Shown here: one piece after another, positions 1 to 64,000 of the stretch
How positions within the stretch are numbered: position 1 is the first letter of the stretch
Layout of the letters: every line of letters begins with the position of its first letter
Assembly (NCBI GenBank): GCA_045540335.1
Contig: JAZQHC010000045.1
Coordinates: 85,108 to 149,107 of the forward strand
Direction: 5' to 3'
DNA length: 64,000 nucleotides
From: Eubacteriales bacterium
Lineage (GTDB): Bacteria > Bacillota > Clostridia > Oscillospirales > CAG-272
Notes under the pieces: model-generated
What the model was told of the DNA's origin: nothing
Seen by the model: the letters and a program-made list of their open reading frames with translations, nothing else
Databases searched by the model: none
Translations under genes and position numbers: made by a program

Positions 1-1196
1 TTGCCTTTTTTGATTATGATGCCATCGGCAAATTCAGATTTTTTGAATTTTTTGCCAAGGTCTGTAATCTTTTCTTCGTTGACAGAAATACTTCCCTGCG
101 TAATAAGTGTTCTCGCTTCATTTCTGGACTTTGCAACGCCTGAAACAACAAGCATCTGTAAAACGGAAACTTCGTCTTCGATAAAATCTTCATCTTTAAG
201 TGTTGTGGAAGGCATGTTTTCTGCATTTCCGCTTCCGCCAAAGAGTGATTTTGCACTTGCATCAGCTTTATCCGCTTCATCTTTACCGTGAATAAGAAGT
301 GTTAATTCATACGCAAGCTTTTCTTTAGCTTTGTTCAGATCGCTTCCTTCAAGCTTTTCGTATTCTGCAATTTCTTCAAGGGGCAAGAACGTAAGCATTT
401 TCATGCATTTGATAACGTCTGCATCACCGATATTTCTCCAATATTGGTAGAAATCATAGGGGGAAGTTTTTTCAGGGTCAAGCCATACTGCACCCTTTTC
501 GGTTTTGCCCATTTTTTTACCTTCACTATTTGTAAGAAGGTTGAATGTAACGCCGTAAACCTCGTCTCCCGTCATCTTTCTTACAAGCTCTACACCGCCG
601 ATAATGTTCGACCATTGATCGTCGCCACCAAGCTCCATTTTTACGCCGTAGTCTTTGTAAAGTCTATAAAAATCGTAGCTTTGCATAAGCATGTAGTTAA
701 ATTCAAGGAAAGTCAAGCCGCCTTTTTCAAGTCTGGCTTTGTAGCATTCTGCCGCGAGCATTCTGTTTATATTGAAGTGCTTTCCTATATCGCGTATAAA
801 GTCAACATAATTTAATTTCAAAAGCCAATCGGCATTATCTACGAAAATAGCCTTACCGTCTGATATGTCGATAAATTTAGCCATCTGCTTTTTGAAACAA
901 TCTACGTTGTGTTGAATTGTTTCTTTCGTCATCATTTTACGCATATCGTTTTTGCCTGAGGGGTCACCGATCATTGCGGTACCGCCGCCAAATATAACAA
1001 CGGGGCGATGACCTGCTTTTTGCATATGCGCCATTATTTTCATCTGTATAAAGTGACCTACGTGCAAGGAATCTGCAGTGGGGTCGAATCCGATATAAAA
1101 CGATATTTTTTCTTTTTCAAAAAGCTCTTTAACAGCCTCTTCGTTTGTAATTTGGGCAAGCATGCCTCTTTCTTTGAATTCTTGCAACAAATTCAT
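1..1196 (-). CDS. tyrS: Tyrosine--tRNA ligase. Complete at the N-terminus; the C-terminal S4 region runs off the window at position 1, so there is no stop codon in the window.
   Basis: Manual minus-strand translation from the ATG at 1196-1194 gives [22 protein letters not shown]... The class-I HIGH-type motif [13 protein letters not shown] is present, followed by [23 protein letters not shown] and KMGKT (KMSKS-type). The gene is missing from the ORF track only because no stop lies inside the window. Its start overlaps the recN stop as ATGA. Confidence 0.85.
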
Positions 1197-2875
1197 TTTC
1201 TTTTACCGTTTTCAATCATCTCGCGTGCGGCGGCTTGTACACTTTGCGTTATTTTGATTCCGCCCATTATGCGCGACAATTCTTTTATCCTTTCGTTGTT
1301 TGATAATAATTCTATTTTAGTTTCTGTCCTATCGTTGGAAACTTCTTTGTATATCTTATAGTGGTTATCTGCTACAGACGCTATCTGTGCAGAATGCGTT
1401 ATGCACAGCACTTGACCGAAATCAGAAGATGATTTAAGCTTTCTGCCGATTTTTTCGCAAGTGCCGCCCGAAATTCCCGTATCTATTTCGTCGTATATTA
1501 CAGTGTCAATATTATTCTTTTTTCTGAAAACACACTGCATTGCCAACATCAGCCTTGATAATTCACCACCCGATGCAACTTTGTCCACGGATTTTTCGTT
1601 TTCGCCTATATTGGCCGAAATAAGAAACACTACATCGTCGGCACCGTTTTCGTCGTACTCGTTTTTATCTTTAACATCAATTTTAAATGAAAATTGATTC
1701 ATATCAAGGTCGGCAAGCTCGGAGGTGATTTGATTTGCAAGCTTTTTTGCAAAAACTTTTCGTTTATCTGAAAGTATAGAAGCGTTTTTCTTGCATTCAT
1801 CAGATAAAACAAGCAGTTTTTCTTTTGATTCTTTTATCAAAATGTCAGAATTATCTAATTTGTCAAGCTCGCTTTGCGATTCTGCGCGAATTGTTAAAAT
1901 GCCCTCAACATCCGTGTTAAACTTCTTTTTTAATGAAGAGATTTTATCCATTCTGCTTTCAATAGAGTCCAAAAGCGAAGCGGGATCATCTTCGATTCCT
2001 GATATTAAATCCCTTGCGGATATTGCTATATCTTCGATTTCATATTTGAAATCACCAAGTCGTTTGGCATTTTGGGCAGATTTTTCATCGTTTAAAAGCT
2101 GAGAAATATTTTCCAAAGCCTCGCACGCTTTATCCAAAAGCTCTATCGCCGAAGGACAAGCGGAATTTTTATATAGAGTTTTTGAAACTATTTTAATCTG
2201 TTTAGTAAGTTGTTCGGAATTTTTAATTTTTAATCGTTGTTCGTTAAGACGCTCTTCTTCACCGATTTTTAATTTTAACGAATCTATTTCCTTTATACGT
2301 GATTTTAATAAATCTACGCGATCGGATTTATCCTTCGCTTGTGAAAGAAGAGACCGCAGAACAGAACGTTCTTTTTTATATGCATCGTACGAGGTGCGGT
2401 ATCGATGTAATTCTTCATCGCTTTCTGAAAAAGCATCAAGATATCCAAGATAATTTTCAGACGACAATAATTGATATGAAGAATGCTGCCCGTGAACGGC
2501 AATCAACTTTTTTGTAATCTCACGCAAAACATACGCAGGATACGATCGTCCGTTGATCTTAATCGTAGATTTTCCATCTATATTGAGATTTCGGGTGATA
2601 TATATTTCATCATCCGGGCATTGTATGCCGTTTGATTCTGCAATGCTTTTTGTGTAACTGTCAATTTCTGAAAAAAGCGCGCTTACTATTGCTTTATCTT
2701 CGCCCGTGCGAATGATATCTTTTTGTATTTTTTCCCCACAAAGTAAATTTATAGAGTTAATGATAATTGACTTACCCGCCCCCGTTTCACCTGTAAAAAC
2801 GGAAAAACCTTGGCAAAAATCAATATCAAGTGTTTTGATAACGGCAACGTTTTCAATATGTAGGCTTGTAAGTAT
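1193..2875 (-). CDS. recN: DNA repair protein RecN. The ORF track only shows 1193-2527 from an internal TTG. The Walker-A N-terminus continues in frame upstream with no canonical start codon.
   Basis: The 444-aa ORF has RecN coiled-coil and C-terminal signature regions. Extending the same frame upstream gives [48 protein letters not shown]..., which is the RecN P-loop. A stop lies about 150 nt further upstream. The start position is uncertain, as described in the findings. Confidence 0.8.
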
Positions 2876-2912
2876 ATCATCACCCCCTATTTTTGTTAAA
2901 ACGTATAAACTA

Positions 2913-3383
2913 TTACTTAATCTTGATGCGTTTTATGTTTTCTGCAATAGTGTCAACCTCTTCAAGACCGCGTGCAGCAATGAAAATTGTGTCATCGCCT
3001 GCTATCGTGCCTACTACCTCACTCCACTGCAGATGGTCAATGGCAGCACAGGCGGCGTTTGCCATACCTGAAATGGTTTTTACTACTACAAGTGAATACG
3101 CCTTTTCCCAGCTGATAATGGTTTCGCGCAAGATAATACCGTATTTGCCAAGCGGCCGTTCATCATCACCGGGGGATAATATATATCTGTAAACACCGTT
3201 TTCATTAGCAGATTTTGTAAGTTTAAGCTCTCTTATATCTCTGGAAACTGTTGCTTGGGTAACTTCGAAACCGGAAATACGCAAAAGCTCTGTAAGATCA
3301 TCTTGCGTTTCAATATTTTCATTGGAGATCAACTCCAAAATCTTCATATGACGTCTTTTTTTGATTATATTGCCTTGTTCCAT
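2913..3383 (-). CDS. argR: Arginine repressor ArgR/AhrC
   Basis: The 156-aa product has a basic winged-helix N-terminus (KKRRH, ELISNENIETQDDLTELL) and a C-terminal oligomerisation and arginine-binding region (GTIAGDDTIFI). Its position between recN and tlyA matches B. subtilis. Confidence 0.85.
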   Translation of the reverse strand: MEQGNIIKKRRHMKILELISNENIETQDDLTELLRISGFEVTQATVSRDIRELKLTKSANENGVYRYILSPGDDERPLGKYGIILRETIISWEKAYSLVVVKTISGMANAACAAIDHLQWSEVVGTIAGDDTIFIAARGLEEVDTIAENIKRIKIK

Positions 3384-3400
3384 TAGTTTTCCCCGTTCTA

Positions 3401-4126
3401 TTAAGATTTTTTAAAAAGCGCAAGGTATTCTATATTACCATCGCCGCCCTTGATAGGCGAAATAATATGGGATTGGTATATCAAACCGTGCGCGGATGCG
3501 GCGTGTATCAGTTTTTCGATAACCTGTTGGTGAACCTTTTCGTTTTTAACTATTCCGCCCTTTGAAATGTTTTCCCTGCCCGCTTCAAATTGAGGTTTAA
3601 TAAGAGAAATAAATGTTCCCTCGTACGGAAGTATATCTGCAACAGCACCGTATAACAAAGATTGCGAAATAAATGAAACGTCCATTACGCATAAAGTACA
3701 AGTTTGCCCTATATCACTTTTAGAAAGATATCTGGCATTTACGTTTTCCATGCTGAAAACGCGTGGATCGTTTTTTAAAGATTCAACCAACTGATTTGTT
3801 CCGGAATCTATTGCGTAAACTACCCGCGCACCGTGCTTAAGCAAGCAATCTGTAAAACCGCCTGTTGAAGCACCAATATCCGCACAGATTAGCCCGTTGG
3901 GATCGATATTGAACGCTTCAAGCGCGGCGTGAAGCTTATCGCCGCCGCGGCTGACGTATAAAAAAGGGTTTTTTACAACTATATCAGCATCATCTGTTTC
4001 AACTTGAAAAGACGGTTTCGTTACTGCGATTCCATTTAAGGTAACGTTGCCGGTACGTATTAGCTTTTGAGCCTCTTCCCTGCTTTTGGTATATCCGTTT
4101 GAAAATAAGAAAACGTCCAATCTCAT
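3401..4126 (-). CDS. tlyA: TlyA/YqxC-family rRNA 2'-O-methyltransferase with an S4 domain followed by an FtsJ-like domain
   Basis: An N-terminal S4 domain (RLDVFL...) is followed by the SAM-binding motif DIGASTGGFTDCLL and the FtsJ fold. Synteny matches B. subtilis yqxC. Confidence 0.8.
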   Translation of the reverse strand: MRLDVFLFSNGYTKSREEAQKLIRTGNVTLNGIAVTKPSFQVETDDADIVVKNPFLYVSRGGDKLHAALEAFNIDPNGLICADIGASTGGFTDCLLKHGARVVYAIDSGTNQLVESLKNDPRVFSMENVNARYLSKSDIGQTCTLCVMDVSFISQSLLYGAVADILPYEGTFISLIKPQFEAGRENISKGGIVKNEKVHQQVIEKLIHAASAHGLIYQSHIISPIKGGDGNIEYLALFKKS

Positions 4127-4180
4127 AGTAATTTAAAATTTATCATATACATATTAAGAAATCAAGTGAATAATTATAAA

Positions 4181-5068
4181 TTATACTTGTCTTGAAAGAA
4201 GATAATTCGCCAAGTCTTCAAGTGGTTGCGAATTAGGATATTTTTTAATTATATTTATGGAATTATTTGTAAGATCGTGCGCTATTTTTTGCGCTTCCTG
4301 CAAAGAATATATAGTGGTAAAGGTAGATTTTCCGTTTACTGCATCACTGCCTACGGGCTTTCCAAATAATTTTTCATCGCCGATTACATCAAGTATATCA
4401 TCTGTAATTTGGAAAGAAATTCCTATTCCGTCTGCATATTCTTCCGCATCTTTATACATTACACGGTCTATATTTACAGTGTTTTCTGCAGCAAGAAGAC
4501 CAAATGTGCATGCACATTTTATAAGACAGCCTGTTTTAAGGCGGTTCATTTTATATAAACCGTCTTTAGAAAGCGGTGTTTTTTCGCCTTGCATATCCAT
4601 TACTTGGCCGCCGATCATTCCAAACATGCCGGCGTTGTGCGAAAGTGCTTTTATTGCCTTTATTTTTATATCATCTTTTAAGCTTGATGAAGCAATTATT
4701 TCAAATGCATAAGTTAACAAAGCATCACCTGCTAATGTGGCAACGTCTTCACCGTAAATCTTGTGGTTTGTCGGCTTTCCGCGTCTGAAATCATCGTTAT
4801 CCATACAGGGCAGATCGTCGTGGATCAAGGAATACGTGTGTATAAGCTCCAAAGCGGAAGCAAGCACAAGGGCATCTTCATCTTTTCCGCCGCACATACG
4901 GCAAAACTCAAGTGTAAGAGTGGGTCTTATACGCTTTCCGCCACTTTCTGCGCTATATCTTACCGATTCAAAAATTATTGGGTAATCATTATCAGATTTC
5001 GGTAAAACGTTTTTAATATAGTTATCTGCAAGCTCTGCATTTGTTTTGATTATGTTTTTAATACTCAT
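4181..5068 (-). CDS. ispA: Polyprenyl diphosphate synthase, farnesyl- or geranyltranstransferase
   Basis: Both DDxxD motifs are present: LIHDDLPCMDNDDFRRGKPT and FQITDDILDV. The gene sits immediately upstream of xseB-xseA, as in Firmicutes. Confidence 0.8.
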   Translation of the reverse strand: MSIKNIIKTNAELADNYIKNVLPKSDNDYPIIFESVRYSAESGGKRIRPTLTLEFCRMCGGKDEDALVLASALELIHTYSLIHDDLPCMDNDDFRRGKPTNHKIYGEDVATLAGDALLTYAFEIIASSSLKDDIKIKAIKALSHNAGMFGMIGGQVMDMQGEKTPLSKDGLYKMNRLKTGCLIKCACTFGLLAAENTVNIDRVMYKDAEEYADGIGISFQITDDILDVIGDEKLFGKPVGSDAVNGKSTFTTIYSLQEAQKIAHDLTNNSINIIKKYPNSQPLEDLANYLLSRQV

Positions 5069-5259
5069 ACTTCACTTATAACCTTTATTTTTTGTTCTGC
5101 TTCGTCAAGAATTTTATTTGCTTCTTTTATCAAAATTACGCCTTCCTCGAACAGCTTCAACGCTTCATCAAGAGGCGTTTGGCTGCTTGAGAGAATATCT
5201 ATCAATTCGTTTAAACGCTCTTCAGCGCTTTCGAAAGTTATTTTTTTCATATTATTCAC
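5065..5259 (-). CDS. xseB: Exodeoxyribonuclease VII small subunit
   Basis: It is a 64-aa helical protein. It overlaps the xseA stop by 8 nt and the ispA start by 4 nt, which suggests translational coupling. Confidence 0.8.
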   Translation of the reverse strand: MNNMKKITFESAEERLNELIDILSSSQTPLDEALKLFEEGVILIKEANKILDEAEQKIKVISEV

Positions 5260-6466
5260 CTATTTTTACAATTTCAGCAGAGGCTTTTCCATTTAAAAAA
5301 ATTAAATCAACGTGATCGCCTACGTTAAGCTGATCTATATTTGTGATTATATTCTCTTCTTTACTCACTTTCGCATAGCCTTTTGCAAAAACAGCCAAAG
5401 GACTATGGGCATTTAATCCCCCTGAAGATTTTGAAAGCTGTGAACGTTTAGCTTGAATTATCATACCGATATTGTGTTTAAGGGATTTTTCAAGTGCATC
5501 AATATAAATGCGTTTATCCTCAATAAACGTGCCGTAAAGCTTAAACATTGGCGAGGTTGATATTTGAGATATCGCGCCTCTTTTATTAGTAATCTTCTTC
5601 TGTATTTCTTTGCAAAGTAAGTTTCTTTTGAAGATAAGCTCTTCTTTCAGCTCATCTTTATCAGGCAGGCAGATTTCTGCAGCGGCTGAAGGTGTTGGTG
5701 CGCGCATATCCGCAACAAAATCTGAAATTGAATAATCCTGCTCGTGCCCTACGGCTGATATCGTTGGAATGGGGCAACTATATATCGCACGCGCCAGCTT
5801 TTCTGAATTGAAGGCTTGAAGATCTTCGTAAGAGCCGCCGCCCCTGCCTATGATTATTACATCTGCACAAGGGTTTTCTGAAAAATATCTTATACCGGAA
5901 ATCAAAGATTCTTCAGCCCCTTCACCTTGAACAAGTGCCGGGTAGATAAGGATTTGTGCCGAAGGAAATCTTCTTGAAGCGATATTTATAATATCTTTTA
6001 TCGCAGCACCCGTTGCAGAGGTTATAACACCGATTACGTTAGGATATTTTGGCAATGAAAGCTTGTGCGAAGGATCAAATAAACCTTCTTGACTTAATTT
6101 TTCCTTCAGCTGTTCGAATGAAAGCGCAACCTCTCCTATGCCTTGCGGTGTGATCGTACTTGCATATATTTGATATACGCCGTCACGCACATATGTTGAT
6201 ACCCTACCGCTTACGATAACTTGCATACCGTCTTCAGGTGTGAATTTCAACTTCTCTGCCGAAGATCTGAACATTACAGCCTTAACGCTTGAAAAAGCAT
6301 CTTTAAGGGTGAAATATATATGCCCACTGGAAAAATGCAGTTTAAAGTTTGATATTTCCCCGGAAATATATACATTGTTCAACACAGGTGAATTATCTAT
6401 CATCATTTTAACGTATTCGTTAAGCTGTGATACGGTTAAAATATGCTTATCTTTTTTAATCGGCAT
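5252..6466 (-). CDS. xseA: Exodeoxyribonuclease VII large subunit
   Basis: The 404-aa product has an N-terminal OB fold followed by a catalytic domain, and lies in the conserved xseA-xseB order. Confidence 0.85.
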   Translation of the reverse strand: MPIKKDKHILTVSQLNEYVKMMIDNSPVLNNVYISGEISNFKLHFSSGHIYFTLKDAFSSVKAVMFRSSAEKLKFTPEDGMQVIVSGRVSTYVRDGVYQIYASTITPQGIGEVALSFEQLKEKLSQEGLFDPSHKLSLPKYPNVIGVITSATGAAIKDIINIASRRFPSAQILIYPALVQGEGAEESLISGIRYFSENPCADVIIIGRGGGSYEDLQAFNSEKLARAIYSCPIPTISAVGHEQDYSISDFVADMRAPTPSAAAEICLPDKDELKEELIFKRNLLCKEIQKKITNKRGAISQISTSPMFKLYGTFIEDKRIYIDALEKSLKHNIGMIIQAKRSQLSKSSGGLNAHSPLAVFAKGYAKVSKEENIITNIDQLNVGDHVDLIFLNGKASAEIVKIGE

Positions 6467-7379
6467 TTATTTTCTCCATGCATAACAAAGCAATACCGGC
6501 GGCGTTATCTTGTGAAAACTGCGGTTCTGCACAATAAGCACCGTATTTTTTTTGCATAAAACCGGCAAGTGTTTTATTAGAAGAAACCCCGCCTGAAAAT
6601 ATTATGTCTGCACGCGATTTTTCCAAAATAAGATTATCAGTCATTTTCTCAAGGGTAGCTCTGATAAATTCAGTAAGAAAAAAAGCAACCTGGCTTTTAT
6701 CCATGCCGGCATCTATCATTTTGCAGCACATATTTTCAGCGCCGGACATATTGCAAAATAAGCCGTTAACGGATATTTTCGGCTTTGTTTTTTCACCTTT
6801 AAAATCGTTTGCAAGCTTTTCCAGTGCCGCACCACACGGAAAAGATAAACCAAGTTTTACACCTACGCGGTCTATCAATTGCCCTGCGGTAACATCTTTA
6901 CTTCCTCCGATGATATCCACTTTAAATGTTCCGTCTTCTCTTTTTGCCTGCAATAATTCAAATGTTCCGCCCGAAAGGTGATAAGCATAAAAAATATCTT
7001 CAAAATCAACATTAGCCGAATACATAGCAGCGCGTATATGCCCTGCCTGGTGGGAAAATTCATACAAGGGTACGTTAAGTGACTTGCTTATAGAAGAAGC
7101 AACCGCAACACCCGAAAGAAAGCATGGCATATACGATCCTGCTGCATCTCTCGGTCTTGAACTTACCCCAACGGCGTTTATATCGGAAATATCGCTTCGT
7201 ATGCTATTCATCAGTTGCGGCATATTTTTAATATGAGCAAACACGGCGTCGGACTGTCTTAACCCGACGCCGCCTTCGGCAACGGGCAACGGGATACGGA
7301 TATTTTCCGTTATTATCCCATTGTCGCATATAGCTACCGAAGTTGTATAGTTACTTGTATCAATACCTAAAGTTTTCAC
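6456..7379 (-). CDS. TsaD/Kae1/YgjD-family (ASKHA fold) protein. This is a paralog-like 307-aa form, not clearly the canonical tsaD.
   Basis: GIDTSNYTTSVAI matches the TsaD N-terminus. SHQAGH is the His-x-x-x-His metal-binding motif. LSGGTFEL, SGGVSSNKTL and AEPQFSQDNAAGIA also align with TsaD motifs. Confidence 0.55.
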   Translation of the reverse strand: MKTLGIDTSNYTTSVAICDNGIITENIRIPLPVAEGGVGLRQSDAVFAHIKNMPQLMNSIRSDISDINAVGVSSRPRDAAGSYMPCFLSGVAVASSISKSLNVPLYEFSHQAGHIRAAMYSANVDFEDIFYAYHLSGGTFELLQAKREDGTFKVDIIGGSKDVTAGQLIDRVGVKLGLSFPCGAALEKLANDFKGEKTKPKISVNGLFCNMSGAENMCCKMIDAGMDKSQVAFFLTEFIRATLEKMTDNLILEKSRADIIFSGGVSSNKTLAGFMQKKYGAYCAEPQFSQDNAAGIALLCMEKINAD

Positions 7380-7780
7380 TTCAAATTTTCTGCCTTTGCG
7401 ATTGAATTCAAAATACCGTTAATAAAAGCAGGTGCGCTGTCTGTGTCGTATTTCTTTGCAAGTTCTACCGCTTCGTTAATGGAAACACTCATAGGTACTT
7501 CATCCACATAACGTAATTCGTAAAGAGATAATCGCAATATTGCAAGTGAAACTTTTGAAATTCTGTCAGATGACCAGCCCGTTGCATATTCGCTTATTGT
7601 TTTATCAAGCTCGTCTATTGAAGACAGAACACCTTCAAAAACATTACACATATATGCATCTTTTTCAAAGCCTTCGATCGATCTTGCCGAATCGTAGATA
7701 TCGTCGGCAGAAAGCTCGGGTTTGAACTGACTTTCAAATATCAGTTTAAATGCCCATTCTCTCGCTTGGCTTCTTTTCAT
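7376..7780 (-). CDS. nusB: Transcription antitermination factor NusB
   Basis: The 134-aa product has NusB family sequence (AREWAFKLIF...ISKVSLAILRLSLYEL) and lies at the head of the xseA operon, as in Bacillus. Confidence 0.85.
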   Translation of the reverse strand: MKRSQAREWAFKLIFESQFKPELSADDIYDSARSIEGFEKDAYMCNVFEGVLSSIDELDKTISEYATGWSSDRISKVSLAILRLSLYELRYVDEVPMSVSINEAVELAKKYDTDSAPAFINGILNSIAKAENLK

Positions 7781-7808
7781 AAAGTAAAACCGTGCCTTTC
7801 GTAGTTCT

Positions 7809-10800
7809 TTAAACGCGTTTTGTTACGCCGAAAACAGCATCCTCGCCGTTTATGTTCCAATTTGCGGTATATTCGCCGCCTTCAGAATAGATTACCTGTT
7901 CTGTAAGGGTATCGCCCGATATTTTATCGCAGTTGCGCTTGATAACGTCGATTACCTTATCAGAACCGCTTGCGTTAACAGTAATCTTATCCATTACCTC
8001 AAATCCGGCGTCTTTTCTCATCGTTTGAATCTTTGAAATGATTTCGCGCACGAATCCTTCTTCAATAAGCTCATCTGTTAAAACGGTGTTAAGAACGACT
8101 GTTATGCCCTTATCAGCCACCGATTCAAATCCTGAAACCTTTCCGGCATCAATGAGAAGATCTTCTTTTTCAAGCTCGTAAACCTCGCCTGAAAGCGTTA
8201 ATTTAAGTTTTCCTGTTGAATCAAGCTCTGCCATTGCGGCATTTCCGTCTATATTCGCAAGGGCTTCTTTGCATTCGTTGATAAGCTTTCCAAGCTTTCT
8301 GCCAAGTGTTTTAAGCTGTGGCTTGAACGTAAACGTAATGAAAGCACCCATATCATCAACGAACGATGCGTTTTTAACGTTTAATTCATCTTTTATTATG
8401 TCAATGTAGTATTCGTTTAATTTATTCGGCGCATTAACAAACATTTCAGCAAGGGGCTGTCTGTTCTTAATAACCGCCGCATTTCTGCATGCACGGCCTA
8501 ATGCCACGATATCTGCAGCTTCATCCATTTCTTTTTCGAGATCTTTATCAATAAGGGATTCGTCGGCTACGGGATAATCGCACAAGTGAACACTTTCGGG
8601 TGCATTTTTGTCGTTAAGAGCAACGAGGTTTCTGTATATATCCTCTGTCATAAACGGTATCAACGGCGCAGAAAGCTTAACAAATGTAACAAGACAGGTA
8701 TAAAGCGTCATGTAAGCTGCTATCTTATCGTCTGTAAGATCTTTAGCCCAAAATCTTTCGCGGCATCTGCGTACGTACCAGTTAGAAAGCTCGTCAACGA
8801 ATTTTTCCATTGCGCGTGCTGTTTCGGTGATCTTATAATCAAACAGATATCCGTCAACGGTTTTTATAAGTGAATTAAGTTTTGACAAGATCCATCTATC
8901 CATAACAGAAAGCTTAGATTTGTCAAGTGTGTAATCAGAAGCGTTGAAATTGTCTATATTTGCATAAAGCACGAAGAACGCATACGTATTCCACAAGGTG
9001 CCCATGAACTTTCGTTGTCCTTCGGTAACAGCGGCAGAGTGGAATCTGTTAGGAAGCCACGGTGCACTGTTTGAATAGAAATACCATCTGATAGCGTCTG
9101 CGCCGTGCTTTTCCAAAGCATCAAACGGGTCAACCGCGTTGCCTTTGGATTTTGACATTTTCTGACCGTTTTCATCTTGAACGTGACCCAAAACGATAAC
9201 GTTTTTGTAGGGGGCTTTGTCGAATATCAGTGTTGATATCGCCAACAATGAGTAGAACCAACCTCTTGTCTGGTCAACCGCCTCGGATATGAAATCCGCA
9301 GGGTAGTTTTGTTCAAACAAATCTGCATTTTCAAAAGGATAGTGCCATTGTGCAAAAGGCATAGCACCGGAATCATACCAGCAGTCGATAACTTCTTTTA
9401 CCCTGTGCATTTCACCGCCGCATTCAGGGCATTTGATTGTAACATCGTCGATATAAGGGCGGTGAAGCTCGATGTTATCGGGGCAGTTGTCAGACATTTC
9501 TTTTAATTCAGCTATACTGCCTATGCTGTGCCTGTGGCCGCATGAGCATTCCCATATATTCAAAGGCGTTCCCCAATATCTGTCACGGGAAATACCCCAG
9601 TCTTGAACGTTTTTAAGCCATTCGCCGAAACGGCCGGTACCGATAGTTTCGGGAATCCAGTTAATAGTGTCGTTATTTTTAAGAAGCTTGTCTTTCACAT
9701 CGGTCATTCTGATGAACCATGTGTTTCTTGCGTAATAAATAAGGGGGGTATCGCATCTCCAGCAGAATGGGTACGAGTGTTCGAAAGGAAGTGTTTTGAA
9801 CAAAAGACCCCTTACCTTCAAATCATACAAAACATCTTTATCAGCTTCTTTGCAGAACGTTCCTGCCCAGGGGGTTTCCTTCGTCATGCAACCCTTTGCA
9901 TCAACGAGTTGAACGAAAGGAAGACCGTATTTCCTTCCAACCTGCGCGTCGTCTTCGCCGAATGCAGGTGCGATGTGTACGATACCTGTACCGTCGGTAA
10001 GTGTAACGTATTCTGCACACGTGATATAAAAAGCTTTTTCTTCAGGTTGAACGAAGTCGAACAAAGGAACGTATTCTCTACCCTCAAGGTCTGCACCTTT
10101 GTAAGATTCAATAATTTCGCATTCGCCAACAACCTTTTCAGCAAGTGCTTGCGCGAGAATGTAATATTCACCGTTTGCGGAAACCTTAACGTAATCTTCT
10201 TTCGCATTAACGCAAAGCGCTACGTTTGAAGGTAAAGTCCACGGGGTGGTAGTCCAAGCAAGATAGTAAACGTTTTCTTCACCTTTAAGACGGAATTTAG
10301 CAATTGCGGATTTTTCTTTTACATCCTTATATCCTTGTGCAACTTCGTGTGAAGAAAGCGGTGTGCCGCATCTCGGACAATAAGGAACGATTTTGAAGCC
10401 CTTGTAAAGCAAACCGTCGTTGTAAATCTTTTTCAAAGACCACCAAACAGATTCAATATAATCGTTTGTGTAAGTAACGTAAGGGTCATTCATATCCGCC
10501 CAGTATCCAACCGTGCCGGAAAAATCTTCCCACATGCCTTTGTATTTCCAAACGCTTTCCTTACATTTGGTAATGAAAGGTTCAAGACCGTATTGTTCAA
10601 CCTGTTCTTTTCCGTCAAGGCCGAGAAGCTTTTCAACCTCAAGCTCAACCGGAAGACCGTGCGTATCCCAACCTGCTTTACGAAGAACGTGGTAGCCCTT
10701 CATCGTTCTGTATCTTGGTATCATATCTTTTATAACACGCGTAAGAACATGTCCGATATGAGGTTTACCGTTTGCTGTGGGAGGGCCGTCGTAGAAAGTA

Positions 10801-10922
10801 AAATTATCCCCGCCTTCCCTGATATCTATACTTTTTTCAAAAATCTTGTTTTCTGTCCAAAATTTTTCCGTTGCCCTTTCGCGCGACTGAAAATCGAGAT
10901 TTGAAGGTACTTTGTTATACAT
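7809..10922 (-). CDS. ileS: Isoleucine--tRNA ligase, long 1037-aa type
   Basis: HIGH motif (PPTANGKPHIGHV), KMSKSKGN, a CP1 editing domain and a zinc-binding C-terminus are all present. Confidence 0.9.
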   Translation of the reverse strand: MYNKVPSNLDFQSRERATEKFWTENKIFEKSIDIREGGDNFTFYDGPPTANGKPHIGHVLTRVIKDMIPRYRTMKGYHVLRKAGWDTHGLPVELEVEKLLGLDGKEQVEQYGLEPFITKCKESVWKYKGMWEDFSGTVGYWADMNDPYVTYTNDYIESVWWSLKKIYNDGLLYKGFKIVPYCPRCGTPLSSHEVAQGYKDVKEKSAIAKFRLKGEENVYYLAWTTTPWTLPSNVALCVNAKEDYVKVSANGEYYILAQALAEKVVGECEIIESYKGADLEGREYVPLFDFVQPEEKAFYITCAEYVTLTDGTGIVHIAPAFGEDDAQVGRKYGLPFVQLVDAKGCMTKETPWAGTFCKEADKDVLYDLKVRGLLFKTLPFEHSYPFCWRCDTPLIYYARNTWFIRMTDVKDKLLKNNDTINWIPETIGTGRFGEWLKNVQDWGISRDRYWGTPLNIWECSCGHRHSIGSIAELKEMSDNCPDNIELHRPYIDDVTIKCPECGGEMHRVKEVIDCWYDSGAMPFAQWHYPFENADLFEQNYPADFISEAVDQTRGWFYSLLAISTLIFDKAPYKNVIVLGHVQDENGQKMSKSKGNAVDPFDALEKHGADAIRWYFYSNSAPWLPNRFHSAAVTEGQRKFMGTLWNTYAFFVLYANIDNFNASDYTLDKSKLSVMDRWILSKLNSLIKTVDGYLFDYKITETARAMEKFVDELSNWYVRRCRERFWAKDLTDDKIAAYMTLYTCLVTFVKLSAPLIPFMTEDIYRNLVALNDKNAPESVHLCDYPVADESLIDKDLEKEMDEAADIVALGRACRNAAVIKNRQPLAEMFVNAPNKLNEYYIDIIKDELNVKNASFVDDMGAFITFTFKPQLKTLGRKLGKLINECKEALANIDGNAAMAELDSTGKLKLTLSGEVYELEKEDLLIDAGKVSGFESVADKGITVVLNTVLTDELIEEGFVREIISKIQTMRKDAGFEVMDKITVNASGSDKVIDVIKRNCDKISGDTLTEQVIYSEGGEYTANWNINGEDAVFGVTKRV

Positions 10923-11032
10923 AATATCTTTTCTCCGTATTAAACCGCATGGCGGCTTTATTATAATTATATCTATGACATTTTATCACGAATATGAAAA
11001 AAATGCAATAGATTTATCGAAAAAAGTATGCT

Positions 11033-12586
11033 TCAAGTGCCTTTTCTGAAAGAAAAAATGCCGGAAAACCATTTTTTGTCATCGTCTGTTATACAATTGG
11101 TCAATCTTAAGAAAACATAGTATATTATAACGCATACTACCACACTTACCAACACCCCTACAATGTCGAATGCGTAGTAAATATGAAGAAACGAAAAAAG
11201 AAGATTACACGCACAGGTAGAGGCAATTATGCTTATTATCGGTGCAATAATGTCGTAAAATAATTTTACTTTAAAATCGGAAATTTTTAACATTTTCTGC
11301 AATGATAAAGCGGCGTTAAGCAGTTCGCATATATAAACAACAGCAACGTATCCCTTTATTCCTAACGGCGGCAAAAGAAAATAAACCAATAAAACCGAAA
11401 CGAATGCATCGATAATATTATACCGCATCGAAGAAACTTGTTCGCCCATTCCTTTTAAAATTGCATCTGTGGAATTATCAAGATACATTATCGGTATCAA
11501 GGCGGCAAATATTTTAATATATTTCCCTGCTTCCTTGCTATCGTAAAGAAGCATAGCAAGTGTGTCGGAATAAAATATAAATATTCCGGCTACGGCAACG
11601 GAAAAAATTATGGTAAGCTTGAATATTCTTCCTATTACGTAATCAATATGTTTTTGTTCACCGGTTTCTTTATACCTGGTTATTTCGGGAATTACAAGCG
11701 AAGAAAAGGCAGAAAGAAAAGCTATGGGAAAAAATATCACCGGGAAAACCATACCCGAAATAACACCATACGAAGATAATGCTTCTTCTGTTTCTGCACC
11801 GCCTTTTATAAGTCCTCGTGGAATAAGCAGGTTTTCTATCGTAACCAATGCAGACCTTATATATGCCGAAAAAGCAACTGGCAAGGACATTTTTAAAAGC
11901 CGCATTGTTATGTTTGATGAAGGCTTTGACGTTAATTTTTTCATATGTCGCCCCATATCGTAAACGTACAAAGCAAACGAAACGATAAAAGCTAAAATTT
12001 CTGATAGACACATACCGATAACTATTGCAACGGTTGCCTGCTCAATATCATTTGCTGTTATTGTAACCAACAGTATTACAGTAAGAAAAATACGTATAAA
12101 CTGTTCTAAAATGTTTGTTATTGCGTTTTTAATAACACGTCTGACAGCGCAAAAATATCCGTTTAAAGCGGAAGAAAGTGATAGAAAAGGAAGTGAAACG
12201 CCAAGAATTTTTAAAGATTTTACAGTTCTTATGTCGCACAACCATTTTAATGCTATAAATTCAGCGCCGAAAAACAAAAGAAGAAATGATAAAAATCCAA
12301 AAAAAATGCTGTACAGAATACATTTTTTCATAGCGATCTTTACACCTTCGCCAGAACCACGTACAAGCTCTTGTGAAACTAATCGCGTACACGCAAGATA
12401 TATGCCTGATGTTGCAAAGGTAGTGCCAAAAGTATATACTGAAAGAATAAGCGAAAAAAGCCCCATTCCTGCAGAGCCGATTTTGTTGGTTATATATACG
12501 TTAAATACAACGGAAACAAATCGCATAAATACCGATGTTAACGTTAAAACTATTCCGTTTATAAAAAATTTCTTAACTACTTTCAA
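11033..12586 (-). CDS. spoVB: MOP-superfamily polysaccharide/lipid-II flippase, SpoVB-like (stage V sporulation protein B family)
   Basis: The 517-aa product has about 14 predicted transmembrane segments. Size and hydrophobic pattern fit SpoVB/MurJ/Wzx. Confidence 0.55.
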   Translation of the reverse strand: MKVVKKFFINGIVLTLTSVFMRFVSVVFNVYITNKIGSAGMGLFSLILSVYTFGTTFATSGIYLACTRLVSQELVRGSGEGVKIAMKKCILYSIFFGFLSFLLLFFGAEFIALKWLCDIRTVKSLKILGVSLPFLSLSSALNGYFCAVRRVIKNAITNILEQFIRIFLTVILLVTITANDIEQATVAIVIGMCLSEILAFIVSFALYVYDMGRHMKKLTSKPSSNITMRLLKMSLPVAFSAYIRSALVTIENLLIPRGLIKGGAETEEALSSYGVISGMVFPVIFFPIAFLSAFSSLVIPEITRYKETGEQKHIDYVIGRIFKLTIIFSVAVAGIFIFYSDTLAMLLYDSKEAGKYIKIFAALIPIMYLDNSTDAILKGMGEQVSSMRYNIIDAFVSVLLVYFLLPPLGIKGYVAVVYICELLNAALSLQKMLKISDFKVKLFYDIIAPIISIIASTCACNLLFSFLHIYYAFDIVGVLVSVVVCVIIYYVFLRLTNCITDDDKKWFSGIFSFRKGT

Positions 12587-12667
12587 AATTAAACCGCCTT
12601 ACAATATTTAACGGTTTAATATATGAATTTTACTGTGTAAATATGTTTTTTCTTATGTGGATAAACA

Positions 12668-12718
12668 ATAAAAAACGGCCCGTTTTGCATAGCAAAGAGG
12701 ACCGTTTTCTTTGTTTTA
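12668..12718 (-). terminator. Intrinsic terminator downstream of hit, bidirectional in form (A-run, hairpin, T-run)
   Basis: The hairpin is aaaaaaCGGCCCGttttgcatagcaaagagGACCGTtttctttgtttt. The GC-rich stem is flanked by A6 on the plus strand and a T-run. Confidence 0.6.
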
Positions 12719-12725
12719 AATTAAA

Positions 12726-13067
12726 TTATGCCATTTCTCCTGCGAGTTGTCTGCCGCCCAAAATATGAAAATGAAGGTGTTTTACAGATTGGCACGCATC
12801 ATCACCGCAGTTGGAAACAATACGATAGCCGTTAGAAAGACCAACGTTTTTTGCAATTTCGGGAATTACCTGAAATATTTTAGCAACGTAAATGCTATTT
12901 TCAGAATTAACTTCGTCAGCTGATGAAATATGTTTTTTGGGGATTACCAGAATGTGTACGGGTGCCTGCGGATTGATGTCTTTAAAAGCATAGCAAAACT
13001 CGTCTTCATATACCTTTGCAGATGGAATATCGCCTGCAATTATTTTACAAAACAAGCAGTCAGTCAT
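12726..13067 (-). CDS. hit: HIT-family (histidine triad) nucleotide hydrolase
   Basis: The 113-aa product carries the HLHFHILGG histidine triad. Confidence 0.85.
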   Translation of the reverse strand: MTDCLFCKIIAGDIPSAKVYEDEFCYAFKDINPQAPVHILVIPKKHISSADEVNSENSIYVAKIFQVIPEIAKNVGLSNGYRIVSNCGDDACQSVKHLHFHILGGRQLAGEMA

Positions 13068-13540
13068 TATTCTTTATTTCCTTTCAAACTGTCGCGAATT
13101 TCACGCAGAAGAAGGATGTCTTCGGGTGTGGGTGCAGGTTCCGCAGCTGCTTCTTCTGCTTTTATTTCTTCTTCTTCTTCCTTCTTTAATGCTTCAAGCT
13201 TAGCTCTTGATTTAATGATTACCCTTATTACAAGGAATACGCAAAGCGCCATTAAGAGAAAATCTATAACAAGCTGGATAAAGTTGCCGTAATTGATGGA
13301 TATTGCAGCTTGTGCAACTTCGCCTGCTTCGTTGAGAACTTCTTCTTTTAACACGTACTTCAAATCTGTAAAATTAACTTCGCCGAGAAGAACGCTGATG
13401 GGGGGCATGATAATGTCGTTAACCAACGAAGAAACTATTTTTGAAAATGCGCCGCCTACGATAACACCGGTTGCCATGTCAATAATATTACCTTTGGAGA
13501 TAAATTCTTTAAAGTCTTTGAAAAAAGTACCTTTTGCCAT
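13067..13540 (-). CDS. mscL: Large-conductance mechanosensitive channel
   Basis: It has the conserved MscL N-terminus FKEFISKGNIIDMATGVIVGGAFSKIV, two transmembrane segments and a charged C-terminal helix. Confidence 0.85.
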   Translation of the reverse strand: MAKGTFFKDFKEFISKGNIIDMATGVIVGGAFSKIVSSLVNDIIMPPISVLLGEVNFTDLKYVLKEEVLNEAGEVAQAAISINYGNFIQLVIDFLLMALCVFLVIRVIIKSRAKLEALKKEEEEEIKAEEAAAEPAPTPEDILLLREIRDSLKGNKE

Positions 13541-13541
13541 T

Positions 13542-16178
13542 TTATTTACCTGCCTTTTCTAAAATATTATACACTTCATTAAGTGCTTCATCAATTTTTT
13601 CGGCAATCTTTATACCCGAAGTTGCATTATCGGGTCTTCCGCCGCCACCGCCGCCTGCGATCTTACTGATTTCCTTCAAAATATTTCCTGCGTGTGCGCC
13701 CGATTTAACGGCTTCAGCGCCGGCACAGGCTACAAGATTCAACTTATCTGCATTGTTAGTTGCAATAACAGCAACAACGGAAGGATCTTGTGATTTGATT
13801 TTGTCGCAAAGCGCCCTTGCAGCATCAACGGAAACGCCTTCCGTTTTTCCGGTAATAACTGTAAATACACCAATGGACTTTTTGTTTTTGAAAATACTAT
13901 CAGCTTGAGATGCGGCAATTTTGTTATTCAAACGCTCTATCTCGTGCTTTTCTTCCTTCAATTCCGCTTGGAGTTGTGCGGCCTTTTTGTCTATTTCTGT
14001 AAGGTTGGAAGCCTTTAATTCCCTTGCACAGTTTGCTATAAGGGTTTGTTTTTCTTCGAGAAGCTTCAAAACGTTTTTGCCGGTCGTTCCTTCTATTCTG
14101 CGTACACCGGAAGCAACGGAAGATTCGGAAATGATCTTAAAAAGACCTGCCTTTGCAGTATTGTCAAGATGCGTACCGCCGCACAATTCAGTGGAATAAT
14201 CGCCCATTTTAACAACTCTTACAACGTCACCGTACTTTTCGCCAAACAAAGCCATTGCACCCATTCCGCGTGCGGTTTCAACGTCTGTTTCAAGCGTAAC
14301 GATAGGCGTCCCTGAAAGAACCGCTTCGTTTACAAGGTCTTCAACCTTTTGGATTTCCTCAGAAGTCATAGCTGTGTAATGCGAAAAGTCAAATCTTACC
14401 CTTTCGCTATCAACGTACGAGCCTGCCTGTTCAACGTGTGTACCGAGAACAGCACGCAAAGCGCCTTGCAACAAATGTGCTGCAGAGTGATTTCTGCGTA
14501 TTGCATCGCGTCTTTCGGCGTCAACTATGGCAGTTGCGGCATCTGCTGTGGATACCGTACCTTCAACGTAGCATCTATGCATAAATATGCCGTTTGCTTT
14601 TTTCGTATCTTTAACCGCAATTACGGCATTTGCTGTTTTAATTACGCCTGTGTCGCCTACCTGACCGCCGCCTTCGCCGTAAAAAGGTGTTTTATCAAGA
14701 ATAATTACAGCGTCGCTGTCAGCTACGGAATCCAAAGATTCGTTATCGGCAGATACTATTGCTTTGATCGTACAATCGCTTTGGCATGTTTCATATCCAA
14801 CGAATTCGGTAGGCTGTGATCTGTCAAGAAAATCAAACGTTTCATCACTCCAACTGAAGTCGCCAAGCTCTGCCCTTGCGCGCCTTGCACGTTCTTTTTG
14901 TTCATTCATAAGGGCGGTGAACCCTTCTTCATCAATGCCGATACCCTTTTCTGTCGCAATTTCCCTTGTAAGATCAAGCGGGAAACCGTACGTGTCGTTA
15001 AGCTTGAAAACATCTTCCGCCGAAAGCTGTTTTTTGTCTTCCCTTACGGCTTTTTCAATCATGCCGGAAAGCATGTCCATACCGCTGTCTATGGTTTTGG
15101 AAAATTTCTCTTCTTCTATGGAAACTATCTTCTTTATATAATCTAACTTTTCAGTAAGTTCAGGATATTCTGAAAGATTTTCTTTAGCAACCACGGGAAC
15201 AATGTCGGCAAGGAAAGTTTCTTTTATACCCAGTAATTTTCCATGGCGTGCCGCACGGCGAAGCAATCTGCGAAGTACGTATCCCCTGCCCTCGTTAGAG
15301 GGTACTACACCGTCGCAAATTAAGAAGCAAGTGCTTCTGATGTGGTCTGTGATAACGCGCAAGGAAACGTCGCTTTCGGGATCAGCACCGTATGTGATTC
15401 CGGCCTTGGATATAATTGCTTTCATAATGTTTTGCACTGTATCAACTTCGAAAAGGTTGTTAACACCTTGCATGATACAAGCGATTCTTTCAAGGCCCAT
15501 ACCCGTATCTATATTGGGCTTTGCAAGAGGTGTATAATTACCGGCACCGTCGCTTTCAAATTGGGTAAACACCAAGTTCCAAAACTCAACAAATCTGTCG
15601 CAATCGCATCCAACTGCACAATCGGGTGAACCGCAACCATGCTCTATACCTCTGTCGAAGTACAATTCAGAACATGGGCCGCAAGGACCGGAACCGATTT
15701 CCCAGAAGTTGTCCTCTTTGCCGAGACGAACCATATGAGAAGGGTCAACACCAACTTCCTTTGTCCATATATCGAACGCTTCGTCATCGTTTTCGTAAAT
15801 ACTTACGTAAAGTCTGTCAACCGGCAATTCGAGAACTTGCGTGCAGAATTCCCATGCCCAAGCGGTAGCCTCGTGCTTGAAGTAATCGCCAAATGAGAAG
15901 TTTCCGAGCATCTCGAAATAAGTTCCGTGGCGTGCAGTTTTACCGACTCTTTCAATATCGGGCGTTCTTATACACTTTTGGCAAGTAGTCATTCTGTGAC
16001 GTGGCGGTTCTTTCTCGCCTGTGAAGAATTTTTTCAAAGGTGCCATTCCGGCGTTGATAAGTAAAAGTGATTTGTCGTCCTGTGGGACAAGGGGAAAACT
16101 TTTGTGACGAAGATGCCCCTTTGATTCGTAAAATTTCAAATACTTTTCTCTTATATCGTTAAGAGATAACCATTCCAT
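13542..16178 (-). CDS. alaS: Alanine--tRNA ligase
   Basis: The 878-aa product has the AlaRS catalytic core, an editing domain with HSAAHLL, and a C-terminal DHHA1-type domain with a GGGG motif. Confidence 0.9.
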   Translation of the reverse strand: MEWLSLNDIREKYLKFYESKGHLRHKSFPLVPQDDKSLLLINAGMAPLKKFFTGEKEPPRHRMTTCQKCIRTPDIERVGKTARHGTYFEMLGNFSFGDYFKHEATAWAWEFCTQVLELPVDRLYVSIYENDDEAFDIWTKEVGVDPSHMVRLGKEDNFWEIGSGPCGPCSELYFDRGIEHGCGSPDCAVGCDCDRFVEFWNLVFTQFESDGAGNYTPLAKPNIDTGMGLERIACIMQGVNNLFEVDTVQNIMKAIISKAGITYGADPESDVSLRVITDHIRSTCFLICDGVVPSNEGRGYVLRRLLRRAARHGKLLGIKETFLADIVPVVAKENLSEYPELTEKLDYIKKIVSIEEEKFSKTIDSGMDMLSGMIEKAVREDKKQLSAEDVFKLNDTYGFPLDLTREIATEKGIGIDEEGFTALMNEQKERARRARAELGDFSWSDETFDFLDRSQPTEFVGYETCQSDCTIKAIVSADNESLDSVADSDAVIILDKTPFYGEGGGQVGDTGVIKTANAVIAVKDTKKANGIFMHRCYVEGTVSTADAATAIVDAERRDAIRRNHSAAHLLQGALRAVLGTHVEQAGSYVDSERVRFDFSHYTAMTSEEIQKVEDLVNEAVLSGTPIVTLETDVETARGMGAMALFGEKYGDVVRVVKMGDYSTELCGGTHLDNTAKAGLFKIISESSVASGVRRIEGTTGKNVLKLLEEKQTLIANCARELKASNLTEIDKKAAQLQAELKEEKHEIERLNNKIAASQADSIFKNKKSIGVFTVITGKTEGVSVDAARALCDKIKSQDPSVVAVIATNNADKLNLVACAGAEAVKSGAHAGNILKEISKIAGGGGGGRPDNATSGIKIAEKIDEALNEVYNILEKAGK

Positions 16179-16392
16179 AAAAAAGTACCATTCCTTTCAC
16201 CCGAAAAAGAGGGTGTTTATTGATATATTACATGATATTATATCAAGCAATTCTCAAAAAATCAATATATTATTGTAAAAAACAGCGAATTTTTCTTAAA
16301 ATATCGCGCTTTTTTAATTTTATGTACGGAATATATTGAAATAAAACTTATTTTGTGATAGTATAAAATAAAAACGTTCTGTTGGAGAAACT

Positions 16393-17667
16393 ATGAAAAA
16401 CAATATATTCTTCCCTGCGGACATATTATTGCCCGACTGTAAAAAAGTAGATTATGAGAAATTTTCCGTTATAGCGTGCGATCAGTACACATCAGAGCCG
16501 GAATATTGGGAAAACGTCAAGAAGAGTGCCGACGAAAAATATTCCGCATATAATATAATTCTTCCCGAGGTATATCTTTCATCAGACGTAGATGCTTACA
16601 CGAAAAAGATAACGGCAAATATGCAGGATTATCTGAAAAACCTTTTCTTTACATACGGCAACCATATGATTTATGTTGAAAGAACGCTTCCGTCAAACGG
16701 AAAAGTAAGACGTGGCGTTGTCGGAATGATAGACCTTGAAGCGTATGATTACAACAAGGGTTCCACCTCTGCTATAAGAGCAACCGAAGGAACTGTACTT
16801 GAACGCATTCCGCCAAGAGTAAAGATCCGCCAAGATGCGGCGCTTGAATCCCCTCATGTTATGCTTTTCTGCGATGATCCGGAAAAGACTGTTATAGAGC
16901 CTATTGCAGACAAAAAGGATACACTTGAAAAAGCCTATGATTTTGATCTTATGTGTGGCGGCGGAAACATCAAAGGATATTTCTTATCAAGTAAAGAAAT
17001 GAAGCGTATCGACGATGCTATATGCAATCTTGCAGATATTGACAAATTTAACGCAAAATACGGAACAAAAGAAAAAAATGCTCTAGTGTTTGCTGTCGGT
17101 GACGGAAATCACTCTTTGGCAACCGCAAAGGCTTGTTATGAAAATCTGAAAAGAAAGATAGGTGACGAAGCCAAGAATTCTCTTGCACGTTACGCTTTGG
17201 TTGAGCTTGTTAACATTCACGATGAATCCATTGAATTTGAGCCGATATACAGAATAATTATGAATGTTGAGCCAATCAAGGTTATAAACGAGCTTGAAAA
17301 ATTCTGCGATATCACGTTTGAAAAGCCTGATTGCAAATACTATAAATATGATTTTTATACAGAAGAAGAGTCGGGTGAAATTTACATCAAAAATCCCTCA
17401 AGCGCATTACCTGTCGGCGAGCTTCAGAACTTCTTGTTTGAGTTTGCAAAGAAATACCCTGAATGTGAGATCGACTATATTCACGGAATCGAAAACCTTA
17501 AAGCTCTTTCAAAGGAAGAATACTGCATAGGATTTATATTCGATGGAATGAGAAAGGACGAGCTTTTCTCATCCGTCATTAAAGACGGCGCTTTGCCCAG
17601 AAAGACATTCTCAATGGGACACGCTGACGATAAAAGATTTTATCTTGAATGCAGAAAGATAGTTTAA
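16393..17667 (+). CDS. Conserved hypothetical protein of about 420 aa. It may belong to the DUF1015 family; this is from memory only.
   Basis: It is a long ORF with a good RBS context, diverging from alaS. The only support for the family call is the motif AVGDGNHSLATAK. Confidence 0.35.
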   Translation: MKNNIFFPADILLPDCKKVDYEKFSVIACDQYTSEPEYWENVKKSADEKYSAYNIILPEVYLSSDVDAYTKKITANMQDYLKNLFFTYGNHMIYVERTLPSNGKVRRGVVGMIDLEAYDYNKGSTSAIRATEGTVLERIPPRVKIRQDAALESPHVMLFCDDPEKTVIEPIADKKDTLEKAYDFDLMCGGGNIKGYFLSSKEMKRIDDAICNLADIDKFNAKYGTKEKNALVFAVGDGNHSLATAKACYENLKRKIGDEAKNSLARYALVELVNIHDESIEFEPIYRIIMNVEPIKVINELEKFCDITFEKPDCKYYKYDFYTEEESGEIYIKNPSSALPVGELQNFLFEFAKKYPECEIDYIHGIENLKALSKEEYCIGFIFDGMRKDELFSSVIKDGALPRKTFSMGHADDKRFYLECRKIV

Positions 17668-18402
17668 TTAACCGCCCCTGTATTTTTCTAACCATTGCGA
17701 TGTTTTTTCGTCTATCACGTTTATATTTGTAAATGTGTTCGGAACTTTACCTATTATTACGCTTTCGCATAACAATATTTCGTCAGAACAGCTTGCACGT
17801 ATAGTTTGATTGCCTATTTTGGCGTCTATACTGGCAGTGAACGTTACGTAAGAGGACAGATGTGTTTGATTAACGCCGCTGTCCTCTATTTTATTAACTA
17901 TTTCATTTTGCACTGACGAAACACTTAACATTTTTACTTTTAGTTTATAACCTCTTCCGTTCAGTAAAACACCACCGAAAAGACTTCCCAATGGAACTTC
18001 AATCGCTGTATCCATATCTTCAACCGCCGAAATTACAGCTTTTGCAACGGAAGATTTGATTTCGTTTACCTTTGCGGCATTTACAAATATACTTTCTGTG
18101 CTTCCGTTATCAGCCTTGTTAATTTTATATAAGCTTTCAAAGTCAACGTTTTCACTTTCTAAAAATTCCACAACACTTGAATTTATACATTCAAAAAGCT
18201 CGCCCTCTAATGCTGTTACAGAGAGCTGTGAAACTGATGTTATAATACTGTTTGTAAATACGCAGCTTAAAATAACAAGAAAAACTAAAGAAATTGACAG
18301 TACAATTTTTGGTTTAAATATGATAATCTTGCGCTTGATACGCCATTTAAATTTATAAAAATATCCCCTCGTAGCAATCACCTCGTAAAAGGCTATGCAC
18401 AA
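17668..18402 (-). CDS. yunB: Sporulation protein YunB
   Basis: It has an N-terminal transmembrane segment, then IEVPLGSLFGGVLLNG and IIGKVPNTF, which match the B. subtilis YunB blocks IEVPLGQATGNALLANLGP and IQGKVPQFY. Confidence 0.7.
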   Translation of the reverse strand: MCIAFYEVIATRGYFYKFKWRIKRKIIIFKPKIVLSISLVFLVILSCVFTNSIITSVSQLSVTALEGELFECINSSVVEFLESENVDFESLYKINKADNGSTESIFVNAAKVNEIKSSVAKAVISAVEDMDTAIEVPLGSLFGGVLLNGRGYKLKVKMLSVSSVQNEIVNKIEDSGVNQTHLSSYVTFTASIDAKIGNQTIRASCSDEILLCESVIIGKVPNTFTNINVIDEKTSQWLEKYRGG

Positions 18403-18420
18403 GGGGAAATATTTATTCTG

Positions 18421-20133
18421 TTATTTTGTTGCGCTTGCGGAAATTGCGGTAAGGTCTTCTAAATCTATCACGCCGTCGTTGTTAAAATCTGCCGCAAGCT
18501 CGTATTTAAGCGTATCGCCTGAAAGATACTTTTTGATTTGAATAATATCCTTTGAATTTGCGCGCCCGTCACTGTTTGTATCACCCAAAACGATTATCGT
18601 GTATGATGTGTTACACGAAGCAGATGTATTAACCTGTATGGTATCGCCTGTGCATATCAAAGATCCGTTAGGTAATGTTAACCCATGCTTATCTTTGATT
18701 ACCATATTCATATCGGAACAGCTTTTTATGGTTTCAACCGTTGTTCCGACGGATATACCTAAGATATAGCCGTTTTCTTCATAAACAGTTGAATCGGTAA
18801 AATGGATTTCCGTTTCGGGTATTACGAAAGAAAGAAATTCGCCGTTTTCTTCCTTATTTGGTGAATTAAGCAACTCGTAGTAAATCGTGTTGCCGTTCAT
18901 CATTATACCGTAAATATTGTAAAATTCTTCTTTTTCGGGGGTATAAACGGTTGTACTGTTAGTGCCGTCAAAACTGCACGAGCGTATTTCATCGGCCGTA
19001 ACGTAAAGAAGCTTATCTTCAAACAACTGCAAACCGGGTGCCGGTTGCCAGCAGCTTGTCGCTGATGCAAACCAAATCGACGATACGTTTAAAATCGAAT
19101 CGTAAGACAAATCCTCTTCTTTTGCAAAAATGTTGTCTGTTGCGCAAATATCGTATCCTTCAACAATGTTGGAACGAACCTTTGTAAAATACCAGCGGCC
19201 GTTTACCCATACAAAATTGCCCTTATATACGTTTTTATTGTGCAAGCACAATTCTTCGTATTCCGTACCTATAATGTAATCTGTAGTGGTAGAATTGATT
19301 GTCGTTATGGGATCGTATTCGCTATGCTCTGCTTCAATGATTCCTTCTGCGCTTCTTAAAAAGTTATTATAATAGAACCTGCCGCAGATATCGTACTGAA
19401 TATCGTCCCACGTAACGTCAACGTGGTACCATTTGTTGTTTAATCGAATCAAGCTCCAACCGTGATTCATGGAGGTGCTCATTACAAAATCGCATACAAC
19501 GCCCATTCGGCGCATTATATGGTTGAAAGTAAGCGCATATCCTTGGCAAACCGCATCGCCTTCGCCCAAAACACCGTATATGGTGTAGATTGAATCTCTA
19601 TCAGTGGGGGTATTTGTAAGTATAGCCTCGGTATAGCGTGTGTTTGATGCGATGTAATTGTGAACGTAAAGCGCTTTATCCTCATCGGTAGGAAGCATGC
19701 CGGCTTCGGCTATTACCGCGTCAACCTTTTGGTTGACCTGCTTGATCATATCTGGTACTGCTTCAATATCATAAAGCGAGGTGAAGCATACAACGCTTAT
19801 AATACCGCTTGAAGAAACACTATAACTCATACTGCCTGCAATGAAGAATAATTCCGTTCTTTGTCTTAACAGCGAGTTTAAAAAAACGCTTGCTTGTGTG
19901 CTTTGCACCGAAAAAGATTTTATATCAATTGATATAGTACTGCTGTCTGTTTCGGCATCGTATTCGTATAACGACAAATCGCACGCGCATTCAGAAATAT
20001 ATTCCGCAACATCTGCGTATATGTAATCTTCGTTATATACTGCCGTATGCCCTTCTTTTGCATCGGCACCGAAAGGAAAACAAAAAGCAATCAAAAGAGC
20101 GCTGACCAAAATAATTGAAAATAATCTTCGCAT
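18421..20133 (-). CDS. Secreted transglutaminase-like cysteine protease-fold protein with a C-terminal type-I dockerin
   Basis: There is a signal peptide. The Cys-His-Asp core is CQGYALTF...NHGWSLIRL...HVDVTWDD. The C-terminus has the dockerin double repeat GDTNSDGRANSKDIIQIKKYL...ADFNNDGVIDLEDL. Confidence 0.6.
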   Translation of the reverse strand: MRRLFSIILVSALLIAFCFPFGADAKEGHTAVYNEDYIYADVAEYISECACDLSLYEYDAETDSSTISIDIKSFSVQSTQASVFLNSLLRQRTELFFIAGSMSYSVSSSGIISVVCFTSLYDIEAVPDMIKQVNQKVDAVIAEAGMLPTDEDKALYVHNYIASNTRYTEAILTNTPTDRDSIYTIYGVLGEGDAVCQGYALTFNHIMRRMGVVCDFVMSTSMNHGWSLIRLNNKWYHVDVTWDDIQYDICGRFYYNNFLRSAEGIIEAEHSEYDPITTINSTTTDYIIGTEYEELCLHNKNVYKGNFVWVNGRWYFTKVRSNIVEGYDICATDNIFAKEEDLSYDSILNVSSIWFASATSCWQPAPGLQLFEDKLLYVTADEIRSCSFDGTNSTTVYTPEKEEFYNIYGIMMNGNTIYYELLNSPNKEENGEFLSFVIPETEIHFTDSTVYEENGYILGISVGTTVETIKSCSDMNMVIKDKHGLTLPNGSLICTGDTIQVNTSASCNTSYTIIVLGDTNSDGRANSKDIIQIKKYLSGDTLKYELAADFNNDGVIDLEDLTAISASATK

Positions 20134-20207
20134 ATTGTCAAAACCTCTTAGTTTAAATTTTCAGCGCGCTGTTATATGGTAATAAAAGCGCGCTGTTATG
20201 TATATCT

Positions 20208-21272
20208 TTATTTGCAGATCTCTTCGGAAAGCCTGTACAATTCGAGTTTTGCAGCAGCCCTTTCTTCGCAATGGCGGCGCATATCCACCAAAGAACCCTC
20301 TGCCTCAAGCTCTGCGTATTCTTCGGGTGTCATTTGTTCTTTGAACATACGGTCTATCTTAAGTGCCTTGTTGATATCCATAGACGTTATAACGCCCTTT
20401 CTTTCACATATAACAAGGTTACTCTTGCCGTCTAACAATTCATTAACCGCAGCTTTTCCCATGCGTGATGCGATAACCCTGTCTCTTACAGTGGGGTTAC
20501 CACCTCTTTGCACGTGTGCCAAGCGTGAGAATCTTGTTTCAATTCCCGTTTTTTCTTCAATTCGCTTCGCAAAACCTTCTGCAAAATTCTCTTTGCCTTC
20601 GGCTACTATAACGATAAAGTTACGCTTTTTATTCTCTCTTGCTTTAAGTATTTTCTGAATAGCATGTTCTTCATCATACGGAAGCTCTCTTACAGCAATA
20701 GAGATAGCACCTGTTGCAATACCCGTGTGTATGGCGATATCACCTGCGTATTTACCCATAACCTCAACAACGTTACATCTTGCGTGTGATTCGCAGGTAT
20801 CGCGAAGCTTATCAACCAATTCAACAACCGTATTCATAGCGGTATCAAAACCGATAGTATAGTCTGTTGATGAAATGTCGTTATCAATCGTAGCAGGAAT
20901 TCCTATACAAGGAACACCCATTCTTGTAAGGTCTGTTGCGCCTCTGAACGTTCCATCGCCGCCAATGGCGACGATGCCGTCAATACCTCTTTGTTTGCAA
21001 ACATCAACAGCCTTCTGCATACCTTCTTGGGTTTTGAATTCCAAGCAACGAGCCGAGTATAGCATTGTTCCGCCGCGTGATATGATATTGGAAACACTTC
21101 TGATACTCAAAAGTTCCATATCGTTTTCTATAAGACCCTTGTAACCGCCGTAAATACCATAAACCTCTTCAACGCCTCTGCCGATAGCCGTACGTACAAC
21201 AGAACGGACAGCGGCATTCATGCCGGGGGCGTCACCGCCGGAGGTTAAAACGCCTATTCTTTTAAACTGCAT
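20208..21272 (-). CDS. pfkA: ATP-dependent 6-phosphofructokinase
   Basis: GVLTSGGDAPGMNAAVR, GGDGT and the MGR motif are present. A C-terminal extension of about 35 aa follows. Confidence 0.85.
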   Translation of the reverse strand: MQFKRIGVLTSGGDAPGMNAAVRSVVRTAIGRGVEEVYGIYGGYKGLIENDMELLSIRSVSNIISRGGTMLYSARCLEFKTQEGMQKAVDVCKQRGIDGIVAIGGDGTFRGATDLTRMGVPCIGIPATIDNDISSTDYTIGFDTAMNTVVELVDKLRDTCESHARCNVVEVMGKYAGDIAIHTGIATGAISIAVRELPYDEEHAIQKILKARENKKRNFIVIVAEGKENFAEGFAKRIEEKTGIETRFSRLAHVQRGGNPTVRDRVIASRMGKAAVNELLDGKSNLVICERKGVITSMDINKALKIDRMFKEQMTPEEYAELEAEGSLVDMRRHCEERAAAKLELYRLSEEICK

Positions 21273-21389
21273 ATTAAAACACCTCTGGAAAATATATTAT
21301 ATAAAACCGACGTATCGGCTCGAATAATCATAATATCATAAGATTATTAAATAATTGTGAAGTTGTATTATATTTTTTAACAATAAATA

Positions 21390-22505
21390 CTATTTTACGA
21401 CATTATTGATTGCAAATTTACATAAATTAAGTGCAGAATTTGGTTTTGCTATACGTACTGCATTTTCTTTCATGCACTTTATTTTTTCCGGAAAAGCAAA
21501 ATATTGATATATAATGTCTTGCAAATCATATGCCGGTGTAACCTTCATAGCAATACCGTTATTGCAAAGAAAATCTGTATTTCTGTCTTCTATTCCGGGA
21601 ATGGGGTTGATTATTATTAAAGGTAAATTTTTGGCAAGTGCTTCCGAAGTGGTAAGACCGCCCGGTTTAGTAATAAATCCGTCTGCACACTCCATCAACT
21701 CGTCGATATAATCAACGTAACCAAGCACTATGATGTTTTTCTTATATTGGATATTGCAAAGCGCTTTGTAGGATTTTTTATTGGAACCGCAAACAACTAT
21801 TATCTGAAAATCGTATTTAAAATTGTCAAGCATGGTTACGGTTTCTTCTATATCGCCGAATCCCATACTGCCGCCCATAACCAAAAGCGTCAATTTTTCA
21901 AAATCAAGCCCGTATTTTTCACACAAAGCTTTTTTATCGTTTTTTTGGGCAAATTTTAATTTAATCGGTATGCCAAACGGTAAAAACTGTTCTTTTTTAA
22001 AGCCCTTTTTCAAACATTGAACGTACATCAATTCATTAGGACATATTACATAATCAAGACCGAGAGCACCTTCCCAAAATGGATGCATACAAAAATCTGT
22101 TACTACACCGTAGGTCTTACATTTTAAATCGAATTTTTCTTTGATTATATCTACCAAAACAGCGGCAAAAGAATGTGTTACAAATAAAGCATCGGGATTG
22201 TACTCTTCAATATAACCATATAATTTTTTTGCTGCAGAAACGTTTGACATTCTGACAATGGAAAAGTTCTCTTTATCGAATTTTCTTTCTTCAAGCCATT
22301 TATACACTTTTGCGTATGCGGTATCCATATGCTTTGTTGTGGTAAGATAGCCTTTATCAATTATTACTGCAAGCATATGGCTGATATATTCGTACGTATC
22401 AAGTACAAGGCAATCGTGCCCAAGGCTTTCAAATCCTTCCTTTATAGCAGAAGCGGTCATATTATGCCCCTGCCCTGCCGTGATGGAAAGTACCAAAAAT
22501 TTCAT
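21390..22505 (-). CDS. ugtP: Processive diacylglycerol glycosyltransferase (UgtP/YpfP, MGDG-synthase family, GT28)
   Basis: Three blocks align with B. subtilis UgtP: LVLSITAGQGHN, VVTDFCMH and FITKPGGLTTSEA. Confidence 0.75.
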   Translation of the reverse strand: MKFLVLSITAGQGHNMTASAIKEGFESLGHDCLVLDTYEYISHMLAVIIDKGYLTTTKHMDTAYAKVYKWLEERKFDKENFSIVRMSNVSAAKKLYGYIEEYNPDALFVTHSFAAVLVDIIKEKFDLKCKTYGVVTDFCMHPFWEGALGLDYVICPNELMYVQCLKKGFKKEQFLPFGIPIKLKFAQKNDKKALCEKYGLDFEKLTLLVMGGSMGFGDIEETVTMLDNFKYDFQIIVVCGSNKKSYKALCNIQYKKNIIVLGYVDYIDELMECADGFITKPGGLTTSEALAKNLPLIIINPIPGIEDRNTDFLCNNGIAMKVTPAYDLQDIIYQYFAFPEKIKCMKENAVRIAKPNSALNLCKFAINNVVK

Positions 22506-23594
22506 TTAATTCTTTGCCTCTGATTCCTGCTTATCCTTCTTAACGTAACCCATGTTTGTAACTTCGTCTCTGTGATATTGCTTTGCCGGCGCATCGGGTG
22601 CAGAAGAAAGCTTCACTTTAATGATTCCTGTTAACGGCGTTGATTCCACAACTATCCCGTTACCGTCTGCAGTTTGAACCATTGAATCTACTTTCGGGGT
22701 AAGACGTGCTTCTTCCTCGTACGTTTCGTGCTCGAACTTCAAGCAACACATCAATCTGCCGCAAGTGCCAGATATTTTAGCGGAATTAAGCGACAGATTT
22801 TGTTCTTTCGCCATTTTCATTGATACCTGACCGCAATCGTTTAAGAATGATTTACAGCAAAAAACTCTTCCGCAAGTGCCCAGACCGCCCATCATTTTTG
22901 CTTCGTCCCTGATTCCTATTTGTCGTAATTCAATGCGTGTTTTGAAAACAGCCGCAAGGTCTTTAACAAGCTCTCTGAAATCGACCCTTGAATCGGAAGT
23001 GAAATAAAACAACAGCTTTGTATTGTCAAACGTGTATTCCGCTTCAACAAGCTTCATTGGAAGATTATGTTTTTCAACCAATTTTTGACACTCTTCGATG
23101 GCTTCCTTTTCTTTAATACCGTTTTCGATATTACGTCTTTCATCATCTTCTGTGGCAACCCTTACAACATTTTTCAAAGGAAGAATAACTTCCCTTTCAG
23201 AAACGGTTTTGTTTTCTATTGTTATTTCGCCGAATTCCTGCCCTCTGGCTGTTTCAACGATAACATGCTGCCCCAATGTAAATTGCGCGCCGTTTGGACT
23301 GAAATAATATATTTTTTCGGAATTATCGAATTTAACCCCTACGATTTCAAACGTTTTTTCTTCAGGCTCTTTCACCACGGTTACAAATTCACCGTTGAAT
23401 GATACTTCGGAAACCGTAACATTATCCATAGGTAACATTTCATCCGGAATCACGATTTCCGGCTTGTCGTAGGGGGCAAGAACTTTATTTTCGTTTTGTA
23501 TCGGTTTGGCTTGATTTTGTTTTGTGTTATATGGTTTATGATATCCCTTTTTGTGTACAAAATTCTTGTTTTTATTTGTTTTTGTTTCTGGCAT
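22506..23594 (-). CDS. ricT: PSP1-domain protein YaaT/RicT (stage 0 sporulation protein). It may have an N-terminal extension.
   Basis: The PSP1 C-terminal motifs GTCGRLMCC and LGTCGRVFCC are present, and the gene sits downstream of holB as in Bacillus. The true start may be an internal Met, because the conserved core begins near residue 80. Confidence 0.7.
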   Translation of the reverse strand: MPETKTNKNKNFVHKKGYHKPYNTKQNQAKPIQNENKVLAPYDKPEIVIPDEMLPMDNVTVSEVSFNGEFVTVVKEPEEKTFEIVGVKFDNSEKIYYFSPNGAQFTLGQHVIVETARGQEFGEITIENKTVSEREVILPLKNVVRVATEDDERRNIENGIKEKEAIEECQKLVEKHNLPMKLVEAEYTFDNTKLLFYFTSDSRVDFRELVKDLAAVFKTRIELRQIGIRDEAKMMGGLGTCGRVFCCKSFLNDCGQVSMKMAKEQNLSLNSAKISGTCGRLMCCLKFEHETYEEEARLTPKVDSMVQTADGNGIVVESTPLTGIIKVKLSSAPDAPAKQYHRDEVTNMGYVKKDKQESEAKN

Positions 23595-24608
23595 TTATTT
23601 TTCTCCGTTATATTTTGTTTTCCAGAGTTTTGCGGAAAACTCGGTTATCATCAATGAAAGCTTTGTATTAGTTCCCTCTGTGCAAACGGCTTCAAGCAAA
23701 ACATTGCAAAAGGCAGAAATCGTAAATGAAGAGTACGTGTTTGAATACACGTCGAGAACGCTTTTATCAGTAAAATAAAGTAAATTTACACAATCGTCGC
23801 CTTTGTAAGCCAAAATATCGCGCAAAGCGGATATCAGATATTTACATACGGTATAGTAATCTGCATATGACTTAATGTTGTTATATTGGTATTCGATAAG
23901 ATCGAATTCGCTTGAAGCTTTATCAAGCAGAATGCGTACGGTATTATCCGCGATTTCGCGTATTTTCAACAAAGAATTTTCTTCGCTTAATATATCAACC
24001 GCCGCACCGATAGAACCATCTGCAAGAAATGCAGCTGTATCAAAGTCGCCGTCTTGAAATCTTTCTTTTAAATAATACTTTATTTCTTCTTTAGAAAATT
24101 CTTTCAATCTGAACACTTCGCATCGCGAACGTATCGTTGGCAGTAATTTCTTTTCATCCTCGCATAAAATGAAGAAATATACGCCGTTTGGCGGTTCTTC
24201 AAGTAATTTCAACAGCGCATTTTGAGTTTGCGGAAGTGTTTTGCTTCCATCCTCGATTACATACGCTTTAAAGGGAAGATCGTTTGGGGTGTATGCAATG
24301 GTATCGTATATAGAACGAATGCTTTCTATAGATACGTAAACACGCCCCTCCGGCGGCTTTATCGTTAGAATATCCACGCAATCACCTGATAATATTTTTC
24401 GGCAAGAGGGACAAACCCCGCACGGAGCGTTTTCGTCTTGGCAAACAAGGGCACAAAGAATGTCTTTTAACAGTGTTTTCTTGCCTGAACCAGCCTTTCC
24501 GGAAATTACAACTGCGTGAAAAAGCGAACCGTCGGCTATTTTTTTTTCAAGGTAACGTTTTGTTTCTTCATTACCGTATATTTTTTCAAGTTTTACATTT
24601 TTCATCAA
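23595..24608 (-). CDS. holB: DNA polymerase III delta-prime subunit
   Basis: It has an AAA+ fold (GKAGSGKKT), a zinc module CGVCPSCRKI and the SRC motif (TIRSRC). Confidence 0.8.
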   Translation of the reverse strand: MMKNVKLEKIYGNEETKRYLEKKIADGSLFHAVVISGKAGSGKKTLLKDILCALVCQDENAPCGVCPSCRKILSGDCVDILTIKPPEGRVYVSIESIRSIYDTIAYTPNDLPFKAYVIEDGSKTLPQTQNALLKLLEEPPNGVYFFILCEDEKKLLPTIRSRCEVFRLKEFSKEEIKYYLKERFQDGDFDTAAFLADGSIGAAVDILSEENSLLKIREIADNTVRILLDKASSEFDLIEYQYNNIKSYADYYTVCKYLISALRDILAYKGDDCVNLLYFTDKSVLDVYSNTYSSFTISAFCNVLLEAVCTEGTNTKLSLMITEFSAKLWKTKYNGEK

Positions 24609-25929
24609 CTATATCAACATCAGTTATTCCGACTTTAAGCAAAGCGGAAATTATTTCTTTATCAATTATATCGCCGGGGGTTATTATCGGTATTCCGGGC
24701 GGATAAACGTACTTTGTACAAGCTGATATTTTACCTTCACAAAGCACGGCTTTGGTATTTATTTTATGCGAAAAAACAGCTCGTCTTATCGATATGGCGC
24801 GTTTTGCAACGGGATACTGTGAAAAAGGCACCGTATCGTATAATTTTGCATTAGTTACGAATTCTTTTATACATTCTAAAAGTGCTGAAAAATCGTTGTC
24901 TGAAACAAAAACCGAAGGTATTAAAACACATTTTTCTTTACTTGCAAATTCGGGCACGATATTTTTTGATTCCAAAAAGGCACACAACTCGGTCATATCG
25001 TATTGCTTACCCTTTATATCCGCTGACGCAAGTGTGATTCTGCAAGGGTCGTAAATATCATACGTTTCCCTTATGATACCGTATTTAGCTGCATGTACTG
25101 CAAAATCGTTGATTGCTTTTATCAGTTTTTCTATGCGCTCTTTTCCAAAGGTGTTCATAAAATCAACGGCACCGTCTGCAGATGCGGCAATCAAATAAGA
25201 AGGCGATGTGGATACAAACAGTTTGATTGCTTCTAACATAAATTCTCTGCTCGCGACGCTGCTGTGTAAAATTGCACTTCCCGTTAACGACGGGGTAGTT
25301 TTATGAAGCGAGTCGATGGAAAAATCTGTACCAAGCAAAATCGGATGCAGGTTACCGCACCACGGTAAATGTGCACCGTGAGAGTTATCGACGATCAAAT
25401 ATGATGAAAACTTATGGCATAGCTTTGAAAACTCACGTATATCCAACATTTGCCCGTAATAGTCGGGCGATGTAAGCACGATTGTCGAATTAGGTTCTTG
25501 CGAAAGGCGGCACTTAAGGTCGTCAATATCTTCAAAATAAACGGCATCTGCACCGCAAAGCGCCAAAGCGTTTATAACAGATACATGACATTTTCTGTGA
25601 AGAAAAAATTTTCTGCCTTTTAAAATCGTACAACAGTAAATTGCTGCTTGTACACAGGAAGTAGCCCCGTGTGCAGATAAAATAGAATTCGGTGAATTGT
25701 ATGAGGATTCGATTTTTTTTAGCGTGCATTCGACAAAGCCGTCTTTCATCGGTGAATAAAGATTATCGGTTTTGCCGTTTTCTGTTATATCATATTTAAA
25801 GTATTGTTCCGTTAAGCTGTTATAACCAACGCCGCCGTGCCCGGGCATGTGGAAACGCACAGGTTCTTGCGCAGCGTATGAGGAAACCAGCGATACGACC
25901 CCTTCATTTTTCAACTTTGCTATATCCAT
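24586..25929 (-). CDS. Orn/Lys/Arg decarboxylase-family PLP enzyme (B. subtilis YaaO-like)
   Basis: The 447-aa product has a major domain (HMPGHGG) and a C-terminal domain of that family, in YaaO-like synteny ahead of holB. Confidence 0.7.
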   Translation of the reverse strand: MDIAKLKNEGVVSLVSSYAAQEPVRFHMPGHGGVGYNSLTEQYFKYDITENGKTDNLYSPMKDGFVECTLKKIESSYNSPNSILSAHGATSCVQAAIYCCTILKGRKFFLHRKCHVSVINALALCGADAVYFEDIDDLKCRLSQEPNSTIVLTSPDYYGQMLDIREFSKLCHKFSSYLIVDNSHGAHLPWCGNLHPILLGTDFSIDSLHKTTPSLTGSAILHSSVASREFMLEAIKLFVSTSPSYLIAASADGAVDFMNTFGKERIEKLIKAINDFAVHAAKYGIIRETYDIYDPCRITLASADIKGKQYDMTELCAFLESKNIVPEFASKEKCVLIPSVFVSDNDFSALLECIKEFVTNAKLYDTVPFSQYPVAKRAISIRRAVFSHKINTKAVLCEGKISACTKYVYPPGIPIITPGDIIDKEIISALLKVGITDVDIVDEKCKT

Positions 25930-26012
25930 AAAGTTGCAGCTTTCTTTATATCAATCATTTTTTATTATAACATACAAAGGTTAATAAATCAATACAATTA
26001 AACGATTTTTAA

Positions 26013-26870
26013 TTATCTTTCACATTTGTACGGGTGGCAAAGATATGATGAGAAGCCGTTTTCCTTTAAAGAACTGCAGGCAGCCTCTGCTTTGCTTTCA
26101 GAATCGTATAAAGCAAACACGGAAGGTCCGCTTCCACTCATTAAAATGCCGCAAGCATCGTATTTTGCCATTATTTTTTTAATTTCTTCACTATGCGGCG
26201 AAACGGTTTGAAAAACGTTGTAAAGCTCTTCCCCTATTTTTCTCAGATCACCGCTTTGCAGAGCATCCAACGATCGTGAAATATTACGCACGGTTCTGTT
26301 TTGCTTCTTATCAAGCTCTTCAAAGGCCCATTTTGTATATACACGCTCTTGCCCTATCGCCACTACGATAAAGCAATCCGGCAATGGGATAACAGGGGTA
26401 AGAATTTCCCCTATTCCCTCAGCTAAAGATGTGCGGTTTATTATACAATAAGGCACGTCTGCCCCGATCTTTTTTCCCATTTTACATAGTTGTTTTTCAC
26501 TATACACATAATCGTGCAAACGGTTTAACCCATTTAAAACCGCCGCCGCATCGGCAGATCCGCCTGCCATGCCTGCACACATGGGAATATTTTTTTCAAT
26601 TTCAATATGAACACCGCTGAATTTAACGTTTTCAGATTCGCTATAAAAGGCTTTTGCTGCTTTTATAGCAAGATTATCCTCGTGCTTGCCGATAAAATCA
26701 GGGCATTTAACGGTAAATTCACCGCTTTCGTTTAACGCTATAACAACGTTATCGCATAAATCGACCGACTGCATGATGCTATTTAATAAGTGATAGCCAT
26801 CAGGCAATCTTTCAATAACTTCAAGAAATAAATTTATTTTTGCCGGTGCGGCAATAGAAACAGATTTCAT
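26013..26870 (-). CDS. ispE: 4-diphosphocytidyl-2-C-methyl-D-erythritol kinase. The ORF track extends to 26996; the likely start is the internal Met at 26870 after a GGTGG RBS.
   Basis: The GHMP kinase motifs APAKINLFLEV and PMCAGMAGGSADAAA are present. The first 42 codons of the track ORF are not IspE-like. Confidence 0.8.
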   Translation of the reverse strand: MKSVSIAAPAKINLFLEVIERLPDGYHLLNSIMQSVDLCDNVVIALNESGEFTVKCPDFIGKHEDNLAIKAAKAFYSESENVKFSGVHIEIEKNIPMCAGMAGGSADAAAVLNGLNRLHDYVYSEKQLCKMGKKIGADVPYCIINRTSLAEGIGEILTPVIPLPDCFIVVAIGQERVYTKWAFEELDKKQNRTVRNISRSLDALQSGDLRKIGEELYNVFQTVSPHSEEIKKIMAKYDACGILMSGSGPSVFALYDSESKAEAACSSLKENGFSSYLCHPYKCER

Positions 26871-27089
26871 AATCCACCATTTAAAATACGTTATATTTTG
26901 CAATACTACCTGATTATTATAACACAATTTACTTTCCGTGTCAATGTTGTGCCGTTTTAAACCCCGGATATAAAAATTTGATTTGAATAAATTCAAAAGG
27001 TCATTTTATTGTAAATTTTTTAAATATATATATACAAATATTGTTTTTTGTGATATCATATATGATAATGTTGAATATTGGAGTATAAC

Positions 27090-27842
27090 ATGGAATTCGA
27101 TAATAAAGAAAACATAATTTACGGCAGAAACGCCGTGCGTGAGCTTTTAAAGAAAAATGCTGAAATTGATAAGATATTCGTTATTCGTTCTGAAAGGTCC
27201 GGTTCTTTGGGGTATCTTATAGCTCTTGCAGAGGAAAAACATATTCCCGTTTTAGAAGCCGATAAATCCAAGCTTGATAAAATGTCTGATGGCGGCGTAC
27301 ATCAAGGCATATGTGCTATTACATCATCTATTCAGTACGTAGATGTGGAGGATATATTAAATATCGCAGAACAACGCGGGCAATCCCCTTTTATCGTTGT
27401 AGCAGACGGAATAGAAGACCCGCACAATCTTGGTGCTATAATAAGAACGTGCGAGTGCGCCGGTGTACACGGCTTGATAATTCCCAAAAGAAGATGCGCC
27501 ACGGTAAACGGTACGGCGGTAAAAGCTTCTGCCGGGGCTGCTTCATATTTACCCATAGCCAAAGTAACCAACCTTGCAAGCACCGTTGACGAGCTTAAAA
27601 AACGCGGTGTTTGGGTTTATGCAGCTGATTTTGGTGGCAGCAACTATTTCGAGTGTGATTTTTCCGGCGGTGTTTGCGTAATACTCGGTGCGGAGGGCAA
27701 GGGTGTATCTTCCCTTTTGAAATCCAAGTGCGATTTTACTGTTTCCATTCCCATGATGGGAAATGTAAATTCACTTAACGTTTCTTGTGCCGCAGCAGTT
27801 ATACTTAACGAAATAACCAAACAAAAATACATAATAAAATAA
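27090..27842 (+). CDS. rlmB: 23S rRNA (guanosine-2'-O)-methyltransferase RlmB (SpoU/TrmH family)
   Basis: It has a substrate-binding N-terminal domain and a SPOUT domain with a C-terminal knot (GNVNSLNVSCAAAVIL). The track ORF begins at TTG 27078, but the ATG at 27090 has a GGAG RBS 6 nt upstream. Confidence 0.8.
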   Translation: MEFDNKENIIYGRNAVRELLKKNAEIDKIFVIRSERSGSLGYLIALAEEKHIPVLEADKSKLDKMSDGGVHQGICAITSSIQYVDVEDILNIAEQRGQSPFIVVADGIEDPHNLGAIIRTCECAGVHGLIIPKRRCATVNGTAVKASAGAASYLPIAKVTNLASTVDELKKRGVWVYAADFGGSNYFECDFSGGVCVILGAEGKGVSSLLKSKCDFTVSIPMMGNVNSLNVSCAAAVILNEITKQKYIIK

Positions 27843-27871
27843 TCAAAAAGATAACAGAAAGCGAGGGTAAG

Positions 27872-30565
27872 ATGGATAATAAAGAAGATAAAAAAGACCT
27901 TTCTGCCGATGAATTGATTCGACAGCTTAATATTTCACTTGGCCTTTCCCCGGAAGGTCTTCCTATTGAGGAAAAAGCTTCAAATGCTTCAGAAGATGAT
28001 GATCCTGTTCTACAAGAAGATTCTTCAATTATCCCGATAGCAGATACGGAAAACGAAGATATCAATATTGAATCTATTCAAGCGGAAGAGTTGCAGTCGG
28101 ATGATACCACTTCGTTTGTTGCGGAAAACGAAAACGAAGAAAATATCAGCGATGATGCTTCGGAAAAAACGCAAGATAATACCGAAAAAAAACAATCGGA
28201 TACATTAAGCTCGCTTTTAGGCTTTTCGGATACGTTGGATAGAATGGATGATAGCGTTTTTCAGCCCGCACCTATCAAAAAAGCTGCATCGTCAAGAGGG
28301 GTAAACAGCATAAATCTTGCCGAAAAAGAACCCGAAGAGGAACGTAAGGTAATATTTGATGATTCTGAATTTGAGGAAGAAGAGGAAGATTTTCAGCCTA
28401 CCTCTGCATTCAAAGCACTTGACTCAAGCGCAAAAGCTATTTTAGAAGATGATGCACCTGATTCTGATATATCCGATACCGAAAGCGCGCAATCACAAGC
28501 AAAGGAAAGCCGGGAATCGACAGAAACTGAAGAAATACAGGATGAAGATGCAACCATAATAAGAACTTCGCCTGCAAGTGAAAATTCCGATGATAATACC
28601 GAGGAAGATCCTTCAAAATCTAAAATAGACCTCGAATCTCAATTTGCTTTTGACCAGATATATTCCGAAACGGAAAAATCAAGCGACGGATATGACGATA
28701 CCGAGCATGATATAATGAACGCCGTTAACTTCAAAGAAGTTTTAGACGAGCTTTACGACGATGACAAAGAACCCGTTGTTAAAAAAGTCAAAGAAAAAAG
28801 CAAACGCAAAAAAGAACCCCAAAACGCTAACGAGCCTAAAAGAAGCAAAACACACGACGAATACGTTAATGCCGCACAAAACAAACCTTTTCTTGAAAAA
28901 TATAAGAAAAGATATCTGTCTTCACGCTTGAGAATATGCGGAACGGTAGTATTTTCTTTACTTCTTTTGTGCCTTGAAAGTATAATTTATTTTAAAGCAG
29001 ATGTTCCCCACTTTTTAGATCCTGTTGCTAACCCGCGCGTTTTATTGCTTGTTTGCTTCCAATTATTTTTGATCTGCAGTGCTTTCGCAGTAAGATCGCT
29101 GATAAGCGGATTAAAGGGGCTTGTAACTGGCAGATTTACGTCAGATGTTATGACGTTTGTCTTTGTGGCGGTAACGTTTATATTCGGTGTGTTTGCTTGC
29201 ATAACGGCACCGCAAGAACCGCTTTTGATGTTTTCACCGTGTACGGTTTGTATTTTTGCTTCTTTGATAAGTGAATACAGAGATCTTAAAAGAGAGATTT
29301 CTGCTTTTAAGATCGTTTCCAGCAACCGAATGAAATATACTATAGAGAAATATACACCTTCCGAAAAAAGCATTGAAAAGAACGAGTTTTACAATTATCT
29401 TCCCGAGAATCCCGAGCTGTTGAAAATAAATAAAACCAACTTTATTGAAAATTTCGTTTCTAATTTTAGTAAAACTTCCAATCAACGCAGTGTGTTTGGA
29501 ATAATAACGTTAGCTTGCCTTGTTGTTTTTGCAGTTGTATTCGCGGTTATGTTTTCGTTGAAAAATTCCGTTTACGTTTCGCTTACAAGTGCCTTTACCG
29601 TTCTTTGTGCGGTGCTTCCTGCGTCACTTTATACTGCATTTTCATTACCGCTTTACAAAACATCTACAGAAGCCTTCAGCGAAGACAGTACGTTTATAGG
29701 TGAAAAGGTAGCAGACGATTTTTCGAGCGTTTCGGTAGTTTCATTTGATGATAAAGAGGTCTTCCCCTCGTACGGAATAAAGGTACAAGGTTACAGAACG
29801 TATCTTGATTCAAGAGATGACCACGTGGTTTTCGTTGTTTCAAGCATATTTTCTAAGCTTGGCGGCCCTTTAAAAGAGGTTTTCGCTGCCGCCGCAAATG
29901 AAATAGGTAAAACTGATAACGTAAAAATATACTCGATATACGAAGACGGTATAGAAGCCGACGTAGATGAAGAGCACGTTTTGATCGGCAGTGCCGCTTT
30001 CATGGAAGAAAAGCATTATATTCCGCTTTATACAGCTGATGACGAGGCGGCTGAAAGCAATAATTCCAAACGTATTATGTACGTTGCGTTTGGCGGCACG
30101 ATAGTGGCAAAGTTTTATATTAAGTATGCCGCAGACCCCGATTTTTCACATATACTTCGTCAGCTTACAGATGCGGGTATGTGTATAGCGGTTAAAACGT
30201 TTGACCCTAATATAGATACGGCACTTCTTGCAAGTGAGATAAATATAAAAAAATACCCCGTAAGGGTGGTTAAGTGTGAAAATAATAACGAGATGTCTTC
30301 AAGTTCTGAATCTGTAGAATCTACTATTATTTCAAGAGGGTCTGCAAAATCATTACTTAAAACATTAACGAATTGCAGAAAGTTATCCTCTGTTATTAAA
30401 ACTGGAACGCTTATATCCTCGATATCCATCATTATTGCAATAATGATAATGGTATTTGCTTATGTTTCCGGAATACCGAATATTATTTCTTCGCTTGCAA
30501 TAGTGGTATATCAGTTGGTTTGGATGGTAATAACACATATTATTACAGGTGCGTATATCAAATAA
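27872..30565 (+). CDS. Degenerate P-type-ATPase-like membrane protein with a roughly 330-aa acidic disordered insert. No DKTGT motif was seen.
   Basis: It has a Cation_ATPase_N-like start (LSADELIRQLNISLGLSPEGLPIEEKAS), a long D/E/S-rich low-complexity region and paired transmembrane helices. The cytoplasmic domain has P-domain-like remnants: AVKTFDPNIDTALLA against canonical GDGVNDAPAL. The phospho-aspartate motif is absent. Confidence 0.5.
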   Translation: MDNKEDKKDLSADELIRQLNISLGLSPEGLPIEEKASNASEDDDPVLQEDSSIIPIADTENEDINIESIQAEELQSDDTTSFVAENENEENISDDASEKTQDNTEKKQSDTLSSLLGFSDTLDRMDDSVFQPAPIKKAASSRGVNSINLAEKEPEEERKVIFDDSEFEEEEEDFQPTSAFKALDSSAKAILEDDAPDSDISDTESAQSQAKESRESTETEEIQDEDATIIRTSPASENSDDNTEEDPSKSKIDLESQFAFDQIYSETEKSSDGYDDTEHDIMNAVNFKEVLDELYDDDKEPVVKKVKEKSKRKKEPQNANEPKRSKTHDEYVNAAQNKPFLEKYKKRYLSSRLRICGTVVFSLLLLCLESIIYFKADVPHFLDPVANPRVLLLVCFQLFLICSAFAVRSLISGLKGLVTGRFTSDVMTFVFVAVTFIFGVFACITAPQEPLLMFSPCTVCIFASLISEYRDLKREISAFKIVSSNRMKYTIEKYTPSEKSIEKNEFYNYLPENPELLKINKTNFIENFVSNFSKTSNQRSVFGIITLACLVVFAVVFAVMFSLKNSVYVSLTSAFTVLCAVLPASLYTAFSLPLYKTSTEAFSEDSTFIGEKVADDFSSVSVVSFDDKEVFPSYGIKVQGYRTYLDSRDDHVVFVVSSIFSKLGGPLKEVFAAAANEIGKTDNVKIYSIYEDGIEADVDEEHVLIGSAAFMEEKHYIPLYTADDEAAESNNSKRIMYVAFGGTIVAKFYIKYAADPDFSHILRQLTDAGMCIAVKTFDPNIDTALLASEINIKKYPVRVVKCENNNEMSSSSESVESTIISRGSAKSLLKTLTNCRKLSSVIKTGTLISSISIIIAIMIMVFAYVSGIPNIISSLAIVVYQLVWMVITHIITGAYIK

Positions 30566-30573
30566 AAGAATAC

Positions 30574-30606
30574 AAAAAACACCGCCAAAGTTGGCGGTGT
30601 TTTTTT
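30574..30606. terminator. Bidirectional intrinsic terminator between the convergent genes 27872-30565 (+) and 30615-31295 (-)
   Basis: The sequence is aaaaaaCACCGCCAAagttGGCGGTGttttttt. Confidence 0.75.
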
Positions 30607-30614
30607 GCGATATT

Positions 30615-31295
30615 TTACTGTTCTGTATAGTTGATAATAGATTGGAAAACACGCAGGTGAAGATCAAATTCTTTTTGAACTTCTTCCTTTCCCTTTAAGG
30701 TGGATATTGCACTGCCTGATGTGTTTGCACGTAAGCATAATATCATATCGTCACGGTAATTTGCAAAGCAGGCAAAACTGTTTCCGAATTCCGTTTTTTT
30801 GATAGAAATACCATGCGAATCAGCCCCTTGCGGAACATTTTTCAAAACATCGGATAATTTTGATAAAGCACCTGTGGACTTAATTTTATCGTACTGCTCC
30901 TTATCAATTATATAGATGTACGAATCACCTACTGCGATTTCGTTATTCAATAATTTTACAGCATCGCTGTTTGAAGTAGCGGATACGAACATATCGTGTT
31001 TTTTGCTTTCGGTGAAAAGTTCTTTGTTAAGATAAACTATATCTCTTACAGAAACCTCTTTTACTTCTTTTTTTAATTCATCATCAAGCGTTGCTAAAAC
31101 GGCGTTTTCGATAGATGATAACCCGTCTGTTGTGTGGGATATCGGGCCAAGATATGTAATGTATATATCATAGTCCGTTTTTGTGATAGCTTGGAATACT
31201 ATTATAAATGCAAGCAGCAGTATAAATGCGCCGACTATAAAATGCATTTTATAATAATATCCGTACTCTTTAAACCAATTGATTATCTTTTTCAA
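30615..31295 (-). CDS. Membrane-anchored hypothetical protein, YdjH-like partner of the upstream SPFH gene
   Basis: The 226-aa product has a single N-terminal transmembrane segment and lies immediately downstream of the SPFH/zinc-ribbon gene, on the same strand. Confidence 0.4.
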   Translation of the reverse strand: MKKIINWFKEYGYYYKMHFIVGAFILLLAFIIVFQAITKTDYDIYITYLGPISHTTDGLSSIENAVLATLDDELKKEVKEVSVRDIVYLNKELFTESKKHDMFVSATSNSDAVKLLNNEIAVGDSYIYIIDKEQYDKIKSTGALSKLSDVLKNVPQGADSHGISIKKTEFGNSFACFANYRDDMILCLRANTSGSAISTLKGKEEVQKEFDLHLRVFQSIINYTEQ

Positions 31296-31306
31296 TTTAC
31301 CTTATA

Positions 31307-32695
31307 TTACTTTATATCAGAATCATCAAATGTGTCGCCGCATTCAGGGCAGAATTTCGGGGGATTTGCGGGATCGGCAGGTTCCCAACCGCATTTATCA
31401 CAACGGTAAAGCCTTTCGCCTGCAGGTTTTTTAGCACCGCATTCAGGACAGAATTTCCCCTTATTTACTGCACCGCAAGCGCAAGTCCAACCTTCAGCAG
31501 GCTTTTTAGCACCGCATTCCATGCAGAAATTACCGGTAGCTTCTGCGCCGCAAGCGCATTTCCAAGTATTTGCATTTTTTACTTCAGGCTTTTTAGCACC
31601 GCATTCAGGGCAGAATTTACCCGTTGCTGTTGCGCCGCAAGCACATTTCCAACCATCGGCAGGCTTTTGTGCCGGTTGTATGGGTTGTTGTTGACCCATA
31701 GAATAAAGATTTTGTGCGTTCATGCCGCCGTTAGCCATAGCCATGTTCATACCCATAAAGCCCATCATTGCACCGTTTTCGTTAGCGGCAGCGGTTTTCA
31801 TAGCATCAACCTGACCGCCTACCAAGCGTGCAGCAGCAACATTGGGGTTAAGCGTCATAGCGTTTTCTTCCCATTCGGTGATCTTTTCGCGCTGTTTTTC
31901 GGGAATGGAAGGTACACCAAGGTTCATAGAGAACACCTCTATACCTCTTTTACCCCATTTTTCAACAAGCTGTTTGTTCAATGCATCAGCCAATTCCGTA
32001 GCGTGTGCGGGAATTTGATCGTAGAATACGCCGTTTGCAGACAATACAGCAAGTGCAGGCTGAAGTTCTGCAATAAGCTCGCCCTTCAACATACTGTCGA
32101 TTTTGTCGCGCGTATAATCAGATTCTACGTTACCGCATACGTTCGTATAGAATTTAAGCGGGTCTGCAATTTTGTAAGAATAAATACCGTTACAACGCAA
32201 ATCTACCGACATTTTAAAGCCAAGTTCTTCGTTGATAACTACGCGGAAAGGCACAGGGTTAGGTGTACCGAATTTATTATCGGGAATTTCTTTTAAGTTG
32301 AAATAATATATTCTTTGGTCCTTTCCCGTATCGCCGCCGTAGGTAAATCTTTTACCAATAGCTTTGAATGTTTCGAGAATGCTTGTACCCAAAGAGCCTG
32401 CGAAGATGCTGGGCTCTGTTGAAGAATCGTATGTAAATTCGCCGGGTTCAGCGCAAAATTCAACAACCTTTCCCTGCTCTACTATAATCATACATTGACC
32501 GTCTGCGATAGCAACACCGGAACCGTTGGAAATAATGTTTTCTTCGCCTTTTGTATTAGAAGAACGCGAAGATGTACGTTTTTGACCTTTTGTAACGAGA
32601 ACGTCTGCTGCAAGTGCATCGCAGTAAAAGAACTCTTTCCATTGGTCGGCAAGTACACCGCCGGCTGCGCCTGAAATAGCTTTAATAAGTCCCAT
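31307..32695 (-). CDS. SPFH (band-7)-like domain protein of the YdjI family with four tandem C-terminal zinc-ribbon repeats
   Basis: The N-terminus MGLIKAISGAAGGVLADQWKEFF resembles B. subtilis YdjI. The C-terminus has three near-identical units of W-x-C-A-C-G-A-x-x-x-G-x-F-C-x-E-C-G-A-K-K-P plus one degenerate unit. These show up as DNA tandem repeats at about 31320-31700. Confidence 0.6.
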   Translation of the reverse strand: MGLIKAISGAAGGVLADQWKEFFYCDALAADVLVTKGQKRTSSRSSNTKGEENIISNGSGVAIADGQCMIIVEQGKVVEFCAEPGEFTYDSSTEPSIFAGSLGTSILETFKAIGKRFTYGGDTGKDQRIYYFNLKEIPDNKFGTPNPVPFRVVINEELGFKMSVDLRCNGIYSYKIADPLKFYTNVCGNVESDYTRDKIDSMLKGELIAELQPALAVLSANGVFYDQIPAHATELADALNKQLVEKWGKRGIEVFSMNLGVPSIPEKQREKITEWEENAMTLNPNVAAARLVGGQVDAMKTAAANENGAMMGFMGMNMAMANGGMNAQNLYSMGQQQPIQPAQKPADGWKCACGATATGKFCPECGAKKPEVKNANTWKCACGAEATGNFCMECGAKKPAEGWTCACGAVNKGKFCPECGAKKPAGERLYRCDKCGWEPADPANPPKFCPECGDTFDDSDIK

Positions 32696-32753
32696 AAAAA
32701 ATCATTCCTTTCTGTAAACAAAAATGTATTAAATCAGTATAACTGCTTTAAAC

Positions 32754-33044
32754 TTAATTATCGTTATTCGGATGTATGTTTTTAGATGAATTGGAATAAG
32801 GGTTTTTGTTTTTCTTTACTTCTATAGGTGCGTTGCTGCAACGGTTTGCCCAACGTAAAATAAGCATAGAAACAATTTGCAAAAGTATCCATGCGGCTAA
32901 AGCGCCTACAAACCACCATATAGATATGTCAAATATAAAATGGCATATCAACAGTATCCAAGCGGGAACAGAACCCTCGAAATTAAATATCAAATTCAGT
33001 ATTAAGCAGAAAATAAAATTGCCGGTGTTCCTTGTTTTTCTCAT
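32754..33044 (-). CDS. Small hypothetical membrane protein, 96 aa
   Basis: It is an ORF with two hydrophobic segments and no recognisable family. Confidence 0.25.
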   Translation of the reverse strand: MRKTRNTGNFIFCLILNLIFNFEGSVPAWILLICHFIFDISIWWFVGALAAWILLQIVSMLILRWANRCSNAPIEVKKNKNPYSNSSKNIHPNNDN

Positions 33045-33189
33045 TTTATCCCCTTATGTAACATCATCCGACTGTATTATAATACTTTTTTGCAATTTTG
33101 TCAATAGTATCGGCAGTATTGTGAATTACCCAACTACGATATTATAAATATGCTTTCGAAGAACAAAAAAGCCCGGGGAAAACTGAATT

Positions 33190-33700
33190 TTCATTTTACT
33201 GACTAGTTATCAATTTTTTGATATTTTTCAAATAATATCAATAATCCCAAAAATGTTATTAAGGAAGCAATTCCCATATCAGCCATGTTCAAGGCGTTTA
33301 CAACCTTGGTATTCGGCAATAACATGGCAATAATCGGGATAAGTACCTTTGATGTTAGAGGATTAAATATAACTGCCCATTTTGGAAAATTGTTTTACCT
33401 GCCATTATAGGAAATGCTATCGCAACTGCCATGGCAGTATATACTGTCATAGATACTGTGCTGAATGGTAAGACAAGCCATAACGTAAAAATCAATGATA
33501 TTTTGCGGTATTGCTGATACAGCACTTGAACATTCCATTTTACATATATACATAAGGGCAACACAAACGACGTGAATGGTTGCACCACCAAAAGCAATTG
33601 CTTTTGCACCGATTTCTGTTAGTTTAGCGCATTTTTGGCAGTTACTTTTAGAAATAATATCTAATATTGCAGTGATACAATAATTCCAAACAGAAAACAT
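33190..33700 (-). pseudogene. Possible frameshifted remnant of a small multi-pass membrane-protein or transporter gene
   Basis: Three overlapping minus-strand frames each encode hydrophobic segments. Examples are ...LIFTLWLVLPFSTVSMTVYTAMAVAIAFPIMAGK and KWAVIFNPLTSKVLIPIIAMLLPNTKVVNALNMADMGIASLITFLGLLILF. They can be joined only by assuming frameshifts near about 33560 and about 33370. Confidence 0.3.
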
Positions 33701-33789
33701 TTTTTTATTGTTTTGAATTCCTCGCCGTCATATTTTACCCTTTTTTAATTTTTATTTTACATAAATATTATACCTTTAAAACGTGAATT

Positions 33790-33839
33790 TTTCAATAAAA
33801 AAAAACACTTTTGTTTAATCAACAAAAGTGTTTTACCAG
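33790..33839 (-). terminator. Intrinsic terminator downstream of tRNA-Glu
   Basis: On the minus strand the sequence is aaaACACTTTTGTTgattaaACAAAAGTGTttttttttt. Confidence 0.7.
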
Positions 33840-33915
33840 TGGTGACCCGTAGGGGATTCGAACCCCTGTTGCCGCCGTGAGAGGGCGGAGTCTTAGGCCA
33901 CTTGACCAACGGGCC
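33840..33915 (-). tRNA. tRNA-Glu with anticodon CUC
   Basis: Minus-strand sequence is GGCCCGTTGGTCAAGTGGCCTAAGACTCCGCCCTCTCACGGCGGCAACAGGGGTTCGAATCCCCTACGGGTCACCA. It has a 7-bp acceptor stem, a GTTCGAATC T-loop and an encoded CCA. The anticodon loop is CU-CUC-AC. It is nearly identical to Bacillus tRNA-Glu(UUC) apart from the anticodon. Confidence 0.8.
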
Positions 33916-34007
33916 TTGTCACTGTTTGTAAGTATATCACAAACAGTGCAAAAATGCAATACTTTTTATAAAAAAATATTCCTTATTTTTTCAACTTGTG
34001 CTAAATA

Positions 34008-36302
34008 TTAAGACATTTTCGACATTTGCCTTTGTGCCATAACGAGGTTATAGTATATACCTTTTTTCTTCAAAAGTTCTTCATGTGTGCCGACTTCTGT
34101 GATAGTACCGTTATCAATAACAACAAGTCTTGTGGCATTGCGCAATGTAGAAAGACGGTGAGCAATGGCAAGCGTTGTTCTGTCTTTAATAAGCATCTGC
34201 AACGCATCTTGTATGCTTTTTTCCGTTTCGGTATCAAGAGAAGCCGTTGCTTCGTCTAATATAAGAATACGCGGATCTCGAAGTAATGCACGTGCGATTG
34301 CCACGCGTTGCCTTTCCCCGCCGGAAAGTGTATGACCACGTTCGCCAACGCGCGTATTATACGCATCCGGTAATTTTACGATAAAATCGTGTGCGCCTGC
34401 CAATTTTGCGGCTTCTATAACTTCTTCTTTCGTACATCCCGGCTTTGCATATGCAATATTATTGTATATACTACCGGAGAACAAAAACGTTTCTTGCAAT
34501 ACTGCACCTATTTGTGAACGCAAAGAATGTTGTGAAATGCTGCGGATATCGGTTCCGTCTATCTCAATTGATCCGTCGCCAACATCGTAAAGACGCATAA
34601 CAAGGTTTATCAAGGTAGATTTCCCCACGCCTGAACGCCCAACTATACCTATCATATCCCCCGGATTGATAGTAAGATTGATTTTTTTCAACACATCGCC
34701 CGTTTCGTCATATCCGAAAGAAGCGTTTTTGAACTCTATCTTACCGTGGATATCAATATCTGCAGCATTATCTTTATCGGCGACGTCAACCTTTTCGTCT
34801 AAAACATCGAAAATTTTAACCAATGAAGTGTATGTTCTTATGAGAATACGCGGCAAACCTGCTATCCAGTGTATCGGGCCGTAGATATATGAAACGTATG
34901 AAGAAAATTTTGATGCTTCGCCGTATGTCATCGTACCGTCAAGCATATTTGTTGCAGTATAATAAAGCAAGAAAAAGGTTCCGATATTAAGTATAAATCC
35001 CAAAAAAGGATGTATTAAACAATACAGGGTTTCGTTTCTGATTTGAAGATCTCGTTCTTTCTTTATAGCTTCGTCGTATCGTGCGTGTTCTTTTTCTTCT
35101 GTGCCATAAGATTTAACAACGCGTATTCCTGAAAAAATATCAAACAGAACGCTTGACGCTTTAGAACCTGCTTCCCACTGCTTGTGATATATTTTATGCG
35201 TAAATCCCCAAAATCTTCGCATAGCAACAGCGGCAATCGGAACGGGTATGATTATAGCCAACGCAAGACGCCAGTCATATACGAAAAGAATAGCTCCTAT
35301 TGATATTAAAAGGAATACTTGGTTTAAAATATTTGGAAGCTGTCCGGAAATAAAGTTTTCAACCTGTGCAGCATCTGTGGTTACGCGGCGTATCAATTCG
35401 CCCGTGGTGCGCTTTGATACAGAAGCCAGCGACATTTCCTGAATCTTATCAAATACGGTTTTACGCAGCGTTACTATAAGCTTTGAACCTATATGAAGCA
35501 TCGTTAAGTTTCGTATAACGCCAACCACGTACTGTAATATATAAGCCCCAAGCATAGATAAAACAACGAGGATAAACAAGAAAAACACTTGCTTTCCGTT
35601 GCCTGCGGCGATTGAATTATGTATATCCGTGTTTTCTATATAGTCATCTACAAGTATCTGATTAATGTATGGAAACAACAAATTTACTGCCATTGTAGCG
35701 AAAAATAAAACAGAAGCTAACAGTAGGCGAAACTTGAATGGCTTTATCCAATCCCAAACGCGTTTAAAAAGCGCTTTTTTATCTACGCATGACATGCAAA
35801 CACTGGAATTGCGCGGATATGCTGCACCGCATTTGGGGCAAGTGCGATGTTGCAGGTTTATATCCTCAAAAGGAAAAGCCCCGGTTTCTTTACGGTTATT
35901 AAGAACCCTTACCGCCCTTGAAAAAAGATCGGCACTGTTCATTTTACCGCGGCAAATATTAAAGTATTCACCGTTTATTTTGTATTCTATCGCGCATACA
36001 CCAACGTAAGAATTGTATCTGAATTCATCAGGTTGATCATATTGCAGGTTAACCGTTTCCTCGCCGTTTTCAAATGCGCGCAGACGCACATCAGTTATAA
36101 CGATTACCCCGTCGCTTTTATTATTATTACTGTCATATTCAAAAGAAAATACCGAAATTACGTGTTCCTTTTCAAAATCAATTGCTTCGGTGGGAAGCTT
36201 TTTTAAAAGATTTCTTTTTCTTTGCTCGGAAGAGATCGGTATTGGCTTTTTTCTTATCTTGCGATATACTTTAGAAAATAAAGATCGTATTTTTTTCAAC
36301 AT
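34008..36302 (-). CDS. ABC exporter half-transporter (TMD plus NBD) with a roughly 190-aa N-terminal cytoplasmic domain ending in a zinc ribbon
   Basis: Walker A GRSGVGKST, the signature LSGGERQRVAIARAL, Walker B ILILDEAT and six transmembrane helices are present. The N-terminal extension contains CPKCGAAYPRNSSVCMSC. Confidence 0.8.
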   Translation of the reverse strand: MLKKIRSLFSKVYRKIRKKPIPISSEQRKRNLLKKLPTEAIDFEKEHVISVFSFEYDSNNNKSDGVIVITDVRLRAFENGEETVNLQYDQPDEFRYNSYVGVCAIEYKINGEYFNICRGKMNSADLFSRAVRVLNNRKETGAFPFEDINLQHRTCPKCGAAYPRNSSVCMSCVDKKALFKRVWDWIKPFKFRLLLASVLFFATMAVNLLFPYINQILVDDYIENTDIHNSIAAGNGKQVFFLFILVVLSMLGAYILQYVVGVIRNLTMLHIGSKLIVTLRKTVFDKIQEMSLASVSKRTTGELIRRVTTDAAQVENFISGQLPNILNQVFLLISIGAILFVYDWRLALAIIIPVPIAAVAMRRFWGFTHKIYHKQWEAGSKASSVLFDIFSGIRVVKSYGTEEKEHARYDEAIKKERDLQIRNETLYCLIHPFLGFILNIGTFFLLYYTATNMLDGTMTYGEASKFSSYVSYIYGPIHWIAGLPRILIRTYTSLVKIFDVLDEKVDVADKDNAADIDIHGKIEFKNASFGYDETGDVLKKINLTINPGDMIGIVGRSGVGKSTLINLVMRLYDVGDGSIEIDGTDIRSISQHSLRSQIGAVLQETFLFSGSIYNNIAYAKPGCTKEEVIEAAKLAGAHDFIVKLPDAYNTRVGERGHTLSGGERQRVAIARALLRDPRILILDEATASLDTETEKSIQDALQMLIKDRTTLAIAHRLSTLRNATRLVVIDNGTITEVGTHEELLKKKGIYYNLVMAQRQMSKMS

Positions 36303-36856
36303 TATATGTATAGCTCCATAGCCTTGCGGCTTTTTTTATCTAAAGCTGAAAACTTTTCTATTTCGTATCTGTTTCCGTCAACATCACAAATAAACATTCT
36401 GTCATCACCGATTTTGGTTATGCTTTTTGAAGTGTCGTGCAAGGTAAAGGAAATGCTTCCCCGTTCGCTTTCTGCTTTCCAATATGAAAAACCGTATTTT
36501 TCTTTAATGGAATTGATTTTTGTCAATTTGATAATGAAGTATTTCCTTTTAAGCTCTGAAGAAAGTATGGAAACTGTTTTTTCATCAAATAAATTGATAT
36601 CGGTAATTATGCCTATTTCTGAGTTTTCTTCATCAAGAACGGAAATATATTTATCAAAGCAGTCATACGGGAAATTTCTTTGCAGAAATACCCTTTTATA
36701 TTCTACCTCTTTTTCGCTGTAAACGTAGTTTTCATCCGGTTTTAAAACTGTACCTTTAAAAGAGATAAAACTGTTTTTTTCATTAAAAGAGGCGTTTTTC
36801 GGGGTAAGATACGTAACCTTTACCACGTCTTTTAAATTTACTTTATTTTCTTCCAT
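36302..36856 (-). CDS. Soluble 184-aa protein encoded between the two ABC genes (DUF1854-like, from memory)
   Basis: It is translationally coupled at both ends: its start overlaps the upstream stop, and its stop overlaps the downstream start by 1 nt. No other motif was recognised. Confidence 0.45.
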   Translation of the reverse strand: MEENKVNLKDVVKVTYLTPKNASFNEKNSFISFKGTVLKPDENYVYSEKEVEYKRVFLQRNFPYDCFDKYISVLDEENSEIGIITDINLFDEKTVSILSSELKRKYFIIKLTKINSIKEKYGFSYWKAESERGSISFTLHDTSKSITKIGDDRMFICDVDGNRYEIEKFSALDKKSRKAMELYI

Positions 36857-39141
36857 TATTCTTCTATCCCTATATTTTTCAATGCTTCCATTTGAAGCTT
36901 GTATAATTTGTGATAAATACCTTTTTGGGCAAGAAGCTCGCGGTGCGTACCGTGTTCAGCCATTTTGCCGTTTTCTATAACTATAAGCTTATCTGCATCA
37001 CGCAATGTTGAAAGGCGATGCGCTATCATTATCGTCGTTCTACCCTTGGTAAGAAGATTAAGCGCGTATTGAATTCGTCGTTCAGTTTCGGTATCCATAG
37101 CAGCAGTTGCTTCATCCATTATAAGTATTTTCGGATTCTTCAAAATAGCTCTGGCTATTGAAACTCTTTGCCGTTCCCCGCCTGACAGATCTTTATATCC
37201 GAAGCCTATTTTTGTTTCATATGCATCGGGTAACTTGATTATAAAATCGTGTGCCCCTGCAATTTTAGCGGCTGTTATTACCTCGTCATACGTTGCATCA
37301 GGCTTTGCGTATCTTATGTTTTCCAATATAGTACCAACAAAAAGATATGTTTCTTGTGATACTATTGCTATGTTGCTTCTGATATCCTCAAATGCAATAT
37401 CTTTAACGTTTATACCGTCTATCAATATTTCGCCTGCGGTAACGTCGTATAAGCGTATCAGCAAGTTTGCAAGGGTGCTTTTTCCCGCACCGGTATGCCC
37501 TACAATACCTATAACGCCGCCCGGTTCAATATCAAAACTGATGCCATCGATAATTTTTCTATCTTTATTATAAGAAAATTCAACGTTTTTAAATTCAATT
37601 TTTCCTTGAACGTTTGGTAAACGTATCGGATTTTCCGCTTCGCTTACTTCGGGTTCTGTATCCGCAATTTCAAACAAACGTTGCATGGCATTTGTGCATT
37701 CCGAAAAGGAGTACGACATATCAACAAAAGAAAATAAAGGTGAGGTAAGCATACCCACATATGATATAAACGTTACCAGCGTACCGTAATCCATATCACC
37801 GCTTTGCGACATTATCATCCAACCGCCAAAAGCCCAAACGATAATATTACTTAAATACATTACTATGTTTATAGCAGGAAGAACTGAGTTGTTGAAGTAC
37901 GTTGTACGCTTTAGAGAATTTGCCAAATTCTGAGAACGTTCGTTAAACCGTTGGCTTTCAACATCTTCCCTTGCGAATGCTTTCACAACTCTTACGCCGG
38001 ATAAGGAATCCGCAAGTGTTGCACTCATCGCCTTGGCGGCTGCATATCGTTTAAAATGCAGGGTTCGTAATTTTGATTGAACGCGTGAAAGCAAAAACAA
38101 AAACAAAGGTAATGTAATTATAGAATACAGGGCTAACGGTGCGTTCATGCACAGCATTATAATGGCAATGGCAATTACTTGTATAACGTTTATAAGATAG
38201 TAAGGAACACCGTCAACGAACAACCAATAAATACTATTAGCGTCGTTATTTATTTGCGACATCAAGCCACCCGTTTGTCTGGCGGTGAAAAACGACATGG
38301 ATAATCTTCCTATCGACTTGAATATCGTATTTTTTAAATCATATATAACCTTACCTGATATTTTCGCCGTGGCTATTCCCGTAACCATACTTACAAACAT
38401 TTTCAAAACGGTGGTAAGGACTACCAAAAATAAAACAAGAAAAATATTACCGTAAAATTCCCCGCCCGCTTCAAGAACTTTGTTATATAAAAAAGACGAA
38501 GAAATATACGGAGATATAACACTTAAAGCACTTGTTGCAATAAGCGAAAGCAAGATTACAATTATGTAAGCGCGGTAGCCCTTTGTAAATTCATAAAGCC
38601 GTAAAAGCAATTTCTTTTTGTCCATGCAATGCGGGCAAACCTTTCTGTTTGCATCGGGATAGCGGTTATTGCATTTGGGACAAAAACGTTCGTTTTTAAA
38701 ATCCTTTTCGTTTGCTATTACTTCGCCCTTTTCTTTATAGATTCCGAAATATTTAACGAAAAGTCTGACATCCTCTTTAGAAGAGTTTGTAAGGAAAAAT
38801 AACGGTATCGTTTCACCTTGGTATTCAGCACTTACAACCGCAGAAGAAATATATTCTTCAACCTTTAATTTATCAAGGCTTTCTAAATTATATGCCTCTA
38901 CATTATTGGTTGAAAAAACAAGCTTGGGCTTTTTTCCCGAAGGTTTCATTGTACCTTCTGTGAATGTGAAAATGCCGTTTACAACATATAATTCCTTTGA
39001 TGTAAGCAAAAGAAGCGTATCGCCTTTAACGCATTCGGCTTGCATATCGGTTGAAGCGAAAAGAACAATGTCGTTTTTATCAATTTTCAGATTATCAACT
39101 ACAACGTCTGTTTCGCTTTTATATTTTGAAATTTCAAGCAA
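36856..39141 (-). CDS. ABC exporter half-transporter, paralog of the 34008-36302 gene, with an N-terminal cytoplasmic domain plus zinc ribbon
   Basis: Walker A GHTGAGKST, signature LSGGERQRVSIARAI and Walker B ILIMDEAT are present. The N-terminal extension contains CPKCNNRYPDANRKVCPHC. Confidence 0.8.
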   Translation of the reverse strand: MLEISKYKSETDVVVDNLKIDKNDIVLFASTDMQAECVKGDTLLLLTSKELYVVNGIFTFTEGTMKPSGKKPKLVFSTNNVEAYNLESLDKLKVEEYISSAVVSAEYQGETIPLFFLTNSSKEDVRLFVKYFGIYKEKGEVIANEKDFKNERFCPKCNNRYPDANRKVCPHCMDKKKLLLRLYEFTKGYRAYIIVILLSLIATSALSVISPYISSSFLYNKVLEAGGEFYGNIFLVLFLVVLTTVLKMFVSMVTGIATAKISGKVIYDLKNTIFKSIGRLSMSFFTARQTGGLMSQINNDANSIYWLFVDGVPYYLINVIQVIAIAIIMLCMNAPLALYSIITLPLFLFLLSRVQSKLRTLHFKRYAAAKAMSATLADSLSGVRVVKAFAREDVESQRFNERSQNLANSLKRTTYFNNSVLPAINIVMYLSNIIVWAFGGWMIMSQSGDMDYGTLVTFISYVGMLTSPLFSFVDMSYSFSECTNAMQRLFEIADTEPEVSEAENPIRLPNVQGKIEFKNVEFSYNKDRKIIDGISFDIEPGGVIGIVGHTGAGKSTLANLLIRLYDVTAGEILIDGINVKDIAFEDIRSNIAIVSQETYLFVGTILENIRYAKPDATYDEVITAAKIAGAHDFIIKLPDAYETKIGFGYKDLSGGERQRVSIARAILKNPKILIMDEATAAMDTETERRIQYALNLLTKGRTTIMIAHRLSTLRDADKLIVIENGKMAEHGTHRELLAQKGIYHKLYKLQMEALKNIGIEE

Positions 39142-39163
39142 TTTATATCACCGCTTTTCACGT

Positions 39164-40045
39164 TTAATTCTCTATTTGTTTCGTAAGATAAAGACCTAAA
39201 TCGTATAAATAAGAAAGTCTAAAGGGTATCATATCATCGGGAATGTTGGATAAAAACTCGTCTGCTTCGAAATTGAATGTACCCGAATAGTTTATTTCAT
39301 CTAATGCTTGGCAAACGCTTTTCCAATCAATATTTTTTTCGAATGGCGCTGTATGGCAATCTGTAATACCGTCGTTATCGTGCAGATGAATAACTTCCAC
39401 CCTTTTTTGAAGTATTTTAATCATCTGTTCAGGTGGTTGTTTTGTTAAATGGGCATGACCGATATCAAGGCAATTACAAAAGCAATCGCCAAGTGTGTCC
39501 GAAACATATGCAAGATCCTTCGGAAAAGAACATACCGTAGGACATATTTCGCCTGTATCTGTATCCCTGCTGTATATATTTTCTATCGCACCTTTTATAC
39601 CGGTTTCTTTTAATATTGGAATAAAATCGGAAAAATGCTGTATCGTAAGCTCTGCCCCGCGTTGCATATCATCTTCACCAATTCTACCCGGAATAACAGC
39701 AGGGTGGAAAACTACATATTCAGCGCCAAGATACGCGCTGGCATATATAGCACTTACGGTATTTTCTTTTAAAACCTTTAATTTTTCTTTATCAAAAGAA
39801 TACATAGGCATAGGGGCGTGTGTTTGGTGTATTTCTATGCCTATATTTTTTGCAAAAATACCCAATTCTTTATAATATTGGAAAAAAACTTTATCACGGG
39901 ATTTGAATATTTGCGGCGCACCGTATTTGAAGCCCGAATAATCTACCGCTTCAAAACCGGCTTGATTAAGTAGATTTAAAGCGGCATTTTCACCAAATCT
40001 TCTCGATAATGCGCCAGTTGTCATGCTTATTTTCATTTTTTTCAT
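39164..40045 (-). CDS. Sugar-phosphate isomerase/epimerase (xylose-isomerase-like TIM barrel, AP endonuclease 2 family)
   Basis: The metal-binding pattern is HQTHAP, FHPA and EVIHLHDNDG. Confidence 0.65.
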   Translation of the reverse strand: MKKMKISMTTGALSRRFGENAALNLLNQAGFEAVDYSGFKYGAPQIFKSRDKVFFQYYKELGIFAKNIGIEIHQTHAPMPMYSFDKEKLKVLKENTVSAIYASAYLGAEYVVFHPAVIPGRIGEDDMQRGAELTIQHFSDFIPILKETGIKGAIENIYSRDTDTGEICPTVCSFPKDLAYVSDTLGDCFCNCLDIGHAHLTKQPPEQMIKILQKRVEVIHLHDNDGITDCHTAPFEKNIDWKSVCQALDEINYSGTFNFEADEFLSNIPDDMIPFRLSYLYDLGLYLTKQIEN

Positions 40046-41715
40046 CTGTTTAAATTATATTTTGCAACATATTCTTCAAGCGATAGATTTTCTTCTACAA
40101 TACGCGTTGCACTGTATCTTCCTACAAAACGCAGAGTCCAAGGTCGGAATTCAACGCCTGTGGAGGTTTGTTTTTCTTTAGGATATCGTACGATAAAACC
40201 GAATCGGTGTGCGTTTTCTTCAAACCATTCAAATACTTCGGATTTGCCGTACGATTCTTCCCTATCGCCAAAATATACCTCTGCCGTAAGGCCGAGAAGA
40301 TTCTCGTCGTATTGCGGTTGACCGTATTTTGATATATGCTTTTTGTCGTCATCCGCAGCCTGCAAAAGATCTTCCATGGTAACGTAGCCTCTGAATACTG
40401 CATATCTTGTTACGTCGTTTTTCTTCGCTTCCATCAGCATGGCTTCCAAAGCCTTAGCGGCGCATAAACGCAGTTCAACGGGTACTTCGTTACGAACGCT
40501 TTGATTGGAAGTGACCGTTAAATCGTTATATCTAAACGTTCCCTCTGCCGGATTGGTTCTGTTTATGATTTTAACGTATTCAAAAATGCTTGCAGGATTT
40601 ATGTATTCCTCGAAAGGTGTAATATCAATATCGTATTTATAAACTGTGTCATCTGCACTTAAAGCGTTTTCGTTAAGCGAAAGGATTGCTTGGGAATTCT
40701 TAAGCTTATATGTAATATCTGCATATTCAGCCTTTGCACCCAATACGGCAATATCGCTTTCATTTATAACAATCCTGCTTACAGTAACGGTTCGTTCGTT
40801 TTCGTTATGAACGATTTTGACGCCTTGCATATAGTTTTCAAAAAACTCTAACGGTATATATAGCCTTTCGTCTTCTTTAAACGTTTCAGAAGAAAGGCGT
40901 ATCTCATTTTTATTAACGTATGCACTTCTGGTATTTATACGGAAAGAAGCAGTTTCGTTCCCGTTATCGGGCGAGATATATTTTATTTCATATTCGTCGC
41001 CTGCAACGGTTAGGTTACACATGGAGGCAATATCATCGCCGCACAAATATAAAGTACCGTTTTTAAGAGCAATCTTACTATCTAATTTTCGCTTTTCGCC
41101 GTTGATTATATACGTATAATTTTCCTGTGACGGAGAATTTGAAATGCTTAACGAAATTCGAAAGGCAACAAAGGAAACGGTAAAAATCAAAACGCCGACT
41201 ATAATCATAGCTATCAGGCGTGCAACGTAGGCACTTATCATTGCTTTGTAGTACCCTAATTGCATTTCCCTTCTTGCAGAGTTGATTTTTCGTTTTTCTG
41301 ATGCAATTTTTCGTTGTTGCTCGATTCTGGTGGCGCGTTGCTGTTTTTGCGCTTGCGCCTTTTTTCTTGCGAAAGTTTCTGCTTGAAGTTTTCGTGCGGT
41401 TTCTTCCTGCATCTTCCTTGCACGCTCTTGCGCATTAATATTGTCGCGGTTGATCTGTTGTTGTTTCACCTGCGCTTTTTTGTGCACGATACTTTGTCGT
41501 TTGCGTGCGTTGGGTATTTTTTTATCAGTTTTATACGGCTTTCCATATGGGGGATGTGAAGTAATCGGGGGTTTTGCAGGCGGTGTATTTACTTGTGCGT
41601 GTATTTTTTCTTCATCTTCTTTTTTCTTTTTCTCTTGTTCAAGATGTCTGCGGTGGGAAGACATATAAGAAAACTCGTCGTGTCTGTTATCAGGCATTTT
41701 CATACCCCCTTTCAT
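40042..41715 (-). CDS. Membrane-anchored VanY-like (M15B) D,D-carboxypeptidase-fold protein with a basic disordered N-terminus. Its catalytic residues appear substituted.
   Basis: The C-terminus EENAHRFGFIVRYPKEKQTSTGVEFRPWTLRFVG resembles the VanY block ENAxKYGFILRYPKxK..TGYxYEPWHxRYVG, with EPWH changed to RPWT. The upstream SEHQTGLAID-like block reads DENLLGLTAEV. Confidence 0.5.
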   Translation of the reverse strand: MKGGMKMPDNRHDEFSYMSSHRRHLEQEKKKKEDEEKIHAQVNTPPAKPPITSHPPYGKPYKTDKKIPNARKRQSIVHKKAQVKQQQINRDNINAQERARKMQEETARKLQAETFARKKAQAQKQQRATRIEQQRKIASEKRKINSARREMQLGYYKAMISAYVARLIAMIIVGVLIFTVSFVAFRISLSISNSPSQENYTYIINGEKRKLDSKIALKNGTLYLCGDDIASMCNLTVAGDEYEIKYISPDNGNETASFRINTRSAYVNKNEIRLSSETFKEDERLYIPLEFFENYMQGVKIVHNENERTVTVSRIVINESDIAVLGAKAEYADITYKLKNSQAILSLNENALSADDTVYKYDIDITPFEEYINPASIFEYVKIINRTNPAEGTFRYNDLTVTSNQSVRNEVPVELRLCAAKALEAMLMEAKKNDVTRYAVFRGYVTMEDLLQAADDDKKHISKYGQPQYDENLLGLTAEVYFGDREESYGKSEVFEWFEENAHRFGFIVRYPKEKQTSTGVEFRPWTLRFVGRYSATRIVEENLSLEEYVAKYNLNR

Positions 41716-41731
41716 TGCATTTTAAAATAGT

Positions 41732-42559
41732 TTATTTACCAAATTTAGCTATTGTATCTCTGATGGAAAAATCGTTTTGCTTTAAAAGCTCGTACGCTTC
41801 TTCTTTTGTAATGTTAAGTATTTCTGCCGTAATGGAAGAAGCCCTTGTTTTAAGCTTTTCATTTGAAGCGCTTACGTTTATCATAAGATTTTCATATACC
41901 TTGCCCGTTTTTATCATAGCACATGTAGAAAGCATATTAAGAATAAGCTTCTGTGCTGTTCCGCTTTTCAATCTTGTTGATCCGGTGATAACCTCAGCCC
42001 CTGTATTGCAAGATAATTTTATATCTGCAAGCGTGTCGATATATGAACCGGGTGTGCTTGTAACGGAAACTGTTATTGCACCAAGCTCCTTCGCGGCTTT
42101 CATTGCACCGGCAACATACGGTGTTCTTCCGCTTGCTGCAATTCCGACGAGAACGTCGTTTGTGCCAAGCTTTCTGTCAATAATTTCTTTATAACCATTT
42201 TCTTCGCTGTCTTCTGCGCCTTCTGAGCTTTTCCTTAAGGCACCGTCGCCGCCTGCTATAATTCCTACGACAAGCGTATCCGGAACGCCGAAGGTAGGGG
42301 GGCATTCAGAAGCATCCAGCACGCCTATTCTGCCGCTTGTGCCTGCACCTATGTAATATAAGTGACCGCCATTGTCGAAGGCTTCGGCTATTTTGTCAAC
42401 TGCCTGTGCAACCTCCGGCAAAATATCATCTATTGCATCAAAAGCGCGTTTGCTTTCTTTATGCATTAAAGCGACCATTTCGTTAGTGGGAAGCTTATCA
42501 ATGTTCATCGTGTTTGGGTTTCTTTGCTCTGTGTTGATTTTTTTTGTGTCTATCATCAT
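41732..42559 (-). CDS. murQ: N-acetylmuramic acid 6-phosphate etherase. The track ORF starts at an upstream TTG at 42589; the likely start is the ATG at 42559.
   Basis: The protein starts with a MurQ-like MMIDTKKINTEQRNPNTMNIDKL and contains an SIS domain. Confidence 0.8.
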   Translation of the reverse strand: MMIDTKKINTEQRNPNTMNIDKLPTNEMVALMHKESKRAFDAIDDILPEVAQAVDKIAEAFDNGGHLYYIGAGTSGRIGVLDASECPPTFGVPDTLVVGIIAGGDGALRKSSEGAEDSEENGYKEIIDRKLGTNDVLVGIAASGRTPYVAGAMKAAKELGAITVSVTSTPGSYIDTLADIKLSCNTGAEVITGSTRLKSGTAQKLILNMLSTCAMIKTGKVYENLMINVSASNEKLKTRASSITAEILNITKEEAYELLKQNDFSIRDTIAKFGK

Positions 42560-42589
42560 AATATCATCCTCCAAAATATCATCCTCCAA
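42560..42589 (-). repeat. Perfect tandem duplication of the 15-nt unit TTGGAGGATGATATT (contains the RBS GGAGG) immediately 5' of the murQ ATG
   Basis: The minus strand reads ...gaatgatatt TTGGAGGATGATATT TTGGAGGATGATATT ATGATGATAGAC... Confidence 0.85.
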
Positions 42590-42707
42590 AATATCATTCG
42601 GACATTATTATATATTATTTTTTAAATTACATCTACAACATTTTATTAATAATAAAAAAATTTGTATTTATTTGAAATACGATAGACGTATTCTAAAAAA
42701 GAAAAAT

Positions 42708-42744
42708 AAAAAAACGCAGATAACGGCTATTATCTGCGTTTTTT
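42708..42744. terminator. Bidirectional intrinsic terminator between hppA (-) and the upstream region
   Basis: The sequence is aaaaaaaCGCAGATAAcggctaTTATCTGCGtttttt. Confidence 0.7.
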
Positions 42745-42759
42745 ATGAATATCTATATC

Positions 42760-44871
42760 TTACAGAATTTTATCAATTATGTTGTAATGTGCCGTAATAT
42801 AGGCAAATACAATAGAAACTATTGAAAGCAGTTTGATAAGAATATTGATAGCAGGACCGCTTGTATCCTTAAATGGATCGCCTACAGTATCGCCCACGAC
42901 AGCAGCTTTATGGCAATCACTTCCCTTGCCGCCGTAATTTCCGCCTTCGATATATTTTTTAGCGTTATCCCAAGCGCCGCCGGCGTTTGACATAAGTATT
43001 GCCAAAAGAAATCCTGATACAACCGCACCGCAAAGCATACCAGCCACACCTGACGGGCCGAGAAGCAAGCCGACAATAATCGGCACAACCACAGCCAACA
43101 CAGACGGCAATATCATGTAGTGCAGTGAAGATTTTGTACAAAGGTCAACACATTTGGCATAATCGGGCTTCGCCTTGTATTCCATAATGCCAAGTATTTC
43201 TTTAAACTGTCTTCTTACTTCAAGAACGATGCTTTGTGCGGCATTGCCAACTGCTTCCATCGTAAGAGAAGCGAATATGAACGGCAACATAGCACCTATA
43301 AACACACCTATAAGAACAACAGGGCTTACTATTTCTGTATTAAACGTGAAGCCTTCGCCGATAATGTTTTCTATCTGTTGTTTAAACGCAACGATAAGGG
43401 ATAAAGACGTTAATGCTGCAGAGCCGATGGCAAAACCTTTGCCTGTTGCGGCAGTAGTGTTACCGAGAGAATCAAGTGCATCTGTTCTTTCGCGAACTAT
43501 TTCGTCCATTCCTGCCATTTGCGCAATACCGCCGGCATTATCAGCAATAGGACCATATGCGTCTGTTGCAAGTGTAATGCCAAGCGTTGAAAGCATGCCA
43601 ACAGCGGAAATCGCAATTCCGAACAAGCCAAGGTTTACATTGCTTCCGCCGCCGGAAACAAGGAAGGATGTTAATACAGATATAGCAACTACAACAACGG
43701 GTGCAACACAGCTTTTTAAACCAAGCGAAAAACCGCCTATAATAATCGTTGCAGAGCCGGTTTGTGAGGATGAAGCTAATTTTTGTGTCGGTTTATAAGT
43801 ATCTGACGTGAAATACTCTGTAAAATAACCAATAAGAACGCCTGCAAATAATCCGGAAACTACTGCACCGTAAATTCCGATATATTCCTTGCCGAGAACA
43901 AACCAAATAAGCGGGAAAGCGCAAACAGCAAATGCAACGGCACTGATGTACGTACCGCGTCTTAAAGCGGAAAGCAAGGTTTTTTGATCTGTGCTTTCAC
44001 CGCAACGAACAAAGAACGTACCTATTACAGAACAAATTACACCGAGAACCGCAAGTAAAAGCGGAACGATCATTTTATCAAAAGTGGAGAAGCCTGCATA
44101 ATAAGCAAGTGAAAGCGCCGAGATGATCGAACCAACGTAAGATTCGTAAAGGTCTGCGCCCATGCCTGCAACGTCACCGACATTGTCACCAACGTTGTCT
44201 GCAATCGTTGCGGGGTTTCTTGCATCATCTTCAGGGATACCCGCTTCAACCTTACCTACAAGGTCTGCCCCAACATCTGCCGCTTTGGTAAATATACCGC
44301 CGCCAACGCGGGCAAATAAAGCCATTGTAGAAGCACCTATACCGAAAGTTACCATATTGGAAGCTATCTGTGCTTCGTTAAGCTGAAAAGCGTATCTTAA
44401 TAAGAAATACCAAATAGATGTATCAAGCAAGCCAAGACCTACAACTACAAATCCCATAACCGAACCGGCCGAAAAAGCAACGCGAAGCCCTTTATTAAGG
44501 CTTGTGGAAGCTGCCGTTGCCGTTCTGCCGTTACCCATTGTAGCTATCTTCATTCCAAGATAACCGGACAAAGCAGAGAAAACGCCGCCCGTTAAAAACG
44601 CAAAAGGCGTGTATTGGGATATAAGTCTCGTTCCGTCTTCGCCGGTTTTGATAAACGAGAGTATCAAAAATACAACAAAAGCAATTGCGAAAAATATCAC
44701 AACTGTCTTATACTGTCTTTTCAAATAAGCATTTGCACCGTCTTTTATAGACTTCGAAAGCTCGCGTACCTTTTCAGTACCTTGATCGGCTTTCTTGACC
44801 TTCATCGCGTTATACAAAGCAAAAAGTAACGCAACTACCGCGCCTATCGGTGCTAAAAACGACAAATCCAT
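42760..44871 (-). CDS. hppA: Membrane-bound proton/sodium-translocating pyrophosphatase
   Basis: The 703-aa product has about 16 transmembrane segments and the family motifs GGIFTKAADVGADLVGKVE and DNVGDNVGD. Confidence 0.85.
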   Translation of the reverse strand: MDLSFLAPIGAVVALLFALYNAMKVKKADQGTEKVRELSKSIKDGANAYLKRQYKTVVIFFAIAFVVFLILSFIKTGEDGTRLISQYTPFAFLTGGVFSALSGYLGMKIATMGNGRTATAASTSLNKGLRVAFSAGSVMGFVVVGLGLLDTSIWYFLLRYAFQLNEAQIASNMVTFGIGASTMALFARVGGGIFTKAADVGADLVGKVEAGIPEDDARNPATIADNVGDNVGDVAGMGADLYESYVGSIISALSLAYYAGFSTFDKMIVPLLLAVLGVICSVIGTFFVRCGESTDQKTLLSALRRGTYISAVAFAVCAFPLIWFVLGKEYIGIYGAVVSGLFAGVLIGYFTEYFTSDTYKPTQKLASSSQTGSATIIIGGFSLGLKSCVAPVVVVAISVLTSFLVSGGGSNVNLGLFGIAISAVGMLSTLGITLATDAYGPIADNAGGIAQMAGMDEIVRERTDALDSLGNTTAATGKGFAIGSAALTSLSLIVAFKQQIENIIGEGFTFNTEIVSPVVLIGVFIGAMLPFIFASLTMEAVGNAAQSIVLEVRRQFKEILGIMEYKAKPDYAKCVDLCTKSSLHYMILPSVLAVVVPIIVGLLLGPSGVAGMLCGAVVSGFLLAILMSNAGGAWDNAKKYIEGGNYGGKGSDCHKAAVVGDTVGDPFKDTSGPAINILIKLLSIVSIVFAYITAHYNIIDKIL

Positions 44872-45043
44872 AAAGAATTGCCCCCTTCCGAATGTTGTTA
44901 CATTCTGTTTTTTTCAACAATAATTTTAAAATTGGGTACAAAACACCCCTTTAATAAAGTTATAATAACAAAATAATCCGCCTTTGTCAATAGAAAATGA
45001 TAATATTTTTGTAAAAATGTTAAAATGAGCATTTGAACATTTT

Positions 45044-46363
45044 TCAAATTTTATCATAACCCAAATCCCACAATAAACGTGAAAGTATATACTTATCACG
45101 AATATCCTTAGTATGAATAAATGCTTCGTTTGCGCTTTCTTCACTTTCGCCTATTTGTGCATATTCAGTTGGAAAACCGATTTTTTTGTATAGATTTAAC
45201 ATTTCTGAATACTGCGGCATCTCGTCGTTTATTATTTCAAGTATTTGATTCCAATTTTTAATTATTCTTTCCAATCGAGCGGAATGTGTTTCTTTATTAT
45301 ACTTTTGTTCTTTTTCTTCCAAGGCAAGAATTTTTTCGGCACTTGTGCCAAAGTATTCTCGTATTTTTTCAAAATAGACTTTCGTGTTAAAATTTTTAAC
45401 AAATTCTGTACCGCGTTTTTTATCAGGGATTATTTTTTTTACTTCATTGTATTTCTTTATAACCTCCAACGTGGCAAGTCCCACTTGGATACCATGCAAT
45501 TGACAGCAAGTACCGTTTTCGATAGATTTCATCTCCCATAGATGTGAATAATAATGCTCTGTTCCTGATGCAGGGCGTGAAATTTCTGCAAACGCCATAG
45601 CTATTCCCGCTTTGATCAATCCATTCGTTACACTTTTTACAGCTTCTTTGTCTCCTGCAAGGAAGGCTTCGGCATTTAAAAAGCACTCGGTTGCACATTT
45701 TCTCATTATTTTCGCAATGCGTTCACAATAGTATTCGCCTGTTACGATATTTGAAATCCGCCATTCGCAAACACTTACGTATTTAGCAAGTATATCACCG
45801 ATCCCTGCTAATTTCATTATTTCGGGGGCTGTATTAAGTATATCGGGGTCAGCTATTATTACATCCGGGCAAGACGAAGATATGGTTGTTTTTACCCCGC
45901 CGAAAAGCATAGAGGAAGAGTTTGAAGCATATCCGTCCATTGAAGGTGCAGTTGCCACTATTACGTACGGCAGTCTTGTAAGTAATTTTAAAAATTTGCA
46001 AATATCGTTTATCGTTCCGCTTCCCAATGCGATTATAATATCGGATTGCTGATATTCCATTACAACTTGCCCAACTGCTTTTTCACATGGTTCTAAACGG
46101 TCTTTATCGTTATCAAGCATACAAAACTTAAATATTATGTTGGATTCTTTGAGGATTTGTTCTGTTATTTTTCCGGCGGCGCTGTACGTATTTTTATCAC
46201 ACACCACATACGCTTTTTTTACATTGTATTTTGATATAACCTCGCGTAAATTTGTTATGTTATCGTAAACCGCCTTTAAATCTGTTTTATGTGATTTTCC
46301 GCATTGGCACGAAAATTCGGAATTCAATAATTCATTTATGGTAAGCGCATCAAAATCAATCAT
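45044..46363 (-). CDS. Iron-containing ADH-family enzyme, glycerol-1-phosphate dehydrogenase-like (AraM/EgsA-like)
   Basis: It has a dehydroquinate-synthase-like fold with an NAD-binding GSGTINDICKF motif and a metal-binding His cluster HYYSHLWE...QLHG. Confidence 0.55.
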   Translation of the reverse strand: MIDFDALTINELLNSEFSCQCGKSHKTDLKAVYDNITNLREVISKYNVKKAYVVCDKNTYSAAGKITEQILKESNIIFKFCMLDNDKDRLEPCEKAVGQVVMEYQQSDIIIALGSGTINDICKFLKLLTRLPYVIVATAPSMDGYASNSSSMLFGGVKTTISSSCPDVIIADPDILNTAPEIMKLAGIGDILAKYVSVCEWRISNIVTGEYYCERIAKIMRKCATECFLNAEAFLAGDKEAVKSVTNGLIKAGIAMAFAEISRPASGTEHYYSHLWEMKSIENGTCCQLHGIQVGLATLEVIKKYNEVKKIIPDKKRGTEFVKNFNTKVYFEKIREYFGTSAEKILALEEKEQKYNKETHSARLERIIKNWNQILEIINDEMPQYSEMLNLYKKIGFPTEYAQIGESEESANEAFIHTKDIRDKYILSRLLWDLGYDKI

Positions 46364-46403
46364 ATAATCACCTTTTATTTACTTTTTATAAATTTCTCGG
46401 ATA

Positions 46404-46432
46404 TTGACATTTCAACAAAAATGTTGTATAAT
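46404..46432 (+). promoter_or_regulatory. Perfect sigma-A consensus promoter (TTGACA-17-TATAAT) for the lipoprotein gene
   Basis: ttgaca is at 46404-46409, the spacer is 17 nt, and tataat is at 46427-46432. This sits about 38 nt upstream of the ATG at 46470. Confidence 0.7.
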
Positions 46433-46469
46433 TATCAACAGAATTTTTGAAACATAAGAGGAATAAAGT

Positions 46470-47486
46470 ATGAATAAAGTTGTACGTCCCAATCGTTTTA
46501 CACGTTATACGCCGCGTTTTGCTGCGATTTTGATTGCATTTTCTCTCGTATTTGCATTCACGGCATGCAAATCAAACAATGAAGAATCAACCTCTGCAAA
46601 TACCGAAAATACAACCACGCAATCGTTGCAAACAGAAGGACAGACAGCACCTGATATTTCAACGGAAACCGATGAAGAAAATATTACCGCATCGGATATA
46701 ACTGGCTTTGAAACTAATGTACCGATAGAAGATACGACCGCCGACGATACGGAATATGTTACAGATATAATTACCGAATCTTTAACAACAAAACCAAAAC
46801 CTCCTGTTACTACCAAAAAGCCGATTGTAACCACCCCTGCGGAGGATACTACGGTACCTGTTGAAGATTCTGACGAAATAGCAGATTCCGATATTATAGA
46901 AGATTCTGAAATCCCCGAAGATTCCGATTTTATTGAGGATTCCGATGATATCGCGGATTCTGATGATATTGTGGATTCTGAAGAAGATACTACACAGCCC
47001 CCGGATACCGAACCTGAAGTTCCTAACATACAGGGTATGGAATGCACAGAAAAACAGTTGGAATTTTACAATAAATCACAAGACCTTTTCAGCGTAATGC
47101 TGCTTAACAATAAGGAAATTGAAGCAGAAGCTTCAATTTGCAAGGTTGAATACCTTGAATGGCGTGCCGGCGTACAAACTTTTTCTAAATTTACCGCTGT
47201 AAATCCCGCTACGGGCGAAACGGAAGAATGCTACAGGCTAAGGGTACAGGCGGAATATTTCTATGAATACAGCGTTTTTGAAACGATTTGCGAGATTCCC
47301 GTTTTTTTAACCGAATTTGATGCGTTTGTTGAAAACTATAACGCCATTCCACGTGCTGAAAAAACGTATAAAAAAGTTGACAAGGATATGTACTACACCT
47401 CGGATATGTTCGTACAGATGTCTGATGCCGAAGCACAGGTGTGGACAGATTTATTCACTTCTATAATTGATAACTTCCCTGCTTAA
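46470..47486 (+). CDS. Lipoprotein with an acidic repeat region (D/E/S/I-rich) and a C-terminal domain of unknown function
   Basis: It has a lipobox (LVFAFTAC) and a low-complexity block DSDEIADSDIIEDSEIPEDSDFIEDSDDIADSDDIVDSEED. Confidence 0.5.
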   Translation: MNKVVRPNRFTRYTPRFAAILIAFSLVFAFTACKSNNEESTSANTENTTTQSLQTEGQTAPDISTETDEENITASDITGFETNVPIEDTTADDTEYVTDIITESLTTKPKPPVTTKKPIVTTPAEDTTVPVEDSDEIADSDIIEDSEIPEDSDFIEDSDDIADSDDIVDSEEDTTQPPDTEPEVPNIQGMECTEKQLEFYNKSQDLFSVMLLNNKEIEAEASICKVEYLEWRAGVQTFSKFTAVNPATGETEECYRLRVQAEYFYEYSVFETICEIPVFLTEFDAFVENYNAIPRAEKTYKKVDKDMYYTSDMFVQMSDAEAQVWTDLFTSIIDNFPA

Positions 47487-47699
47487 TTTGTTAATTGTTT
47501 ATTTTAAATGCGAAGAATGTATATCATTTTTCGCATTTTCCTTTTGGAAATTATCATTTCATTGTAAAAAACAACCTAAGATGCAAATCGTGTTTTTGTT
47601 GTCAATAGTTTAAGATTTATTAATTTGTTAGTATATATTTAAAAGACCAAATTTGTTATACTGTCGTGTGATTAACATTTTATATAAGGTGGTGAAAAG

Positions 47700-49094
47700 A
47701 TGAAAAGTAAATATATCGGAAATCGATCGTTTTACAAAAACGTAATGATCGTAGCAATACCGATAATGATACAAAACGGAATTACAAACTTCGTTAATTT
47801 ATTGGATAATATAATGGTAGGCAGGCTTGGCACGGTTGAAATGACAGGAGTTGCAATCGTAAATCAGTTGATGTTCGTTTTTAATCTTACCATATTCGGC
47901 ACTATTGCAGGGGCAGGTATTTTTACTGCCCAATTTTACGGAAAAAAAGATAATAAAGGCATTCGGGCAACGTTTAGATACAAGTTAATGGCAGTTTTTC
48001 TAATTACTGTTATCGGAATAGTTATAATGTCCGTATTGGGCGAAAATTTAATAAGATTATATCTTACGGGTGACGGTACACCTGAACAGATCGAGCAAAG
48101 CGTAGTTTTTGCCAAACAATATCTTTCGATAATGCTTATAGGTATTCCTGCGTTTGCAGTTTCTCAATGCTATTCAGGCACGCTGCGTGAAACAAGCGAA
48201 ACTATTGTACCAATGATGGCAGGCATTGTTTCAATATTGGTTAACTTCGTTTTAAATCTTTTACTTATATTTGGGCTTTGCGGATTTCCGCGTCTTGGCG
48301 TTGCGGGCGCAGCAATAGCAACTGTTATTTCAAGATTTTCAGAACTTGTATTTGTTGCATTAAAAACGCATAAAAACAGTAATAAATACGCTTTCATAAA
48401 GCAGGCTTATAAAAGCCTTAAAATTCCTCGAAAGCTTGCCGTCGAAATTACAAAAAAATGTATCCCTTTAATGCTTAACGAAGCACTTTGGTCAACGGGT
48501 ATGGCAATGCTGGTACAATGTTATTCCATACGCGGATACGACGTTGTTTCTGCATTGAACATCAACTCGACGGTAAGCAACGTCTTTAACGTTTCGTTTA
48601 TTGCAATGGGAAGTGCAATAGCGATAATAATAGGTCAAATGTTAGGTAAAGGTGACATCGAAGAGGCGGTTGATGCAGACAGAAAGCTTATCGTTTTCTC
48701 GTTACTTTTATGTACCGCAGTAGGCGTTGTGATGGCGCTTGCTTCGCCGCTGTTCCCTCTTGTTTATAAAACCAGTAGTGAAATACACGCTTTGGCTTCT
48801 CAATTCATACTTTGTGCGGCAATTTGCATGCCAATACACTCCGTTGCCAACGCTTGTTACTTTACACTTCGTTCAGGCGGTAAAACATTTATAACCGTTT
48901 TGTTTGACAGTTGTTTTGTATGGATAATATCTGTGCCGCTTGCTTTTGTCTTAAGCCGTTATACGGATATGCCGGTAGTTTTACTTTATTTTACATGCAC
49001 CGCGGTTGATATAATAAAATGTATTATAGGTCTTATTATGATCAAAAAAGGTGTGTGGATAAATAATATCGTAAAGGATCAAAAGGTTGAATAA
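47700..49094 (+). CDS. MATE-family efflux transporter
   Basis: It has 12 transmembrane segments with the twin MatE-domain pattern. Confidence 0.8.
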   Translation: MKSKYIGNRSFYKNVMIVAIPIMIQNGITNFVNLLDNIMVGRLGTVEMTGVAIVNQLMFVFNLTIFGTIAGAGIFTAQFYGKKDNKGIRATFRYKLMAVFLITVIGIVIMSVLGENLIRLYLTGDGTPEQIEQSVVFAKQYLSIMLIGIPAFAVSQCYSGTLRETSETIVPMMAGIVSILVNFVLNLLLIFGLCGFPRLGVAGAAIATVISRFSELVFVALKTHKNSNKYAFIKQAYKSLKIPRKLAVEITKKCIPLMLNEALWSTGMAMLVQCYSIRGYDVVSALNINSTVSNVFNVSFIAMGSAIAIIIGQMLGKGDIEEAVDADRKLIVFSLLLCTAVGVVMALASPLFPLVYKTSSEIHALASQFILCAAICMPIHSVANACYFTLRSGGKTFITVLFDSCFVWIISVPLAFVLSRYTDMPVVLLYFTCTAVDIIKCIIGLIMIKKGVWINNIVKDQKVE

Positions 49095-49110
49095 TAAAAA
49101 GGAGTTTGTT

Positions 49111-49671
49111 ATGCGTAAAAATTTTGGTGTTAAAACTTGGCTGTATCCTATGCCTGTATTGATAATAGGCACATATGATGAAAAAGGTGTGCCCGATGCA
49201 ATGAATGCTGCATGGGGCGGTATTTACGACACAAATCAAGTGATGGTATGCCTTGCAGACGATCACAAAACTACGGAAAACATAAATAAAACGAAAGCTT
49301 TTACAGTAAGCTTTGCAACAACGAAAACCGTAGTTCCCTGCGATTACGTTGGTATTGTTTCTGCAAACGATATACCCGATAAATTTGCAAAAGCCGGTTT
49401 TCATGCTTTAAAAAGCGAATTTGTAAATGCACCTGTTATCGAAGAATTGCCACTTACGGTAGAATGCAAGCTTTTAAAGTTTAACGAAGATGGTATTTGT
49501 ATAGGAAATATTGTAAATATTTCAGCAGACGAAAGCATTCTTAATGAAAACGGTAAAATAGATGCAAAAAAATTAGATCCTATCATATACGATAGCGTAA
49601 CCCATGCATATTGGAATTTTGGCGAAATAATCGGACACGCATTTTCTGATGGAAATAAACTTAAAAATTGA
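49111..49671 (+). CDS. Flavin reductase-like FMN-binding split-barrel protein
   Basis: The family N-terminus WLYPMPVLIIGTYDEKGVPDAMNAAWGG is present. The start was chosen at the ATG at 49111, preceded by an AAAGGAG RBS; the track starts 24 nt earlier. Confidence 0.65.
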   Translation: MRKNFGVKTWLYPMPVLIIGTYDEKGVPDAMNAAWGGIYDTNQVMVCLADDHKTTENINKTKAFTVSFATTKTVVPCDYVGIVSANDIPDKFAKAGFHALKSEFVNAPVIEELPLTVECKLLKFNEDGICIGNIVNISADESILNENGKIDAKKLDPIIYDSVTHAYWNFGEIIGHAFSDGNKLKN

Positions 49672-49687
49672 AAGCCGGTGATTTAAA

Positions 49688-50695
49688 ATGCCACTTAAGA
49701 TAGTTCGAAATGATATAACAAAGATGGCAGTAGATGCTATTGTCAATGCCGCTAATGAAACCTTGCTTGGCGGCGGAGGGGTTGACGGTGCAATTCACCG
49801 TGCAGCCGGCAAAAGGCTTCTTAATGAATGTAAATCGCTTGGCGGTTGTAAAACCGGGTGTGCAAAAATCACCTCGGGATATGATCTGCCTGCAAAATAC
49901 GTAATACATACAGTAGGCCCTATATATAAAAACGGTAAATGCGGCGAAAAGCAATTACTTGAATCATGCTATAAAGAATCTTTATCTTTGGCAAAAAAAT
50001 ACGGTTGTCAATCTATTGCGTTTCCGTTGATTTCTTCAGGGGCATATGGATATCCAAAAGACCAGGCGTTAAAGGTAGCGATCAATACGATCAGTGAGTT
50101 TCTTTTTGATAACGATATAAACGCGTATATAGTTATATTTGACCGTGCATCCTACTCAATAGGCGAAAAGCTGTTTTTTGATATTACCGAATATATCGAC
50201 GATAACTATGTAAAAAAACACACCTCGCATATCGGTGAAAGTATGCGTATGCGTGCAGCTCTTCCCCGTTTAGGAAAAAGCTGCAATCTACTTGAAGAAT
50301 GTATCTCAGAATCTTCATCCTGTAAAAACAGCCTTGATGATGCACTTAAAGAAATTGACGAAAGCTTTTCCGAAATGCTGTTACGTAAGATAGACGAAAA
50401 AAGAATGACCGATGCCGAATGTTACAAAAAAGCAAATATAGACAGAAAGCTGTTTTCTAAAATACGCAGCGACGTAAATTATAAGCCCAGTAAACCTACC
50501 GCGATTGCTTTCGCTATCTCGTTAGAGCTTTCGCTTGATGAAACGCAGGAAATGCTTCGAAAGGCGGGTTTTGCGCTTTCGCACAGTAATAAATTCGATA
50601 TTATAATAGAGTTCTTCATTAAAAACAATAATTACAATATATTTGAGATCAATGAAGCGTTGTTCGCCTTTGATCAAAATCTGTTGGGAGAGTAA
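49688..50695 (+). CDS. Macro-domain (YmdB-like ADP-ribose/O-acetyl-ADP-ribose hydrolase) protein fused to a C-terminal XRE-type HTH-like domain
   Basis: Residues 1-170 align with E. coli YmdB ([14 protein letters not shown]...[14 protein letters not shown]). Residues about 225-290, including [23 protein letters not shown] and [29 protein letters not shown], look like an XRE HTH. Confidence 0.65.
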
Positions 50696-50696
50696 T

Positions 50697-51053
50697 ATGC
50701 TAAAATTTATATGTTATCCAAAATGCACTACGTGCCAAAAGGCGCAAAAATGGTTAGATAATCACAATTTAGAATACGAATTAAGGGATATAAAAGTAGA
50801 TACACCCACATTTGAAGAGCTTTCCGTCTGGACTGCAAAAAGCGGAATATCTACCAAAAAATTTTTCAATACAAGCGGTATTATTTACAGAGATTTGAAT
50901 TTAAAGGATAATCTTGGAAAAATGCAAAATGAAGAAATGCTTCGTCTTCTTTCAAGTAATGGCATGCTCGTAAAACGTCCTTTGTTGGTTGGAGAGGATT
51001 TTGTTCTCGTTGGATTTAAGGAATCAGAGTGGGAAAGCAAAATCTGTAAATAA
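50697..51053 (+). CDS. ArsC/Spx-family (YffB-like) thioredoxin-fold protein
   Basis: The 118-aa product has the N-terminal CxxC motif YPKCTTCQKAQKWL. Confidence 0.55.
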   Translation: MLKFICYPKCTTCQKAQKWLDNHNLEYELRDIKVDTPTFEELSVWTAKSGISTKKFFNTSGIIYRDLNLKDNLGKMQNEEMLRLLSSNGMLVKRPLLVGEDFVLVGFKESEWESKICK

Positions 51054-51132
51054 TTTGTCGCTTTTAAAGCGACCAAACCTCTCTTTTCATGGTGTATAAT
51101 CAAAGCATCAAAGGAAAGAGAGGATTTTATTT

Positions 51133-51789
51133 ATGAAAAACAACGTAACAGAGCTTGTATTTATTTTAGACAGAAGCGGATCTATGTCGGGGCTGGAAAA
51201 GGATACCATAGGTGGTTTCAATGCTATGATAGAAAAGCAGAAAAAGCAAAACGGAACGTGCTATGTATCAACCGTTTTATTCGATCACGAAAGCTTTGTC
51301 TTACACGATAGAGTGGAACTTTCGGAAATACCGAATATGACACAAGAAGATTATACAGTTCGCGGCTCTACGGCACTTGTTGATGCGATTGGCGGTGCTA
51401 TCCGCCATATAAGAAATATTCACAAATATGCACGAAAAGAAGATGTTCCCGAAAACACAATTTTTATTATCACAACTGATGGAATGGAAAATTCAAGCCA
51501 TCGTTATACAAGCCGCGAGGTTAAAAAAATAATCGAGCATCAGAAGGAAAAATACGGTTGGGAATTTTTATTTATCGGTGCTAATATTGATGCCGTGCAG
51601 ACCGCATCGCATTATGGAATCAGCAACGATAGGGCTGTAAATTACAATGCTGACAGCCGCGGTACGCGCCTTGTATATGAAACACTGGCGAAAACCGTTT
51701 GTAAAGTGCGTTCTTCAGAACCCTTGCAAGAAACCTGGAAAGACGAAATAAACGACGATTATATAAAACGTAGCAAAAAACAGGAATAA
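51133..51789 (+). CDS. Small (218-aa) von Willebrand factor type A domain protein
   Basis: It has the MIDAS motif DRSGSMSG, and T and D residues in the expected positions (TALVDAIG, ITTDGMEN). Confidence 0.7.
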   Translation: MKNNVTELVFILDRSGSMSGLEKDTIGGFNAMIEKQKKQNGTCYVSTVLFDHESFVLHDRVELSEIPNMTQEDYTVRGSTALVDAIGGAIRHIRNIHKYARKEDVPENTIFIITTDGMENSSHRYTSREVKKIIEHQKEKYGWEFLFIGANIDAVQTASHYGISNDRAVNYNADSRGTRLVYETLAKTVCKVRSSEPLQETWKDEINDDYIKRSKKQE

Positions 51790-51816
51790 TTTTTTTATAA
51801 AAAGAATTTCTATCAT

Positions 51817-51850
51817 AAAAAGCCGTTTTTTCTTACGGCTTTTTATTTGT
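51817..51850 (+). terminator. Intrinsic terminator after the vWA gene
   Basis: The sequence is aaaaaGCCGTtttttcttACGGCtttttatttgttt. Confidence 0.75.
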
Positions 51851-51901
51851 TTCGGAATGGTTTATATTTTTAATCGAAAAATATCAAATCTTATAAAAGG
51901 A

Positions 51902-51930
51902 TTGACAAAACAAGTTAAACTATTTATAAT
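51902..51930 (+). promoter_or_regulatory. Perfect sigma-A consensus promoter (TTGACA-17-TATAAT) upstream of cotH
   Basis: ttgaca is at 51902-51907, the spacer is 17 nt, and tataat is at 51925-51930. Confidence 0.65.
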
Positions 51931-51999
51931 GTAATTAACTACTTACTGATTATCAAGCTACACCTTTGTGTATGTAAAACATAAATATGGAGGATTTTT

Positions 52000-53883
52000 G
52001 TGGCAATTATAAAGAAATATATATTTTGGGCACTTTGTACCATTGTTTTTGTGTTGATATTATTTTTAGGGTTCAAAATGCGCGAGGACACGCTTCCGAG
52101 TTTTTGCATAAATACTGAATTCGGCACAGAAAAAATTGAAATATTCGATGATAAAAACGGTAACTACTATCTATTCATTCCTGCATATGCTGATCTTAAA
52201 CAGATATCCGTTTTTTGTGACGAAAACCATACTTTCGCTTTAGAAAATATCATTTTATCTAATGAAATGCTGTGTGATGATTTCGAATTAAATAAGCCGT
52301 ATATTTTCAAAAGAGACAACGAACACTTGGCAACATTTTGGTTTTATAAATCTTCTAATATTGCAACTATGTATATTGAAACCGTATCGGGCGATATGGA
52401 TTACATCCATGAAAACAAAGATCATGAAGAAACAGTTTCGGTTACTTTATATACATCAGACGGAAGCGTCAAATACCATAACGATTACAGTACTTTAAAG
52501 GGACGCGGAAATGCCACTTGGAATTTTGATAAGCGCCCGTATTCATTAACGTTACCTGCAAAAGCCGATCTGCTTGGTATGGGCAGTTCAGATGCTTGGG
52601 TTCTTTTATCAAATTCACTTGACGAAACTAATCTTAACAACTACTTGGTCTATAATCTCGCTGCGAATGTTGGTCTCGGTTGGACACCGGAATGTGATTG
52701 GATTGATCTATATTTAAACGGAGAATATAGCGGATTATATCTGCTTACTGAAAAAATAGATATCGAAAGCAGTAAATTAAACTTAAATACCGTTGCCGGA
52801 GATTTTTTGTGTAAAATCGATATTCAAGGTCGTTGGGAATCTATACGGAATCCGTTTTTAACCGATGCAGGACGTACCGTTGAAATCAGTTTTCCGCAGG
52901 CGCTTACGCAGTCGGATTATTCAAGAATAATTGAACACGTAAATCAAATGGAAAAAACGATTTTAACTTTCGAAAACTTAAATGAAGAACCGATAATTGA
53001 TTTAGATACGTGGATTTGCAGATATTTGATTGACGAAATTTCCGGAAATGTCGATTCAGATCTTACAAGCAGCTATTTCTATTTTTCTGATGGAGTATTT
53101 TACGCCGGTCCTGTTTGGGATTATGACGTTTCGTTAGGAAACAGCATGCGAAACAGAGATCCTTATTCTTTTGTAGCAAAAAATGCACAAAAATCGCAAA
53201 CCTACATTTCCCTATATTATCCGTCGCTTTATAAGAATAATTTCTTTTATGATCGTATGATTCTAATTTATCGTACAGTCTTTTTACCGCAAGTAGAAAA
53301 AATAATCGAATTTGAAATAGACGAATTATCTGCACATATAAGTAATGCTGCCGAAATGAACAGTATCCGCTGGGATTCGATGTACGACGAAAATCAGACT
53401 TTAACCTCAAATAACAACACGGTGCGCAGTTGTGATGAGTTGAAAAAATACTTGCGAAAGAGACTTGATTTTTTAAATAGCGCGTGGTTAGACGGCAAGG
53501 ATTTCTGTACCATACAGTTTGAACATACCGCTAATCAACCATACTGGTGTACTTCAGTAGAATCGGGTACATGTTTGCAAAACATGTACGAAGATATTAA
53601 ATCTATCACTTGGCTTGATTCTTTAACGGGTGAAATATTCGATTTCAGCAAGCCGATCACTAAAGACATGCTCCTGGTTGCCAAACATACTCCAACTGAT
53701 AGTACTGCCGCGCCGGGATATTCAAGCTTTACATTCGCGACGCGCGATTACATAGTAATTTTTTCTTCTGCAGTTTTATTTATTTTACTATTTGTTTTTG
53801 CATTCTTCGATATCAGACATAGATATAAAGAAAGGAGGAATGTTGATGAATGTAAACGAACAAAAATATCGTCACGAGATTAA
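52000..53883 (+). CDS. cotH: CotH-family atypical protein kinase (spore-coat protein H family), membrane anchored
   Basis: It has an N-terminal transmembrane segment. The CotH-domain motif is AGPVWDYDVSLGN. It shows the classic association with the downstream VTC and DUF4956 genes. It uses a GTG start with a GGAGGA RBS. Confidence 0.65.
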   Translation: MAIIKKYIFWALCTIVFVLILFLGFKMREDTLPSFCINTEFGTEKIEIFDDKNGNYYLFIPAYADLKQISVFCDENHTFALENIILSNEMLCDDFELNKPYIFKRDNEHLATFWFYKSSNIATMYIETVSGDMDYIHENKDHEETVSVTLYTSDGSVKYHNDYSTLKGRGNATWNFDKRPYSLTLPAKADLLGMGSSDAWVLLSNSLDETNLNNYLVYNLAANVGLGWTPECDWIDLYLNGEYSGLYLLTEKIDIESSKLNLNTVAGDFLCKIDIQGRWESIRNPFLTDAGRTVEISFPQALTQSDYSRIIEHVNQMEKTILTFENLNEEPIIDLDTWICRYLIDEISGNVDSDLTSSYFYFSDGVFYAGPVWDYDVSLGNSMRNRDPYSFVAKNAQKSQTYISLYYPSLYKNNFFYDRMILIYRTVFLPQVEKIIEFEIDELSAHISNAAEMNSIRWDSMYDENQTLTSNNNTVRSCDELKKYLRKRLDFLNSAWLDGKDFCTIQFEHTANQPYWCTSVESGTCLQNMYEDIKSITWLDSLTGEIFDFSKPITKDMLLVAKHTPTDSTAAPGYSSFTFATRDYIVIFSSAVLFILLFVFAFFDIRHRYKERRNVDECKRTKISSRD

Positions 53884-54571
53884 ATATTTGGTTAGTACAG
53901 CTCAAATTCCCCTTTTGGAAAGCAGGATTAAATGTTTGATGTCGCGCGATTCACACACCGGACCTAACGGGATATACAATATACGCAGCTTATATTTCGA
54001 TGATTACGATAATAGCTGTTTTTACGAAAACGAAAATGGAACCGACCCCAGAGAAAAGTTTCGAATAAGAATTTATAATCATTCAGACAAGCGAATTTCC
54101 TTGGAATGCAAAAGGAAAATATGCGGAAAAACGCAAAAGGATTCTTGCATTCTCTCTTTGCAGGAAGCACAAGGGTTGATACATGGAAAACCTTTGTTGC
54201 CGACGGAATCAACGCCGATACTTCTAAGGCGATTTTTGATAGAAATGAAAACGCGTTATTTTCGCCCCGCTGTTATAGTTGAATACGAACGCATTCCATA
54301 CATTTACAAAAACGGCAATGTTCGCGTTACGTTTGATACAAAAATTTCTTCTTCATCAAATGTAAATGATTTTTTTGAAGATGCGTTACCTAAAAGACCG
54401 ATCATGCCATCAGGACAGCATTTGATGGAAGTAAAATTCGATGAATATCTTCCGGATTTCATTTACAGAAGTCTTAATTTAGGAAAACTTCAGCAAACAA
54501 CTTATTCAAAATATTACTTGTGCAGAAAATATGCATTAAATAAAGGAGAAGCCAATAATGTCTTTTTATGA
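53846..54571 (+). CDS. VTC-domain (CYTH-like, polyphosphate-polymerase-like) protein
   Basis: The protein family is conserved immediately downstream of cotH in Clostridia. The start was chosen at the ATG after the AAAGGAGG RBS; the track begins upstream at 53792. Confidence 0.6.
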   Translation: MNVNEQKYRHEIKYLVSTAQIPLLESRIKCLMSRDSHTGPNGIYNIRSLYFDDYDNSCFYENENGTDPREKFRIRIYNHSDKRISLECKRKICGKTQKDSCILSLQEAQGLIHGKPLLPTESTPILLRRFLIEMKTRYFRPAVIVEYERIPYIYKNGNVRVTFDTKISSSSNVNDFFEDALPKRPIMPSGQHLMEVKFDEYLPDFIYRSLNLGKLQQTTYSKYYLCRKYALNKGEANNVFL

Positions 54572-55232
54572 TATTTTCAAAAAATCTTTTTTAGAAGGAT
54601 TTGAATCTACTGATATTAACGTTTATACTGCTGCAGCAGCAATGATGATTACGTGTGTACTCGCACTATACATCTTCACTATTTACCGTGTGTTAACGAG
54701 AAAAACATTTTATTCAAAAAGCTTCAATATTTCTTTGGCGGGAATTGCACTTATAACTTGCGGAATAATTCTTACTATTCAATCAAGTCTTGTGGTTTCT
54801 CTCGGTATGGTAGGTGCATTATCTATCGTTCGATTCAGAACTGCTATAAAAGATCCCATGGATTTAATGTTCTTATTCTGGTCTATTGCCGTCGGCATTA
54901 TTTGCGGTGTAGGCATGGCTGAAATCGCTGTTATGCTTAGTGTTGTACTGACGTTAGGTGTTCTTTTGCTTAATCAACTGCCAGTAGCAAAAGCACCGTT
55001 GATTTTGGTTGTAAATGCAAAAGATATAAATGCCGAATGTGATATCATGCTTGTTGTAAAAAAATACGCAAAATCACCTGCAATAAAATCAAGAAATATG
55101 ACTAAAGATAATCTCGATATTATTGTAGAATTACGCACAAGCGAAGGAAGCAATTTGATTAAGGATATCCTGGATCTGCAATCGGTATCTTCGGCATCTT
55201 TAATGTCACACGACGGCGAAGTTACATTTTAA
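54558..55232 (+). CDS. DUF4956-like membrane protein, third member of the CotH-VTC-DUF4956 trio
   Basis: It has four to five transmembrane segments, overlaps the VTC stop by 14 nt, and keeps the usual gene order. Confidence 0.55.
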   Translation: MSFYDIFKKSFLEGFESTDINVYTAAAAMMITCVLALYIFTIYRVLTRKTFYSKSFNISLAGIALITCGIILTIQSSLVVSLGMVGALSIVRFRTAIKDPMDLMFLFWSIAVGIICGVGMAEIAVMLSVVLTLGVLLLNQLPVAKAPLILVVNAKDINAECDIMLVVKKYAKSPAIKSRNMTKDNLDIIVELRTSEGSNLIKDILDLQSVSSASLMSHDGEVTF

Positions 55233-55304
55233 TTTAAAAATTACATACAAAGAAAAATCTGATATAATCAAAAAGAGTATATCCATTTTTTTACAGGAGG
55301 AAAT

Positions 55305-58300
55305 ATGAATTTTAAGAAATCTTTGTCAATTTTTATTTCGGCGGCGATGCTTTTTTCGCCAATCACATCTGTATATGCTTACGATGGTGAAAATACAACT
55401 ATAATAACGCACGAAATAACAAAAGTAAATGCATCATCAGGCACACTTGATAATAATATATCTTGGACTCTTGATGATAACGGTACACTTACAATAAGCG
55501 GAAATGGTGCTATTGCAGAAGGGGCATTTAGTGACTTGTATGATTTCACTGAATCATCCTCTATCAAAAAAGTAATAATCAAGAATGGAGTTACAGGTAT
55601 AGGCGATAGTGCCTTTTATGAATGCTCAAGCCTTACTTCCATTTCAATTCCCGCCAGCGTTACAAGTATAGCAGATTACGTATTTTCCGGTTGCTTTAAT
55701 CTTGCGACAATAACAGTAAATGCAAATAACAAACACTATTCAAGTGATGAACACGGTGTACTTTTTAACAAAAATAAAACGAACCTTGTTCAATACCCGA
55801 CGGGTAACACAAGAGTGTCATATACCATACCCAGCAGTGTTACAAAAATAGACGATTGGGCATTTTCGTATTGCTCAAATCTTACATCGGTGACAATTTC
55901 CGAGGGCGTTGCAAGCATAGGAAATTACGCATTTTACGAGTGTTCAGCTCTTACGTCCATTTCCCTTCCCGGAAGTATTACCAACGTGGGAGACAGTGCG
56001 TTTGAGTATTGTTCAAGACTTACGACAGTTGCGATATCCTCCGGTGTTGCAAGTATAGGCGATTGTGCATTTTATAACTGTTCTGCTCTTGAAAAAATAA
56101 CCGTTGACGAAAGCAATAAAAATTATTCCAGCGATGAGTACGGCGCCCTTTGGGATAAAAACAAAACCAAACTTATCCAATATCCTATTGGTAGCGGAAA
56201 AACGTCATACTCTATTCCCGAAAGCGCTACGGAAATAGCTGATTCCGCATTCAACGGTTGCTACGTGCTTACAGATATATTTTACGGCGGAAATGAAGAC
56301 GATTGGTCTGATATATACATAGGATTCGGAAACGACCAGCTTTATAACGTTACAGTACATTTTGGTCAAGAAACCTGCCCGCATGTTTATAGTGATTGGA
56401 TAACGGATATTGAATTTAAATGTGAAACAGGCGGCAAAAAACACAAGGAGTGTTCGATATGCGGTGATGTCGTAACAGAAGTTTCACCCGCCGTCAGTCA
56501 CTCATTCAGCGAATGGACAACCAATGCTTCAGGAGAATACGAAAGGCTGTGCTCTGCTTGCGGATATAAGCAAGTCAGACCGTTTTCTGTAGTATCCTCC
56601 GGTATATGCGGCAATACACTCACATGGACTCTTGATGTTAAAGGTACACTAACAATAAGCGGAATTGGCAATATAAACGAAGGTGCATTTAGCTTTTTGT
56701 ATGATTTTGCTGAATCATCTTCAATTAAAAATCTCGTAATTGAAGATGGAATTACAGGCATAGGAAATTATGCATTTTACGAATGCTCAAATATTGCTTC
56801 AATTACTATCTCAAGCAGTGTTAAAAGTATAGGCGATCATGCTTTTTCCGACTGTTCAAGCCTCGCATCGGTTATAATTCCCGACAGTGTTGTGACAATA
56901 GGCGGTTCTGCGTTTTCCGGTTGTTCAAGCCTTAAATCACTTACAATAGGTAATGGTGTTACAAATATAGATAGCTCTGCATTTTCCGGTTGCTCTGCAC
57001 TTACGTCTGCAAAAATGGGCAACAAAGTTGCAAGTATAGGCAGTTCAGTATTCTTTGGTTGCTCAAGCCTTACTTCAATTACGATTCCGGATAGTGTTAC
57101 AACTATAGGCGACAGTGCATTTAACGGCTGTTCAAGCATTACATCAATTGTAATTCCCCATAATGTTACAACTATAGGCGAGTGGGCGTTTTTTAACTGT
57201 TCCAACCTTGAAAGAATAACAGTTGACGAAAACAACAAATATTACTCCAACGATGAATACGGCGTACTTTTCAATAAAAATAAAACAACACTTATTAAGT
57301 ACCCTGAAAAAAATACACAAACGGTATATACAATTCCCGATGGAGTCGTAAGTGTATCCGCTTCCGCATTTCAATATTCTTTAAATCTTAAATCTGTTAT
57401 CATTCCCAACAGCGTTACAAGTATAGGTAATAGTGCGTTTGAATACTGTTCAAGTCTTACATCTGTAACAATTCCAAATAGTGTAACGAATATAGGCGCA
57501 GGTGTATTTATCGGTTGTTCAAGTCTTGCCAAAATAACAGTAGATGGTGATAATAAATATTACTCAAGCGATGGACAAGGTGTACTTTTTAATAAAAATA
57601 AAACAATGCTTATTCAATATCCTATAGGTAACACAAAAACGTCATATGATGTTCCCGGCGGCGTTTCTGATATAGGCGAGTGGGCATTCCAATATTGTTC
57701 AAGTCTTACTTATATTTCTTTGCCAAATAGTGTAAATAATATATCCTCCTACGCATTTTGGAACTGCAAAAACATTACGGAAGTTCGCTATGACGGTATA
57801 GAAGATGAATGGAACAGAATTGAAATAGCAGACGGCAACGATGATCTTTTAGCTGCAACAGTTACATATGTTCCTACCGAAACAAAAGAGGTTGGCTTAA
57901 GCTTTCTTACAGAACCTCAGAAAACTGTATATACATACGGAGAAGATCTTTCTCTCAACGGCGCGGTGATTGTAGTAATGTATTCCGATGGAAGCTATAC
58001 CGAGATTAAAGATTACACCGTAACAGGGTACGATAAATATAGCTTTGGTGTGCAAAATGTTTACATTACTCGCGGTGATTTTTCACTTGAATTTAAAGTA
58101 TCCATCGTTCCCGCTGAAGCAACTTCGGTAACAGAGCCTATAAACGAAGGAACAACTGTTAGAGAGTTGTCTGCTTTATATCCCTCTTATACACTCTTTG
58201 TATTTAACAATGACAAAGCAACTTTGCTTACAGACAGTGCAATTTTGAAAACAGGCTGTATCATTCAACTTGTTAGCGACAATTCCTTGATTGACAGTAT

Positions 58301-58478
58301 CGCGGTAAACATTGCCGGCGATGCAACGGGAGATGGCGTTGTTGATACAAAAGACTTAATAAGAATTAAAAAACAGATACTTCAAGGCAGCGCGGTTGAA
58401 TATATCGAATTTGTTGATGTTAATTGCGATGGTACGGTTGACGAAAAGGATATTGATACAATTTTAACAATGTTGTAA
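55305..58478 (+). CDS. Secreted BspA-type leucine-rich-repeat protein with a Cys-rich central insert, an Ig-like region and a C-terminal type-I dockerin
   Basis: It has a signal peptide. There are two blocks of about 23-aa LRRs (SAFxxCSSLTSITIPxSVTSIG). The dockerin is GDATGDGVVDTKDLIRIKKQIL...VDVNCDGTVDEKDIDTIL. Confidence 0.7.
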   Translation: MNFKKSLSIFISAAMLFSPITSVYAYDGENTTIITHEITKVNASSGTLDNNISWTLDDNGTLTISGNGAIAEGAFSDLYDFTESSSIKKVIIKNGVTGIGDSAFYECSSLTSISIPASVTSIADYVFSGCFNLATITVNANNKHYSSDEHGVLFNKNKTNLVQYPTGNTRVSYTIPSSVTKIDDWAFSYCSNLTSVTISEGVASIGNYAFYECSALTSISLPGSITNVGDSAFEYCSRLTTVAISSGVASIGDCAFYNCSALEKITVDESNKNYSSDEYGALWDKNKTKLIQYPIGSGKTSYSIPESATEIADSAFNGCYVLTDIFYGGNEDDWSDIYIGFGNDQLYNVTVHFGQETCPHVYSDWITDIEFKCETGGKKHKECSICGDVVTEVSPAVSHSFSEWTTNASGEYERLCSACGYKQVRPFSVVSSGICGNTLTWTLDVKGTLTISGIGNINEGAFSFLYDFAESSSIKNLVIEDGITGIGNYAFYECSNIASITISSSVKSIGDHAFSDCSSLASVIIPDSVVTIGGSAFSGCSSLKSLTIGNGVTNIDSSAFSGCSALTSAKMGNKVASIGSSVFFGCSSLTSITIPDSVTTIGDSAFNGCSSITSIVIPHNVTTIGEWAFFNCSNLERITVDENNKYYSNDEYGVLFNKNKTTLIKYPEKNTQTVYTIPDGVVSVSASAFQYSLNLKSVIIPNSVTSIGNSAFEYCSSLTSVTIPNSVTNIGAGVFIGCSSLAKITVDGDNKYYSSDGQGVLFNKNKTMLIQYPIGNTKTSYDVPGGVSDIGEWAFQYCSSLTYISLPNSVNNISSYAFWNCKNITEVRYDGIEDEWNRIEIADGNDDLLAATVTYVPTETKEVGLSFLTEPQKTVYTYGEDLSLNGAVIVVMYSDGSYTEIKDYTVTGYDKYSFGVQNVYITRGDFSLEFKVSIVPAEATSVTEPINEGTTVRELSALYPSYTLFVFNNDKATLLTDSAILKTGCIIQLVSDNSLIDSIAVNIAGDATGDGVVDTKDLIRIKKQILQGSAVEYIEFVDVNCDGTVDEKDIDTILTML

Positions 58479-58542
58479 TCCCAAAAATGTATTTCATAAT
58501 GTAAGTTATGCAATAATCATAACCACCGGCTAAGTGCAATAT

Positions 58543-58581
58543 TAAAATAAAGGTAGACACATAGGAAACCACTATGTATCT
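58543..58581 (+). terminator. Intrinsic terminator of the LRR/dockerin gene
   Basis: The sequence is GGTAGACACATAGgaaaccaCTATGTATCTACCttttt. Confidence 0.8.
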
Positions 58582-58622
58582 ACCTTTTTACGTGATATAA
58601 TAAAGAAAAGGAGTTGATAAGA

Positions 58623-58694
58623 ATGAAAAAAAGGCCAACAAAGAAGAACTTGGACAAAAGAAGAAAAATTAAAAATAATAAAAAGATATACTGA
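58623..58694 (+). CDS. Small ORF encoding a 23-aa highly basic peptide, MKKRPTKKNLDKRRKIKNNKKIY
   Basis: An AAGGAG RBS lies 8 nt upstream of the ATG. The ORF sits between the LRR terminator and the fic promoter. Confidence 0.25.
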   Translation: MKKRPTKKNLDKRRKIKNNKKIY

Positions 58695-58739
58695 CGAACA
58701 TATATCGGCAATAAATATTCGAAAATATTTAAAATTGTA

Positions 58740-58770
58740 TTGATATTTTGCCGATAACGTGGTATAATTG
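58740..58770 (+). promoter_or_regulatory. fic promoter (TTGCCG...TGgTATAAT extended -10). A 9-bp inverted repeat, TATCGGCAA / TTGCCGATA, spans its -35 region.
   Basis: The sequence is ttgccgataacgtggtataat. The inverted-repeat arms are at 58703-58711 and 58748-58756. Confidence 0.5.
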
Positions 58771-58798
58771 TTACAGGAAAACTTGTCAGGAGGTAGTT

Positions 58799-59683
58799 AT
58801 GGAATATATATCTGTCGCAAAAATGGCTGAAAAATGGGGGATTTCTGAACGTAGTGTGCGTAATTACTGCGCACAAGGCAGAATTACCGACGCCAAACTT
58901 ATCGGCAAAATATGGTACATCCCGGAGGATGCACAGAAGCCTGAGCGTGCGAACAAGAAAAAAGATGCATCTACATTGTTGCAGTTACTGCAGGAACAGA
59001 AAGCTTCTAAGATGACAGGTGGTATCTATCATAAAATTCAGATTGATTTGACATACAATTCAAACCATATTGAAGGTAGCCGTCTGACTCACGATCAGAC
59101 CAGATATATTTTTGAAACAAATACAATCGGTTTTGAAAATGAGGCTGTAAATGTTGATGATGTAGTCGAGACAGCCAACCATTTCAGATGCATTGATATT
59201 GTGATTGATCGAGCTGCTTCTGTACTGAAGGAAAAGCTCATCAAAGAATTGCATGCAGTTCTGAAAGCTTCAACCAGCGACAGTCGTAAAGATTGGTTTG
59301 CGGTAGGAGAGTATAAAAAGCTACCCAATGAAGTGGGAGGTAATACTACAACTCTCCCTGAGAATGTTTCTGATGAAATGTGCAAGTTATTGGCTGACTA
59401 CAATGCGATATCGGTTAAAACATTTGAAGATATTGTGGCTTTTCACGTGGCTTTTGAACGTATACATCCATTCCAGGACGGAAACGGACGTATAGGACGA
59501 TTGATTATGTTTAAGGAGTGTCTTAAGCACAATATCGTGCCGTTTATCATTGAAGATAATATGAAGTTATTCTATTATCGCGGTCTCAAAGAATGGGAAA
59601 GAGAGAAAGGTTACCTTATGGATACATGCTTTGCAGCTCAAGACCGCTTTAAATCATATTTAGATTATTTCAGAATTGCGTAG
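58799..59683 (+). CDS. fic: Fic-family protein (AMPylase fold) with an N-terminal HTH. It is class II, with an N-terminal inhibitory SxxxEG helix.
   Basis: The canonical Fic motif HPFQDGNGRIGR is present. The inhibitory motif SNHIEG lies upstream. The N-terminus MEYISVAKMAEKWGISERSVRNYC is an HTH. The start was chosen at the ATG at 58799, which has an AGGAGG RBS; the track TTG at 58748 lies upstream of the -10 element. Confidence 0.8.
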   Translation: MEYISVAKMAEKWGISERSVRNYCAQGRITDAKLIGKIWYIPEDAQKPERANKKKDASTLLQLLQEQKASKMTGGIYHKIQIDLTYNSNHIEGSRLTHDQTRYIFETNTIGFENEAVNVDDVVETANHFRCIDIVIDRAASVLKEKLIKELHAVLKASTSDSRKDWFAVGEYKKLPNEVGGNTTTLPENVSDEMCKLLADYNAISVKTFEDIVAFHVAFERIHPFQDGNGRIGRLIMFKECLKHNIVPFIIEDNMKLFYYRGLKEWEREKGYLMDTCFAAQDRFKSYLDYFRIA

Positions 59684-59735
59684 TGAATTATTATTTGTAA
59701 TTTATGATTTTGGGTAGCATAGTTATACAGATAAA

Positions 59736-59854
59736 CAAAAAAGACCTCTGAAAGAGGTCAATTGTGCACACGCTGTGCAATCGGCAGAGCCGACGATTTG
59801 AGAATTCTTTTATTTGAACTCGTAGTGTAATTTATAAGGGATATAAATTACACT
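59736..59854 (-). ncRNA. Candidate tracrRNA: an antisense small RNA in the cas9 5' intergenic region
   Basis: The minus strand has a perfect TTGACA (59886-59881)-17-TATAAT (59863-59858) promoter, so the transcript starts near 59851. About 116 nt of RNA follow: GUAAUUUAUAUCCCUUAUAAAUUACACUACGAGUUCAAAUAAAAGAAUUCUCAAAUCGUCGGCUCUGCCGAUUGCACAGCGUGUGCACAAUU. It ends in the terminator GACCUCUuucAGAGGUCUUUUUUG. Internal hairpins are UCGGCucuGCCGA and GCACAgcgUGUGC. GAGUUCAAAUAAAAG resembles the SpCas9 tracrRNA segment AAGUUAAAAUAAGG. Confidence 0.45.
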
Positions 59855-59887
59855 GTCATTATATAACAAAAAGGAAGGTTTGTCAAT

Positions 59888-62800
59888 ATGAAAAACGAAA
59901 AATATTATATAGGACTCGATATAGGCACAGATTCTGTCGGTTATGCAGTAACCGACGAAGAATACAATCTTTGTAAATTTAAAGGTGAACCTATGTGGGG
60001 TGTCACCTTGTTTGATCCGGCACAACTCGCTGTTAATCGCAGAGAGTTCCGTGCAGCAAGAAGAAGACTTGACCGCAGACAGCAAAGAGCGAAATTTATG
60101 ATGGACCTTTTTGCAAAAGAAATAGCAAAAGTTGATGAGGATTTTTACAGGAGAATAAAAGAAAGTTATCTGTATCCTGAAAATGAGGGAAAAAAAGTAA
60201 GACTTTTTGGATCTTTCGCAGAACAAAAAGCGTATGCTGAAAAATATCCGACAATACATCATCTGATATGTGAATTGATGAACGATCCGTCACCGCACGA
60301 TGTAAGACTTGTTTATATCGCTTGTTCCTGGCTCGTTGTCCACAGAGGACATTTTCTCAGTGAGGTCGATAAACAAAACATAGATGAAGTTACGGAATTT
60401 AAATCTGTGTGGGATAGGTTTACTTTGTATATTACACGTTCCGAATATTCTCTGCCGTGGGAAGAAAGTGTAAATATTAAAGAAATTGAAGATGTTTTCA
60501 AGGCTAAACTTACTGTTACCAAAAAGTCAAAAGCACTGGCTGGGGTATTATTCAAAGGAAAAAAAGCTCCCAAAGAGATAAATGAATCTTATGAATACAA
60601 CTATGAAACAGTGCTAAAACTTCTTTGCGGCGGCAAAGATTTCCTTCAAAAGCTGTTTGGTAAAGAAGAATATGCCGAGCTTGAAGAAAAATCTCTTGCA
60701 TTGAATATGGAAGACGAAAAAATAGCGGTAATAATGCAATCACTCGACGAGTCCGACGCTGAATTCGTCTCAGTTCTTAAAGCAGTTTACGATTGGTCTG
60801 TTTTGGTAAATATACTTAAAGGTAAAAAAACAATATCCGAAGCAAAGATTGCGGTATATGAGCAGCACAAAGAAGACCTTGAATTTCTGAAAAAGTTTAT
60901 CAAAAAATATGTTCCGAATAAATACGATGAAGTTTTCCGTTCGTCATCGAATGCAAATAATTATGCCGCTTACATAGGAAAGAACAAAACGTCCGGTGAA
61001 GATGTAAACATTAAAAAAGCAAAAAGCAGAGAAGACTTTTGTAAATATATTCTGCCAATCATAAAATCCGTCAAGCCTGATGAAAACGATATACAAAAGT
61101 ATAATGAAACGGTTTCAAGACTCGAAATAAACGACTTTATGCCGAAACAGGTTGACGGCGATAACAGAGTTATTCCTTATCAGCTTTACTATTATGAATT
61201 AAATAAAATACTCAATAACGCAAAAGCGTACGTCGATTTTCTCGAAAAAACCGACGAAGACGGTCTTTCAGGTGCTGATAAAATATTGTCGATCATGGAA
61301 TTCAGAGTGCCGTATTACGTAGGTCCTTTGGTTGAAAACAAAAATAAGGATCGCAAACGCAACTCATGGATGGTACGTAAAGCGGAAGGAAAGATATATC
61401 CTTGGAATTTTAAGGATAAAGTTGATCTTGATAAGAGCGAGGAAGAATTTATTGCCCGTATGACAAATTCCTGCACATATCTTCCCGGGGAAGACGTGTT
61501 GCCTAAAAATTCACTCGTGTATTCTGCGTTTGAGGTTCTCAATGAAATAAATAATATCAAAGTCAACGGTAAAGATATATCCGTTCAATTGAAGCAAAGT
61601 ATTTACGAAAATGTTTTTATGCAGTATGATAAGGTTACTCTTAAACGCATAAAACAGCATTTGATATTAAACGGTTACGCAGCGGATGATGTAGTATCCG
61701 GTATAGATATCACCGTGAAATCTTCACTTAAACCGTTCAGAGCGTTCAGAAATCTTGTGTCAAACGGACTTATTACGTATTCCGATGCGGAAAATATTAT
61801 AAACCGTGCAACGTATTCCGAAGATAAAATAAGATTTAAGAATTGGCTTATTGAAAAATACCCGCATTTGCCTGAAAACGATATAAGATATATCATAGGA
61901 TTAAAATTCAAAGAATTCGGCAGACTGTCAAGAAAACTTTTGTGCGGAATAGAGGGCGCGGTGAACGAAAACACGGGCGAATATATGCCGATCATCCGTG
62001 CGATGTGGGAAACAAATCTCAATTTTATGCAGATAATCAACTGTGACAGCTTTGAATTTTCCGAAAAGATCAAAAAAATCGTTGATGAATATTACGGTAA
62101 AGAAAAGAAGAGTCTTTCTGAAAGACTTGATGAAATGTATGTTTCAAATGCGGTCAAACGTCCGATAATCCGTACGCTTGACATACTTAAGGACATAGTC
62201 AAGGTGCAAAAAAGAGACCCCGATATGATATTCATCGAAATGGCAAGAGGGGCAAACGAAGATCAGAAGGGAAGAACTAAAACAAGACTCGATCAGATAA
62301 AGGAGCTTTACAAAAAGGTCGATACAGAGGATGTACGAAGACTTTCGGATATTCTTGAAGACTGGGGCGATACGGCGCATAATAAGCTCCGGAGCGATAA
62401 GATATTCCTGTATTTTATCCAGCTCGGCAAATGTCTTTATACAGGCGATCCCATAGCCCTTGATTCTGTTCTTTCAGGAAACGGTGATTATAATATTGAA
62501 CACATTTATCCTCGTAGCTTTGTAAAGGATGATAGTGTTATAAACAATAAAATACTCGTTGATTCGAAAGCAAACGGAGATAAAAGCGATAGTTATCCGA
62601 TAGATCCGTCAATACAGAATAAAATGCGTGCTTATTGGACGTTTCTTAATAAAAACGGATTGATAAGTGATGAAAAGTATAAAAGGCTTATCAGAACTAC
62701 ACATTTCACAGATGAGGAGAAATTTGAATTTATCAACCGTCAGCTTGTTGAAACACGTCAGTCAACAAAAGTCATAGCAACGCTTCTTAAAGAGCTTTAT

Positions 62801-63982
62801 CCGAAAGCGGAAATAGTATATGTAAAAGCAGGTCTTGTATCGGATTTCCGTCAGAAGTTCGATCTGCTTAAATCACGTGCGGTAAATGATCTGCATCACG
62901 CAAAGGACGCATATCTTAATATCGTGGTCGGCAATGTGTGGCATCATAAATTCAGTAAACGCTTCTACATAAAAACTGCCGATAATAACGTAAAACCCGA
63001 GATCGTATTTGCACGTAAACAAATATGCGGAAATAAAGTTATCTGGCGTGGTGCAGATGATCTTAATTATGTAATAAAGACTGCAAGAAAAAACACACCC
63101 AAAGTTACAAAATATGCTTTTTGCAGAAGAGGCGGTTTCTTTGATCAGATGCCCGTCGCCGCATCTTCAGACCTTGTTCCGAGAAAAAAAGATTTGCCTA
63201 CTGAAATATACGGCGGATACAATAAACCAACTGCATCATTCTTTGTCCTTGTAGGATATACAACAGGCAAAAAGCGTGACGTTATGGTAATGCCCGTTGA
63301 GCTTTTGTATGCAAACGAGTTTTTAAGTGATCCTGACTATGCAGAAACGTATGCAAGAAATACGGTAAGCAGTATTCTGAAAAAAGACGTCAATTCGGTT
63401 GAAATACTTCTTAACGGAAGAATATTGAAGGTCAATACCGTTCTTTCTCTTGACGGCTTCAAAATGTGTATCACAGGAAAATCGAGTGGAGGAAAAAAGT
63501 TGGGTGTTTCAGTTATGGAAAGCTTCAAAACCACTGCTGAATTTGAAAGGTATATAAAAAAGCTTGAGTCTTTCATTGATAAAAAGAAGAAAAACTCAAG
63601 GATCGTTTACAGTGAGCGGTATGATGAAATTTCATCAGAAAAAAATATTGTCCTGTATGATATCTACGTTGAAAAATTGCAAAAGTCCTTGTATGCAAAA
63701 CGTCCTGCAAACCCGGTTGACTCGTTGGTGAAGGGAAGAGAAAATTTTGAAAAGCTTTCCGTACCCGATCAGGCAGACGTACTTTTGCAAATTCAAGGCT
63801 TGTTTGGCAGGGCGGTCAAAGCTGATCTTTCAAACATTGGCGGTGTTTCTTCAGCAGGTGTTGCAACGCTGTCGTCAAATGTTTCTAACTGGAAAAAGAA
63901 CTATAAAGACGTGCGTATTATTGATGCTTCACCATCAGGACTTTATGAAAAAACTTCCGATAACCTGCTCGATCTGCTATGA
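59888..63982 (+). CDS. cas9: Cas9 (type II, SpCas9-like, 1364 aa; likely II-A)
   Basis: RuvC-I is YIGLDIGTDSVGYAV. A bridge-helix-like RRRLDRRQQR is present. RuvC-II is IFIEMARG. HNH is NIEHIYPRSFVKDDSVINNKILVDSKANGDKSD. RuvC-III is LHHAKDAYL. The N-terminus is collinear with SpCas9, for example EKYPTIHHL against EKYPTIYHL. Confidence 0.95.
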   Translation: MKNEKYYIGLDIGTDSVGYAVTDEEYNLCKFKGEPMWGVTLFDPAQLAVNRREFRAARRRLDRRQQRAKFMMDLFAKEIAKVDEDFYRRIKESYLYPENEGKKVRLFGSFAEQKAYAEKYPTIHHLICELMNDPSPHDVRLVYIACSWLVVHRGHFLSEVDKQNIDEVTEFKSVWDRFTLYITRSEYSLPWEESVNIKEIEDVFKAKLTVTKKSKALAGVLFKGKKAPKEINESYEYNYETVLKLLCGGKDFLQKLFGKEEYAELEEKSLALNMEDEKIAVIMQSLDESDAEFVSVLKAVYDWSVLVNILKGKKTISEAKIAVYEQHKEDLEFLKKFIKKYVPNKYDEVFRSSSNANNYAAYIGKNKTSGEDVNIKKAKSREDFCKYILPIIKSVKPDENDIQKYNETVSRLEINDFMPKQVDGDNRVIPYQLYYYELNKILNNAKAYVDFLEKTDEDGLSGADKILSIMEFRVPYYVGPLVENKNKDRKRNSWMVRKAEGKIYPWNFKDKVDLDKSEEEFIARMTNSCTYLPGEDVLPKNSLVYSAFEVLNEINNIKVNGKDISVQLKQSIYENVFMQYDKVTLKRIKQHLILNGYAADDVVSGIDITVKSSLKPFRAFRNLVSNGLITYSDAENIINRATYSEDKIRFKNWLIEKYPHLPENDIRYIIGLKFKEFGRLSRKLLCGIEGAVNENTGEYMPIIRAMWETNLNFMQIINCDSFEFSEKIKKIVDEYYGKEKKSLSERLDEMYVSNAVKRPIIRTLDILKDIVKVQKRDPDMIFIEMARGANEDQKGRTKTRLDQIKELYKKVDTEDVRRLSDILEDWGDTAHNKLRSDKIFLYFIQLGKCLYTGDPIALDSVLSGNGDYNIEHIYPRSFVKDDSVINNKILVDSKANGDKSDSYPIDPSIQNKMRAYWTFLNKNGLISDEKYKRLIRTTHFTDEEKFEFINRQLVETRQSTKVIATLLKELYPKAEIVYVKAGLVSDFRQKFDLLKSRAVNDLHHAKDAYLNIVVGNVWHHKFSKRFYIKTADNNVKPEIVFARKQICGNKVIWRGADDLNYVIKTARKNTPKVTKYAFCRRGGFFDQMPVAASSDLVPRKKDLPTEIYGGYNKPTASFFVLVGYTTGKKRDVMVMPVELLYANEFLSDPDYAETYARNTVSSILKKDVNSVEILLNGRILKVNTVLSLDGFKMCITGKSSGGKKLGVSVMESFKTTAEFERYIKKLESFIDKKKKNSRIVYSERYDEISSEKNIVLYDIYVEKLQKSLYAKRPANPVDSLVKGRENFEKLSVPDQADVLLQIQGLFGRAVKADLSNIGGVSSAGVATLSSNVSNWKKNYKDVRIIDASPSGLYEKTSDNLLDLL

Positions 63983-64000
63983 GTTGGCGTACTGTTGTTA

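Follow-up and report, generated by a model that had tools for sequence, protein, structure and literature searches.

A probable tracrRNA gene divergent from a type II-A cas9 in an uncultured Eubacteriales lineage, with a conserved predicted 5' hairpin

The cas9 locus and its relatives

The window analyzed here, by which we mean the whole 64-kb stretch of DNA, ends in a cas9 gene and the start of an overlapping cas1 gene (Table 1). Directly upstream, separated from cas9 by a gap of 204 nt (59684-59887), lies a plus-strand gene with weak matches to Fic proteins (58748-59683), and most of that gap is filled by a predicted RNA unit on the minus strand that is the subject of this report. The unit is thus encoded inside a type II locus, adjoining cas9. 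A Fic-domain gene likewise stands upstream in a related locus whose Cas9 is just 63% identical (L025, 5860-6756).

A scan of reference genomes recovered a Eubacteriales MAG with an 87% identical Cas9 (L001) together with more distant loci, and a protein search followed into the contigs added loci with Cas9 identities of 78, 71, 70, 68, 67, 67, and 63%, all arranged cas9-cas1-cas2-csn2 and therefore of type II-A. In L018, whose cas1 start is the one matched by the window, cas1, cas2, and csn2 follow cas9 in that order. No relative above 53% identity was found in a scan of metagenomes. The closest Cas9 with a solved structure is FrCas9 from Faecalibaculum rodentium (PDB 9jwk), which was matched over its full length with an E value of 5.8e-212, against about 1e-128 for SpCas9; FrCas9 is likewise of type II-A size (1372 aa) and is used with an sgRNA (PMC12926199), but it belongs to a different, more distant clade.

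We note that the closest relative, L001, has lost its adaptation genes: cas1, cas2, and csn2 are gone from positions 14092-14456, where a 5' fragment of cas1 and a csn2-like tail are left in 360 nt. These 360 nt stand between cas9 and a 10-repeat array with an intact leader promoter, and the locus consists of tracrRNA, cas9, and array.

Table 1. Positions of cas9, of the predicted minus-strand RNA elements upstream of it, and of candidate plus-strand promoters in related loci (related loci in their own coordinates)
Feature	Position	Strand	Remarks
cas9, 1364 aa	59888-63982	+	TIGR01865, E = 4.6e-257, whole model; divergent from the predicted tracrRNA promoter
cas1 start ATGAGTTGGCGTACTGTTGTTA	63979-64000	+	overlaps cas9 stop; cut by window end; matches L018 cas1 start
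-35 hexamer TTGACA	59881-59886	-	predicted tracrRNA promoter; a single base short of the cas9 ATG (59888)
-10 hexamer TATAAT	59858-59863	-	spacer 17 nt; 12/12 match to consensus
Predicted transcription start, G	59851-59853	-	5-7 nt past -10, at base of 5' hairpin; predicted from promoter geometry only
5' arm GUGUAAUUUAUA	59842-59853	-	copies repeat positions 12-24; predicted to pair with distal anti-repeat
Anti-repeat UCCCUUAUAAAUUACACUAC-GAG-UUCAAAU	59812-59841	-	predicted duplex with relatives' repeat
Anti-repeat, upper stem	59822-59841	-
Anti-repeat, tracr-side bulge GAG	59819-59821	-
Anti-repeat, lower stem	59812-59818	-
Short nexus-like stem (AG AAUU CU)	59801-59808	-	3' of invariant GUUCAAAUAA; stem covaries
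Hairpin 1, GUCGGC-UCU-GCCGAU	59780-59794	-	helix 3; 5/6 pairs double-changed; 88.5% of cells paired
Hairpin 2, UGCACA-GCG-UGUGCA	59765-59779	-	helix 4; 2 pairs double-changed; 88% of cells paired
Intrinsic terminator GACCUCU-UUC-AGAGGUC + U6	59737-59759	-	7-bp stem
Candidate cas9 promoter, L019	9815-9843	+	12/12
Candidate cas9 promoter, L022	6758-6786	+	12/12
Candidate cas9 promoter, L008	9803-9831	+	11/12
Candidate cas9 promoter, L009	11-40	+	11/12
Candidate cas9 promoter, L010	9799-9827	+	11/12
Candidate cas9 promoter, L001	9762-9790	+	10/12
Candidate cas9 promoter, L003	8085-8113	+	10/12

A conserved minus-strand unit upstream of cas9

A previous reading of this DNA from its sequence alone (hereafter the sequence-only reading) had proposed that the minus strand carries a TTGACA-17-TATAAT promoter abutting the cas9 start, a strong terminator with a U6 tract further along, and a run of stacked hairpins between them that includes the segment GAGUUCAAAUAAAAG. 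All of these elements are present. The promoter matches the consensus at every position, and about 100 nt past it the hairpin GACCTCTTTCAGAGGTC (59759-59743; seven pairs, four of them G-C, and a 3-nt loop) leads into TTTTTT at 59742-59737. The 115-nt RNA between promoter and terminator is predicted to fold into four stem-loops at -36.9 kcal/mol, which corresponds to a z score of -7.4 relative to dinucleotide shuffles (-15.8 +/- 2.9 kcal/mol; 0 of 200 as stable), and it contains the named segment. The exact TTGACA-N17-TATAAT promoter occurs five times in the window against 0.07 times expected from shuffles, so that perfect-consensus promoters are not a product of chance in this genome; the other four are at 26916-26944 (-), 33076-33104 (-), 46404-46432 (+), and 51902-51930 (+). 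The absence of minus-strand coding sequence nearby was also a fair statement, since the sole mechanically called ORF on that strand (59810-60262, 150 aa) lies antisense within cas9 and has not been retained by the closest relative: a counterpart of at least 80 aa was sought in L001, with its 87% identical Cas9, and none was found.

Promoter, anti-repeat, scaffold, and terminator are conserved as a block in relatives whose Cas9 is as little as 46% identical, and the sequences stop being alike right past the terminator. TTGACA stands beside the cas9 start in the window and in L001, L003, L007, L008, L010, L018, L019, and L021-L025, and CAT-(A/C)-TTGACA with a recognizable -10 was found in 12 of 13 homologues, with L009 having TTGACT. 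The anti-repeat, an invariant GUUCAAA, the short stem, the two hairpins, and the terminator are common to 13/13, the terminator being at the same place in every relative with a stem of differing sequence. Conservation of both its promoter and its terminator suggests that the minus-strand RNA is its own transcription unit, separate from that of the array.

A covariance model built from the alignment gave a single strong match in each locus, invariably a short way upstream of cas9 and on the minus strand; in the window this match covers 59762-59857 (108.6 bits, E = 9e-23), and the only two other matches are array-internal with E values of about 0.5. Position and orientation, divergent from cas9, are constant in all 13 full-length homologues and in 6 weaker matches, including those at 36 to 37% Cas9 identity (42.8 bits in L007; 25-28 bits in L004 and L006). 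The arrangement upstream of cas9 on the opposite strand, which the sequence-only reading had likened to S. pyogenes-type loci, thus holds in every homologue, and a second tracr-like element, which that reading had named as an outcome that would speak against it, is absent from the window and from the related loci.

We tested a hand-drawn structure on the alignment of the 13 distinct homologues, using as a control the same structure with the pairing partners slid by 1 to 3 columns. The drawn structure paired 82.7% of cells, versus 28 to 49% with slid partners; 15 of 27 pairs were changed on both sides, and 0 of 500 shuffles matched any of the observed measures. The nexus stem alone occurs as AG/CU, CGG/CCG, GC/GC, GAU/AUC, and AAA/UUU among the relatives. 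Covariation therefore supports a structured 3' scaffold of nexus and hairpins, which would be the part that binds Cas9. Nexus length itself varies naturally within the clade: in L019 (9864-9970, minus strand) the stem is lengthened by an inserted hairpin, GAAUC-UCCG-GAUUC, with the remaining tracrRNA kept.

Complementarity to the relatives' CRISPR repeat

The window stops 18 nt after cas9 and contains no CRISPR array, and the pairing of its RNA was computed against the repeat of the relatives, its own array being outside the 64 kb. The 36-nt repeat GTTTGAGAGTAGTGTAATTTTATAAGGGACTCAAAC is identical in six relatives (Cas9 87, 78, 70, 68, 67, and 63% identical) and differs by one base in two further related loci. 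Because the repeat is so stable among relatives, that of the window's own array is very probably the same, and we would very probably expect it to start GTTTGAGAGTAGTGTAATTT.

A BLAST search with the repeat as query matches the window at 59822-59841, and the plus strand over 59812-59841, ATTTGAACTCGTAGTGTAATTTATAAGGGA, equals the repeat apart from a small indel. A plus-strand segment resembling the repeat is found 60-90 nt ahead of the cas9 ATG in every related locus with upstream DNA. The duplex between the repeat and the minus-strand RNA has a predicted energy of -30.6 kcal/mol (RNAduplex), the best of 21,320 windows covering both strands of the 64 kb (mean, -10.7; standard deviation, 2.8), although the margin in this ranking is modest, the runner-up being -28.3 kcal/mol. 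That second site, at 9770-9820 on the minus strand, gives a broken duplex inside a CDS of 1037 aa (7809-10922), and we judged it a chance match because of its discontinuous pairing and its place within a coding sequence.

In the predicted duplex the first 29 nt of the 36-nt repeat pair with the anti-repeat. The lower stem has 7 bp, two of them G.U pairs; next comes an asymmetric bulge in which one unpaired A of the crRNA faces the three tracrRNA bases GAG; and the upper stem, in which a single U is bulged out, has 20 bp. The sequence-only reading had ventured a repeat beginning with GTTTGAACTCGTAGTGTAATTT. Both flanking blocks of this prediction are right and the bulge between them is wrong, the repeat of the relatives beginning GTTTGA-GA-GTAGTGTAATTTT, with ACUC-type tracr bases set against GA in a way that could not have been foreseen. 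The anti-repeat is longer than was claimed, continuing through UCCCUUAUAAAUUACAC (59812-59841). That reading had also set in advance what would count against it, namely an array repeat with no complementarity to the RNA; against the relatives' repeat the complementarity holds, and by this proxy the anti-repeat would be complementary to the repeat of its cognate array. In L003, L007, L008, L009, L010, and L019, which have other variants of the repeat, the anti-repeat is altered to fit the locus's own repeat, with duplexes of -31.9 to -46.7 kcal/mol, while the shorter anti-repeat of L006 gives -22.5 kcal/mol.

Pairing with the relatives' repeat, conservation, covariation, and the adjacent Cas9 all support the interpretation already offered by the sequence-only reading, and we put the probability that this minus-strand unit encodes the tracrRNA of a type II-A CRISPR-Cas9 locus at about 0.93. 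Its sigma-A-type promoter, a single base short of the cas9 start codon, would fire away from cas9 and yield a primary transcript of ~112-117 nt ending at the intrinsic terminator, of which roughly positions 59841-59812 would anneal to each pre-crRNA repeat as the anti-repeat. By analogy with S. pyogenes, where tracrRNA processing and Cas9 loading were reportedly described in the work of Deltcheva 2011 and Jinek 2012, the upper stem would be cut by RNase III and Cas9 would hold the processed crRNA:tracrRNA through the lower stem, the bulge, the invariant GUUCAAAUAA, the nexus stem, and the two 3' hairpins.

A tracrRNA is the expected kind of element in a type II-A locus, and in this respect the main biological result is ordinary. 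Sequences resembling the repeat are the rule beside cas9 in such loci, having been reported at as many as 89% of them. The gene shares several traits with the short form of the S. pyogenes type II-A tracrRNA. Both are encoded upstream of cas9, on the strand opposite to it, between a dedicated promoter and an intrinsic terminator; in both a 36-nt repeat has its 5' portion bound by the anti-repeat (here by prediction), with a bulge separating lower and upper stems; in both an A-rich linker leads from the anti-repeat to a short nexus stem and then to 3' hairpins; and the locus type, cas9-cas1-cas2-csn2, is the one seen in the relatives. The repeat family differs (GTTTGAGAG... here, GTTTTAGAG... 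in S. pyogenes), and the sequence is too dissimilar for any Rfam model to match the RNA: a search of all 4227 families at E <= 10 left the tracrRNA region unmatched and returned only three chance snoRNA or sRNA matches elsewhere. The RNA is a tracrRNA by architecture, then, outside any curated Rfam sequence family. The S. pyogenes tracrRNA gene lies ~200 nt from cas9, whereas here the -35 hexamer is one base from the ATG. The primary transcript predicted here also starts with a 12-bp hairpin over the distal anti-repeat, a feature that the S. pyogenes short form is not known to have.

If the assignment is correct, it fills in the RNA partner missing from the annotation of this Cas9, whose host lineage is an uncultured member of Eubacteriales, and the predicted repeat, anti-repeat, bulge, and scaffold would suffice to design a single guide for the enzyme and its relatives.

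The predicted 5' hairpin and a possibly antisense cas9 leader

The unusual feature of this otherwise ordinary tracrRNA is a conserved hairpin at its 5' end, which the sequence-only reading did not mention. A perfect 12-bp hairpin, GUGUAAUUUAUA-UCCCU-UAUAAAUUACAC, occupies 59825-59853 on the minus strand (-13.2 kcal/mol), and the predicted start G is its first base. Because the distal anti-repeat makes up its 3' arm and loop, the 5' arm is a copy of repeat positions 12-24. Every relative with a Cas9 at least 46% identical has the hairpin, which was found at the same place in L001, L003, L008-L010, L018, L019, and L021-L025. In the alignment 6 of its 12 pairs (helix 1) are changed on both sides, and where the repeat differs (L003, L008, L009, and L010) both arms have changed together. 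When only the leader was shuffled, equally stable hairpins arose in 0 of 2000 cases for the window and for L010, and at frequencies of 0.004 for L008, 0.010 for L009, and 0.012 for L003; the test was uninformative for L007 because the leader of that locus is itself anti-repeat. A comparison aimed at the strand under selection counted 15 G.U against 10 A.C cells, most of the A.C cells falling at the outermost column. In a more distant clade (L004, L006, L011-L013, and L017; 37% Cas9 identity) the promoter is apparently closer and the RNA would start inside the inverted repeat, so that our claim for the 5' hairpin extends only to the clade of 46% identity and above. A literature search for natural tracrRNAs with a 5' hairpin returned nothing relevant.

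Before pairing, the first 29 nt of the RNA would form this 12-bp hairpin, with the 5' arm imitating the repeat and covering the distal half of the anti-repeat, while the 14-nt proximal part, CUACGAGUUCAAAU, would stay single-stranded. We suggest, with low confidence, that the hairpin shields the 5' end of free tracrRNA until an incoming repeat invades at CUACGAGUUCAAAU and opens it; the net formation of the duplex is predicted to be favorable (-30.6 versus -13.2 kcal/mol).

The position of the unit also bears on how cas9 is expressed. A single base parts the tracr -35 hexamer from the ATG, and the spacer of the tracr promoter contains the ribosome-binding site of cas9, so cas9 must be driven by a promoter at the tracr gene or past it. 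Strong candidate plus-strand promoters were found just past the tracr terminator in seven relatives (Table 1), with -10 elements ending 155-235 nt before the cas9 ATG, and in these relatives the cas9 leader would likely be fully antisense to the tracrRNA. At the corresponding position the window has no plus-strand promoter of 9/12 or better. The Fic gene has a promoter at 58740 (11/12), and read-through from it into cas9 is possible in the window, since the terminator hairpin lacks a U-run in the plus-strand direction.

The resemblance of the 5' arm to the repeat recalls tracr-L (Workman et al.; bioRxiv 10.1101/2020.05.21.102756), in which a repeat-like 5' extension also folds onto the anti-repeat, and it could be argued that the RNA is a natural single guide of this type, with the 5' arm replacing the crRNA and the loaded Cas9 repressing its own promoter as the S. 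pyogenes long tracrRNA does (bioRxiv 10.1101/2020.05.21.102756). The arm GUGUAAUUUAUA does copy part of the repeat and would pair with the anti-repeat into an sgRNA-like upper stem and loop. A tracr-L is recognized when 11 nt or more of its 5' extension match the cas9 promoter, a copy of the lower stem comes directly after them, and a PAM is present (bioRxiv 10.1101/2020.05.21.102756). Here, by contrast, the arm covers the upper stem only and begins at the predicted transcription start (0-2 nt before the arm), too close for a guide to fit; 5' of it stands the -10 box, whose bases do not pair with CUACGAGUUCAAAU; GTTTGA, GTTTG, and ATTTGA are absent from the minus strand over 59650-60500; and no lower stem, bulge mimic, guide of at least 11 nt, or upstream second promoter is evident. 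Without a lower stem and bulge the duplex recognized by Cas9 would not be formed, and we therefore rejected a natural single guide as very improbable.

The antisense geometry invites another view, that the RNA is primarily a cis-acting regulator, which would control cas9 by pairing with an mRNA leader transcribed across its gene from further upstream, and that its likeness to the repeat is secondary. The single base between the tracr -35 and the ATG, the inferred place of the cas9 promoter at or beyond the tracr gene, the plus-strand promoters past the terminator in relatives, and the hairpin without a plus-strand U-run are all in keeping with this. Such a regulator needs no internal structure, however, yet the nexus and both hairpins covary as would be expected of a Cas9-binding scaffold, the anti-repeat follows the repeat of each lineage, and a plus-strand promoter scoring 9/12 or more is absent from that place in the window itself, so that we give this view very little credence as a replacement for the tracrRNA reading, with which an antisense role is compatible as an added function. 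Least credible of all, to the point of being negligible, is that a decayed orphan repeat happens to lie between promoter-like and terminator-like sequence with no functional RNA: the plus strand at 59812-59841 does resemble a CRISPR repeat and Rfam finds nothing, but the whole block is kept to 46% Cas9 identity with compensatory changes in its stems and divergence right outside it, and a consensus promoter is expected by chance only 0.07 times per window.

Within the tracrRNA reading, the likely placement of the gene antisense within the cas9 leader in this clade hints at a regulation of cas9 unlike the tracr-L mechanism. We raise as a speculation, one we think unlikely to be borne out in full, that the repeat-mimicking 5' arm is selected because it gates or times pairing with the pre-crRNA or sets the lifetime of the tracrRNA, and that the antisense overlap couples the two genes at the level of Cas9. 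Were this so, tracrRNA and cas9 mRNA would each titrate the other or bring about its destruction, by way of RNase III and of polymerase collision, and the level of Cas9 would be tied to the supply of tracrRNA and crRNA without a tracr-L guide.

Further upstream of the Fic-like gene, and separated from it by a 16-bp terminator-like hairpin (58549-58587), the plus strand encodes a 1057-aa leucine-rich-repeat, adhesin-like surface protein (55305-58478) with partial matches of the HupY/LrrG type. A 69-nt tandem repeat lies within this gene at 57063-57202, and another tandem repeat, with a period of 75 nt, 3.1 copies, and 70% matches, is found at 31422-31668.

What the first reader, a model, noticed from the sequence alone, without database searches (positions are those of the whole stretch)
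59888..64000. Complete SpCas9-sized type II cas9 ends 18 nt before the window edge; the rest of the CRISPR-Cas locus should lie just downstream
- All four catalytic blocks are intact: RuvC-I D, RuvC-II E, HNH H/N and RuvC-III HxxD. The enzyme should therefore be a functional nuclease.
- Its length and N-terminal collinearity with SpCas9 point to subtype II-A, where cas1-cas2-csn2 and the array follow cas9.
- No CRISPR repeats, cas1, cas2 or csn2 are inside this window.
- The surrounding region is accessory in character. Fic lies upstream, and a dockerin/LRR protein lies further upstream.
Basis: partly seen in the sequence, partly recalled or inferred. Interest (0 to 1): 0.7.

Follow-up and report, generated by a model that had tools for sequence, protein, structure and literature searches.

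The report
Intact type II-A Cas9 with tracrRNA
The window ends with a complete, apparently active Cas9 gene of an ordinary type II-A CRISPR system from a gut-type Clostridia genome; its guide-scaffold RNA gene lies just upstream, and indirect evidence puts the remaining genes just past the window edge.

Summary
ORF 59888-63982 (+) encodes a 1364-aa Cas9. It matches TIGR01865 end to end at 856 bits. D11, E784, H872, N887/N896, H1004 and D1007 are all intact.

The II-A interpretation is supported:
- The cas9 stop overlaps an ATG (ATGA), and the last 21 nt read MSWRTVV, the Cas1 N-terminus of all close relatives.
- Relatives at 68-78% identity carry cas9-cas1-cas2-csn2 followed by a 36-nt repeat array.
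- A full-length Cas2 (106 aa) and a full-length Csn2 (221 aa) each sit on an NCBI contig of 154,069 bp. That is the length of the only contig carrying this exact Cas9.

It lies about 59853->59737 on the minus strand, with a perfect promoter, an anti-repeat, conserved hairpins and a terminator.

One caveat: the closest retrievable relative (87%) has deleted cas1-csn2, so loss of the adaptation genes does occur in this clade.

The PAM could not be inferred.

This is an ordinary new member of a known kind. The only mildly unusual feature is a conserved hairpin at the tracrRNA 5' end that masks part of the anti-repeat.

The parts
59888..63982 (+). cas9 CDS, 1364 aa, with RuvC-I/II/III, bridge helix, REC, HNH and PI domains. 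Catalytic residues are D11, E784, H872, N887/N896, H1004 and D1007.
   Evidence: It is identical to database protein P0001.
59871..59878 (+). Ribosome-binding site AAGGAAGG, 9 nt upstream of the cas9 ATG.
   Evidence: Read directly from the sequence.
63979..64000 (+). Start of cas1. The ATG overlaps the cas9 stop (ATGA). The first 7 codons read MSWRTVV, and the gene is cut by the window end.
   Evidence: Relatives with a full 289-aa Cas1 have the same N-terminus and the same 4-nt overlap.
59858..59886 (-). tracrRNA promoter, TTGACA-17 nt-TATAAT (12 of 12 consensus positions). The -35 box lies 2 nt from the cas9 start codon, on the opposite strand.
   Evidence: The CATATTGACA arrangement recurs in most relatives of the hairpin-bearing clade.
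59737..59853 (-). Predicted tracrRNA gene, about 115 nt, ends +/- 3 nt. In order it has a 5' hairpin, the anti-repeat, a nexus-like segment, two conserved hairpins and an intrinsic terminator.
   Evidence: - Fold energy is -42.5 kcal/mol, z = -6.9.
- The consensus structure across 9 relatives keeps 11 of 23 pairs through changes on both sides.
- Rfam has no match.
59812..59841 (-). Anti-repeat UCCCUUAUAAAUUACACUACGAGUUCAAAU. It is complementary to the 5' 29 nt of the clade's repeat GTTTGAGAGTAGTGTAATTTTATAAGGGACTCAAAC.
   Evidence: - The best match to that repeat anywhere in the window is here.
- Duplex energy is -30.9 kcal/mol against a mean of -11.0 for shuffles.
- The anti-repeat is identical to that of L022, whose array carries this repeat.
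59824..59854 (-). 13-bp hairpin at the tracrRNA 5' end (AGUGUAAUUUAUA / UCCCU / UAUAAAUUACACU). A repeat-like 5' arm pairs with the upper-stem part of the anti-repeat.
   Evidence: All G.U wobbles in relatives are legal only on this strand.
59737..59759 (-). Intrinsic terminator of the tracrRNA: GACCUCUUUCAGAGGUC followed by UUUUUU.
   Evidence: The stem shows covariation across relatives.

Best explanation
This is the effector end of a canonical type II-A CRISPR-Cas locus in an uncultured Clostridia/Eubacteriales genome.

**Shown**
- An intact 1364-aa Cas9.
- A divergently oriented tracrRNA gene immediately upstream.
- The first codons of cas1, translationally coupled to cas9 through an ATGA overlap.

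**Inferred**
- cas1 (about 870 nt), cas2 (321 nt) and csn2 (666 nt) follow.
- Next come a roughly 100-nt leader with its own promoter and an array of 36-nt GTTTGAGAGTAGTGTAATTTTATAAGGGACTCAAAC repeats with 30-nt spacers, all within about 2 kb of the window edge.

**Mechanism (from established type II-A biology)**
- The tracrRNA anti-repeat pairs with pre-crRNA repeats, and RNase III and Cas9 process the duplex.
- Cas9:crRNA:tracrRNA cleaves PAM-flanked protospacers using the HNH and RuvC sites.
- Cas1-Cas2-Csn2, together with Cas9, acquire new spacers.
For: **Cas9 identity and integrity**
- Supported.
- The closest solved structure is FrCas9 (9jwk, E 6e-212, full length). It comes from a II-A system whose tracrRNA lies upstream of cas9 and is transcribed in the opposite direction (PMC12926199, PMC8931148).

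**cas1 start**
- The window's last bases encode the Cas1 N-terminus.

**Locus architecture in relatives**
- L009, L010-12, L022, L025/26, L003, L006, L007 and L008 all carry cas9-cas1-cas2-csn2-array.

**Link to the window's own contig**
- Cas9 P0001, Csn2 P0349 and Cas2 P0357 are all recorded on an NCBI contig of 154,069 bp.

**Likely leader and repeat**
- L027 has a Csn2 identical to P0349 at 216 of 221 positions.
- In L027, csn2 is followed by a TTGACA-17-TATAAT leader promoter and the first repeat.

**tracrRNA**
- Promoter, terminator, fold, conservation and complementarity to the repeat are all supported.
Against: - The DNA beyond position 64000 could not be retrieved. The presence of cas2 and csn2 therefore rests on equal contig length, and a full cas1 and the array of this genome are unseen.
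- The closest retrievable relative, L001 (87% aa), has an internal deletion fusing cas1 codon ~70 to the last ~17 codons of csn2. It keeps only cas9, the tracrRNA and a 10-repeat array.
- L001 shares a 95-99% identical 3' 2 kb of cas9 with the window.
- L002 has also lost the adaptation module, and L005 lacks csn2.
- No expression or activity data exist, and the PAM is unknown.
Confidence: 0.88

Rival explanations
1. Adaptation-deficient locus. As in relative L001, an internal deletion has removed most of cas1, all of cas2 and most of csn2. Only cas9, the tracrRNA and a frozen array would remain downstream of the window.
For: - L001 (87% Cas9 identity) has exactly this state, with a cas1 remnant that also begins MSWRTVV.
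- The window and L001 share a near-identical 3' 2 kb of cas9 right up to the window edge.
- L002 shows an independent loss.
- Many short Cas1 N-terminal fragments sit on long contigs.
Against: - Full-length Cas2 and Csn2 lie on an NCBI contig of the same 154,069-bp length as the contig carrying this exact Cas9.
- L029 is 95% identical to L001's Cas9 yet has an uninterrupted cas1 for at least 96 codons. The L001 deletion is therefore strain-specific.
Confidence: 0.08
2. The cas9 is intact in sequence but the locus is non-functional or silent. Possible reasons are no promoter, no array, or a decayed tracrRNA, leaving an orphan on its way to loss.
For: - No sigma-70-like promoter for cas9 was found on the + strand in the 204-nt upstream spacer. 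That spacer is almost filled by the antisense tracrRNA gene.
- No array lies in the window.
Against: - All catalytic residues are present and the protein is full length.
- The tracrRNA has a perfect promoter, a terminator and a structure conserved across relatives.
- cas9 could be transcribed by read-through from upstream, which is inference.
Confidence: 0.03
3. The locus belongs to another type II subtype, II-C or II-B, rather than II-A.
For: One distant relative, L005 (38% identity), has cas1-cas2 without csn2.
Against: - The protein is SpCas9-sized with Cas9_REC and Cas9_PI domains.
- All close relatives encode Csn2.
- A Csn2 is on the same-length contig.
- No cas4 was seen in any relative.
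Confidence: 0.01

Closest known systems
Faecalibaculum rodentium Cas9 (FrCas9), type II-A; PDB 9JWK/9JWN
   Same: - It is the best solved-structure match, aligned end to end: query residues 2-1361 against chain residues 11-1370, E 6e-212.
- Domain order and catalytic motifs are the same.
- The locus also has cas1, cas2, csn2 and an array, with the tracrRNA upstream of cas9 and transcribed in the opposite direction (PMC8931148).
   Different: - The PI domain matches only weakly (E 8e-20).
- Of the six FrCas9 PAM-contact residues (N1137, Y1198, R1213, T1214, K1321, Q1334; PMC12926199), the window protein has K, N, K, S, K, S. Only K1321 is identical.
- The NNTA/NRTA PAM therefore cannot be transferred to this enzyme.
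Streptococcus pyogenes Cas9 (SpCas9) and its type II-A locus
   Same: - Size is similar (1364 vs 1368 aa), and the two are collinear over residues 3-1024 (E ~1e-128).
- D10, E762, H840, N863, H983 and D986 all have equivalents here (SpCas9 numbering from established knowledge).
- The tracrRNA lies upstream on the opposite strand.
- The repeat starts GTTT(T/G)AGAG, and the lower-stem/bulge/nexus layout is GAGUUCAAAUAAAAG against AAGUUAAAAUAAGG (the SpCas9 sequence is from memory).
   Different: - The PI domain gives no significant sequence match to SpCas9.
- There is no tracr-L natural single guide: no lower-stem mimic and no 11-bp promoter match.
- The spacer between the tracrRNA 5' end and cas9 is only about 35 nt.
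Cas9 of Eubacteriales MAG JAZPYO010000053 (L001), the closest retrievable locus
   Same: - Cas9 is 87% identical overall, 99% in the RuvC-II/HNH/RuvC-III region and 92% in the PI domain.
- The tracrRNA is of the same kind, and a BspA-LRR/dockerin gene lies upstream.
   Different: - L001 has deleted cas1 through csn2.
- It carries a different gene in place of Fic upstream of the tracrRNA.
- Its REC lobe is only 79% identical.

Membership tests
Cas9 (TIGR01865 cas_Csn1; type II effector) | Full-length match to the family model above the curated cutoff. | tested here: met
   The score is 856 bits against a cutoff of 100, covering profile positions 1-1070 of 1070. The Pfam REC, PI, HNH_4, RuvC and BH domains are all above their gathering scores.
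Cas9 (TIGR01865 cas_Csn1; type II effector) | Intact RuvC (D, E, H/D) and HNH (H, N) catalytic residues. | tested here: met
   D11, E784, H872, N887/N896, H1004 and D1007 align with the corresponding motifs of solved Cas9 structures.
Type II-A CRISPR-Cas locus | csn2 present in the locus; this is the subtype signature gene. | tested here: met
   - The test is indirect. Csn2 P0349 (221 aa, TIGR01866 136 bits) is on an NCBI contig of 154,069 bp, the length of the only contig carrying the exact Cas9.
- Adjacency was not read.
- All relatives at 68-78% identity have csn2.
Type II-A CRISPR-Cas locus | cas1 and cas2 adjacent to cas9. | tested here: inconclusive
   - cas1: only the start codon and 7 codons are visible. 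A deleted remnant in L001 begins identically.
- cas2: P0357 (106 aa, TIGR01573) is on a contig of the same length.
- A full-length cas1 of this genome was not found among the clusters examined.
Type II-A CRISPR-Cas locus | tracrRNA with an anti-repeat complementary to the array repeat. | tested here: met
   - The minus-strand gene at about 59853-59737 has its own promoter and terminator.
- The anti-repeat pairs with the repeat found in L001, L022, L025 and L027.
- This genome's own repeat was not seen.
Type II-A CRISPR-Cas locus | CRISPR array of about 36-nt repeats downstream of csn2. | not testable with these tools
   - The window has no array, and the source contig could not be fetched.
- In L027, whose Csn2 is 98% identical to P0349, the first repeat follows csn2 by about 100 nt.
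tracr-L natural single-guide autoregulation (Workman et al., 10.1101/2020.05.21.102756) | A lower-stem mimic (the 5' end of the repeat, here GTTTGA) upstream of the anti-repeat on the tracrRNA strand. | tested here: not met
   There is no GTTTGA on the minus strand between 59684 and 60400. The 5' arm mimics only the upper stem.
tracr-L natural single-guide autoregulation (Workman et al., 10.1101/2020.05.21.102756) | A match of at least 11 bp between the tracrRNA 5' extension and the cas9 promoter region, flanked by a PAM. | tested here: not met
   - Repeated 10-mers in 59684-60400 are the hairpin arms themselves, a third copy of TGTAATTTAT at 59696-59705, and four scattered A/T-rich pairs. None has a copy in the short 5' extension of the tracrRNA.
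- The predicted transcription start lies 0-5 nt from the hairpin.
- The PAM is unknown.

The most novel reading that the evidence does not exclude
In this Clostridia II-A clade the tracrRNA is made with its anti-repeat partly masked. A repeat-like 5' arm folds back on the upper-stem half of the anti-repeat, leaving only the lower-stem strand free.

If this is more than a stabiliser of the 5' end, it could act as a toehold gate. Only RNAs carrying a genuine repeat 5' end could then invade and form the Cas9 guide duplex. Alternatively, it could tune tracrRNA availability or processing.

The hairpin is kept, with G.U wobbles specific to the tracrRNA strand and with compensatory changes, in relatives whose Cas9 is only 46-87% identical. 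I found no description of it in the searched literature.
Probability: 0.25. Interest if true: 0.45.

Novelty: new member of a known kind. Interest (0 to 1): 0.15.

Why it matters
It matters little for basic biology. This is one more intact type II-A Cas9 locus from an uncultured gut or rumen-type Clostridia lineage, and the exact protein is already in NCBI.

- **Practical value:** the enzyme is an SpCas9-sized orthologue related to FrCas9. Its PAM-interacting domain differs at most of the FrCas9 PAM-contact residues, so it may offer a different PAM. The predicted tracrRNA and repeat given here would allow a single guide to be designed.
- **Evolutionary points:** the clade shows repeated loss of the adaptation genes and a recombination mosaic within cas9.
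- **Possible follow-up:** the conserved cis-hairpin on the tracrRNA is a small, testable oddity.

Tried and rejected
**Retrieving the DNA past position 64000**
- Exact-product look-ups of the window Cas9, of P0001 and of Csn2 P0349 found nothing on record.
- A 30-nt junction pattern found nothing in metagenome contigs.
- Protein-guided scans of genome and metagenome contigs returned only relatives at or below 87% identity.

**Csn2 search table**
- No Csn2 cluster in the table showed a 154,069-bp contig, which first suggested that csn2 was absent.
- That reading was rejected. The table's contig length describes only the cluster representative, and the member list showed P0349 on a 154,069-bp contig.

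**Search with L001's 62-aa cas1 remnant**
- It returned only short fragments and not even L001's own remnant, so it was uninformative for the window.

**PAM inference**
- 54 spacers from L001, L010, L022 and L025 had no match in the phage collection.
- Four L001 spacer 3' 22-mers had no exact match in viral contigs.
- Transferring the FrCas9 PAM was rejected because the contact residues differ.

**Other negative results**
- Rfam has no family matching the tracrRNA; the only hit was a chance tmRNA fragment at 55711.
- The tracr-L natural-sgRNA model was rejected.
- A compositional island was rejected because GC equals the window average.
- The 150-aa minus-strand ORF at 59810-60262 overlaps cas9 and the tracrRNA gene, and I treated it as spurious.
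Full report
**Observation**

- The window's last 4.1 kb is one uninterrupted ORF, 59888..63982 on the + strand. It has an ATG start, a TGA stop and 1364 codons, preceded by AAGGAAGG 9 nt upstream. It ends 18 nt before the window edge.
- Pfam finds Cas9_REC (E 2e-130), Cas9_PI (6e-53), HNH_4, Cas9_RuvC and the bridge helix.
- NCBIfam's equivalog model for Cas9 (TIGR01865) scores 856 bits over its whole length.
- The catalytic residues are all present against solved structures: D11 in IGLDIGT (SpCas9 D10), E784 in IFIEMAR, H872 in EHIYP, N887 and N896, and H1004 and D1007 in HHAKD.
- The best solved relative is FrCas9 from Faecalibaculum rodentium (9jwk, E 6e-212, end to end). SpCas9 aligns over residues 3-1024 at about E-128 (identity of 9jwk from PMC12926199).
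- The window holds no CRISPR array and no cas1, cas2 or csn2 homologue.

*cas1 start.* The last 21 nt are not just spacer.
- The cas9 TGA overlaps an ATG (ctATGAgttggcgtactgttgtta), and the frame reads MSWRTVV.
- Every close relative has a Cas1 beginning MSWRTVVI(T/A)SRCKLDF with the same 4-nt overlap.

*tracrRNA gene.* The 204-nt spacer between Fic and cas9 is almost filled by a small RNA gene on the minus strand.
- It has a 12-of-12 sigma-70 promoter, TTGACA-17-TATAAT, at 59886..59858. Its -35 box lies 2 nt from the cas9 start codon.
- It has an intrinsic terminator at 59759..59743 followed by a U-tract.
- The roughly 115-nt RNA folds at -42.5 kcal/mol, z = -6.9.
- It contains UCCCUUAUAAAUUACACUACGAGUUCAAAU. 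This is complementary, with an SpCas9-like lower stem, bulge and upper stem, to the repeat GTTTGAGAGTAGTGTAATTTTATAAGGGACTCAAAC carried by relatives L001, L022, L025 and L027.
- That repeat's best match anywhere in the window is this site.
- An alignment of nine relatives gives a consensus structure in which 11 of 23 pairs are kept through changes on both sides, mostly in the 3' hairpins and the terminator.
- Rfam has no model for it.
- This is the tracrRNA, placed and oriented as in the S. pyogenes and F. rodentium II-A loci (PMC8931148).

**What lies downstream**

- The source DNA beyond position 64000 could not be fetched. The evidence is therefore comparative and indirect.
- Relatives with Cas9 at 78% (L009), 71% (L010-12), 70% (L022) and 68% (L025/26) identity all have cas9-cas1(289 aa)-cas2(106)-csn2(221) followed by an array. 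So do the more distant L003, L006, L007 and L008.
- The closest retrievable locus, L001 (87%), does not.
  - Its cas1 is frameshifted after about codon 41 and then fused to the last ~17 codons of csn2 (…IRVIFCNAS/GKLFKNTKIYTIDDDLCEF*).
  - What remains is cas9, the tracrRNA, a leader and 10 repeats.
- The window and L001 are only 75-85% identical at the nucleotide level over the first 2.1 kb of cas9. They are 95-99% identical over the last 2 kb up to the window edge, which is a recombination mosaic. An L001-like deletion was therefore a real possibility.
- Two results argue against that possibility.
  - L029's Cas9 is 95% identical to L001's, yet it has an uninterrupted cas1 for at least 96 codons. 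The deletion is therefore private to L001's lineage.
  - The exact Cas9 of the window (P0001, verified identical) is recorded on a single NCBI contig of 154,069 bp. A 221-aa Csn2 (P0349) and a 106-aa Cas2 (P0357) are each recorded on an NCBI contig of exactly 154,069 bp. Both pass their NCBIfam equivalog cutoffs.
- L027, whose Csn2 matches P0349 at 216 of 221 positions, shows what follows csn2: a TTGACA-17-TATAAT leader promoter, about 70 nt of leader and the first repeat.
- I conclude with about 0.88 confidence that the window's locus is a complete II-A system. About 0.08 remains for an adaptation-deleted state.

**Mechanism**

- The mechanism follows established type II-A biology and is inferred here, not shown.
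- The tracrRNA pairs with pre-crRNA repeats. Cofolding the predicted tracrRNA with the repeat gives -56.7 kcal/mol, against -48.7 for the two folded separately.
- RNase III and Cas9 mature the guides. Cas9 cleaves PAM-flanked targets with HNH and RuvC. Cas1-Cas2-Csn2 with Cas9 acquire spacers.
- No + strand promoter for cas9 was detected in the spacer. cas9 is probably transcribed through the tracrRNA gene in antisense, from upstream; this is inference.

**PAM**

- The PAM could not be inferred.
- 54 spacers from four relatives have no match in the phage collection. Four L001 spacers have none in viral contigs.
- Of the six FrCas9 PAM-contact residues reported in PMC12926199, only K1321 is identical in this protein. 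The others are N1137->K, Y1198->N, R1213->K, T1214->S and Q1334->S.

**The one unusual feature: a hairpin at the tracrRNA 5' end**

- Immediately after the promoter, AGUGUAAUUUAUA (a copy of the repeat's upper-stem part) pairs over 13 bp with the anti-repeat across a UCCCU loop, at 59854..59824 on the minus strand.
- The same hairpin is predicted in L001, L029, L009, L010, L022, L023, L003, L008 and L014, whose Cas9 is 46-87% identical. In L025 and L013 the minimum-free-energy fold differs, but the same pairing can be drawn by eye.
- The arm sequences change together. Examples are UGCAGUCCA/UGGAAUUGCA in L003 and GUGAUCACA/UGUGAUUAC in L008. All G.U pairs are legal only on the tracrRNA strand.
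- On an unfitted MAFFT alignment, 77% of cells pair against 32-44% for slid controls. The covariation score is reached by 5 of 500 shuffles. This is moderate evidence from 10 related sequences.
- It is not a tracr-L natural single guide by the published criteria (10.1101/2020.05.21.102756).
  - There is no lower-stem mimic.
  - No repeated 10-mer has a copy in the tracrRNA 5' extension.
  - The stem begins 5-6 nt after the -10 box, at about the transcription start.
- The simplest reading is a 5'-terminal stem-loop that stabilises the RNA until a crRNA repeat displaces it. A gating role is possible but untested.
- One literature search found no description of it.

**Verdict**

- This is a correctly spotted, ordinary type II-A cas9 whose interpretation holds.
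- It is a new member of a known kind, and the exact protein is already in a public database.
- Interest is low at 0.15. It rests only on a possibly different PAM and on the small tracrRNA oddity.

Noticed in passing
window 59824-59854 (minus strand); also L001, L003, L008, L009, L010, L013, L014, L022, L023, L025 and L029 upstream of cas9: There is a conserved 5'-terminal hairpin in the tracrRNA. A repeat-like arm pairs with the upper-stem half of the anti-repeat. Relatives show compensatory and strand-specific G.U changes. It is absent from the 36-37% identity clade (L006 type) and is not a tracr-L natural sgRNA.
   Followed up: partly
window 59888-63982 compared with L001 10001-14095: cas9 is a recombination mosaic. 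Nucleotide identity to L001 is 59-86% up to about 62027, then 95-99% from 62028 to the window edge, with a dip to 85-91% at 63228-63527. At the protein level the REC lobe is 79% identical and the nuclease lobe 99%.
   Followed up: partly
L001 14092-14347; L002 3917-4429; L005 4213-5448: The adaptation module has been lost repeatedly in this Cas9 clade. L001 fuses cas1 codon ~70 to the csn2 tail. L002 keeps a 123-aa cas1 remnant directly before the array. L005 has cas1-cas2 but no csn2. Many 45-109-aa Cas1 N-terminal fragments sit on contigs of 15-40 kb.
   Followed up: partly
window 59858-59890: The tracrRNA -35 box (TTGACA, minus strand) abuts the cas9 start codon, and the promoter overlies the cas9 ribosome-binding site (CATATTGACAA…). 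This arrangement recurs in most relatives of the hairpin-bearing clade. No + strand promoter for cas9 was found in the spacer, so cas9 mRNA probably runs antisense through the tracrRNA gene.
   Followed up: no
window 58748-59683: The Fic/HTH gene between the LRR-dockerin gene and the tracrRNA is not syntenic. L029 has the LRR-dockerin gene directly upstream of the tracrRNA and cas9, and L001 has an unrelated 277-aa gene there. Fic is therefore a variable insertion at this spot.
   Followed up: partly
window 59696-59705 (+): A third copy of the repeat-like 10-mer TGTAATTTAT lies just after the Fic stop codon. It is not conserved in L001 and is probably chance in A/T-rich sequence.
   Followed up: partly
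window 52000-55232: A run of three genes encodes a CotH kinase-like protein, a VTC-domain protein and a DUF4956 protein, upstream of the LRR-dockerin gene.
   Followed up: no
window 31422-31668: There is a 75-nt tandem repeat of 3.1 copies at 70% identity. It is unrelated to CRISPR and is probably a repeat within a coding sequence.
   Followed up: no
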